Shown: piece by piece, positions 1 to 26,926 of the stretch
How the letters are laid out: the number at the start of each line of letters is the position of its first letter
How positions within the stretch are numbered: the stretch's first letter is position 1
NCBI GenBank assembly: GCA_040377565.1
Contig: JBEION010000001.1
Span: 1 to 26,926, forward strand
DNA length: 26,926 bases
Reading direction: 5' to 3'
Source of the DNA: Candidatus Nanopelagicales bacterium
Lineage (GTDB): Bacteria > Actinomycetota > Actinomycetes > S36-B12 > UBA5976
Translations under genes and position numbers: made by a program
The notes under the pieces: model-generated
The model's input: the letters and a program-made list of their open reading frames with translations, nothing else
Told to the model about the DNA's origin: nothing
Databases searched by the model: none

Positions 1-102
1 CCGCTGCTTTTCCCAGGCATTTTGTTCCTATTAATTTGGGGATTGGCCTATGTGATGAATAACAAAGTTGACGAGGCAAAGGCCGCCCGAGAAAACCTTT
101 AA
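1..102 (+). CDS. 3' end of a small membrane protein, probably DUF4233 family (partial at window edge)
   Basis: Frame +1 is open from base 1 to TAA 100-102 ([33 protein letters not shown]): a hydrophobic helix then a charged tail. A DUF4233 gene normally lies just upstream of ndk in actinobacteria. Confidence 0.5.
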
Positions 103-105
103 GAT
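100..105 (+). promoter_or_regulatory. Putative -10 element (TAAGAT) for a leaderless ndk transcript
   Basis: TANNNT hexamer exactly 7 nt before ATG 113, with no clear Shine-Dalgarno motif in between. Confidence 0.45.
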
Positions 106-112
106 TAAGAAC

Positions 113-520
113 ATGTCTGAACGTACCCTTGTCCTTGTAAAGCCAGATGGCGTCGAACGCGGTCTAATTGGCGAAGTAATTTCCCGTATCGAACGCAAAG
201 GTTTCAAAATCGTTGCCTTGGAAATGCGCACTCTAGAGCGCTCCATCGCCGAAACTCACTACGCCGAGCATGTCGATAAGCCTTTCTTCAAGGACTTAGT
301 TGATTTCATTAGCGGTGGACCATTGGTCGCAGCCGTAATTGAAGGTAACGAAGCAATTGCAGCTTGGCGCACCATGATGGGTGCAACCAATCCAGTTAAC
401 GCTGCAATGGGAACTATCCGTGGCGACCTTGCAACTGAAACACAACTAAACGTTTCGCACGGATCAGATTCACCAGAATCTGCTGCGCGCGAGATTGCAC
501 TATTTTTCCCAAAACTGTAA
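113..520 (+). CDS. ndk: Nucleoside diphosphate kinase
   Basis: [31 protein letters not shown]-terminus, GTIRGD, and the NVSHGSDS phospho-His motif. ATG 113 is preferred over the ORF-track TTG 68. Confidence 0.97.
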
Positions 521-530
521 AGGGTTAGAA

Positions 531-2483
531 ATGACGGTCCAGTCTGTATTTCCGGCACTGGAACAGTTATTGCCTCGGGTGCAAAAACCTGTTCAATACG
601 TTGGTGGCGAACTTAACGCTGTCGTAAAGCCATGGGATGACACCATCGTGCGTTGGTGTCTGATGTATCCCGATGCTTACGAAGTTGGTATTCCCAACCA
701 AGGTGTTCAAATTTTGTATGAAGTACTTAATGAGCGTGCTGACACATTATGTGAGCGCACCTACGCAGTATGGCCTGACTTAGAAAAGTTAATGCGGGAA
801 AACGGTGTACCTCAGTTCACAGTTGATGCCCATCGTCCGGTTGGCGCTTTCGATGCTCTAGGCGTTTCGTTTGCAACCGAACTCGGTTACACCAACATGC
901 TTACTGCAATCGATTTAGCTGGCGTTCCATTACATGCAGTAGATCGCGATGAGACGCATCCGCTGGTCATTGCCGGAGGACACGCAGCATTTAATCCAGA
1001 AGCTATCTCAATGTTTATCGACGGCGCTGTTCTTGGCGATGGCGAGCAAGCAGTACTTGCAATCACCGACATCATTGCGGCGTTTAAGTCCGAAGGAAGT
1101 CCTGGCGGTCGCGATGAACTCTTGATGCGCCTTGCCAAGTCTGGCGTGATGTATGTTCCAGCTTTTTATGATGTTGAGTATTTAGAAGACGGCCGGATTC
1201 GCCGAGTTTCACCTAACCGTCCAGGTGTGCCATGGCGGGTAGCAAAGCACACGGTTATGGATCTAGATGAATGGCCATATCCAAAAGCGCCGCTAGTTCC
1301 AATCGCAGAAAGCGTTCACGAACGCATGAGCGTAGAGATTTTCCGTGGCTGTACTCGTGGTTGTCGTTTCTGCCAAGCGGGCATGATTACTCGTCCAGTA
1401 CGCGAGCGTTCCATGACGACGATCGCTGACATGGTTGCAAACGGTCTAGAAAAGACTGGCTATGAAGAAATTGGCCTTCTTTCCTTGTCCAGCGCTGATC
1501 ACTCCGAAATTGCTGAGATCGCAAAGGGATTGGCTGATCGTTACGAAGATACCCAGACTTCGTTATCACTTCCAAGCACCCGAGTAGATGCTTTCAATAT
1601 CGACTTAGCTAATGAACTTTCTCGTAACGGTCGTCGCAGCGGATTAACGTTTGCACCTGAAGGTGGCAGCGAACGAATTCGTAAAGTCATCAACAAGATG
1701 GTCACCGAAGAAGATTTGATTCGTACCGTCACAGCTGCGTATGCATCCGGTTGGCGCCAAGTGAAGTTGTACTTCATGTGTGGCTTGCCAACTGAAGAAG
1801 ATGAAGATGTATTACAGATTGCTCGTCTTGCGCATGAAGTTATCAAAGCAGGACGTGAAGCATCTGGTCGTAAGGACATTCGCTGCACAGTTTCGATCGG
1901 TGGCTTTGTGCCAAAACCACACACACCATTCCAGTGGGCTGCACAACTAGATCACGAAACAACTGACTCACGTCTTTACAAACTTCGTGATGCAATTCGC
2001 CAAGACCGTGAATTTGGTAAATCAATTGGCGTGCGTTACCACGATGGAAAGCCAGGCGTAGTTGAAGGCTTGCTATCGCGTGGCGATCGTCGAGTCGGAA
2101 AAGTTATTGAGCAAGTTTGGCGTGATGGCCAACGTTTCGATGGCTGGAGCGAACACTTCTCATATGACAAGTGGATGGCAGCTGCGGAAATTGCATTTGC
2201 TGACGAAGCAGTAGACGTAAATTGGTACACCATCAGAGAGCGCGACTTATCTGAAGTACTTGCTTGGGATCATTTAGATTCAGGTTTGGACAAGGAATGG
2301 CTTTGGGACGATTGGCAAGATGCACTTTCCGAAGTTGAAGTTGATGACTGTCGCTGGGTGCCATGTTTTGATTGTGGCGTTTGCGATCACATGGGTACTG
2401 AGATTCAAGTCGGTCCAACTAATGCCGTAATGCTGCCAATGCCGGTTATCCCATCTCGGGTAGTTGCAAACAGTGGCACGTGA
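531..2483 (+). CDS. TIGR03960-type B12-binding-domain radical SAM protein, function unknown
   Basis: CTRGCRFC (CxxxCxxC) at 1350-1373; LLPRVQKPVQYVGGELN and YPDAYEVGIPNQG N-terminal motifs; SFATELGYTNML; FVPKPHTPFQW; C-terminal CRWVPCFDCGVC. ATG 531 follows AAGGG. Confidence 0.9.
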   Translation: MTVQSVFPALEQLLPRVQKPVQYVGGELNAVVKPWDDTIVRWCLMYPDAYEVGIPNQGVQILYEVLNERADTLCERTYAVWPDLEKLMRENGVPQFTVDAHRPVGAFDALGVSFATELGYTNMLTAIDLAGVPLHAVDRDETHPLVIAGGHAAFNPEAISMFIDGAVLGDGEQAVLAITDIIAAFKSEGSPGGRDELLMRLAKSGVMYVPAFYDVEYLEDGRIRRVSPNRPGVPWRVAKHTVMDLDEWPYPKAPLVPIAESVHERMSVEIFRGCTRGCRFCQAGMITRPVRERSMTTIADMVANGLEKTGYEEIGLLSLSSADHSEIAEIAKGLADRYEDTQTSLSLPSTRVDAFNIDLANELSRNGRRSGLTFAPEGGSERIRKVINKMVTEEDLIRTVTAAYASGWRQVKLYFMCGLPTEEDEDVLQIARLAHEVIKAGREASGRKDIRCTVSIGGFVPKPHTPFQWAAQLDHETTDSRLYKLRDAIRQDREFGKSIGVRYHDGKPGVVEGLLSRGDRRVGKVIEQVWRDGQRFDGWSEHFSYDKWMAAAEIAFADEAVDVNWYTIRERDLSEVLAWDHLDSGLDKEWLWDDWQDALSEVEVDDCRWVPCFDCGVCDHMGTEIQVGPTNAVMLPMPVIPSRVVANSGT

Positions 2484-3216
2484 TCGCGATCCAGGTCGCG
2501 AGATTATTCCCGCGGTTCAAAAGTTAAGAATTCAACACGCTAAGCGAGATCGCCTTCGCTTTACTTCACATCGAGATTTTCAGCGCGCATTTGAACGAGC
2601 ATTAAAGCGTGCTGGTGTACCGATGGCATACAGCGCTGGATTCTCACCGCATCCAAAGATTTCCTATGCCAACGCAGCGCCAACTGGAGTTGCTAGTGAA
2701 GCTGAGTATGTCGAAATTGGTGTAGTTCAGATAGTTGACCCAGAGAAATTACTTGCAGTCTTGGACGAAGTATTGCCACCAGGCCTGGACGTTTTGGCAG
2801 TGGTTGAGGCTCGGACTCCAGATTTCGTCGCCCGCCTTGAAGCTAGCCATTGGCGCATCGAACTTCCCGGCACCTCGCAAGAAACTTTGCAGGGGGCACT
2901 TGATGCCTTTATGTCGGAATCTGAAGTCCTGGTAGATCGCATGACCAAGTCCGGAATCAGAACCTTTGACGCCAGAACCGCTGTAATTCGGGCAAATGTG
3001 GAGATGGGCGCTGACTGTGCCATACTTCAAGTAGTCGTTCGGCATGGCGTGCCAGCTGTTCGACCAGACGATGTTCTGGCAGCTCTGAAAAAAGTTGCAG
3101 ACTTCGCCCAGGAGATTCCCCCTCGGGTTACTCGACTGGCGCAAGGTCCTTTGCTTGAAGACGGCTGGTCCGTGGGTGATCCTTTCACCTTGGATCGTGA
3201 AGCCACACAAGCTTGA
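2473..3216 (+). CDS. TIGR03936 / DUF2344 radical-SAM-linked protein
   Basis: RLRFTSHRDFQRAFERALKRAGVPMAYSAGFSPHPKISYANAAPTGVASEAEY is the family signature. It overlaps the radical SAM stop. GTG 2473 gives a typical MARD.. start. Confidence 0.88.
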   Translation: MARDRDPGREIIPAVQKLRIQHAKRDRLRFTSHRDFQRAFERALKRAGVPMAYSAGFSPHPKISYANAAPTGVASEAEYVEIGVVQIVDPEKLLAVLDEVLPPGLDVLAVVEARTPDFVARLEASHWRIELPGTSQETLQGALDAFMSESEVLVDRMTKSGIRTFDARTAVIRANVEMGADCAILQVVVRHGVPAVRPDDVLAALKKVADFAQEIPPRVTRLAQGPLLEDGWSVGDPFTLDREATQA

Positions 3217-3227
3217 GCCCTACATCG

Positions 3228-3300
3228 TCACTACATAGGCTTATGCGCCCTAGGGCGTGAGTGAACGCAAGACCGGTGCTTCGGCATAGGTGTTGTGCGA
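3228..3300 (+). promoter_or_regulatory. Structured 5' leader upstream of rne
   Basis: Hairpin ACC-G-GTGC-TTCG-GCAT-A-GGT (3272-3291) with a cUUCGg tetraloop, extendable by CGCAA/TTGTG; GC hairpin CGCCC-TA-GGGCG (3246-3257); TCACT/AGTGA closing arms. Confidence 0.35.
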
Positions 3301-3315
3301 TAGGAGACGACTTTC

Positions 3316-5355
3316 ATGTCGGATAACGAAGTAACACCAGAATCCAAACCACGTCGACGTGCCGCTGGCCGCCCGGCTGGACCACCAGTAGATGCACCGG
3401 CTGAAAAAGCCGATAAAGCGCCAGCTAAGGCTGCTGCCAAGAAGAAGGCGTCGGCTGCAAAGAAAGCACCAATTGCAGTTCCAGTTTTCCAATCTGCTCC
3501 AGTGACTGCTGCTCCTGCTAAGAAAAAAGCGGTAGCCAAGTCAGCAAGTAGCGAGGAAACCCTTTCGGTTGCCAAGAAGGGTCAAACCAAAAAGGCTCCA
3601 GCGAAGAAGGCGGCTGTCTCAGAATCCGCAGACAGTTCCGAGTCAACTTCAAATGAAGCTTCAGAATCTGGCGAAGAGCGCACCGGTGGCAATAACCGAA
3701 ACCGCAATCGCAACCGTCGTGGTGGCAAGAACAAGAACCGCGCGAAGTCAGCTAATGGCGCTGAAGGTTCCGAGTTAGAAGAGGGTTCAGCTGAAGCCTC
3801 GGACGAAGAATCAACTGAGTCAGCTGAAGCTGCTTCAGCTCGCAAACGTAGTCGTAAGCGCACTCGCGATGGTTCAGACAGCGAGTCTGGCTCAACCCGA
3901 CTAGATGCAAAGCGCAACCGTCGTCGAGATGGCCGCGATGCCGGACGTCGACGCGCACCAATCTTGACTGAATCTGAATTCCTTGCTCGTCGCGAAAACG
4001 TTGAGCGCGTAATGGTCGTTCGCCAACAAGGCGCTCGCACTCAAATTGCAGTTCTTGAAGATGGAATTGTTGTCGAGCATTACATCAATCAATCCAGCAG
4101 TGGCTCATTAGTTGGCAACGTTTACTTGGGACGCGTTCAAAACGTATTGCCAGGTATGGAAGCTGCCTTCGTTGACATCGGCAAGGGACGCAATGCGGTT
4201 CTTTACGCCGGCGAAGTTAACTGGGATGCAGCTGGCCTTGATGGTCAGCCAAAGAAAATTGAAACTGCACTTAAGTCAGGCGATCCCGTTCTGGTTCAGG
4301 TAACTAAGGATCCAGTCGGACAAAAGGGCGCTCGCTTAACTAGCCAGATTTCATTGCCGGGTCGTTTCTTGGTTTATGTTCCAAACAATCCAATGACTGG
4401 CATCTCGCGCAAACTTCCAGACCGGGAACGCTCTCGTCTGAAAACAATTTTGAAGGCAGTAGTTCCAGAAGATGCTGGCGTAATTGTTCGCACCGCATCA
4501 GAAGGAGCTAGTGAAGAGGAGTTAGGTCGCGACGTAGCAAGACTTGCTGCGCAGTGGACTGACATCGAAGCCAAGTCAAAAACTGCTTCACCTCCAACCA
4601 TGCTTTACGGCGAGCCAGACATTTCCATCAAGGTCGTTCGCGATATCTTCAACGAAGATGTTAAGAAGCTAATCGTTTCTGGTGCAGACGCTTGGGAGAC
4701 TGTTGAGCAATACGTAAGTTATGTTGCGCCTGATCTTGCAGATCGCTTAGAAAAGTATGTCGGCACAACCGATGTATTTACTGAGTACCGAATTGATGAA
4801 CAGATCGCTAAGGCACTTGATCGCAAGGTTTACTTGCCTTCTGGTGGTTCACTAGTAATCGATCGCACTGAAGCGATGACAGTTGTCGACGTTAACACTG
4901 GCAAGTTCATTGGTCAGGGTGGAAACCTCGAACAAACTGTTACCAAGAACAACATGGAAGCTGCAGAAGAAATTGTTCGACAGCTAAGACTTCGTGACAT
5001 CGGTGGCATCATCGTTATCGACTTCATCGATATGGTCCTAGAAAGCAACCGCGATCAAGTGATTCGTCGCCTGATCGAGTGCCTAGGTCGGGATCGCACC
5101 AAGCATCAGGTCGCTGAAGTTACCTCCCTTGGCCTGGTTCAAATGACCCGCAAGCGCATCGGCGCTGGATTGCTGGAAGTTTTCAGTGAGCCATGTGATC
5201 ATTGCCAAGGTCGCGGCGCAGTTGTGAACATGGATGGCCATGACGCCTCGAAAACCCCTAAAAACAAGGGTAAAAAGGGAAATCACGACCATTCCCATGA
5301 CAATTCCGCAGATTCCACCCCAGATTCAACCCCCGAAGAGTCTGTCTCGGTTTGA
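3316..5355 (+). CDS. rne: Ribonuclease E/G family (Rne/Rng) with long N-terminal disordered region
   Basis: S1 domain GNVYLGRVQNVLPGMEAAFVDIG, TEAMTVVDVNTG, RLRDIGGIIVIDFIDM, Zn-link CDHCQGRG. SD GGAG precedes the ATG. Confidence 0.95.
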   Translation: MSDNEVTPESKPRRRAAGRPAGPPVDAPAEKADKAPAKAAAKKKASAAKKAPIAVPVFQSAPVTAAPAKKKAVAKSASSEETLSVAKKGQTKKAPAKKAAVSESADSSESTSNEASESGEERTGGNNRNRNRNRRGGKNKNRAKSANGAEGSELEEGSAEASDEESTESAEAASARKRSRKRTRDGSDSESGSTRLDAKRNRRRDGRDAGRRRAPILTESEFLARRENVERVMVVRQQGARTQIAVLEDGIVVEHYINQSSSGSLVGNVYLGRVQNVLPGMEAAFVDIGKGRNAVLYAGEVNWDAAGLDGQPKKIETALKSGDPVLVQVTKDPVGQKGARLTSQISLPGRFLVYVPNNPMTGISRKLPDRERSRLKTILKAVVPEDAGVIVRTASEGASEEELGRDVARLAAQWTDIEAKSKTASPPTMLYGEPDISIKVVRDIFNEDVKKLIVSGADAWETVEQYVSYVAPDLADRLEKYVGTTDVFTEYRIDEQIAKALDRKVYLPSGGSLVIDRTEAMTVVDVNTGKFIGQGGNLEQTVTKNNMEAAEEIVRQLRLRDIGGIIVIDFIDMVLESNRDQVIRRLIECLGRDRTKHQVAEVTSLGLVQMTRKRIGAGLLEVFSEPCDHCQGRGAVVNMDGHDASKTPKNKGKKGNHDHSHDNSADSTPDSTPEESVSV

Positions 5356-5381
5356 CCCTAAGGCCCTTGAGTCCGTAACCT
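5352..5381 (+). promoter_or_regulatory. Housekeeping sigma70-type promoter for rplU-rpmA
   Basis: TTGACC (5352-5357), 18-nt spacer, TAACCT (5376-5381). Confidence 0.6.
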
Positions 5382-5441
5382 TATGAGGCTTAAGACTTAG
5401 GGTTTTCACCCGAAACAAGCATTAGTTCAAGGAGATACCTC

Positions 5442-6017
5442 GTGTACGCGATCGTTCGTGCTGGTGGCCGCCAGGAGAAAGTTGCCGTTGGCGACCTAAT
5501 TAGCCTTGACCGCGTTCAAGCCAAGCCAGGCGAGACAGTGGTTCTTCCAACTGTTTTGATCGTGGATGGCGACAAGGTCAACACCGACGCTAAAGGCGTC
5601 ACCGTAACCGCTGAAGTTATTGACCACAACCGTGGACCGAAAATCGAAATTCTTCGTTACAAGAACAAGACCGGTTACCGTCGTCGTCAAGGACACCGTT
5701 CAGATCTAACTGATGTGCAAATTATTTCAATCGGTAGCGAGAAGATCGCTGCTGGTGACAAGGCAACTGCAAAGGCAAAGCCAGTAGTTGCAAAGAAGGC
5801 TGCTCCTGTTGCTAAGGCCGCACCTGTTGCAAAGGCCGCTCCAGCAGCTAAAGCCGCAGAAAAGCCAGCTGCAAAGAAAGCTGCTGCTCCAGCAAAGAAG
5901 GCTGCACCTGCAAAGGCTGCCGCTCCAGCGAAGAAGGCAGCTCCTGCTAAAAAAGCTCCAGCCGCTAAGAAAGCTGCACCAGCGAAAAAAGCTGCTCCCA
6001 AAAAGACAGAGAAGTAG
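5442..6017 (+). CDS. rplU: 50S ribosomal protein L21 with long Ala/Lys/Pro-rich C-terminal extension
   Basis: [18 protein letters not shown] ... [23 protein letters not shown] core of ~98 aa, then ~93 aa of PAKKA-type repeats. SD AAGGAG, GTG start. Confidence 0.96.
5736..6014 (+). repeat. Degenerate coding repeats (PAKKA / PAKAA / PVAKAA) in the L21 tail
   Basis: [71 protein letters not shown]. Synonymous codons differ between units. Confidence 0.9.
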
Positions 6018-6026
6018 GTATAACTC

Positions 6027-6281
6027 ATGGCTCATAAAAAGGGTGCCTCCAGTACCAGAAACGGTCGCGACTCAAATGCACAGCGTTTGGGCGTAAAGCG
6101 TTTCGGTGGTCAGGTTGTTAACGCCGGAGAAATCATTGTTCGTCAGCGTGGCACACACTTTCACCCAGGTGAGAATGTTGGCCGTGGTGGAGATGACACA
6201 CTTTTCGCACTAGCTGCTGGCGCTGTCCAGTTCGGTAGCCGTCGCGGTCGTCGTGTTATCAACATTGTCCCTGCGGAATAA
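6027..6281 (+). CDS. rpmA: 50S ribosomal protein L27
   Basis: [29 protein letters not shown] and [10 protein letters not shown] signatures. Confidence 0.98.
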
Positions 6282-6304
6282 TTCCGCGGAATTTTTGTAG
6301 ATTG

Positions 6305-6334
6305 GCGGGTCCGGTTCGGGCCCGCTTTTCTTTT
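6305..6334 (+). terminator. Intrinsic terminator after rpmA
   Basis: GCGGGTCCG-GTT-CGGGCCCGC stem (one G-U pair) followed by TTTTCTTTT. Confidence 0.75.
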
Positions 6335-6348
6335 GGAAAGGAGATTCA

Positions 6349-7848
6349 ATGACTTCGTTTATAGATCAAGTGACTCTCCATGTGCAAGGCGGTAATGGCG
6401 GACACGGTTGTGCTTCGGTTCACCGCGAGAAGTTCAAACCATTAGGTGGACCTGATGGCGGCAATGGCGGCAATGGTGGCGACGTAGTCCTAGTTGTTGA
6501 TCCATCCGTTACAACTCTTCTAGATTTCCATCGCAGTCCTCATCGCAGCGCCGGTAATGGCAAGCCTGGACAAGGCGATCACCGCAATGGTGCGTATGGC
6601 GAACATCTTGAATTAGCAGTTCCAGAAGGAACTGTAGTTTCACTTGCTGACGGCACAGTCTTGACTGACATGTTGGGCATTGGCACACGTTATGTAATTG
6701 CTGCTGGCGGTCGCGGTGGCCTTGGTAACGCAGCACTGGCCTCAACTAAGCGCAAAGCTCCAGGCTTCGCACTTCTTGGTGAGAAGGGCGTCACTCGCGA
6801 TGTCATCCTGGAACTTAAGACCGTTGCTGATGTGGGCCTAGTTGGCTACCCAAGCGCTGGAAAGTCTTCCTTGATCGCAGCTATGTCTGCAGCTCGACCA
6901 AAAATTGCTGACTACCCATTCACCACCTTGGAACCAAACCTTGGTGTGGTTCGCTCTGGCGAAATGATTTTCACTATGGCGGACGTTCCTGGTCTGATTC
7001 CTGGTGCAAGTGAAGGTAAAGGTCTTGGCCTGGAATTCCTTCGTCACATTGAGCGCTGTGCCGCGCTTGTGCACGTACTGGACTGCGCAACTCTGGAACC
7101 TAATCGCGATCCATTAACCGACTTAGATGTAATCGAAAATGAACTAAAGCAATACGGCGGTTTGGAAGATCGACCACGTGTTGTAGTTCTTAACAAGATT
7201 GACATCCCAGAAGGCCGCGAACTAGCTGAGTTTGTGCTTCCTGATTTACATGAACGCGGTTATCAAGTTTTCTTAGTATCAGCGGTTAGCCATGAGGGGC
7301 TAAGAGAACTTGGATTTGCACTAGCTGACATTGTTAAAGCCTCACGCGCTGAAGCAATCTTTGCCGCTGAGAATCGACCACGCGTTATCGTTACACCTAA
7401 ATCAGTGGATGACTCTGGATTCACAGTCACAGCCGAAAAGTCCGGAGCCGAAACTGTTCGTTACCGCGTTGTTGGCGAACGACCAGAGCGTTGGATTCAC
7501 CAAACCGATTTTGCCAACGATGAAGCCGTTGGGTACTTGGCAGACCGTTTGGCTAGAGCAGGCATCGAACTTGAATTGGCTAAAGCCGGCGCAGTCGCTG
7601 GCGACGAAGTTGTAATCGGTGAAGGCCCGAGTGCTGTTGTGTTTGATTGGGCGCCAACTGCAGGAGACTTACATCAAGGTCCACGCGGTACCGATCAGCG
7701 TTTGTATGACAAGCGCCGACTTAGTGCAGACGAGCGCCTTGCGATTCACAGAATTCGACAGTACGGAACAGGTGAGCCTGAAGAAGTTGTTGATCCACTT
7801 ATCATCGAAGATTTTGATGGAGACCTAGATGACGGTCAAACGAACTGA
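6349..7848 (+). CDS. obgE: GTPase ObgE/CgtA with actinobacterial C-terminal domain
   Basis: Gly-rich Obg fold ([28 protein letters not shown]), G1 [23 protein letters not shown], and C-terminal [16 protein letters not shown]. Confidence 0.97.
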
Positions 7849-8947
7849 GATAACGACAGCCAGGCGCATTGTCGTCAAAGTTGGCTCGTCATCACTGACC
7901 ACCAGAGCAGGTGGCATCGATGTTGAACGCGTAAATGCCCTAGTAAGAGTGATTGCGGAAAAGCGACTAGCTGGTACTCAAATAGTTTTGGTTTCAAGCG
8001 GTGCAATTGCTGCTGGACTGGCGCCGCTGGGATTGAATTCCCGACCATCAGATGTTGCAACTCAACAGGCTGCTGCCAGCGTTGGACAATCACTTTTGGT
8101 TTCACAGTACGCCGCAGCGTTCAGCAAATTTGAGATAACCGTAGGACAAGTGCTCTTAACTGCTGCAGACGTCTTGCGCAGAGCGAACTATCGAAATGCC
8201 CAGCGGGGATTAAATCGCTTATTGGAACTAGGGATCCTTCCAATTGTTAATGAGAATGACACAGTTGCAACCGATGAAATTAGATTTGGTGACAATGATC
8301 GACTAGCTGCATTGGTGGCTCAGGTTGTGCAGGCTGATGCTTTGATTCTGTTGTCTGATGTTTCAGGACTATTCGACGGTCCGCCAGAGTTACCTGGCAG
8401 CAAACTAATCTCACATGTTGCATCGATGAATGACATTGCTGATGTCCAAATAGGTGGTACTGGCTCAGCCGGTGTTGGACTGGGTGGAATGACAACGAAA
8501 GTAGAAGCTGCCCGAATCGCAACTGCCGCAGGTATTCCTACCATCGTTACCTCTGCAGATCTGGCAGAATCTGTGCTTGCCGGATCTGAAGTCGGAACTT
8601 TATTCACGGCTGCCGAGTCCAAGATTCCAACGCGCTTGCTTTGGTTGACTTATGCGACAACATCGCAAGGATCCATTGTTATTGATGCGGGTGCCGTAAC
8701 TGCAGTTGTAGACAAGCGACTTTCCTTGCTACCCGCCGGCGTTGTTTCCATTCAAGGCATGTTTTCTGCAGGTGATCCGGTTGATGTTTGCGATCCAACT
8801 GGCAAGGTTCTTGCCCGGGGCATCGTGTCATTCGACTCAGATGAACTACCAGGAATGATCGGAAAGCGAACTGCGGACTTACTGCAAGAATTTGGTACCG
8901 GATTTGATCGTGAAATCATTCATAGGGATGACATGGTGGTCTTGTGA
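7829..8947 (+). CDS. proB: Glutamate 5-kinase with PUA domain
   Basis: [55 protein letters not shown], and C-terminal PUA (DAGAV...SLLPAGV). Overlaps the obgE 3' end by 20 nt. Confidence 0.96.
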
Positions 8948-10218
8948 TGAGTGCTGCAAAGACTGAAGTCGTAGGGCTAGCGAAGGCTGCACGAGTGGCA
9001 GCCAGATTATTGGCAAATTGCACCCGCGCCCAAAAAGATGCCGCACTTAACTTTATGGCTCAAGCGTTACTTGATAACGCCGCTGAGATCATTGCCGCAA
9101 ATAAGCTAGATGTGCAATCAGCAACGGCTGCAAAGATAGATGCAGCAATCATTGATCGTCTCACTTTAGATCAAGTGCGAATCCAATCATTGGCTGACGG
9201 CCTCACAGACATTTCAAAACTCCCTGATCCAGTTGGCGAAACTATCCGAGAATTTGATGTTCCGTCAGGACTGCACATCACTCAGCGCCGAGTCCCATTC
9301 GGAGTGGTTGCGGTTATCTATGAAGCGCGACCTAACGTCACCGTGGATACGGCAGGACTGACGCTCAAGAGTGGAAACTGTGCATTGCTTCGAGGATCTG
9401 CATCAGCGAAAAATACGAATACGAAACTCGTGGAAGTTATGCGCGCAGCACTTTCTAAATCTGAGGTGCCAGCGGATGCAATTCAAATAGTTTCGGCCGA
9501 ATCTCATGAGTCCGTTGCTGAGTTATTGCAAGCCAGGGGACTGATTGACGTTGTGATTCCGCGTGGGGGAAGTGCCTTAATCGAACGCGTCGTAACCGAA
9601 TCAATAGTTCCAGTGATTGAAACCGGTGTTGGCAACTGCCATGTTTATATCGATAAGTCAGCTGATTTTGCCAAGGCTATATCTATCGCAATCAATTCAA
9701 AGGTGCAGCGGGTGAGTGTTTGCAATGCAGCTGAAACGATTCTGATCCATAGCGAGATAGCTGATGAGTTCATTCCAGAATTAATGCAAGCGTTCAAAGC
9801 TGAAGGGGTCACTATTCACGGCGATGATTCAGTGGCCGAATACGCAGCGCAGGCCGGTACTGCTTTCAAGCAGGCTACAGATTCAGATTGGTCAGATGAG
9901 TATTACTCGCTTGATATTGCTGCCAGAGTTGTATCTGACATAGATGATGCTCTAAGTCACATTCAGAAATGGTCGACGGGACATACTGAAGCGATCGTTG
10001 CTACCGATGAGGTTGCAATTTCTAGATTTACTTCAGAACTGGATTCAGCAGTGGTGATGGTGAATGCATCAACCCGATTTACTGATGGGGGCGAGTTTGG
10101 CTTTGGTGCCGAGATTGGAATCTCGACTCAGAAGCTTCATGCCCGAGGTCCGATGGGACTGCAAGAGCTGACAACTTCAACTTATGTTGTTGTCGGAGAC
10201 GGACATACTCGTCACTAG
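8947..10218 (+). CDS. proA: Gamma-glutamyl phosphate reductase (glutamate-5-semialdehyde dehydrogenase)
   Basis: VPFGVVAVIYEARPNVT, ETGVGNCH, SVCNAAET, VNASTRFTDGGEFGFGAEIGISTQKLHARGPMGL. The start is ATG 8947 or GTG 8944. Confidence 0.96.
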   Translation: MSAAKTEVVGLAKAARVAARLLANCTRAQKDAALNFMAQALLDNAAEIIAANKLDVQSATAAKIDAAIIDRLTLDQVRIQSLADGLTDISKLPDPVGETIREFDVPSGLHITQRRVPFGVVAVIYEARPNVTVDTAGLTLKSGNCALLRGSASAKNTNTKLVEVMRAALSKSEVPADAIQIVSAESHESVAELLQARGLIDVVIPRGGSALIERVVTESIVPVIETGVGNCHVYIDKSADFAKAISIAINSKVQRVSVCNAAETILIHSEIADEFIPELMQAFKAEGVTIHGDDSVAEYAAQAGTAFKQATDSDWSDEYYSLDIAARVVSDIDDALSHIQKWSTGHTEAIVATDEVAISRFTSELDSAVVMVNASTRFTDGGEFGFGAEIGISTQKLHARGPMGLQELTTSTYVVVGDGHTRH

Positions 10219-11327
10219 CTAGGTAGTTGCCATTGCGGTGTATTTTGTTTTCCACCTAGAGCTAATTCAGCAGTTATCTTGCCAATAGTCGGAACAAACT
10301 TAAATCCATGACCTGAACATGGCGAACACACTGTTATTGGCCCACGTCGATCCAAAATGAAGTCTTCTTCTGGTGTATTTGTGAACAAACATGTTGTTGC
10401 AGCTGCAGTATCAAGATTTAGGCCAGGGAACCAGTGCGCTACGTATTCCTTCATTTCAGTTAAATGCTTCTGGCTAATTTCAAAATCTCGATTGTCCGGA
10501 TCAATTGCCTTGCGATCACTCCAAGTTCCCACCTTGAATCCTTCACTAGGTGTGTAAAGTCCATACGCACTGGCTTCAAGAGGAGAGCCACCACGACCGT
10601 TAGCGCCGTGATGCAAGAAACTTGGCCACAATGACTCTGACTCAAGACCTGCGTTTGGTTGAAAGTGTGCTGGTTGGCCAGCGTCAACAATTAAGTCTGG
10701 AAGATCAACTAGGTGACCGACGAGTTTTTCAACCCAACCACCGGCTGCAACAACTACCGATGGAGTTCGCCAAGTTTTTGATTCAGTTTCAACAATTGCG
10801 TAGTCGCCATCGAGTTGAATCGAGAGCACACGTGTATTCAAGTGAACCTGCCCACCAAGTTCTTGGGTTCGCTGAATGAGTGTCGACACTGTCTTGTCTG
10901 CAAAACAGCGACCACCATCAGGGCTATAAAGAACGTGGTCTTCAAAATTCATTCCTGGCCAGCGACTATGTGCCTCTGCCGCGTTCATGCGCTCGTAACT
11001 TCTACCTAGTCGATCGAGGCTGGCGGCAATCTCATCGATTGCTTCTTTGTAACCGTGATCAAGTTGGCCATTTTGCTCAAGCAAGTGCTCGCCAGAATCT
11101 GCTTCCAACTCTCGCCAATCTGGAAGTGCTCTCGCCGCTAAATCTGTGTAGAGGGGAGTGCGATATGAAAGCCGAAAAATTCGGGTCCCGCCGTGCGAAC
11201 TACCTTTATCGTGAGCGATCCCAAACTGCTCAATCAGAGCCACATCTTTACCTTGCCGGGCAAGCTGCCAAGCGGTAGCGCTACCCATTGCGCCAGCACC
11301 AATCACAACATGATCAATGTGTTCCAA
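10215..11327 (-). CDS. Monomeric sarcosine oxidase / N-methyltryptophan oxidase (SolA-like) family FAD oxidoreductase
   Basis: VVIGAGAMG Rossmann motif, GSSHGGTRIFR, TCLFTNTPEEDFILD (flavinylation-type Cys), CSGHGFKF. TTG 11327 follows an AGAAGGG SD-like motif and avoids overlap with nadD. Confidence 0.82.
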   Translation of the reverse strand: MEHIDHVVIGAGAMGSATAWQLARQGKDVALIEQFGIAHDKGSSHGGTRIFRLSYRTPLYTDLAARALPDWRELEADSGEHLLEQNGQLDHGYKEAIDEIAASLDRLGRSYERMNAAEAHSRWPGMNFEDHVLYSPDGGRCFADKTVSTLIQRTQELGGQVHLNTRVLSIQLDGDYAIVETESKTWRTPSVVVAAGGWVEKLVGHLVDLPDLIVDAGQPAHFQPNAGLESESLWPSFLHHGANGRGGSPLEASAYGLYTPSEGFKVGTWSDRKAIDPDNRDFEISQKHLTEMKEYVAHWFPGLNLDTAAATTCLFTNTPEEDFILDRRGPITVCSPCSGHGFKFVPTIGKITAELALGGKQNTPQWQLPS

Positions 11328-11375
11328 GGCAATTAACCCTTCTGGCTGGGAGATTAACTCCACACTAGTTGCAAG

Positions 11376-11381
11376 TATTCT
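11376..11381 (+). promoter_or_regulatory. Putative -10 element (TATTCT) for leaderless nadD
   Basis: TANNNT 7 nt before ATG 11389, no SD. Confidence 0.45.
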
Positions 11382-11388
11382 TGTAGTC

Positions 11389-11955
11389 ATGAGGGTTGGC
11401 ATATTGGGCGGGACTTTTGACCCAATACATATCGGACATCTAATTGCTGCCAGTTCAGTTTATGAAGCCCTAAATCTTGATTCAGTAGTTTTTATCCCAG
11501 CAGGCGATCCTTGGCAAAAGCGGGATCGTGATCTGAGCCCAGGTCAACAACGCTTGGAAATGGTAAAACTAGCGACTGAAAATGACGCTCGGTTTCAAGT
11601 TAGCGACGTAGAGATTGCTCGAAGCGGTCCAACGTATGCCGTGGATACCGTACGTGAATGGAAGCGGCTGAATCCAAGCGATGAACTTTTCTGGATCGTA
11701 GGCTCCGATGCGCTTAGTGGAATTCCAAGCTGGCACGAATGGGAAGCATTAGTAAGTGAAGTAACGATTGTCGCCGTCAATCGTGTAGGGCAAAATGATT
11801 CAGTACCTTTTGATTTTGTCTCTGTAGACATGCCAGAAGTTCGAATTTCTGCAACTGAACTTCGTGACCGATTCACAAACGGGTTAGACACCCAATACCT
11901 AGTTCCAAAGAACGTCAGCCAATACATTTCAGATCAAGGTCTGTATCAAGCGTGA
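11389..11955 (+). CDS. nadD: Nicotinate-nucleotide adenylyltransferase
   Basis: GILGGTFDPIHIGH (HIGH motif), PAGDPWQK, GPTYAVDT, FWIVGSD, ISATELR. Confidence 0.95.
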   Translation: MRVGILGGTFDPIHIGHLIAASSVYEALNLDSVVFIPAGDPWQKRDRDLSPGQQRLEMVKLATENDARFQVSDVEIARSGPTYAVDTVREWKRLNPSDELFWIVGSDALSGIPSWHEWEALVSEVTIVAVNRVGQNDSVPFDFVSVDMPEVRISATELRDRFTNGLDTQYLVPKNVSQYISDQGLYQA

Positions 11956-12749
11956 ATCGAATTCCATCATTCTTGAAATGGTTAATGAGTTCGACCTTGG
12001 CAGTTGCTTTGCTAACTGGAGTCTTTGTACTTCGAGGCGATGGTCAAGCTGCGCCGCTACCAGCCGAGATAACTGCTAGCCCATCTGTTAGTCCGACCTC
12101 AGATCCTGCAACCGACATCAACAATTTATTGATTGCCTTAATTGATTCGCAGCAAAAGATTGTTTCGGTAACGGTCCTAAAACAATCAAGTGATGGCACA
12201 AAATTCTCGATAGTGAACATCGATCCAGCCACATTGATCGTGCCGCCCGGTCAGGGCTTTGTTCCAATCAGTGATGCTGGATTGCAAGGCTCGTTTGATG
12301 GCGTTGACCAAGCAATATCTGGAGCACTTGGAATTCCAATTGATGGCTCAATACTTTTGCAGCGCCTAGCTTTGGCTGGGTTAGTTGATGGCGTTGGTGG
12401 AATCACCATTGATTCGCAGAATCTTTACCGAGTGAGCGAATCCGGCGAAGCCGCGCAGTACGTTCGGCCTGGCAGCGCTGTTCTAACTGGGGGAGATGCT
12501 GCCGGCTACGCGATGGTTAAGTCACAATTCGAAACTACCGATGAGTTCATGTCCAGAACTAATCAAGTTTTGCGAGCGGTATTTGAAAATCAACAAGGTG
12601 ATGAAGCTCGGGTAGATGAAGTGCTTTCGGCATTGGGATCACTTGCCAAATCAAATGTGCCAACCCAGAGCATTGCAAGATTAATTGTTGAACTTCGCAC
12701 ATCTAATCTGTGGTCAAGTGCCAACATTTCCCGCGTGCCAAGTAATTAA
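11952..12749 (+). CDS. LytR-CpsA-Psr (LCP)-like membrane-anchored protein, degenerate
   Basis: N-terminal TM anchor; GIPIDG..L....LAGLVDGVGGITID and LTGGDAAGYA match the LCP core. It sits between nadD and rsfS, where an LCP gene occurs in Streptomyces. GTGA overlap with nadD. Confidence 0.65.
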   Translation: MNRIPSFLKWLMSSTLAVALLTGVFVLRGDGQAAPLPAEITASPSVSPTSDPATDINNLLIALIDSQQKIVSVTVLKQSSDGTKFSIVNIDPATLIVPPGQGFVPISDAGLQGSFDGVDQAISGALGIPIDGSILLQRLALAGLVDGVGGITIDSQNLYRVSESGEAAQYVRPGSAVLTGGDAAGYAMVKSQFETTDEFMSRTNQVLRAVFENQQGDEARVDEVLSALGSLAKSNVPTQSIARLIVELRTSNLWSSANISRVPSN

Positions 12750-12797
12750 GTAGTCTTAGAGTCCTTATTAAATAAGTACTGCGAAAGTGTGGAGTTT

Positions 12798-13157
12798 GTG
12801 GCTGCCTCTGAACATGCCTTAAAGATTGCCAAGATTGCGGCACAAGCGGCTTATGACAAGAAAGCTGAGAACATAGTTCTGCTTGATGTCAGTGAACACT
12901 TGGTCATTACTGACATTTTCTTGATTGCCTCGGCTGATAACGAGCGCCAAGTGGGTGCGATAGTTGACGCCATCGAAGCCGCCCTTGATGAGATTGATGT
13001 TGATCCAATTCGCCGCGAAGGAAATCGCGAAGGTCGTTGGGTACTGCTTGATTACTTCGACATCGTCGTACACGTTCAGCAAGATGAAGAGCGAAGTCTG
13101 TATGACCTAGAACGCTTGTGGAGCGATTGCCCACATATCCCTGTGGAATTGGTATGA
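12798..13157 (+). CDS. rsfS: Ribosome silencing factor RsfS (Iojap)
   Basis: AAQAAYDKKAENIVLLDV, TDIFLIASADNERQVGAIVDAI, EGRWVLLDYFDIVVHV, YDLERLWSDCP. The start is GTG 12798 or 12789. Confidence 0.95.
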   Translation: MAASEHALKIAKIAAQAAYDKKAENIVLLDVSEHLVITDIFLIASADNERQVGAIVDAIEAALDEIDVDPIRREGNREGRWVLLDYFDIVVHVQQDEERSLYDLERLWSDCPHIPVELV

Positions 13158-13813
13158 GTTCACGTCGCTTAGTTTTATGGCGTCACGGTCAAACCGTTTG
13201 GAACGCTGAGAACCGTCATCAGGGACAAATCGACATCCCGTTAAATGACGTGGGCGTTGAACAAGCTCGACACGCTGCGCAAACTTTGCTTGCTATGAAG
13301 CCGACTCATGTAATTGCAAGCGACTTATCTAGAGCGCTGGAAACAGGTAGGACCCTGGCTGATCTTGCCGGCGTGGAACTAACTGTCGATGAACGTTTGC
13401 GAGAAACTTTTGCTGGCGAATGGCAAGGTATGACGCGTGACGAGATCATGGCAAAGTACCCAGAAGATTACGCAGCTTGGGGCGGCGACTCAGAGATCAG
13501 ACCTGGTGGTGGGGAAACACGTTGGGAAGTATCTGAACGAGTTGTAGAAGCCATTGAACATGCGCTGGTTACTGTTCCTTCTGGTGGTACTTTAGTTGTC
13601 GCTTCCCATGGTGGCGCTTTGCGATCTGCGCTTGGTCGACTTTTGGGATTAGCACCAGAGCAATGGACCATACTTGGCGTTCTGGCTAACGCACAATGGT
13701 CTGTACTTTCTGAACTTGATGAAAACATGCCTAAGTTGCCGGGTTTGAAATGGCGACTGCAGGAATACAACGCAGGATCGTTACCTGAGCCTGCAATTGG
13801 TGATGATAAGTAA
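13154..13813 (+). CDS. Histidine phosphatase (phosphoglycerate mutase-like) family protein
   Basis: LWRHGQT, SDLSRALET, RPGGGET, VASHGGALR. ATGA overlap with rsfS. Confidence 0.9.
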   Translation: MSSRRLVLWRHGQTVWNAENRHQGQIDIPLNDVGVEQARHAAQTLLAMKPTHVIASDLSRALETGRTLADLAGVELTVDERLRETFAGEWQGMTRDEIMAKYPEDYAAWGGDSEIRPGGGETRWEVSERVVEAIEHALVTVPSGGTLVVASHGGALRSALGRLLGLAPEQWTILGVLANAQWSVLSELDENMPKLPGLKWRLQEYNAGSLPEPAIGDDK

Positions 13814-13837
13814 CGTCCACTAACATTGACAAGGTTC

Positions 13838-13953
<116 letters not shown>

Positions 13954-13955
13954 AT

Positions 13956-14008
13956 GAGCCGGACGGATTCGGGAGGAGCGAAGCGACTTGAAGCCTCGGC
14001 CCGGCCTC
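13956..14008. repeat. GC-rich nested hairpin (REP-like candidate) with GCGAAGC apex
   Basis: GAGCCGG (13956-62) pairs with CCGGCCTC (14001-08), GAGG (13973-76) with CCTC (13994-97), and GCGAAGC lies at 13978-84. Only one copy in the window. Confidence 0.3.
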
Positions 14009-14115
14009 GACCGAAGTTTCCCCGTTCAATCGTGGGAAAACTAGGGTCTAGGCAAAAATGATTTGCGGGTGTAGATTTTCATCACATTTCTTTCACGCTG
14101 AATATGGAGAAGATT

Positions 14116-15072
14116 ATGACTGATCGTTCCCGATTAGATCCTGAAACAACCATCCCGTTAGATGGTTTGCTAGAAGCTCTACCGGGTGGCTTTAATGCCA
14201 TTCCAGATATCAATGCTCGCAGAGCAACTCTTTCAGGAATGATTGCGGCGATGGAAGTTCCAGTTAATCCAAATGTGGAAGTAACCGAACATATTGCACC
14301 AGGACCTGCAGGAGACATAAAGGTCAGAGTCTTTTCACCTAAGAATGTGGCGTCCCCACGACCTGCTTTGGTTTTCATTCATGGTGGAGGAATGATTCTC
14401 GGAAGTATTGATGACGAACACGATATGGCTCAATTGATGTGTGATCAATTAGGTATGACTATTGCCAGTGTCGATTATCGTAAAGCACCAGAAAATCCTC
14501 ATCCTGCCGCCACCAATGATTGCTTTGCAGCTTCTCAGTGGGTTTTTGCTAATGCCAAATCGCTAGGCATTGATGCAAACAAAATTGGTATTTACGGAGG
14601 TAGTGCTGGTGGCGGATTGGCTATTTCTGTAGCACTTAAGGCAAGGGATGAAAAGGGACCTGATTTTAAATTTATGGTGCCGATTTATCCAATGATTGAT
14701 CATCGTAATGAATCACATTCTTCAAAGTTAATTACAGATGTGGGAATTTGGGATCGGGAAGGTTCCATTGAAGCCTGGTCTTGGTATTTAGGTGGCCAAG
14801 AACCAGATCAATATTCATCTCCTGCTATTGCTGCAAGCCTCAAAGGTCTACCACCCGCTTATATTGATGTCGGTGAAATGGATATGTTTCGTGATGAAAA
14901 TTTAGACTTTGTGAAAAGACTTGGTGAAGCAGATGTCAGAGTTGAATTTCATTTGTGGCCAGGGGTTTATCACGGAGCCGAAGTTTTTGCCCCGGATGCC
15001 ACAATTAGCCAAACGATTATGGCAACTCGGCTTGCTGGCATTAAGAGATTAGTGGAACTAATCAGTCGTTAG
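14116..15072 (+). CDS. Alpha/beta hydrolase, HSL-like (family IV) esterase
   Basis: FIHGGGM oxyanion motif, SVDYRKAPE, GGSAGG nucleophile elbow, DVGEMDMFRDE, and HGAE (catalytic His). SD GGAG 6 nt before ATG 14116. Confidence 0.9.
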   Translation: MTDRSRLDPETTIPLDGLLEALPGGFNAIPDINARRATLSGMIAAMEVPVNPNVEVTEHIAPGPAGDIKVRVFSPKNVASPRPALVFIHGGGMILGSIDDEHDMAQLMCDQLGMTIASVDYRKAPENPHPAATNDCFAASQWVFANAKSLGIDANKIGIYGGSAGGGLAISVALKARDEKGPDFKFMVPIYPMIDHRNESHSSKLITDVGIWDREGSIEAWSWYLGGQEPDQYSSPAIAASLKGLPPAYIDVGEMDMFRDENLDFVKRLGEADVRVEFHLWPGVYHGAEVFAPDATISQTIMATRLAGIKRLVELISR

Positions 15073-15146
15073 TGAGGAAATCTAACGGACTTAGCCATAA
15101 AGAATTTGCACGGATGCCAGCCCGATGCCCCTAACGAAATGGGTTT

Positions 15147-16196
15147 CTACCAGATGTCGCCCAACGTATAACCAGTCTGGAATGGATCTGAAGGATCGAT
15201 TTCCCAGATAGCTGTACCGGTAACCCAGGCACTGCCTCGGATCGTTGGAGTTACGGCTTCGTACTGGCCAATCTTGGTTGGTTCATTTACTTGACCAAAG
15301 AACTTAGTGCCCAAGAAACTCATGTGCGAAAACTCTTCACCAAGAGCAAGTTGACCTCTGCTGTACAGGGCTGACATTCGTCCGCAAGTACCAGTGCCAC
15401 AAGGGGAGCGATCCAGCATGCCCTTCCAGGTTTCCGGATCTGCGGTTAAGTTATCGCCGGTAAGTACAGCAGAGTTCTGTGCTTGCTTACCTGGCTCACG
15501 ATCACCGTTGTGCAGAATAACGATGCCAACTTTGTTAATGCTTGGATTTTCTGGATGCTCAAATTGAAGCTGCTTGTTCACTGCGTACTTGATCGCAGCG
15601 CCAGCACGAGTTATAGCTTTGGCATTTTCTGGCTTGATCTCAAGTCCAACGTTGGCAATGTTGGTTTGGGCAAAGAATTGTCCACCGAAAACTAAGTCAA
15701 TTGGAATTGGACCGTATTCCGGAATATCGACAAATTTGTCGATGTAAACCGTAAATGCTGGAACGTTTCGAATTGAGACATCTAGAACTTTGCCATCTTT
15801 GCAACGCGCAAGAACTGAAATAGTTCCAACCGCTGTATCAATAGTGACGGTGGTTTCAGGCTCTTGCATCTTTACGATGCCTTTTTCTAGGGCAGCCGTT
15901 ACCGCACACATTGTGTTACTGCCTGACATTGCAGTAAAGCCACCTTGTTCCAGAACAATGATTCCAAAATCAGAACCTTTGCTAACTGGTGGAAGAATAA
16001 ACACTGCACATAATGCTGGATAGCCGCGAGGTTCGTGCAAGATTGCGTGGCGGAACCAATCTAAATTGGCTTCACAGTAATCGAAACGTTCTTTCATGGT
16101 CTCGCCCTTAACTAGGTGAGCCATGTTGGTGATTACTCGACCGCCTTCGCCTTCAGCGTGGGCTTCGATGGTTTCAATAATCAATTTTTCAGCCAT
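15147..16196 (-). CDS. Proline racemase superfamily protein with Ser/Cys catalytic pair
   Basis: HAEGE, EPRG, MSGSN (Ser91), LVFGGQFFA, DRSPCGTGT (Cys266), GSAWVTG, DPSDPFQTGY. Confidence 0.88.
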   Translation of the reverse strand: MAEKLIIETIEAHAEGEGGRVITNMAHLVKGETMKERFDYCEANLDWFRHAILHEPRGYPALCAVFILPPVSKGSDFGIIVLEQGGFTAMSGSNTMCAVTAALEKGIVKMQEPETTVTIDTAVGTISVLARCKDGKVLDVSIRNVPAFTVYIDKFVDIPEYGPIPIDLVFGGQFFAQTNIANVGLEIKPENAKAITRAGAAIKYAVNKQLQFEHPENPSINKVGIVILHNGDREPGKQAQNSAVLTGDNLTADPETWKGMLDRSPCGTGTCGRMSALYSRGQLALGEEFSHMSFLGTKFFGQVNEPTKIGQYEAVTPTIRGSAWVTGTAIWEIDPSDPFQTGYTLGDIW

Positions 16197-16198
16197 TG

Positions 16199-17095
16199 TT
16201 AAACCGTCTTTACTCCAGCAGCATTAAGCAGCTTTGCAAAGTGAGCTTTTTGTTCAACCGAAAGCGGCAGTCCTGGTGGACGAACCGGTCCAACACTTGC
16301 GCCAATTAGTTCGCAGCCAGCCTTGATACCGGCGTAATAGTTAACTGATTCCAAGAAGTCACAGATTGGCCAGATCTTTTTCCAAAGTTCGCGACCCTTT
16401 GCCAAATCATTGTCGACAGCTAGGGCGTTATAGAGAGCTACCGCTAGTTCTGGAATTACCGTTGCAGTTCCCCAGACTGAAGCTTCAGCACCGCTGGCTA
16501 GACCAAAGAAAGTCAGAGTGTCCCAACCGTTGAAAGCTTTGATCTTGTCTGAGCGATTGGCAAGTAGGTCTGCCATTGTCACGGCATCGCCGGAAGTGTC
16601 CTTTAGGTAGTTAACGCCAGGGATTTCTCCGAGTTGTGCAATTTGTTCGGCGTTAAGCGTTACTCCAGTTGAACTTGGGATGTTGTAGTACATAACTGGA
16701 ATGGAGATCGATTCGGCTACCGAGCGCATGAATACTTGGAGTTCTGCAAAGTTAGGCGCTGCATAAAACGGTGGCAACAGCATGACACCGGTAGAGCCAG
16801 ACTTCTCGGCATGCTTAGCAAGTGAGATAGCTTCTGCAGTCGAGGTGGAACCAACTCCAGCAAAAACATGGCAACGACCGGCAGCTGCTTCGTTGACCAC
16901 TTCAAAAACTCGACGGTATTCCTGTGGAGTCAGTGTCATGAACTCACCAGTTGTGCCAGTTGGAACAACGCCATGAATTCCGGCATCAACTAGGCGATTG
17001 ATTTGGGCATGCATTGCAGCCTCATCAAGCGCACTGCCATCTGCTGTGAAAGGAGTGGTGATTGCTGCGAGGATTCCGCGAATCTCAGTTGTCAT
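16199..17095 (-). CDS. Dihydrodipicolinate synthase / class I aldolase family lyase (not necessarily DapA)
   Basis: ITTPF, GTTGEF, LPPFY, YYNIP, and LKDTSG (Schiff-base Lys). Confidence 0.88.
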   Translation of the reverse strand: MTTEIRGILAAITTPFTADGSALDEAAMHAQINRLVDAGIHGVVPTGTTGEFMTLTPQEYRRVFEVVNEAAAGRCHVFAGVGSTSTAEAISLAKHAEKSGSTGVMLLPPFYAAPNFAELQVFMRSVAESISIPVMYYNIPSSTGVTLNAEQIAQLGEIPGVNYLKDTSGDAVTMADLLANRSDKIKAFNGWDTLTFFGLASGAEASVWGTATVIPELAVALYNALAVDNDLAKGRELWKKIWPICDFLESVNYYAGIKAGCELIGASVGPVRPPGLPLSVEQKAHFAKLLNAAGVKTV

Positions 17096-17113
17096 GCTTT
17101 TACTTTCTAGGAA

Positions 17114-17413
17114 TTAAACGATGTCATTTTCAGTTACGAACATACGTTCGCGAGCCGAAAGGTGAGCTAGAGAATCGGCTGCAACACTTTTACCAATTTC
17201 GGTGGCATATGCAGCTTCAAAATCTTCCTTGGAATCAAACCAAAGTTCGGAGACTCCGTCATAAGCGCTGCCATCATCGGCAAGGTTAAACACAATCTTG
17301 CGAACTCCGGGCAAGGTTGCGGCCTTCTTGGAGTGATCAACTAACCACCACTGCTTAAAGTCATCGTGACTCATGTCTTCGCCACGCTTTAACAAGATGA
17401 TTGCTTTAAACAT
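17114..17413 (-). CDS. EthD-like dimeric alpha/beta-barrel protein
   Basis: 99 aa; LLKRGEDMSHDDFKQWWLVDH...LPGVRK...YDGVSELWFDS..F pattern. Confidence 0.8.
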   Translation of the reverse strand: MFKAIILLKRGEDMSHDDFKQWWLVDHSKKAATLPGVRKIVFNLADDGSAYDGVSELWFDSKEDFEAAYATEIGKSVAADSLAHLSARERMFVTENDIV

Positions 17414-17980
17414 TTACTTCACCTTCGTTACGCGAGCGTGTGGTCGACCGCCAACTGAATAGACAATTGCAATAACCATTTCGTTAGCACGTGGAGCATC
17501 GCCGATTGTGATCTCGGCCGAATCCATATCATCGAATTCCCAACGGTCATCTTTGTTACCAATTGGCATTGTGATTGAGGCGCCAGGTCCAGCGACTTTC
17601 TTAGTTCCAGGAATGATGTCTGCGCCGCCACCAATTGCTGCGCGTACTGATGCGCCAAAGCGCGGATGCAAAACCGCAGCCGTGTGTTCAAGTTCGCCGT
17701 CAGTTCCCACGATGGCACCCTTGCCATAGCCGCGGATGTCTGCTGCGCTTAGGCCTAAAGCTTCAAGCGCCTTAACGGCCCGATCGGCCAGAATTGCAGT
17801 GACTTCGATGCTCATCATTTCGAGCTCGGTTAAATCCTGAACCAAAGCCTTGCCAGCCAGGGGATTAGTTACCACTGCAGCGGCGATTACCTTGACAGTC
17901 GCGGGGGACACTGAAGTGCCACTTTCCCGCAGGGTTTCTTGAGTAGATACAACAATTGAGCGGATTTCAGTCATGGACAT
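17414..17980 (-). CDS. 'Amino acid synthesis' family protein (PF06684 / DUF1185-like), function unknown
   Basis: AAAVVTNPLAG, YGKGAIVGTDGELEHTAAVLH, IPGTKK, DAPRANEMV, GGRPHAR. Confidence 0.82.
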   Translation of the reverse strand: MSMTEIRSIVVSTQETLRESGTSVSPATVKVIAAAVVTNPLAGKALVQDLTELEMMSIEVTAILADRAVKALEALGLSAADIRGYGKGAIVGTDGELEHTAAVLHPRFGASVRAAIGGGADIIPGTKKVAGPGASITMPIGNKDDRWEFDDMDSAEITIGDAPRANEMVIAIVYSVGGRPHARVTKVK

Positions 17981-18045
17981 AACCTACCTCGCTAACCCCG
18001 TACTCCACCCACTAGATTTGGGTATTACCGCAACAAGGAGAAATC

Positions 18046-19539
18046 ATGACTAACCACATCACGCACTGGATAGACGGCAAGCTTTGGACAGGTAAAGCAG
18101 CCCGCACCGGTGAGGTTTACAACCCTGCAACTGGCAAATTGTCCGGAACGGTTGACTTCGCTTCAACTGCAGACATGGACGAAGCCGTTGCCGTTGCTAA
18201 GCGCGCTGGCGCTGAGTGGGCCGCTACTTCTCTTTCCAAGCGCGTGACCACCATGTTTGCCTTCCGTGAAATCTTGAACGCTCGCAAGGAAGAACTTGCT
18301 GCAATCATTACTGCCGAGCATGGCAAGGTGTTGTCTGATGCTCTTGGTGAAGTTATGCGTGGCCAAGAAGTTGTTGAGTTTGCTTGTGGCATCCCACACC
18401 TTCTAAAGGGCGGTTACTCCGAAAGCGTTTCAACGGGCGTAGATGTTTACAGCATCCGTCAGCCATTAGGTGTTGTTGGAATTATTTCTCCGTTCAACTT
18501 TCCAGCTATGGTTCCAATGTGGTTCTTCCCAATCGCAATTGCTGCCGGTAACTCTGTAATTGTTAAGCCATCTGAAAAAGATCCAAGCGCACAGAACTTC
18601 ATCGCACAAATGTGGAAAGACGCTGGTCTTCCAGACGGTGTATTCAACGTTGTACATGGTGACAAGGAAGCAGTCGATCGCATTCTTACTCACCCAGACA
18701 TCAAGGCTGTTAGCTTCGTTGGCTCAACTCCGATTGCGAAGTACATCTACGAAACCGGAACTGCACACGGCAAGCGCATCCAGGCTCTTGGTGGCGCGAA
18801 GAACCACATGGTCGTGCTTCCAGATGCAGACCTAGACCTTGCTGCTGACTCAGCAGTTAACGCAGGCTTTGGTTCCGCTGGCGAGCGCTGCATGGCGATC
18901 TCAGCACTTGTTGCTGTTGGTCCAATTGCAGATGACTTGATCTCAAAGATCGAAGATCGCATGGGCAAGATCGTTACTGGTGACGGAACTCGTGGCACTG
19001 ACATGGGACCACTTGTAACCGGCGTACATCGCGACAAGGTCAAGGGTTACATCGACACTGGTGTTGCTGAAGGCGCGACAGTTGTTGTTGATGGCCGCGA
19101 CGTTGTTCCGGATAGCGATGGTGAGGGTTACTTCATCGGACCAACACTGTTTGACAACGTAACCAAGGACATGACGATCTACAAGGAAGAAATCTTCGGA
19201 CCAGTTCTTTCCGTAGTTCGCGCTGATACTTACGAAGAAGCGCTGAAGTTGATCAACGATCACCCATACGGTAACGGAACTGCAATCTTCACTAACGATG
19301 GTGGCGCTGCTCGCCGCTTCCAGAATGAAGTTGAAGTTGGCATGATCGGCATCAACGTGCCAATCCCAGTGCCAATGGCTTACTTCTCATTCGGTGGCTG
19401 GAAAGCATCACTATTCGGCGATACCCACGCACACGGAACTGAAGGCGTTCACTTCTTTACTCGTGGCAAGGTTGTAACCAGTCGTTGGTTAGATCCAAGC
19501 CATGGTGGATTGAACCTTGGCTTCCCAACAAACGGGTAG
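18046..19539 (+). CDS. mmsA: CoA-acylating (methyl)malonate-semialdehyde dehydrogenase
   Basis: ISPFNFPAMVPMW, KPSEKDP, SFVGSTPIA, GGAKNH, SAGERCMA, EEIFGPVL, GINVPIPVP, FGDTHAHG. SD AAGGAG. Confidence 0.93.
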   Translation: MTNHITHWIDGKLWTGKAARTGEVYNPATGKLSGTVDFASTADMDEAVAVAKRAGAEWAATSLSKRVTTMFAFREILNARKEELAAIITAEHGKVLSDALGEVMRGQEVVEFACGIPHLLKGGYSESVSTGVDVYSIRQPLGVVGIISPFNFPAMVPMWFFPIAIAAGNSVIVKPSEKDPSAQNFIAQMWKDAGLPDGVFNVVHGDKEAVDRILTHPDIKAVSFVGSTPIAKYIYETGTAHGKRIQALGGAKNHMVVLPDADLDLAADSAVNAGFGSAGERCMAISALVAVGPIADDLISKIEDRMGKIVTGDGTRGTDMGPLVTGVHRDKVKGYIDTGVAEGATVVVDGRDVVPDSDGEGYFIGPTLFDNVTKDMTIYKEEIFGPVLSVVRADTYEEALKLINDHPYGNGTAIFTNDGGAARRFQNEVEVGMIGINVPIPVPMAYFSFGGWKASLFGDTHAHGTEGVHFFTRGKVVTSRWLDPSHGGLNLGFPTNG

Positions 19540-20434
19540 GCATCGCAAGCGATCTGACGGTCGCACACTTGGAATCTTTGCTGTTGCCCTAGGAACGATT
19601 ATCTGGGGCACAGTGGGTCCAGTTGTAAAGCTTTTCCCAGAAGGTACTGAATTCCAGTATTCCTTGGTTCGTAATCTCAGCGGAACAACTGCGCTCTGGT
19701 TATTCGTTTTGTTATCCAAAAACAAGAAGCGCTATACCAAGGAAGACATAGTTCCAATTTTGGTTGCTGGCACCGGCGCTGCATTGTTTTTCCCACTTTT
19801 CATCTTGGCATTTCAGTTAACCGGCGTTGGCGTAGCAGCCGTTGTATCAATTGGTGTCGCTCCGATCTTTGTTGGCTTGATTGCTTGGATTGCATTGAAG
19901 CAACCACCAGGAAAGCAGTGGGCCATCGGCACACTTATCGCGGTTACTGGCGTGGTTGCACTTAATTGGCCGAGCGGAGATAACACTGTAAGCATTCTCG
20001 GCGTGGCTTTTGCAATGGCTGCCGCATTCGGTTATTCAATGCAAGCAACTGGAATGGGCATGATTTCCAAGCGTCACACCCCGTTTCAATGTGTTGCTCC
20101 AATGTTCACAATCGGAACAATTTTTCAGGCGCCACTTAGCTACGGCAAAGACTTTAGTTTTTTGCAAGACCCCATCTTGCTAATGGGAGCACTTTACGGT
20201 GGCATAGTTACAGTTGCACTCGCTTACGCAGTCTTTATTTATGGCATTGCCCGAATTGGTGCGGCGACTGCAGTCACCGTTGGATTGATGGAGCCACTGA
20301 CTGCATCGATCTTGGGGGTAGTCCTGTTGGGAGAGACCGTATCTGCCATTGGCATAGTGGGATCGGTTTTAATTCTCGCCGGATTAGTTGTGGTAAGTAG
20401 ACCGCCGAAAGAGCCTGCCCAACTAGTTGCTTAA
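19517..20434 (+). CDS. EamA/DMT family transporter
   Basis: About 10 hydrophobic segments in two repeats; IIWGTVG, VSIGVAPIF, ARIGAATA..VGLMEPLTASILG..LLGE. TTG 19517 follows GGTGGA, but the start is uncertain. Confidence 0.85.
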   Translation: MASQQTGRHRKRSDGRTLGIFAVALGTIIWGTVGPVVKLFPEGTEFQYSLVRNLSGTTALWLFVLLSKNKKRYTKEDIVPILVAGTGAALFFPLFILAFQLTGVGVAAVVSIGVAPIFVGLIAWIALKQPPGKQWAIGTLIAVTGVVALNWPSGDNTVSILGVAFAMAAAFGYSMQATGMGMISKRHTPFQCVAPMFTIGTIFQAPLSYGKDFSFLQDPILLMGALYGGIVTVALAYAVFIYGIARIGAATAVTVGLMEPLTASILGVVLLGETVSAIGIVGSVLILAGLVVVSRPPKEPAQLVA

Positions 20435-20437
20435 GAC

Positions 20438-20965
20438 TTATTTCTCTTCGGCTGAGTCATCTTGCTTATCGACGAATGAAGCGATTAAGAAAAGCACGCC
20501 AGCTGCAAGAACTGGGATTGTTATCACTAGCTCAGAATTTTCGCCTGATTCGGTATTTGATGTGGCCAATGCATTTAGCACAGACAAGCCGATAAGAATT
20601 AGTGCAACGAATCGAGTGCGGCGCTTGTAGCCATAAATTGCTAACGGCGCAGTCAGCGCAAACATCGCTGTAGTAATGATCGGTCCGTTTGAATTCAAAA
20701 TCGTGTTCCACCAACTTGGTGCCAGCGATTGCCAAAGCAATAAGCCCAGGACTGACATCGACCAAATCATCAGTAATGGGAATGCAATCATTGGGCGACG
20801 CCAGGCGAGCCAGCAACCAATCACCATCGGGAACAACCAGGCTGAGGTAAAGGCAAGTCCAAACAAACCAGAGTGGTCTGCCAAAGTTTGATTAATGGTT
20901 ACTAAGCCGCCAACAACAGCGAAGGCAAGAACTAGATACAGCGCGAGCTTGCGAACATTCTCCAT
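20438..20965 (-). CDS. Hypothetical integral membrane protein (~6 TM)
   Basis: 175-aa ORF with six hydrophobic stretches, starting 4 nt after the hutH stop with AAGG upstream. No recognised family. Confidence 0.65.
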   Translation of the reverse strand: MENVRKLALYLVLAFAVVGGLVTINQTLADHSGLFGLAFTSAWLFPMVIGCWLAWRRPMIAFPLLMIWSMSVLGLLLWQSLAPSWWNTILNSNGPIITTAMFALTAPLAIYGYKRRTRFVALILIGLSVLNALATSNTESGENSELVITIPVLAAGVLFLIASFVDKQDDSAEEK

Positions 20966-20969
20966 AGTT

Positions 20970-22493
20970 TTACCTTACGAGTTTTGCCAGTGTCCCATTC
21001 GCAACGACATCAACCGCCGCCTGCATGTCAGGGGCTAGGAAGCGATCTGGTCCGGGTCCTGGACTGGTTTTTCGCAATTCTGCTACGGCAGCCCCAGTTA
21101 TTGGTGATGGATGCAGGGGTGACCGTAGGTCAATTGCCCGTGCAGCTGTCATTAATTCAATGCCAACAATCTTTGTCAGATTATCGATGGCTTGGCGAAG
21201 TTTGCGAGCTGAACTCCAACCCATAGATACGTGATCTTCCTGCATGGCAGAACTTGGAATCGAATCCACGCTGGCAGGGGAGGCAAGGCGCTTATTTTCG
21301 GAAACTAATGCAGCTTGGGTGTATTGCGCGATCATCAAGCCAGAATCAACACCTGGATCATCAGCTAAGAACGGTGGCAGGCCGTGGGAACGAGATTTAT
21401 CGAGCATGCGATCTGTGCGACGTTCACAAATTGAACCCAAATCAGCAGCAGCAATTGCCAAAAAATCCAAAACATAGGCAACCGGTGCGCCGTGGAAGTT
21501 TCCATTAGAGGAAACTCGACCATCGGCTAGGACCACTGGATTATCGACTGCTGCCGCAAGTTCGCGCGTTGCGACCAAAGTTGCATGCGCGATGGTGTCA
21601 CGAACTGCGCCTGTTACTTGTGGGGCGCAGCGAAGTGAATAAGCATCTTGCACGACTGATGTGTCATCTATATGTGATGCCACAATTGGGCTGCCCTTTA
21701 GAACATTCAGCATGTTTGCAGCACTTAGTGCCTGACCTGGATGTGGGCGAAGTGGTTCATGCAATTCGGGCAAGAATACTTTGTCAGTTCCGAGTAGTGC
21801 CTCGACACTCATGGCAGCAGTTACATCAACTGAGTCACAAAGCATTGTTAGGTCAGAGATGGCCATGATCAACATGCCGAGCATGCCGTCGGTCCCATTT
21901 ATTAGCGCTAGACCTTCTTTTTCCCGAAGTTCAACAGGTGTAATACCTGCAGCCTTAAGCGCATCAGATGCTGGTGTGATTCGACCCTTGCTATCTACAA
22001 CTTCACCTTCACCCATAAGCACGAGAGCGCAGTGAGCTAGTGGCGCTAAGTCGCCACTGCAACCAAGGGAACCAAATTCATAAACCGCTGGTGTGATATC
22101 TGCATTCAAGATCGCAGCCATAGTTTCAACAACTACTGGGCGAACACCTGTGTGGCCTGAGCAAAGAGTCTTCAGGCGCAGAGTCATCAAAGCGCGAGTA
22201 ACTTCACGTTCAACTAAGTTGCCAAGGCCAGCTGCGTGTGAGCGAATAAGTGACTTCTGAAGTTGCACTCGGTATTCGGGGGACACATGACGATTAGCCA
22301 GGGCGCCAAATCCAGTTGAGATTCCATAAACCGGCTCAGCGGAAGCCGCTAACGCATCAACCCGGCTTCGAGTATGTGCAACAGCTTCAATAGTTGCCGG
22401 AGCAATCACGACCTTTGCATCATGGCGAGCAACAGCAAGCACATCTTCGAATGTCATTCCAGTGGTATTGATAACCACTTCAGTGCGACTCAT
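20970..22493 (-). CDS. hutH: Histidine ammonia-lyase
   Basis: VYGISTGFGAL, LQKSLIRSHAAG, GSLGCSGDLAPL (MIO loop), KEGLALINGT, QDAYSLRCAPQV, SNGNFHG, QEDHVSMG. ATG 22493 overlaps the hutI stop (ATGA). Confidence 0.96.
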   Translation of the reverse strand: MSRTEVVINTTGMTFEDVLAVARHDAKVVIAPATIEAVAHTRSRVDALAASAEPVYGISTGFGALANRHVSPEYRVQLQKSLIRSHAAGLGNLVEREVTRALMTLRLKTLCSGHTGVRPVVVETMAAILNADITPAVYEFGSLGCSGDLAPLAHCALVLMGEGEVVDSKGRITPASDALKAAGITPVELREKEGLALINGTDGMLGMLIMAISDLTMLCDSVDVTAAMSVEALLGTDKVFLPELHEPLRPHPGQALSAANMLNVLKGSPIVASHIDDTSVVQDAYSLRCAPQVTGAVRDTIAHATLVATRELAAAVDNPVVLADGRVSSNGNFHGAPVAYVLDFLAIAAADLGSICERRTDRMLDKSRSHGLPPFLADDPGVDSGLMIAQYTQAALVSENKRLASPASVDSIPSSAMQEDHVSMGWSSARKLRQAIDNLTKIVGIELMTAARAIDLRSPLHPSPITGAAVAELRKTSPGPGPDRFLAPDMQAAVDVVANGTLAKLVR

Positions 22494-23683
22494 GCGATAT
22501 CTCCTTTTGTGAAAATGACATTTCCATCTTTCCAAGTAGTGCTGATCAGCGGTACGCCTGGGCGGTAGGCCAAGTGAATGTAGCTTGGCGCATTAAGTAG
22601 CGCAAAGTTTGCTCGAGCTCCAACAGATAAATGGCCAACGTCGTCGCGTCGCAGTGCAGTTGCGCCACCCATAGTTGCGGCAAATAGTGATTCATCCACT
22701 GTCATGTGCATCTCGCGCACAGCCAGGGCAATACAGAACGGCATGTTTGTTGTAAATGAACTGCCGGGATTGCAATCAGGGGAGAGCGCCACCGCAGCTC
22801 CAGCATCTAGCAAGTCGCGACCACGCGGGTAGTGCGGAGCGCGGGTGCTGAAATCTGCACCAGGAACTAACCCAGCTACTGTGCTACTTGCCGCAAGGGC
22901 GCTGATGTCATCGTCAGCTAAGTAGGTCAAGTGATCTGCTGAGGCGCAATCTAATTCGATTGCCATAGCGATACCGTCGCCTTGTTCCAACTGGTTCAAA
23001 TGAATCCGAGGCTGCAAACCTTTGCCGATTCCAGCTTCTAGGATTCGACGTGATTGCTCGGTGGTAAATGCACCGCGATCACAAAAGACATCGATCCACT
23101 TTGAATGTGGCGCGCAAGCTTCAAGCATTTCTCCAACGACAAGATCAACGTAAGCATCAGGATTGCCTGCGAATTCAGGTGCAACTACGTGGGCGCCAAG
23201 GTAGGTGACTTCATCAGTTAGTTCTGCAGCAATTCGCAAACTTCGTTCTTCAGTTGCAACATCGAGCCCGTAACCTGACTTGATTTCAATTGTGGTTGTT
23301 CCAGATTCATGCATTTCTTTGATCATGCTTTGGGCAACCGTGCGAAGTTCGGCATCGCTTGCTTTGCGCGTTGCCTCAGTAGTTACCTTTATGCCACCTG
23401 CAGAGTAAGGAACGCCAGCCATTCGTGCTGCGAACTCTTCTGATCTATCTCCAGCAAACATGATGTGGGAATGGCTATCAACAAATCCTGGAATCAGACT
23501 TCGTCCACCAACATCAGTTTTGGGAACGCTTGAATCTGCCTGGCTGGATTGACCAATCCAGCTCACGATTCCATCCGTAACGGTTATCGCTGCATCGTTG
23601 ATAACACCAAGTTGACCATCACCAAGGGCTGAATTGTTGGTAACAAGTTGACTGATATTTGTGAGCGTGAACGATTTACTCAT
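22490..23683 (-). CDS. hutI: Imidazolonepropionase
   Basis: PGFVDSHSH..FAGDR..EF, TTIEIKSGYGL, DVFCDRGAF, SADHL, DCNPGSS. Confidence 0.95.
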   Translation of the reverse strand: MSKSFTLTNISQLVTNNSALGDGQLGVINDAAITVTDGIVSWIGQSSQADSSVPKTDVGGRSLIPGFVDSHSHIMFAGDRSEEFAARMAGVPYSAGGIKVTTEATRKASDAELRTVAQSMIKEMHESGTTTIEIKSGYGLDVATEERSLRIAAELTDEVTYLGAHVVAPEFAGNPDAYVDLVVGEMLEACAPHSKWIDVFCDRGAFTTEQSRRILEAGIGKGLQPRIHLNQLEQGDGIAMAIELDCASADHLTYLADDDISALAASSTVAGLVPGADFSTRAPHYPRGRDLLDAGAAVALSPDCNPGSSFTTNMPFCIALAVREMHMTVDESLFAATMGGATALRRDDVGHLSVGARANFALLNAPSYIHLAYRPGVPLISTTWKDGNVIFTKGDIA

Positions 23684-23685
23684 GG

Positions 23686-25380
23686 TTAAAGTAAGTCACC
23701 ATTTGCACTCTTGGCTTCATGGGAATGCGGTTGCATTGGAATGTGAACGTTTCTTTCAGCAGCAACTTCAATCGCCTTGTCGTAACCTGCATCCACGTGA
23801 CGAATCACTCCCATACCTGGATCGTTAGTTAAGACTCGAGCAAGTTTCTGAGCAGCAAGTGGCGTGCCATCTGCTACCGATACTTGGCCGGCGTGAATAG
23901 AGCGACCAATACCAACGCCACCACCATGATGGATTGAAACCCAAGATGCACCGGAAGAGATGTTGATCATGGCGTTCAGCAACGGCCAGTCAGCAATTGC
24001 ATCCGATCCATCCAACATGGCTTCAGATTCGCGATACGGAGAAGCTACTGAACCACAATCCAAGTGGTCACGACCGATGACAATTGGCGCACTAACTTCG
24101 CCACTAGCAACAAGTTCATTGAATGCAAGGCCAGCCTTGTCGCGCTCGCCATAACCAAGCCAGCAGATTCGTGCCGGTAGACCTTGGAAGGCTACGCGGT
24201 CTTGGGCCATGGTGATCCAGCGACGCAAGTGATCGTTGTCTGGAAACAGATCAAGTACTGCCTTGTCGGTGCGAGCAATATCTTTTGGGTCGCCAGAAAG
24301 TGCAGCCCAACGAAACGGTCCTTTACCTTCGCAGAACAGTGGGCGGATGTAAGCCGGAATGAAACCAGGGAATTCAAATGCCCGGTCATAGCCACCTTTG
24401 CGAGCTTCATCGCGAATGCTGTTGCCGTAGTCAAATACTTCAGCGCCCTTATCCATGAAACCCACCATGGCTTCAACGTGCCTAGCCATTGACTCTTGCG
24501 CGAGCTTTGTGAATTCATCTGGCTTGTTATCCGCATACTCACGAGCATCGGCAAAGTCCATGCCAGCTGGAATGTAGTAAAGCGGATCATGTGCTGAAGT
24601 CTGATCTGTGACGATGTCTGCATCAACATCCATGGCAAGCAGTTTTGGGAGAACTTCTGCGGCATTGCCAACTAATCCAACGGAAAGTGGGCGACGTGCC
24701 GCTTTAGCATCAAGACAGCGACGTACAGCATCTTCAAGGTCGTCAGCGATCTCATCGAGGTAGCGAGTTTCAACGCGTCGCTTCAGTCTTGTTGGATCAA
24801 TGTCAATCATTAAGCAGACGCCATCGTTCATAGTTACGGCCAAAGGCTGCGCGCCACCCATGCCACCACAGCCACCAGTGATTGTTAACGTGCCAGCCAA
24901 AGTGCCGCCAAATTTCTTGGCAGCAACTGCCGCGAAAGTCTCGTAAGTGCCTTGCAAGATTCCTTGCGTGCCGATGTAGATCCAAGAGCCGGCAGTCATC
25001 TGGCCATACATGGTCAGTCCCATGTGCTCTAACCGGCGAAACTCTGGCCAAGTTGCCCAGTCACCTACAAGGTTTGAATTAGCAAGAATTACGCGCGGCG
25101 CCCATTCGTGAGTCTGGAAGACACCAACTGGCTTTCCTGACTGCACCAACATGGTTTCGTCGTTCTCTAAGTTTGTGAGGGTGCGCACGATGGCATCAAA
25201 GGATTCCCAGTTACGCGCAGCTTTACCAGTGCCGCCATAGACCACTAATTCATCTGGGTATTCAGCCACTTCTGGATCAAGATTGTTCTGCAGCATTCGC
25301 AATGCTGCTTCCTGCTGCCACCCTTTGGTCGTCAAAGTAGTGCCTCGAGCGGCTCTAACTGGGCGCGGTCCTGAAGTCAT
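23686..25380 (-). CDS. hutU: Urocanate hydratase
   Basis: [84 protein letters not shown]. Confidence 0.98.
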
Positions 25381-25397
25381 GTGATTCCTTTGGCTAT

Positions 25398-25441
25398 TTA
25401 GTACTAATCGAGGTTACTCCAGGCGGTAGGCCAGATCTCAA
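25398..25441 (-). promoter_or_regulatory. Putative hutU promoter with palindromic operator candidate
   Basis: On the minus strand: TTGAGA (25441-36), 19 nt, TAACCT (25416-11). A perfect 10-bp palindrome TTAGTACTAA at 25398-25407 covers the expected start site. Confidence 0.35.
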
Positions 25442-25482
25442 GGTTCCCAAAAGGCTATGGTTAAGGCGTTGAAAGGGTAAAT

Positions 25483-26385
25483 ATGACAAACCTTCCCGTT
25501 GATGAGTTTTGGCCTCGCGCAGGACATTGGCTCGAAGCTGGCTCCACTGCCGAGAAAACCAACATCACTGTTATTGGAGTAGGTGCGCACTTAACTTCAC
25601 TTACGCCAACTGGCGCAGACAAAACTCCTGATGCAATCCGTGAGGCTATGTATAGGTACTCAACTTATTCGTGGGCACATGATTTAGACATTGCTTCAGT
25701 TTCAGTTCGCGACGCCGGCAACATTCCTGATCCAGATTGGGAAGAAGGTGAAGCGCGAGTTTTTGCAAAGATGGATGAACTTCGCGGTAAGCAAGATCTT
25801 CTAGTTGCTCTTGGTGGTGACAATGCAATTACCTATTCAGTCGGGAAAGGTTTGTGGGCTGACGAAATCGGCAAAGCTGGACTGATCACAATTGATGCGC
25901 ATCACGATATTCGCGAAGGCATCAGCAATGGTTCACCAGTTCGCCGCTTGATTGCTGCCGGCCTACAAGGCACTCACATCGTTCAAATTGGAATTAGCGA
26001 TTACGCGAATTCGCCCGAGTATGCCCGTCGCGTCAAGGAATACGGCATAACGGTAATCACCCGAGCCGAAATGCGTAGCCGTTCACTGGAAGACATCATG
26101 GCCCAAGCAATCAGCATTGCTGGAGCCAGTGGGGGACAGATTCACTACGACCTAGATGTAGATGTTTGCGATCGGGCCGTTACACCTGCCTGCCCAGCTG
26201 CCACTCCTGGCGGTTTATCGGCTGATGACGTAAGAGAACTGACATTCTTGGCGACATCTCACGCGAGTGTGACTAGCATGGACATTACTGAAATTGATGC
26301 CACGATTGATTCAGCGGATGAACGAACGATTCGTCTTGGCGCATTATGTGTTTTGGAAGCTGCAGCTGGCGTTGCCAGTCGCTAA
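25483..26385 (+). CDS. hutG: Arginase/ureohydrolase family, probable formimidoylglutamase
   Basis: GGDNAITY (His-to-Asn typical of HutG), IDAHHDIR, SNGSP, QIGI, DLDVDVCD, PAATPGG. Divergent from hutU. Confidence 0.8.
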   Translation: MTNLPVDEFWPRAGHWLEAGSTAEKTNITVIGVGAHLTSLTPTGADKTPDAIREAMYRYSTYSWAHDLDIASVSVRDAGNIPDPDWEEGEARVFAKMDELRGKQDLLVALGGDNAITYSVGKGLWADEIGKAGLITIDAHHDIREGISNGSPVRRLIAAGLQGTHIVQIGISDYANSPEYARRVKEYGITVITRAEMRSRSLEDIMAQAISIAGASGGQIHYDLDVDVCDRAVTPACPAATPGGLSADDVRELTFLATSHASVTSMDITEIDATIDSADERTIRLGALCVLEAAAGVASR

Positions 26386-26402
26386 TTAGGTAAAGGAACG
26401 AA

Positions 26403-26926
26403 ATGACAACGCTAAAGAACTTCATCAACGGCAAGTTCGTAGATTGCTCAAGCAACGAAACTATGTCGTTTGAAAATCCTGCAATCGGCCAGGTTTACGG
26501 AACTGCTCCACTTTCCCGAGCAAATGATGTTGATGCAGCATTTAAAGCTGCCAGTGATGCCTTCCTGGGTTGGAAGCGCACCGCACCAGCAGATCGCTCA
26601 CTTGCACTGTTCCGGATTGCAGATGCGATGGAAGCTCGCGCTGATGAAATTGTTGCCGCCGAAATTCAAAACACCGGCAAGCCACTTTGGTGGATGCGCG
26701 ATGCCGAATTCCCACAGTGCGTTGACCACACTCGTTTCCATGCAACTATGGCGCGCAACTTGCCAGGTTGGTCCACAGGCGAATTCCTAAGTGGTTACGA
26801 CTCAACAGTTCGCCGCGAACCAGTTGGTGTTTGTGCGCAGGTTGCACCTTGGAACTACCCGTTACTAATGGCGGTCTGGAAGTTTGCGCCAGCACTTGCA
26901 ATGGGTAACACCATCGTGTTGAAGCC
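26403..26926 (+). CDS. Aldehyde dehydrogenase, gamma-aminobutyraldehyde dehydrogenase-like (partial, runs off the window)
   Basis: My translation: MTTLKNFINGKF...NTGKP...RREPVGVCAQVAPWNYPLLMAVWKFAPALAMGNTIVLK. SD AAAGGAA. Missing from the ORF track because there is no stop codon. Confidence 0.85.
   Translation, partial: MTTLKNFINGKFVDCSSNETMSFENPAIGQVYGTAPLSRANDVDAAFKAASDAFLGWKRTAPADRSLALFRIADAMEARADEIVAAEIQNTGKPLWWMRDAEFPQCVDHTRFHATMARNLPGWSTGEFLSGYDSTVRREPVGVCAQVAPWNYPLLMAVWKFAPALAMGNTIVLK

What the first reader, a model, noticed from the sequence alone, without database searches (positions are those of the whole stretch)
531..3216. Uncharacterised radical SAM + pseudouridine-synthase-like pair wired to rne and ribosome genes: candidate RNA-modification system
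Seen: a CxxxCxxC radical SAM gene overlaps a DUF2344/TIGR03936 gene by 11 nt, directly upstream of rne-rplU-rpmA-obgE. Known: both families lack an assigned reaction, and DUF2344 is described as distantly related to TruA but lacking the catalytic Asp. Inferred: a two-component enzyme in which the TruA-like subunit binds an rRNA/tRNA and the radical SAM subunit installs an unknown modification. Its retention in a compact locus suggests it matters.
Basis: partly seen in the sequence, partly recalled or inferred. Interest (0 to 1): 0.62.

Follow-up and report, generated by a model that had tools for sequence, protein, structure and literature searches.

The report
Orphan radical SAM pair beside RNase E
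Two overlapping genes encode a radical SAM enzyme and a partner shaped like a pseudouridine synthase without its catalytic residue; this is an ordinary copy of a very widespread, still uncharacterised pair that usually sits just upstream of RNase E/G and probably modifies an RNA.

Summary
Gene 531-2483 is a TIGR03960 radical SAM protein with an intact CX3CX2C motif. Gene 2473-3216 is a TIGR03936/DUF2344 protein. They overlap by 11 nt and lie between ndk and rne-rplU-rpmA-obgE.

- **Partner fold:** DUF2344 folds as a complete TruA-type pseudouridine synthase (Z 12-14). The catalytic Asp is Pro here and is never acidic in 37 diverse relatives.
- **One unit:** The two genes occur in exactly the same 93 of 201 Actinomycetota genomes. 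They are fused in 14 of 51 informative metagenome loci. Both are missing from three genomes of two sister genera.
- **RNase E link:** RNase E/G is the next gene in 17 of 31 diverse loci. Where the radical SAM gene has moved away, DUF2344 stayed beside rne in the four such loci examined.
- **Second cluster:** A further Cys motif (C607/C612/C615) is invariant, which suggests an auxiliary Fe-S cluster.

An RNA substrate is inferred, not shown. A protein substrate, or a link to rne that only reflects inherited gene order, remains possible. The family is catalogued but has no known function, and this scan has noted it 193 times on other DNA. I rate it a new member of a known kind, of moderate interest.

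The parts
531..2483 (+). TIGR03960 radical SAM gene (650 aa). It has an N-terminal Rossmann-type domain (PF19864), a radical SAM core (PF04055) and a conserved C-terminal domain.
   Evidence: 129 positions are at least 90% conserved across 49 diverse relatives plus this protein.
1350..1373 (+). CX3CX2C motif (C274, C278, C281) for the radical SAM [4Fe-4S] cluster.
   Evidence: Invariant in alignment A1 and in the 49 metagenome relatives, which were selected by this motif. Codons checked.
2349..2384 (+). Second cysteine motif, D-C-R-x3-C-x2-C-G-x-C (C607, C612, C615, C618). It is a candidate ligand set for an auxiliary Fe-S cluster and sits at the point where DUF2344 is attached in fused forms.
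   Evidence: C607, C612 and C615 are 100% conserved in 49 diverse relatives; C618 is present in at least 52%. Codons checked. That a cluster binds here is inferred.
2473..2483 (+). 11-nt overlap between the radical SAM stop (TGA 2481-2483) and the DUF2344 start (GTG 2473).
2473..3216 (+). TIGR03936/DUF2344 gene (247 aa), a complete pseudouridine-synthase fold.
   Evidence: AF2 model with pLDDT 96 and pTM 0.90. Foldseek and VIA-align hits to TruA, Pus1, Pus3 and Pus10.
2674..2688 (+). The former catalytic loop, A68-A69-P70-T71-G72. P70 aligns with E. coli TruA Asp60 and A68 with Arg58.
   Evidence: HMM alignment and hhalign. Column composition in 37 diverse relatives is P/S/G/A/T, never D or E.
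3316..5355 (+). rne (RNase E, actinobacterial type), the conserved downstream neighbour, 99 nt after DUF2344.
   Evidence: Neighbourhood statistics.
5442..6281 (+). rplU and rpmA (ribosomal proteins L21 and L27), same strand. They are context, not shown to be part of the system.
6304..6326 (+). Terminator-like hairpin after rpmA (10 pairs, 8 of them G-C, followed by a T run). It is the best of ten terminator-like sites found in 1..6400 (shuffled sequence averages 7.2), and the only + strand site at a gene boundary besides a weaker one that overlaps the rpmA stop (6271-6289).
   Evidence: This is a consensus scan only.

Best explanation
The two genes encode the two halves of one enzyme. The radical SAM subunit has a cobalamin-type Rossmann domain, an AdoMet radical barrel with its CX3CX2C cluster, and a second invariant Cys motif at its C-terminus. 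The DUF2344 subunit is a pseudouridine synthase that has lost its catalytic Asp and Arg but keeps the fold. I propose that DUF2344 serves as the substrate-recognition module. It would bind a structured RNA and present one nucleotide to the radical SAM active site. There a 5'-deoxyadenosyl radical would abstract a hydrogen, and a methyl group (if cobalamin is bound) or another group is installed. The target is most likely an RNA that is also handled by RNase E/G, such as an rRNA or tRNA precursor, with the modification made during maturation. Shown here: the domain content, the fold, the loss of the catalytic residues, the behaviour of the two genes as one unit, and the neighbourhood. Inferred: complex formation in this split form, the second cluster, cobalamin use, the RNA substrate and the chemistry.
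For: Unit behaviour:
- TIGR03960 and TIGR03936 are found in exactly the same 93 of 201 Actinomycetota genomes, with no genome holding only one.
- Both are missing from three 92-94% complete genomes of two sister genera and from one further genome of the order.
- In 51 informative metagenome loci the pair is adjacent but split in 29, fused in 14, split and 1.4-3.1 kb apart in 3, and DUF2344 is absent in 5.
- Three of 20 loci across the phylum are fused.
- A natural 927-aa fusion is predicted with pLDDT 87 and whole-chain pTM 0.88, despite a disordered 45-residue linker.

Fold:
- The P0002 model has pLDDT 96.
- All top-50 VIA-align hits are pseudouridine synthases or pseudouridine-synthase-fold proteins, with Z 12.4-13.9 and 192-212 residues aligned for the TruA, Pus3 and Pus10 hits. 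They include two chains of trypanosomal mitoribosome assembly complexes (6sga_FB, 9hny_FC).
- Sequence-level homology to TruA: the DUF2344 profile cross-hits real TruA proteins, and hhalign gives probability 87% and E 4e-7 over 226 columns.
- The Asp60 column is never acidic.
- The organism keeps a genuine TruA elsewhere.

Neighbourhood:
- rne/rng is the next gene in 17 of 31 informative metagenome loci and rplU in 2.
- This spans 9 of 19 sequence clusters and radical SAM pairs only 40% identical.
- It includes loci with no rplU in the 6-10 kb that follow (L152, L156, L183).
- 17 of the 20 Actinomycetota loci examined carry rne within about 0.8 kb downstream of DUF2344.
- In 8 phylum-sample genomes the radical SAM gene lies 1.4-20 kb from DUF2344. 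In the four of these I examined, DUF2344 stayed next to rne.

Precedent:
- The radical SAM part resembles cobalamin-dependent methylases (MgmA, TsrM, CysS, TokK) and the tRNA enzyme MiaB.
- A cobalamin-dependent radical SAM methylase acting on 23S rRNA (RlmX) is described in PMC13602947.
Against: - No experiment bears on this family, and no paper on it was found.
- The best structural match of the radical SAM part, MgmA, methylates a protein.
- 12 of 31 informative loci have unrelated downstream genes (Usp, hexapeptide transferase, solute-binding protein, peptidase S58, HIT).
- The ndk/mre...rne-rplU-rpmA-obg order is old, so part of the linkage could be inherited rather than selected.
- P0002 is mildly acidic (pI 5.8), and the family median pI is only about 8-9.
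- The Pfam B12-binding model does not match the N-terminal domain.
- The tools give no model coordinates, so I could not inspect the interface or check whether the old pseudouridine-synthase cleft faces the radical SAM active site.
Confidence: 0.5

Rival explanations
1. The pair modifies a protein rather than an RNA, for example a ribosomal protein such as L21 or L27, or RNase E itself. DUF2344 would act as a docking module for a ribonucleoprotein or protein substrate.
For: The closest solved structure to the radical SAM part is MgmA, a protein glutamine C-methylase. RimO, also among the matches, modifies ribosomal protein S12; from general knowledge it does so although it carries an RNA-type TRAM domain. 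The rplU and rpmA genes lie directly downstream here and in many relatives.
Against: All top-50 structural matches of DUF2344 are pseudouridine synthases or pseudouridine-synthase-fold proteins from RNA-protein complexes. The pair occurs next to rne without rplU or rpmA nearby in several loci. No modified residue is known that would need such an enzyme; that last point rests on my own knowledge and was not tested.
Confidence: 0.15
2. The pair is mainly an accessory of RNase E/G: an RNA-binding adaptor or chaperone, possibly redox- or iron-sensing through its Fe-S clusters. It would steer RNA processing without leaving a covalent mark.
For: DUF2344 stayed next to rne in the four examined genomes where the radical SAM gene has moved away. 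Two chains with the same fold sit in trypanosomal mitoribosome assembly complexes. Earlier notes of this scan report lineages in which the radical SAM part has lost its cysteine motifs yet is retained (e1-756551, e1-975599; not checked here).
Against: In this protein and in all 49 diverse relatives both cysteine motifs are invariant, and about 129 positions are at least 90% conserved, including the SAM-binding core. That fits a working enzyme. The relatives were, however, selected by the first motif. The strict co-occurrence of the two genes argues that DUF2344 needs the radical SAM partner.
Confidence: 0.1
3. The substrate is a small molecule, cofactor or lipid. The position next to rne is inherited gene order without functional meaning.
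For: Many cobalamin-type radical SAM enzymes among the structural matches act on small molecules (TsrM, CysS, TokK, OxsB, AprD4). 12 of 31 loci have unrelated downstream genes. The surrounding gene order is ancient.
Against: A full pseudouridine-synthase fold has no known small-molecule role. The rne adjacency recurs in 9 of 19 divergent clusters and survives where the rest of the gene order is gone. When the pair is split, DUF2344 remains beside rne.
Confidence: 0.15
4. DUF2344 is still an active pseudouridine synthase that uses another catalytic residue.
For: The fold is complete, and Glu78 is invariant close to the old catalytic loop.
Against: The Asp60 and Arg58 equivalents are absent throughout the family. 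P0002 matches no pseudouridine-synthase Pfam model. The organism has its own TruA. The protein never occurs without the radical SAM partner in the sample.
Confidence: 0.02

Closest known systems
NCBIfam TIGR03960 (B12-binding radical SAM protein, 'rSAM_fuse_unch') with TIGR03936 / Pfam PF10105 DUF2344 (radical SAM-associated protein)
   Same: Both proteins score far above the curated cut-offs. They are adjacent, as the family definitions expect, and fused forms exist in relatives.
   Different: Nothing: this is an ordinary split member. The family has no assigned reaction.
TruA / Pus1 / Pus3 pseudouridine synthases (Pfam clan PseudoU_synth, to which PMC7955657 assigns DUF2344)
   Same: The whole catalytic-domain fold (Z 12-13, about 195-200 residues aligned), with detectable profile-profile similarity.
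   Different: The catalytic Asp and the neighbouring Arg are replaced (Pro70 and Ala68 here). There is a family-specific insert with conserved R46, G56, F57 and P59 before the old catalytic loop. The protein always accompanies a radical SAM partner.
Cobalamin-dependent (class B) radical SAM methylases: MgmA, TsrM, CysS, TokK. The rRNA enzyme RlmX is known to me only from the review PMC13602947 and was not compared by sequence or structure.
   Same: An N-terminal Rossmann-type domain followed by the radical SAM barrel. These are the best structural matches of the radical SAM part.
   Different: No match to the Pfam B12-binding model. There is an extra invariant C-terminal Cys motif and a pseudouridine-synthase-fold partner. 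Cobalamin binding is untested. The TIGR03960 model found no relative in the E. coli control genome, so RlmX is at most a functional analogue.
MiaB / MtaB / RimO methylthiotransferases
   Same: Three-part logic: a flavodoxin-like N-domain, the radical SAM core, then a substrate-binding domain. There is a second cluster with three Cys ligands, and these enzymes are structural matches.
   Different: Here the second Cys motif is C-terminal, not in the N-domain. There is no TRAM domain, and the scores lie far below the family cut-offs (19 bits against 251).
Pseudouridine-synthase-fold chains in trypanosomal mitoribosome small-subunit assembly complexes (PDB 6sga, 9hny)
   Same: They share the pseudouridine-synthase fold and sit in an RNA-protein assembly complex. 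That they are catalytically inactive RNA-binding modules is my recollection, not a tool result.
   Different: They are eukaryotic, unrelated in sequence, and have no radical SAM partner.

Membership tests
TIGR03960 radical SAM family | Whole-protein score above the curated cut-off (462.3 bits) | tested here: met
   694.7 bits, E 1e-208, profile positions 2-602 of 605
TIGR03960 radical SAM family | CX3CX2C radical SAM cluster motif | tested here: met
   C274, C278 and C281 present
TIGR03960 radical SAM family | Partnered with (adjacent or fused to) a TIGR03936 protein | tested here: met
   11-nt overlap in the window. The same 93 of 201 genomes hold both.
TIGR03936 / DUF2344 (PF10105) | Score above the curated cut-offs (71.9 bits NCBIfam, 23.8 bits Pfam) | tested here: met
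   192.8 and 169.9 bits
Pseudouridine synthase, TruA family | Pseudouridine-synthase catalytic-domain fold | tested here: met
   Z 12.4-12.9, rmsd 3.2-3.3 A, 192-198 residues aligned to TruA structures; Foldseek E 3e-9
Pseudouridine synthase, TruA family | Catalytic Asp (E. coli TruA Asp60) in the RTDxGVH loop | tested here: not met
   It aligns with Pro70. The column is P/S/G/A/T in 37 diverse relatives.
Pseudouridine synthase, TruA family | Match to Pfam PF01416 above cut-off | tested here: not met
   Only PF10105 is reported for P0002 at E up to 0.001
Cobalamin-dependent (class B) radical SAM methyltransferases | N-terminal cobalamin-binding Rossmann domain recognisable by sequence (PF02310) | tested here: not met
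   No PF02310 match in P0001. A genome-wide PF02310 search finds other loci but none on the window's contig.
Cobalamin-dependent (class B) radical SAM methyltransferases | Overall fold like solved class B enzymes | tested here: inconclusive
   MgmA, TsrM, CysS and TokK are the top Foldseek matches of the fused homologue's model. MiaB and AprD4 also match.
Cobalamin-dependent (class B) radical SAM methyltransferases | Binds cobalamin and transfers a methyl group | not testable with these tools
   This needs spectroscopy and an activity assay. The genus does carry other B12-binding-domain proteins.
MiaB/RimO methylthiotransferases | Family score above cut-off, N-terminal three-Cys UPF0004 domain and C-terminal TRAM domain | tested here: not met
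   TIGR00089 scores 19.3 bits against a cut-off of 251. No Cys column in the N-domain is universally conserved; the best is 66% and is Ala here. No TRAM match.

The most novel reading that the evidence does not exclude
The pair is a new kind of RNA-modifying machine. A catalytically dead pseudouridine synthase would act as the guide or clamp that presents a nucleotide to a two-cluster radical SAM enzyme. The resulting mark would be functionally coupled to RNase E/G, either tagging rRNA or tRNA precursors during maturation or tuning where RNase E cuts. Identifying it would add a new modification enzyme, and possibly a new nucleoside, found across several thousand protein clusters but not in the E. 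coli or B. subtilis control genomes.
Probability: 0.3. Interest if true: 0.8.

Novelty: new member of a known kind. Interest (0 to 1): 0.4.

Why it matters
The DUF2344 partner alone has about 9,300 protein clusters at 50% identity, and 4,295 of them match at E up to 1e-10. Of the 14 control genomes only Synechococcus elongatus and Thermotoga maritima hold both genes; no match was found in the E. coli, B. subtilis or Corynebacterium controls. That may be why no function has been assigned. If the pair installs an RNA modification tied to RNase E/G or to ribosome assembly, it would fill a gap in the catalogue of bacterial RNA-modifying enzymes. It would also give a new example of a dead enzyme fold reused as a substrate adaptor. 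This particular copy adds little beyond what other copies show. What it does offer is a clean, minimal, overlapping arrangement in a streamlined genome. The comparisons made here add three facts: strict co-occurrence, joint loss in sister genera, and DUF2344 staying with rne.

Tried and rejected
- **Genome-collection scan:** the alignment of radical SAM proteins returned only Actinomycetes, because the best 80 matches are kept.
- **Homologue searches:** the search with P0001 listed only relatives at 82-100% identity. The 'longer' search with P0002 gave mostly gene-calling artefacts.
- **Apparent DUF2344-RNase E fusion (P0288, 1087 aa):** it is frameshifted high-GC junk, not a real fusion.
- **The look-up of encoding contigs:** I used a degenerate DNA pattern on metagenome contigs instead.
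- **Orphan 16S rRNA nucleoside N-330 at C1404:** it is reported in Thermotoga maritima and Haloferax volcanii (PMC2584109). I considered it as a product and set it aside, because the H. volcanii control genome has no match to either family.
- **RNA elements:** the Rfam scan found only a tRNA. The 99-nt rne leader folds no better than shuffled sequence (z -0.9).
- **Isoelectric points:** they neither support nor exclude RNA binding.
- **ESM Atlas:** it returned only the protein's own family.
- **Literature:** no functional study of the family turned up.
- **Model coordinates:** they are not exposed, so interface, surface-charge and cleft analyses were not possible.
- **L017:** what looked like an internal stop was only the terminal stop inside a tblastn hit.
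Full report
**What is in the window.**
- On the + strand the order is ndk (113-520), a 650-aa radical SAM gene (531-2483), a 247-aa gene (2473-3216), rne (3316-5355), rplU (5442-6017), rpmA (6027-6281), obgE (6349-7848), proB and proA.
- The radical SAM protein scores 694.7 bits against TIGR03960 (cut-off 462.3). It carries PF19864 and PF04055, with the CX3CX2C cysteines at C274, C278 and C281.
- The second protein scores 192.8 bits against TIGR03936 (cut-off 71.9) and 169.9 bits against DUF2344.
- The radical SAM stop is at 2481-2483. The only canonical in-frame starts upstream of the DUF2344 domain are GTG 2473 and TTG 2464, so the genes overlap by 11 or 20 nt.
- The gaps are 10 nt (ndk to radical SAM gene), 99 nt (DUF2344 to rne), 86 nt and 9 nt. 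Ten terminator-like sites were found in the first 6.4 kb, against 7.2 expected in shuffled sequence. The best follows rpmA at 6304-6326.
- The host genome is a 1.29-Mb, 75%-complete assembly.

**The small protein is a pseudouridine synthase without its active site.**
- With a 57-sequence alignment, AlphaFold2 gives a model with pLDDT 96 and pTM 0.90.
- Foldseek against the PDB returns TruA, Pus1 and Pus3 first (E 3e-9 to 1e-6).
- In VIA-align all 50 best entries are pseudouridine synthases or proteins with that fold. The TruA, Pus3 and Pus10 hits reach Z 12.4-13.9 with 192-212 residues aligned. Two are chains of trypanosomal mitoribosome assembly complexes.
- The relationship is also visible in sequence. 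The TIGR03936 and DUF2344 profiles give weak second hits in actinobacterial genomes, and those hits are genuine TruA genes. My own DUF2344 profile aligns with the TruA catalytic loop. A global profile-profile comparison with a TruA alignment headed by E. coli TruA gives 87% probability and E 4e-7 over 226 columns.
- In that alignment E. coli Asp60 falls on Pro70 and Arg58 on Ala68. In 37 DUF2344 domains from unrelated metagenome contigs (20-52% identical to this one) the Asp column is P, S, G, A or T and never acidic. Meanwhile G56, G72 and E78 are invariant, and R46, P59, K24 and H33 are at least 89% conserved. The strongest conservation therefore surrounds the former catalytic loop.
- The organism has a separate, ordinary TruA. 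Pfam's placement of DUF2344 in the pseudouridine synthase clan is mentioned in PMC7955657.

**The two genes behave as one unit.**
- In an even sample of 201 Actinomycetota genomes, TIGR03936 is above cut-off in 93. TIGR03960 is found in the same 93, with no genome holding only one of the two. These tallies include the two genomes flagged as unpublished, G001 and G018; both are among the 108 without the pair.
- Within the window's order 56 of 61 genomes have the pair, including all 7 sampled genomes of its genus. Three genomes of two sister genera (92-94% complete, 1.3-1.4 Mb) and one further genome of the order lack both genes.
- Three of the 20 Actinomycetota loci examined have the two fused in one frame.
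- To sample beyond the phylum I scanned metagenome contigs with a degenerate pattern for the radical SAM motif. All 80 loci returned carry a TIGR03960-type gene, 36-78% identical to this one, on contigs with G+C from 0.29 to 0.74.
- Of 51 loci with enough downstream sequence, DUF2344 is adjacent but split in 29 and fused in 14. In 3 it is split and 1.4-3.1 kb away, and in 5 it is absent.
- A natural 927-aa fusion from an actinobacterium is predicted with pLDDT 87 and whole-chain pTM 0.88, although its 45-residue linker is disordered. That suggests a defined docking of the two parts. The tools give no coordinates, so I could not inspect the interface.

**The radical SAM subunit.**
- Foldseek on the fusion model finds cobalamin-dependent methylases first (MgmA, TsrM, CysS, TokK), then MiaB, MtaB, RimO, AprD4 and OxsB.
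- By sequence the only solved relatives are MgmA (E 2.5e-5) and a RimO-like protein.
- The Pfam B12-binding model does not match the N-terminal domain, although the same genome has three other loci that do match it. Cobalamin use is possible but unproven.
- Across 49 diverse near-complete relatives plus this protein, 129 positions are at least 90% conserved. Besides the radical SAM cysteines, C607, C612 and C615 are invariant and C618 is common. This second motif lies exactly where DUF2344 is joined in fusions. It is a good candidate for an auxiliary Fe-S cluster, which is an inference.

**The link to RNase E/G.**
- In 17 of the 20 Actinomycetota loci examined, rne lies within about 0.8 kb downstream of DUF2344, often abutting or overlapping it, and rplU-rpmA-obg-proB-proA follow.
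- Of 31 metagenome loci with enough sequence after DUF2344, the next gene is rne/rng in 17, rplU in 2 and something else in 12. The others include Usp, hexapeptide transferase, solute-binding protein, peptidase S58 and HIT twice.
- The rne-adjacent cases fall in 9 of 19 clusters at 55% identity and include pairs only 40% identical. Several have no rplU in the following 6-10 kb. So the association is broad and does not depend on the ribosomal genes, but it is not universal.
- In 8 genomes of the phylum sample the radical SAM gene lies 1.4-20 kb from DUF2344. In the four of these I examined, DUF2344 stayed directly upstream of rne. In one of them the insert holds unrelated opposite-strand genes and a NYN-domain ORF.

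**Most likely mechanism.**
- I read the pair as a two-subunit radical SAM enzyme. The dead pseudouridine synthase would recognise a structured RNA and present a nucleotide, and the radical SAM subunit would modify it. The substrate is probably an RNA that RNase E/G also processes.
- A precedent for a cobalamin-type radical SAM methylase acting on 23S rRNA (RlmX in E. coli) is described in a 2026 review (PMC13602947). The TIGR03960 model finds no relative in the E. coli control genome, so this is an analogy, not membership.
- I put about 0.5 on this reading. The two-part enzyme itself I hold near 0.9 and the RNA substrate near 0.5-0.55.
- Three rivals remain: a protein substrate, a non-catalytic RNase E accessory, and an unrelated substrate with inherited gene order. 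An active pseudouridine synthase is effectively excluded.

**Novelty.**
- The family is catalogued (NCBIfam, Pfam) and named as uncharacterised. I found no functional paper.
- This scan had already noted the same pair 193 times in other genomes, and the eight notes shown all carried follow-ups reaching the same general reading. I treated those notes as leads and re-derived the fold, the missing Asp and the neighbourhood statistics independently.
- This copy is an ordinary split member.
- Not stated in the eight notes shown, and measured here: the exact co-occurrence, the joint loss in sister genera, the invariance of the second Cys motif, and DUF2344 staying with rne when the pair is pulled apart.

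Noticed in passing
window 5736-6017: Ribosomal protein L21 carries a C-terminal extension of about 90 residues beyond the roughly 100-aa L21 domain (191 aa in all).
   Followed up: no
window 6304-6326: A strong terminator-like hairpin (10 pairs, 8 of them G-C, then a T run) follows rpmA and is the best of the ten terminator-like sites found in 1..6400. It suggests that ndk through rpmA could be one transcript, with obgE-proB-proA separate.
   Followed up: partly
window 3316-4040: RNase E has an N-terminal extension of about 240 residues before the catalytic RNase E/G domain (the Pfam domain starts at residue 346 and the NCBIfam domain at 242). It scores well below the cut-off of the mycobacterial RNase E equivalog model (814 bits against 1400).
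   Followed up: no
window 13838-13910: A tRNA gene, the only Rfam match in the window.
   Followed up: no
L020:10349-10927 (- strand): In a larger actinomycete genome the radical SAM and DUF2344 genes are 4 kb apart. A NYN-domain ORF (30.6 bits) lies directly upstream of DUF2344 on the same strand; I recall NYN as a ribonuclease-type domain. Opposite-strand IclR and E1 dehydrogenase genes fill the rest of the insert.
   Followed up: partly
L189:12549-13085 and L195:2803-3438: In two unrelated metagenome loci the gene after the pair is a HIT-domain protein instead of RNase E/G. From my own knowledge HIT proteins are nucleotide hydrolases or transferases.
   Followed up: partly
window 984-986 (radical SAM residue A152): In the GGxx motif of the N-terminal domain, 66% of the 50 aligned family members have Cys at this position. 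This protein has Ala.
   Followed up: no
G245, G255, G260 (same family, other genera): These streamlined sister genomes lack both genes. Their ndk is not followed by rne within about 5 kb, so the locus is rearranged rather than simply deleted.
   Followed up: partly
G034:C18:18207-19961: One actinobacterial TIGR03960 match contains a TAA stop inside the match. This could be a broken gene or an assembly error.
   Followed up: no

Follow-up and report, generated by a model that had tools for sequence, protein, structure and literature searches.

A genus-level polycationic C-terminal tail on ribosomal protein bL21 in a freshwater actinobacterial lineage

Low-complexity extensions rich in lysine are an established decoration of bacterial ribosomal protein L21, which the survey of Ntountoumi and colleagues (NAR, 2019) counted among those bacterial ribosomal proteins for which low-complexity regions occur in 20 or more orthologs, 34 of the 45 L21 regions exceeding 30% lysine (PMC6821194). 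The same survey found that lysine-rich low-complexity regions mark nucleic-acid binders, and its supplementary file 6 holds Ala/Lys/Pro tails on the L21 of Planktomarina temperata (a 73-aa region), Methyloceanibacter, Kiloniella, Sphingorhabdus and a SAR116 bacterium, with further carriers in many Alphaproteobacteria, Flavobacteriia, Bdellovibrio, Woeseia, Catabacter and Denitrobacterium (PMC6821194). Within the ribosome bL21 is an early binder and sits in the solvent-side lobe of the 50S subunit with H1, H41, uL13 and bL20 (PMC9687910). In chloroplasts, bL21c (spinach, PDB 5H1S, 5MLC and others) is roughly doubled by terminal extensions on the solvent side, which touch uL13c as well as plastid-specific proteins (PMC5071890, PMC5694952). 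Related decorations occur on other proteins, including the PAKKA tails of mycobacterial Hlp and Ku, which bind DNA and evolve fast (PMC3553676), and the H1-like extensions of mosquito RpS6 and RpL23a, which are independent additions to eukaryotic ribosomal proteins (PMC11764897). Here we describe the L21 gene in a window of 26,926 nucleotides, the whole stretch of DNA analysed, from a Candidatus Nanopelagicales bacterium (contig JBEION010000001.1). A sequence-only reading of this DNA had singled out the L21 tail without taking in that lysine-rich L21 tails are already documented in many bacteria, and the tail is accordingly a genus-specific example of a decoration already published for L21.

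The rplU gene occupies positions 5442..6017 on the + strand, starts with GTG, stops with TAG (6015-6017) and encodes a 191-aa protein present in single copy in the assembly. Residues 1-98 (5442..5735, +) form the bL21 core, a beta-rich fold delimited by the Pfam match to residues 1-97, AlphaFold2 confidence (pLDDT 83-95) and alignment. PF00829 aligns to residues 1-97 over model positions 1-99 with an E-value of 3e-27 and 95.1 bits (cut-off 27), and the NCBIfam model TIGR00061 scores 71.7 against a cut-off of 43.7; with both profiles above their curated cut-offs and an rplU-rpmA pair followed by obg, the product is a genuine L21. It is also the sole L21 match in the assembly (1.29 Mb, 48% G+C, 75% complete), and as the only L21 gene there rplU must be the working copy. 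The gene order is rne (3316-5355), rplU, rpmA and obg (6349-7848, identified by PF01018 and PF01926), all on the + strand, with rpmA (6027..6281, +; bL27, 84 aa, PF01016) beginning nine bases past the rplU stop. A putative Shine-Dalgarno element for rpmA at 6008..6018 (+), 8-14 nt before its start codon, is made of the last two rplU codons and the stop, reading GAG-AAG-TAG in tail-bearing relatives and GGG-AAG-TAA/TGA in tail-less ones. Its presence in both groups suggests translational coupling of rplU and rpmA.

Beyond the core, residues 99-191 (nt 5736-6014) make up a 93-residue tail (A42 K26 P12 V4 E3 T2 S1 D1 G1) that is 86% Ala/Lys/Pro, carries a net charge of +22 and has neither arginine nor aromatic residues, so that the earlier description of an L21 core of about 98 aa nearly doubled by about 93 aa of Ala/Lys/Pro stands as given. 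Lysine accounts for 26 of the 93 residues (28%), rising to 17 in the distal 54 (31%), which places the tail within the type catalogued by Ntountoumi and colleagues, C-terminal low-complexity regions with about 30% or more lysine. Three parts can be distinguished: a head of residues 99-122 (5736..5807, +), beginning SEKIAAGDK and conserved throughout the genus in its residues and for the most part in its DNA too; a hypervariable Ala/Lys/Pro repeat body (5808..5990, +) with a unit of about AAPAKK, the site of in-frame indels between strains; and a C-terminal motif ending KKTEK (5991..6014, +) that is kept among the nearest variants. Conservation of this motif probably reflects in part a constraint on translation initiation, since the last rplU codons overlap the rpmA ribosome-binding region. 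The DNA of the tail has a period of 18 nt, or six codons, and identity between copies is just 61-82%, in agreement with the varied synonymous codons noticed earlier in the repeats. Three open reading frames that overlap this region, on the minus strand at 5687-6028 and 5727-6035 and in the +1 frame at 5788-6096, were rejected as shadows of low-complexity coding DNA, and a GAGAAG hexamer found at both ends of the tail was set aside as a sign of an insertion event, being confined to the window's subclade.

AlphaFold2, run with a 35-sequence alignment, assigns residues 101-191 a pLDDT of 43-65 and places a three-residue helical turn at the head as their sole secondary structure, so the tail is predicted to be disordered. 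In its Ala/Lys/Pro composition, terminal position, six-residue repeat and predicted disorder the tail matches the PAKKA-type, H1-like class, and the HupB and histone H1 likeness proposed for it therefore holds in composition, though it does not extend to domains: searches of the rplU product for linker-histone (PF00538) and HU-IHF (PF00216) domains found neither, with PF00829 the one match at E-values up to 0.01, and phmmer with the tail alone against PDB sequences gave 0 matches. The tails of HupB/Hlp/MDP1, HupS, M. smegmatis Ku and Streptomyces topoisomerase I share composition, repeat style, rapid evolution, terminal position and phylum with the L21 tail (PMC3553676; PMC6821194 ref 92), but PAKKA/H1-like tails sit on DNA-binding folds with DNA binding demonstrated, whereas the present tail sits on a ribosomal protein. 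The C-terminal domain of histone H1 is likewise a disordered polycation rich in Lys, Ala and Pro, yet it is not homologous; the composition is convergent, and the window's L21 lacks the globular domain.

Among L21 proteins, the tails of Ntountoumi and colleagues resemble this one most closely, being Ala/Lys/Pro-rich and placed directly after a core of about 100 aa, but none of their carriers belongs to the window's class, and the tail described here is of independent origin. Long L21 proteins of 216-223 aa modelled by NCBIfam as NF008916 and NF008915 are a different matter: the window's L21 scores 72 against a cut-off of 193 and 50.5 against 281, so far below that it lies outside those lineages. 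The ESM Atlas holds L21 clusters of 185-198 aa in Bacteroidota and Actinomycetota. The bL21 deposited with the solved 70S ribosome of Flavobacterium johnsoniae (PDB 7JIL chain R, 147 aa) is also over-long and aligns through query residue 143, into the tail; its own tail is about half as long, the similarity there is compositional, and the structure paper makes no mention of it. The extensions of chloroplast bL21c differ more clearly, consisting of partly folded domains of other composition at both termini.

To place the tail phyletically, we took L21 lengths from aligned start to stop in the DNA of 93 loci; the stop-to-stop length of the open frame is a misleading proxy, as the upstream DNA is often open too. 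Within the genus, a Nanopelagicales-type freshwater lineage, each of the 25 complete L21 genes read has an extension. In 22 of these the tail has 77-118 aa, 65-86% Ala/Lys/Pro, 23-31% Lys and a net charge of +11 to +25, while three species have no polycation, one retaining a 12-aa stub and two carrying a 46-aa tail with an acidic end and a net charge of -2. The loss in these three species indicates that the polycation is dispensable, at least in some backgrounds. Outside the genus, the family has seven other genera; the 26 L21 genes read in five of them all lack the tail (101-104 aa), and in a sixth the open frame amounts to just 105 aa (one gene, open frame only). It is likewise absent from all 40 L21 genes from nine other families of the order, which encode 103-115 aa in a sample for which the longest open frames were picked. 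The expectation that a typical L21 has about 100 aa is thus borne out at 101-115 aa for the rest of the family and order. In an evenly drawn class-wide sample of 401 genomes from 163 genera, counting stop-free matches, in-frame extensions occur in at least this genus and one other lineage, and nowhere else among the 150 matches listed (there are 330 further matches); the sample contains four unpublished genomes (G318, G323, G330, G529), on which no specific claim rests. Class-wide alignments running past residue 110 were rejected as tails, as nearly all hold stop codons and therefore represent read-through into rpmA. The other lineage, a different genus of the same class (G309), has a 163-aa L21 (L140:484-975, -) whose tail of about 60 residues is rich in Ser, Thr, Lys, Ala and Glu; this is an independent, unrelated extension of other composition.

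The tail starts exactly where the tail-less relatives stop (I-S-A-G-K-stop), and its alignment shows a head pattern of the form IG-x-x-K-[IVL]-A-x-x-D-K common to all deep branches of the genus, from which we conclude that the tail has a single origin, in the common ancestor of the genus. The reading we favour, at a probability of roughly 0.55, is that the genus ancestor equipped a functional bL21 with a disordered, polycationic C-terminal tail whose composition is of the histone-H1/PAKKA type, that this tail projects from the back of the 50S subunit and acts as a non-specific RNA or polyanion binder, and that it has since been under selection for length, charge and composition; its position and its binding are the inferred parts of this reading.

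Conservation across a genus also argues that the tail is neither an assembly nor an annotation accident. The L27 N-terminus is cleaved off after translation in Firmicutes, and a comparable removal of the L21 tail, or an artefact of assembly or annotation, would mean that the tail has no place in the mature protein. Assemblies tend to collapse repetitive DNA, a possible reason for the single 113-aa form of the protein. Yet 25 species genomes have this architecture, as do 875 database proteins drawn from independent assemblies and contigs of four runs that belong to four different studies, with no internal stop and with indels in frame only, and no protease gene lies between rplU and rpmA; we consider a tail missing from the mature protein very unlikely. 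The stretch is found in lake, river and freshwater metagenomes of 12 studies. Contigs from river-water RNA libraries cover the core, its junction with the tail, and the tail together with rpmA as far as the start of obg, which suggests that the tail region is transcribed, all of these being contigs and RNA libraries being able to contain DNA.

Comparison of close relatives shows how the tail evolves. In the five species closest to the window the cores differ at 1-13 of 291 nt (0.3-4.5%), whereas the tails differ at 13-19% of aligned bases and are interrupted by gaps of 3, 6, 9, 15, 18, 24 and 30 nt, all 16 of which are multiples of three. Among the 120 nearest metagenomic variants, most with cores 97-100% identical, tails range over 71-128 aa with a median lysine content of 26% and a net charge of +12 to +29, and in 118 of them the last residues are KKTEK, exact or with one residue changed. 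Contigs from lakes and rivers include an allele lacking one 18-nt unit and another in which 85 nt replace 40 (45 extra nt), and indel turnover of the tail body is ongoing. The earlier statement that the repeats do not stem from recent DNA slippage thus applies within one allele, where the copies are degenerate, and fails between strains, where tails with in-frame indels accompany near-identical cores. Across the tail the +1 frame is open for 102 codons (ORF 5788-6096), so a frameshift would not truncate the protein, and all relatives nevertheless stay in the Ala/Lys/Pro frame. Together these patterns show selection at the level of translation on tail length, composition and charge, with the repeat body turning over freely. 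The sequence-only reading had named free drift of length and composition among close relatives as the observation that would count against it; length does drift (12-118 aa among species, 71-128 aa among variants), while composition and charge are held.

The same comparisons bear on the main rival to our reading, in which the exposed bL21 C-terminus simply tolerates a runaway slippage of Ala/Lys/Pro repeats and the tail persists as a harmless, near-neutral expansion. Such a history would account for the extreme turnover of length and sequence between genomes with near-identical cores and for the loss or replacement of the polycation in three of the 25 species, and it agrees with L21 being non-essential in E. 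coli and with the repeated gain of such tails in unrelated phyla (PMC6821194). It fits less well with a tail that is in frame in 25 of 25 species and the 120 nearest variants, that stays in a narrow band of composition and charge behind a conserved head, and that shows no frameshift although none would be truncating. Nor would 93 nitrogen-costly, lysine-rich residues be free in a cell whose genome is streamlined (1.0-1.8 Mb in this group) and in which L21 is among the most abundant proteins. On balance we regard a harmless expansion as possible but rather unlikely.

In the functional reading that we prefer, selection would act on the length, charge and composition of the tail and not on its sequence, and the six-codon units would turn over fast by in-frame slippage or unequal recombination. 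Since bL21 lies in the solvent-side lobe of the 50S subunit, the tail most likely extends outward at the back of the ribosome, where the conserved 24-residue head would probably dock on an adjoining rRNA or protein surface. The lysine-rich body would then probably serve as a non-specific, multivalent binder of RNA and other polyanions, among them the ribosome's own rRNA during assembly, mRNA and nearby nucleic acid, and possible roles include an RNA chaperone in early 50S assembly and a tether to mRNA or nearby nucleic acid. Neutralisation of bulk charge is an unconvincing role, as the +22 charges amount to less than 1% of the phosphate charge of the ribosome.

Tails of the same type on other proteins of the genome that handle nucleic acid (RNase E, IF-3, IF-2, ParB, topoisomerase I and a DksA-type protein) count in favour of a binder. 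Such Ala/Lys/Pro segments are nevertheless rare in the genome, a six-frame scan of the 1.29-Mb assembly finding one in just six open frames at a strict threshold and in eight at a loose one; counting such proteins by HMMER with the tail as query was abandoned because the correction for composition bias strips most matches and leaves no usable count. Among the ribosomal proteins of the 75%-complete assembly L21 alone has such a tail. The similar stretch reported for the N-terminus of the neighbouring Rne was found at residues 29-100 of RNase E/G (3400..3615, +; within rne at 3316-5355). The N-terminal third of this RNase E/G is a low-complexity mosaic of Ala/Lys/Pro, acidic Ser/Glu, Asn/Arg-repeat (NRNRNRNRR) and Arg-rich blocks, and its C-terminus is rich in His, Asp and Ser. 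IF-3 (infC, G000:C65:81-995 = L141:84-995, -) carries a 122-residue C-terminal extension in which an Ala/Pro/Val/Glu spacer is followed by Lys-rich repeats. Lys/Ala/Pro segments also occur at the N-terminus of ParB (G000:C88:3449-4570, -), at the C-terminus of topoisomerase I (G000:C167, -) and in the N-terminal region of IF-2 (G000:C268, +), these three proteins being named by eye from their translations with no profile search. A 275-aa DksA/TraR-type C4 zinc-finger protein (G000:C31:4150-4977 = L172:151-978, +) bears an N-terminal Ala/Lys/Pro tail of about 100 residues, an arrangement that we take to recall Streptomyces DdbA (DksA plus an H1-like part) with the order of domains reversed. Finally, a stand-alone protein of 103 aa (G000:C16:3841-4152 = L171:142-453, -) consists entirely of Lys/Arg/Ala/Pro repeats and gives weak, sub-threshold matches to H1-like HC2 and Burkholderia H1-like models.

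This company of proteins also touches on a third account, in which the tail mainly tethers ribosomes to nucleoid DNA or polyphosphate, or offers a platform for lysine acetylation or methylation in the manner of HupB, H1 and AlgP. The tail is composed like DNA-binding PAKKA tails (PMC3553676), the H1-like AlgP is reported to organise polyphosphate granules (PMC9239181), and ParB, topoisomerase I and the HC2-like protein are carriers on the DNA side in the same genome. Sequence, however, does not tell a DNA partner from RNA or polyphosphate, HU and linker-histone domains are absent, and the second protein to gain a tail in the genus is IF-3, a factor of the RNA side. We judge it quite unlikely that tethering to DNA or polyphosphate, or lysine modification, is the main role.

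The IF-3 tail is younger than that of L21. A long IF-3 tail, 95-136 aa after the core, is limited to a subclade of the genus, the post-core length being 27-38 aa in other genus members and 15-28 aa in sister genera, which indicates that the L21 tail came first and the IF-3 tail later. The two tails share a further feature. Tails from one subclade of the genus hold an in-frame cassette of about 50 nt, encoding a peptide around SDAKATKAPASA. The 33-nt core of the cassette is kept even at synonymous sites, and this holds for Ala and Ser codons seldom used in the rest of the tail. The cassette folds into a hairpin of 12-13 bp at -19 to -22 kcal/mol (z -3.7 to -5.1), whereas ordinary tail segments fold no better than shuffles. 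One stem position with an A·G mismatch is paired as A-U in one variant and as C-G in a second. Of the 41 genomes of the genus 12 have the cassette, against none of 52 from the seven other genera, and a scan for exact copies across 185,579 species genomes recovered it in 8, and on 24 metagenome contigs as well. All 33 instances lie in tails, 21 in L21 and 12 in IF-3, at varying positions and sometimes in two copies; one or two copies are found in 62 of the 120 nearest L21 variants. The window's own L21 has no cassette, unlike the L21 tails of relatives such as L098 and L099, and in the window's genome the cassette is located in infC (G000:C65:164-196, -). One public MAG contig titled Bifidobacterium breve (L177, CAMBGF010000001.1) holds this genus's L21 with the hairpin cassette, and for that reason the organism name of the record looks wrong.

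An identical 33-mer is shared between L21 and IF-3 genes, and this identity together with the distribution of the cassette points to exchange at the DNA level between the two tails, and possibly to a selected RNA structure. Beyond the cassette, the longest substring common to the DNA of the L21 and IF-3 tails does not exceed synonymous-resampling controls. That the two tails form a linked system, with the L21 tail first, the IF-3 tail later and a hairpin cassette of about 50 nt exchanged between them as a possibly selected RNA, is a tentative proposal that we consider unlikely as a whole. The cassette is nonetheless more unusual than the L21 tail itself and is the by-product most worth a separate look. 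Were the hairpin a selected RNA, it would be a regulatory RNA embedded in coding sequence and common to the rplU-rpmA and infC-rpmI-rplT operons; it could then be an operator or rRNA mimic for the neighbours bL20 and bL21, or a signal for mRNA stability, or it could instead be a miniature mobile element that inserts in frame, like the palindromic elements of Rickettsia. In the four genomes tried for rRNA mimicry by the cassette and for rRNA changes near the bL21 site, the assemblies lack 23S rRNA.

A stable hairpin cassette in relatives' tails, and the overlap of the last rplU codons with the rpmA ribosome-binding region, might be taken to mean that the tail region serves mainly at the RNA level, for instance as a spacer or a structure that governs translation of rpmA, with the peptide incidental. 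Against this, 51-nt segments of the window's own tail are no more stably folded than shuffled sequence (z +0.8 and -0.6), Rfam gave 0 matches for the rplU and infC loci at E-values up to 1, and amino-acid composition is kept while nucleotides vary, so that a role chiefly as RNA seems highly improbable.

The bL21 tail leaves, as a finding alone, our knowledge of ribosomes unchanged; lysine-rich tails have been added to L21 repeatedly in unrelated bacteria, many of them aquatic. What the present lineage adds is a cleanly dated origin within one very abundant, genome-streamlined genus of freshwater actinobacteria, with sister genera that lack the tail serving as natural controls and with hundreds of natural variants of tail length. 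The cost of 93 additional lysine-rich residues per ribosome, borne by a streamlined cell, argues for a function, and the genus is a good system in which to weigh RNA chaperoning in 50S assembly, tethering to mRNA or the nucleoid, and neutral expansion against one another.

Follow-up and report, generated by a model that had tools for sequence, protein, structure and literature searches.

Collagen and the wall proteins of plants and algae are sources of hydroxyproline, and canonical clusters for trans-4-hydroxyproline carry adjacent genes of the DHDPS family and the proline-racemase superfamily (PRS). Some biochemically proven 4-hydroxyproline 2-epimerases (4HypEs), including those of PDB entries 4LB0 and 4Q2H, use a Ser/Cys dyad (PMC4113996). 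In the hydroxyproline operon of S. coelicolor, a DHDPS gene is followed by the epimerase gene, as in the locus described here, the semialdehyde dehydrogenase is located elsewhere and the D-hydroxyproline dehydrogenase is of another type than that of S. meliloti (PMC6608401). The oxidase is thus the known variable step.

The acI Actinobacteria rank among the most abundant bacteria of fresh water, and what they use for carbon and nitrogen is still being established. We analysed 26,926 nt (the window) of contig JBEION010000001.1 from a Candidatus Nanopelagicales bacterium belonging to this group (GCA_040377565.1). On balance, we consider it probable that the four-gene operon in this window is a mosaic, in which two independent modules have been joined in one freshwater acI genus and the hydroxyproline route is completed in trans.

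A recurrent four-gene operon

Four minus-strand ORFs occupy positions 15147-17980 in the order PF06684, EthD, DHDPS and PRS (Table 1); the first two are referred to as the cassette. An earlier reading made from the letters alone (the sequence-only reading) had given these families, with gaps of 0, 18 and 2 nt on one strand. The ORF coordinates agree with this description, and all four products score above the Pfam cut-offs. The reading had overlooked the divergent genes for methylmalonate-semialdehyde dehydrogenase (MMSDH) and an EamA transporter, the latter with synteny kept in relatives. It was correct that the operon lacks an oxidase or reductase; genes for an oxidase, dehydrogenase, reductase or semialdehyde dehydrogenase were all absent from within the four-gene unit.

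Table 1. Features of the operon and its divergent neighbours (window positions)
Feature	Position	Strand	Remarks
PF06684 (AA_synth/DUF1185) protein	17414..17980	-	188 aa; leads the operon
EthD-family protein	17114..17413	-	99 aa; start codon abuts PF06684 stop
DHDPS-family enzyme	16199..17095	-	298 aa; PF00701
PRS enzyme	15147..16196	-	349 aa; PF05544; Ser91/Cys266
Divergent intergenic region, operon vs MMSDH	17981..18045	.	65 nt
MMSDH, CoA-acylating (methylmalonate/malonate-semialdehyde)	18046..19539	+	TIGR01722
EamA/DMT-family transporter	19517..20434	+	Pfam EamA 114.7 bits; start overlaps MMSDH stop

Counting only species-representative genomes in which all four genes can be seen, the same order was repeated in at least 11, and three additional contigs end after the DHDPS gene. 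This recurrence is not due to chance. Pairwise dN/dS values of 0.00-0.05 at dS 0.16-2.6 indicate strong purifying selection on all four genes. All three gene junctions are spanned by metatranscriptome contigs (17229-17554, 16482-17169 and 16114-16474), and a single contig covers 17650-18040. A scan of the operon revealed no internal promoter-like or terminator-like signal beyond shuffled expectation, and a sigma-70-like consensus was not found in the divergent intergenic region. The operon is probably a single transcript, which the bridging contigs fit but do not prove.

Orthology of the DHDPS and PRS genes to hydroxyproline clusters

The DHDPS-family protein matched PF00701 with 218.6 bits (cut-off 22.1) and fell under all NCBIfam equivalog cut-offs, including that of dapA; a DapA-like copy is present separately. 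The family motifs TGTTGE (46), YYNIP (136) and LKDTSG (164) are all present. The PRS enzyme matched PF05544 (Pro_racemase) with 325.9 bits (cut-off 27). Its dyad lies in MSGSN (from residue 90) and SPCGTG (from 264, within DRSPCGTGT), and the second catalytic position is thus Cys266 and not the Thr of the dehydratase type. The Ser/Cys dyad is invariant among PRS orthologues of canonical clusters. A second PRS paralogue in the genome (contig C182) has the motif DRSPTGTG and is of the Ser/Thr dehydratase type.

In the PRS tree, the acI sequences form a single clade (support 99/91). The closest homologues outside acI (60-67% identity for DHDPS, 55-61% for PRS) are adjacent to each other in DAO-DHDPS-PRS(-ALDH-SDR-SDR) clusters, which carry ABC transporters and GntR regulators in Arthrobacter (L063), Agromyces (L064) and loci L089, L090 and L093. 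The canonical DAO-DHDPS-PRS trio also occurs in ten genomes of a sister family that belongs to the same taxonomic order, with an oxidase 55-59% identical to that of Arthrobacter. The operon DHDPS is 56-65% identical to the DHDPS of complete clusters. DHDPS and PRS have diverged about equally from their outside orthologues, as would be expected if the two had been inherited together. With regard to the features that mark hydroxyproline clusters, the operon has a putative epimerase whose two-base dyad is one of the two expected kinds, Ser/Cys rather than Cys/Cys, and, 2 nt upstream of it, a DHDPS-family gene with a deaminase role assigned by homology. Judging from these sequences, the PRS enzyme is probably a 4-hydroxyproline 2-epimerase and the DHDPS-family enzyme is probably a delta1-pyrroline-4-hydroxy-2-carboxylate (Pyr4H2C) deaminase. 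The PF06684-EthD pair exactly occupies the position of the oxidase gene of canonical clusters, an observation that counts against a mosaic.

The PF06684-EthD cassette

The PF06684 product is a full-length match to its family (AA_synth, 187 bits against a cut-off of 27, profile positions 1-174 of 175), and its gene shows dN/dS values of 0.00-0.03. Similarity was found to PDB entries 2QTP (SPO0826, E 3.5e-44) and 3BYQ (E 1.2e-19). The EthD protein matched PF07110 (43.6 bits, cut-off 22) and TIGR02118 (42.6 bits), and weakly 4-methylmuconolactone methylisomerase in the PDB (E 1.7e-4); its alignment (A2) contains 23 invariant columns. EthD is single copy in the source genome, and each of four genomes checked had one copy. 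To our knowledge, none of the PF06684 proteins has been assigned a reaction, and we agree with the sequence-only reading in leaving the reactions of both proteins unassigned. Neither protein shows a recognisable redox cofactor site. A complex prediction for the two (score 0.00) was uninformative and counts neither way. The idea that PF06684 substitutes for RidA was dropped because the genomes hold 3-4 RidA-family genes.

EthD adjoins PF06684 in 41 of 43 actinobacterial loci (L001-L043); among these loci, L041 stops within the PF06684 gene and L008 just past EthD. Downstream of the cassette, other loci carry a class-III aminotransferase, a dimethylglycine-dehydrogenase-like (DMGDH-like) enzyme, a P450 or nothing, and in some genomes of the same genus the order is PF06684-EthD-aminotransferase with PRS located elsewhere. 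All three genomes of genus g23 (97-99% complete) contain the cassette and none has a PRS match, while genomes G140, G063 and G279 contain the canonical hydroxyproline cluster and no match to the cassette. The cassette and the canonical cluster are thus doubly dissociated, as some genomes gave a match to the one only and some to the other only. PF06684-EthD is a separate, conserved cassette that travels independently with other partners.

A second PF06684 paralogue, 37% identical to the window copy, lies on contig C168 in a tgn-like cluster, in an operon with an ALDH. The TgnF-like context (alpha/beta hydrolase, flavin monooxygenase and ALDH) is present for this paralogue and absent at the window copy.

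Distribution within the genus and loss of DHDPS

The four-gene fusion was observed in one genus only. Within it, the genomes bearing PRS and those bearing the cassette overlap near-exactly, and the trio PF06684-EthD-PRS holds down to 57-60% PRS identity. This co-occurrence and the persistence of the trio could mean functional coupling and count against a mosaic. The operon DHDPS was carried by 18 of the 39 sampled genomes and is absent from sister species; PRS without DHDPS was seen in seven or more loci at species level (L013, L015, L017, L022, L023, L026 and L042). One such genome, G004, has only two other DHDPS paralogues, while type-2 genomes retain an orthologue (55-61%) elsewhere in the genome. 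Where present, the DHDPS gene is not decaying, as judged from dN/dS of 0.01-0.03 at dS up to 2.2. In the PRS tree, the loci lacking DHDPS (L042, L015/L017) are nested inside a clade of loci that have it. Together with the similar divergence of DHDPS and PRS, this nesting points to repeated loss of DHDPS, and late insertion of the gene from an outside donor was rejected on the same grounds. PRS is kept under selection in species that have lost DHDPS; this is not accounted for by a strictly canonical pathway and counts against a mosaic.

Search for the oxidase and semialdehyde dehydrogenase

Five acI genomes, of which two are about 98% complete, yielded no orthologue of the cluster-type D-hydroxyproline oxidase. 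Their best matches were 27-30% identical to the Arthrobacter oxidase, in contrast to the identity of about 60% kept by DHDPS and PRS. The ALDHs of the genome showed best matches of 39-46% to the cluster ALDH. The highest value was that of a partial gene at 26403-26924 (46% over 171 aa), which belongs to the same NCBIfam subfamily as the cluster ALDH (NF010000); the ALDH adjoining the operon is MMSDH. The missing oxidase orthologue and the lack of an ALDH above 46% identity are points against a mosaic. A DadA-like D-amino-acid dehydrogenase in a close relative (NF001933, 389.7 bits, cut-off 383) is a candidate substitute oxidase. Candidate partners elsewhere in the genome comprise a DadA-like dehydrogenase, several ALDHs, two OCD genes and one Ldh_2 gene. 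The MSOX/SolA-like DAO at 10215-11402, considered as the missing oxidase, was rejected as a specific partner. It is orthologous neither to the Arthrobacter cluster oxidase, among whose hits it did not appear, nor to a DAO clustered with type-2 DHDPS (26% identity), and it has a conserved proA/nadD context.

A probable mosaic operon and its alternatives

In the mosaic that we favour, one module is DHDPS with the Ser/Cys PRS enzyme, the pair conserved at the heart of the known trans-4-hydroxy-L-proline pathway. Here the epimerase would convert trans-4-hydroxy-L-proline (t4LHyp) to cis-4-hydroxy-D-proline (c4DHyp), which would be oxidised to Pyr4H2C and then converted by the DHDPS-family deaminase to alpha-ketoglutarate semialdehyde. 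The oxidase and semialdehyde dehydrogenase, whose genes flank the pair in other actinobacteria, presumably act in trans, with the DadA-like enzyme and one of the several ALDHs as possible examples. The other module is the translationally coupled PF06684 and EthD genes, which elsewhere stand upstream of other amine-transforming enzymes. We presume for the cassette a general auxiliary step, such as dealing with a labile intermediate (an imine, enamine or aldehyde), that is probably not specific to hydroxyproline. The comparisons show the orthology, the modular make-up and the purifying selection; the enzyme activities, the completion in trans and the role of the cassette are inferred.

The sequence-only reading had proposed a single conserved, undescribed pathway of four genes. 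This is not supported, in that DHDPS and PRS are orthologous to the canonical pair, the cassette is independent, the two pairs dissociate and DHDPS is patchy. Two findings had been named as speaking against that proposal, a failure of the genes to co-occur in other genomes and a standard pathway with partners encoded elsewhere. These are borne out in part: co-occurrence is confined to one genus, and candidate partners with putative activities are encoded elsewhere in the genome.

We examined whether the cassette might serve the divergent MMSDH (TIGR01722, 703 bits against a cut-off of 448.5) by preparing or delivering malonate or methylmalonate semialdehyde, with DHDPS-PRS as an unrelated passenger on the transcript. 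MMSDH is single copy in five genomes and is the sole copy in the source genome, and its adjacency to PF06684-EthD is the only one that holds throughout the sampled genomes of the genus, wherever both share a contig. The gene next to the cassette in sister species encodes a class-III (omega) aminotransferase, an enzyme type classically known for making malonate semialdehyde, and the second PF06684 paralogue is also in an operon with an ALDH. The analogy is with TgnF, which is reported to stimulate the aldehyde dehydrogenase TgnE (PMC7913881). On the other hand, MMSDH occurs in 75 of 91 genomes of the family, covering all 8 genera, and the cassette in 31 of 91, from 2 genera. Within the same genus, MMSDH is present without the cassette in five genomes, the two lie on separate contigs in genus g6, and beyond this family the cassette does not adjoin MMSDH. 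With a core gene and a patchy cassette, the adjacency may only mark an insertion site. MMSDH is a core gene of the family and an operon neighbour rather than a demonstrated partner, and we regard a service to it as unlikely.

A truly non-canonical pathway, in which PF06684-EthD functionally replaces the D-hydroxyproline oxidase, seems quite unlikely. Here the Ser/Cys enzyme would act as a dehydratase or epimerase on another N-heterocycle of the proline type, for instance a 3-hydroxy- or 3,4-dihydroxyproline, and form a pyrroline-carboxylate without redox chemistry, PF06684/EthD would tautomerise or hydrolyse the imine, and DHDPS would complete the conversion. The place of the cassette upstream of DHDPS-PRS, the missing orthologous oxidase, the genome-by-genome co-occurrence with PRS, the purifying selection on all four genes and the tgn-like cluster of this genome, where a PF06684 member accompanies a ring-opening pathway for N-heterocyclic acids, are consistent with such a route. 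However, the Ser/Cys dyad and orthology indicate a 4HypE, and the genome already has a Ser/Thr dehydratase-type paralogue. Moreover, the cassette and the canonical cluster each occur without the other, an aminotransferase follows the cassette in sister species that have PRS elsewhere, DHDPS is dispensable in several species, and no redox cofactor site can be recognised in either of the small proteins.

We also consider very unlikely an oxidase-free route in which, in this genus, the cassette has displaced the flavoprotein oxidase and acts on a proline-type heterocycle together with the Ser/Cys enzyme, whether DHDPS takes part or not. As an example, a 3,4-dihydroxyproline derived from wall protein of algae or diatoms would be dehydrated directly to Pyr4H2C, and PF06684/EthD would catalyse enamine-imine tautomerisation or ring opening. 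If true, two widespread families of unknown function would thereby gain their first reaction. That PRS alone is a proline/hydroxyproline racemase salvaging D-imino acids from dissolved organic matter, with DHDPS a leftover being lost, accords with the DHDPS-less loci and with G004 but is highly improbable given the strong constraint on DHDPS and its orthologue kept in type-2 genomes.

The operon suggests that one acI genus retains part of a hydroxyproline route, leaving the oxidase step to be explained. The locus adds one more context for a strongly selected cassette found beside several amine-transforming enzymes. A mosaic warns against calling a new four-enzyme pathway on gene adjacency alone.

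Comparison with known systems

The window PF06684 protein shares its Pfam family with TgnF of the Acinetobacter baylyi trigonelline cluster, SPO0826 (2QTP) and BB2672 (3BYQ), and an ALDH-family gene (MMSDH) is likewise adjacent. Unlike TgnF, it occurs alongside EthD, with neither a hydrolase nor a monooxygenase as partner. The EthD protein belongs to the dimeric alpha+beta barrel family of EthD-domain proteins, as do EthD of Rhodococcus ethRABCD and 4-methylmuconolactone methylisomerase (3HDS), the similarity to the latter being marginal (E about 2e-4). As for ethRABCD, related loci contain PF06684-EthD-P450, whereas the window operon has no P450.

Like the Ser/Cys 4HypEs of cluster 9 (Avi_7022/B9K4G4, 4LB0; B9JQV3, 4Q2H), the PRS enzyme has a Ser as its first catalytic residue and a Cys as its second, and its orthologues lie in DAAO/DHDPS/ALDH neighbourhoods, the criterion of Zhao et al. 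for predicting 4HypEs. It differs in belonging to a separate actinobacterial clade without an assayed member, and its matches to 4LB0 and 4Q2H (E 2e-59 and 8e-62) are no closer than those to the Ser/Thr dehydratase 4K8L (1e-64) and the Cys/Cys proline racemase 7PB3 (3e-65). Compared with the canonical trans-4-hydroxyproline clusters of Micrococcales and of the sister family, the window operon lacks the oxidase/dehydrogenase, semialdehyde dehydrogenase, transporter and GntR genes and has the cassette in the place of the oxidase, but it shares with them adjacent DHDPS and racemase-family genes in the same order, at 55-65% identity.

The four-gene operon and its surroundings

The tight minus-strand array of four genes described in the sequence-only reading was borne out, as the open reading frames, their Pfam families and the gaps of 0, 18 and 2 nt were all reproduced. 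That reading had left out the neighbours: a divergent methylmalonate/malonate-semialdehyde dehydrogenase gene (MMSDH), beginning 65 nt from the operon, and an EamA transporter gene overlapping MMSDH. The window derives from a freshwater acI actinobacterium (assembly of 1.29 Mb, completeness 74.6%) with Candidatus Nanopelagicales MAGs 97-100% identical to it. The identical gene order was present in at least 11 species-representative genomes, along with three contigs stopping after DHDPS, and against six of those genomes the four genes and MMSDH displayed dN/dS values of 0.00-0.05 (dS 0.16-2.6). The operon is real and maintained, with neither MMSDH nor any of the four genes decaying. River and lake metatranscriptome contigs span all four genes and cross every junction, which is compatible with a single transcript, DNA contamination of such libraries being possible. 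Contig depth was several-fold greater on MMSDH than on the operon (15147-17980); conserved MMSDH of relatives mapping there may be the sole cause.

Features of the window and of related loci
Feature	Location	Strand	Remarks
PF06684 (AA_synth)	17414-17980	-	Pfam match far over curated cut-off
EthD (PF07110)	17114-17413	-	Pfam match far over curated cut-off
DHDPS (PF00701)	16199-17095	-	Pfam match far over curated cut-off
Proline-racemase superfamily, PRS (PF05544, Pro_racemase)	15147-16196	-	Pfam match far over curated cut-off
CoA-acylating MMSDH	18046-19539	+	TIGR01722, 703 bits (cut-off 448.5)
Hormone-sensitive-lipase-type esterase (Abhydrolase_3)	14104-15072	+	Convergent with operon
MSOX/SolA-like FAD oxidase	10215-11402	-	NF008425, 255.8 bits, below cut-off of 257
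hutH-hutI-hutU, then divergent hutG-like arginase-fold gene and partial ALDH	within 20970-26924	- (hutH-hutI-hutU)	
Second PF06684 paralogue, first gene of its operon	L091:1547-5518 (window's genome, C168)		37% identity; AA_synth - alpha/beta hydrolase - luciferase-like monooxygenase - ALDH
Second PRS paralogue	L128:945-1943 (window's genome, C182)		33-35% identity; Ser/Thr dyad (MSGSN/DRSPTGTG), 3-hydroxyproline-dehydratase type
Second PRS paralogue in a relative	L126:7057-8118		
Type-2 DHDPS cluster (60% orthologue)	L130:4269-9457 (same genus, G133)		Histidinol-dehydrogenase-like - DHDPS - GntR - P5C-reductase-like - DAO

The esterase had no detectable counterpart in the related loci searched and is probably a strain-specific insertion. 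At locus L001, only ~330 nt lie between PRS and the next gene. The MSOX/SolA-like gene, located between proA and nadD with synteny kept in relatives, lacks orthology to hydroxyproline (Hyp) oxidases and was rejected as a specific partner of the operon. The partial ALDH near the hut genes shares 46% identity over 171 aa, and NCBIfam subfamily NF010000, with the ALDH of the Arthrobacter Hyp cluster.

DHDPS and PRS as a probable hydroxyproline module

The window PRS carries the dyad Ser91 (MSGSN) and Cys266 (DRSPCGTGT). Ser/Cys enzymes (PDB 4LB0, 4Q2H) are 4-hydroxyproline 2-epimerases, and dehydratases of the family have Thr at the second catalytic site (Zhao et al. 2014, PMC4113996). Homology to assayed enzymes left the function of PRS unsettled, since the protein is equally far from every solved subgroup (E 1e-58 to 1e-65). 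The closest homologues outside acI (DHDPS 60-67%, PRS 55-61%) are located on the same contigs as one another, where they are adjacent in the canonical trans-4-hydroxyproline order DAO-DHDPS-PRS(-ALDH-SDR-SDR) (Arthrobacter L063, Agromyces L064, L089, L090, L093; DAO, FAD oxidase family), usually with an ABC transporter upstream and a GntR regulator nearby. The trio was also found in 10 genomes of a sister family within the same order, with an oxidase 55-59% identical to that of Arthrobacter. All PRS orthologues of these clusters retain the Ser/Cys dyad. DHDPS and PRS have diverged about equally from them, compatible with inheritance together, and judging from orthology and gene order the pair is the putative core of the known 4-hydroxyproline pathway. 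In one relative (L004:7493-8419), the PRS match begins only at residue 40, with ~90 nt between it and DHDPS; a truncated N terminus, a frameshift or an assembly error could each account for this.

Besides the Ser/Thr PRS paralogue, the genome also harbours three genes for candidate pyrroline-2-carboxylate reductases, two of the OCD family and one of the Ldh_2 family. A distinct 3-hydroxyproline route is therefore plausible, making it less likely that the Ser/Cys PRS of the window acts as a dehydratase. In a near-complete relative, the second PRS paralogue, likewise of the Ser/Thr type, is followed by a P450, with the class-III aminotransferase orthologue ~3 kb away.

PF06684-EthD as an independent cassette

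EthD lies directly 3' of PF06684 in 41 of the 43 actinobacterial loci fetched (L001-L043; the L041 contig stops inside PF06684, that of L008 just past EthD). What follows varies among these loci: DHDPS-PRS, PRS alone, a class-III aminotransferase, a gene for a dimethylglycine-dehydrogenase-like DAO+GCV_T protein, a P450 (behind FO synthase), or no same-strand gene. The window's genus has three arrangements, all divergent from MMSDH, in which DHDPS-PRS, PRS or the aminotransferase follows the pair. With the aminotransferase, a PRS orthologue (56-59%) is located elsewhere adjoining an SDR, and a DHDPS orthologue (55-61%) in another cluster with GntR, a P5C-reductase-like gene and DAO; in the window's arrangement, the aminotransferase orthologue (75%) is located elsewhere. 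This places the break point directly after EthD. PF06684-EthD is an independent cassette. The type-2 DHDPS cluster may represent a further route for imino acids; the DAO encoded in it is an orthologue of neither the Arthrobacter Hyp oxidase nor the window DAO.

Among 91 family genomes, MMSDH is core (75/91, 8/8 genera), and the cassette is restricted to two genera, one of them the window's (29/38, in addition to the genome of the window itself). Operon-type DHDPS (>=92% identity) is present in 18 genomes of the genus, the window's included, and five genus genomes have MMSDH but none of cassette, DHDPS and PRS. Across the order, all three g23 genomes (97-99% complete) contain the cassette, with zero racemase-family matches at E 1e-40, and three others (G140, G063, G279) have the canonical trio with no cassette match; five more carry both on separate contigs. 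It is chiefly this double dissociation that speaks against one pathway served by all four genes. The proposal of an undescribed four-gene pathway is partly supported: the tight linkage recurs in at least 11 genomes, but the fusion is genus-specific and the pairs separate elsewhere.

The missing oxidase

In five acI genomes, the search for an orthologue of the cluster oxidase yielded none, the top matches being 27-30% identical. Of the two top DAO matches, one adjoins a polyamine-type ABC transporter and the other an Asp/Glu-racemase-like gene; one is a DadA-type D-amino-acid dehydrogenase, over the NCBIfam cut-off, and could be a candidate for oxidizing cis-4-hydroxy-D-proline. The cassette occupies the exact oxidase position of canonical clusters, and within the genus cassette and PRS are jointly present or absent, albeit among kin, and hence non-independent, genomes. 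Together with the missing orthologue, these points keep alive, at low probability, a non-orthologous replacement of the oxidase by the cassette. PF06684 as a RidA substitute was rejected because the genomes have 3-4 RidA genes.

Comparison with known systems

At this locus, a shortened form of an otherwise well-known hydroxyproline module has been joined, in a genus-specific way, to the conserved PF06684-EthD cassette of unknown function. The present analysis adds four points: DHDPS is orthologous to its counterpart in canonical clusters, such clusters exist within the same taxonomic order, the two modules show a double dissociation, and an oxidase orthologue was not found. The PF06684 fold is hexameric and resembles Bacillus chorismate mutase, its reaction being unassigned (PMC2954203); one member, TgnF, reportedly stimulates an aldehyde dehydrogenase (PMC7913881). 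The C168 operon resembles the trigonelline (tgnCDEF-type) cluster. The genetically validated Hyp operon of Streptomyces coelicolor has its semialdehyde dehydrogenase gene outside, and its D-Hyp dehydrogenase differs in type from that of S. meliloti (PMC6608401), making the oxidase a known variable step of the pathway. In that operon DHDPS precedes the epimerase (PMC6608401), an order common to the window's operon.
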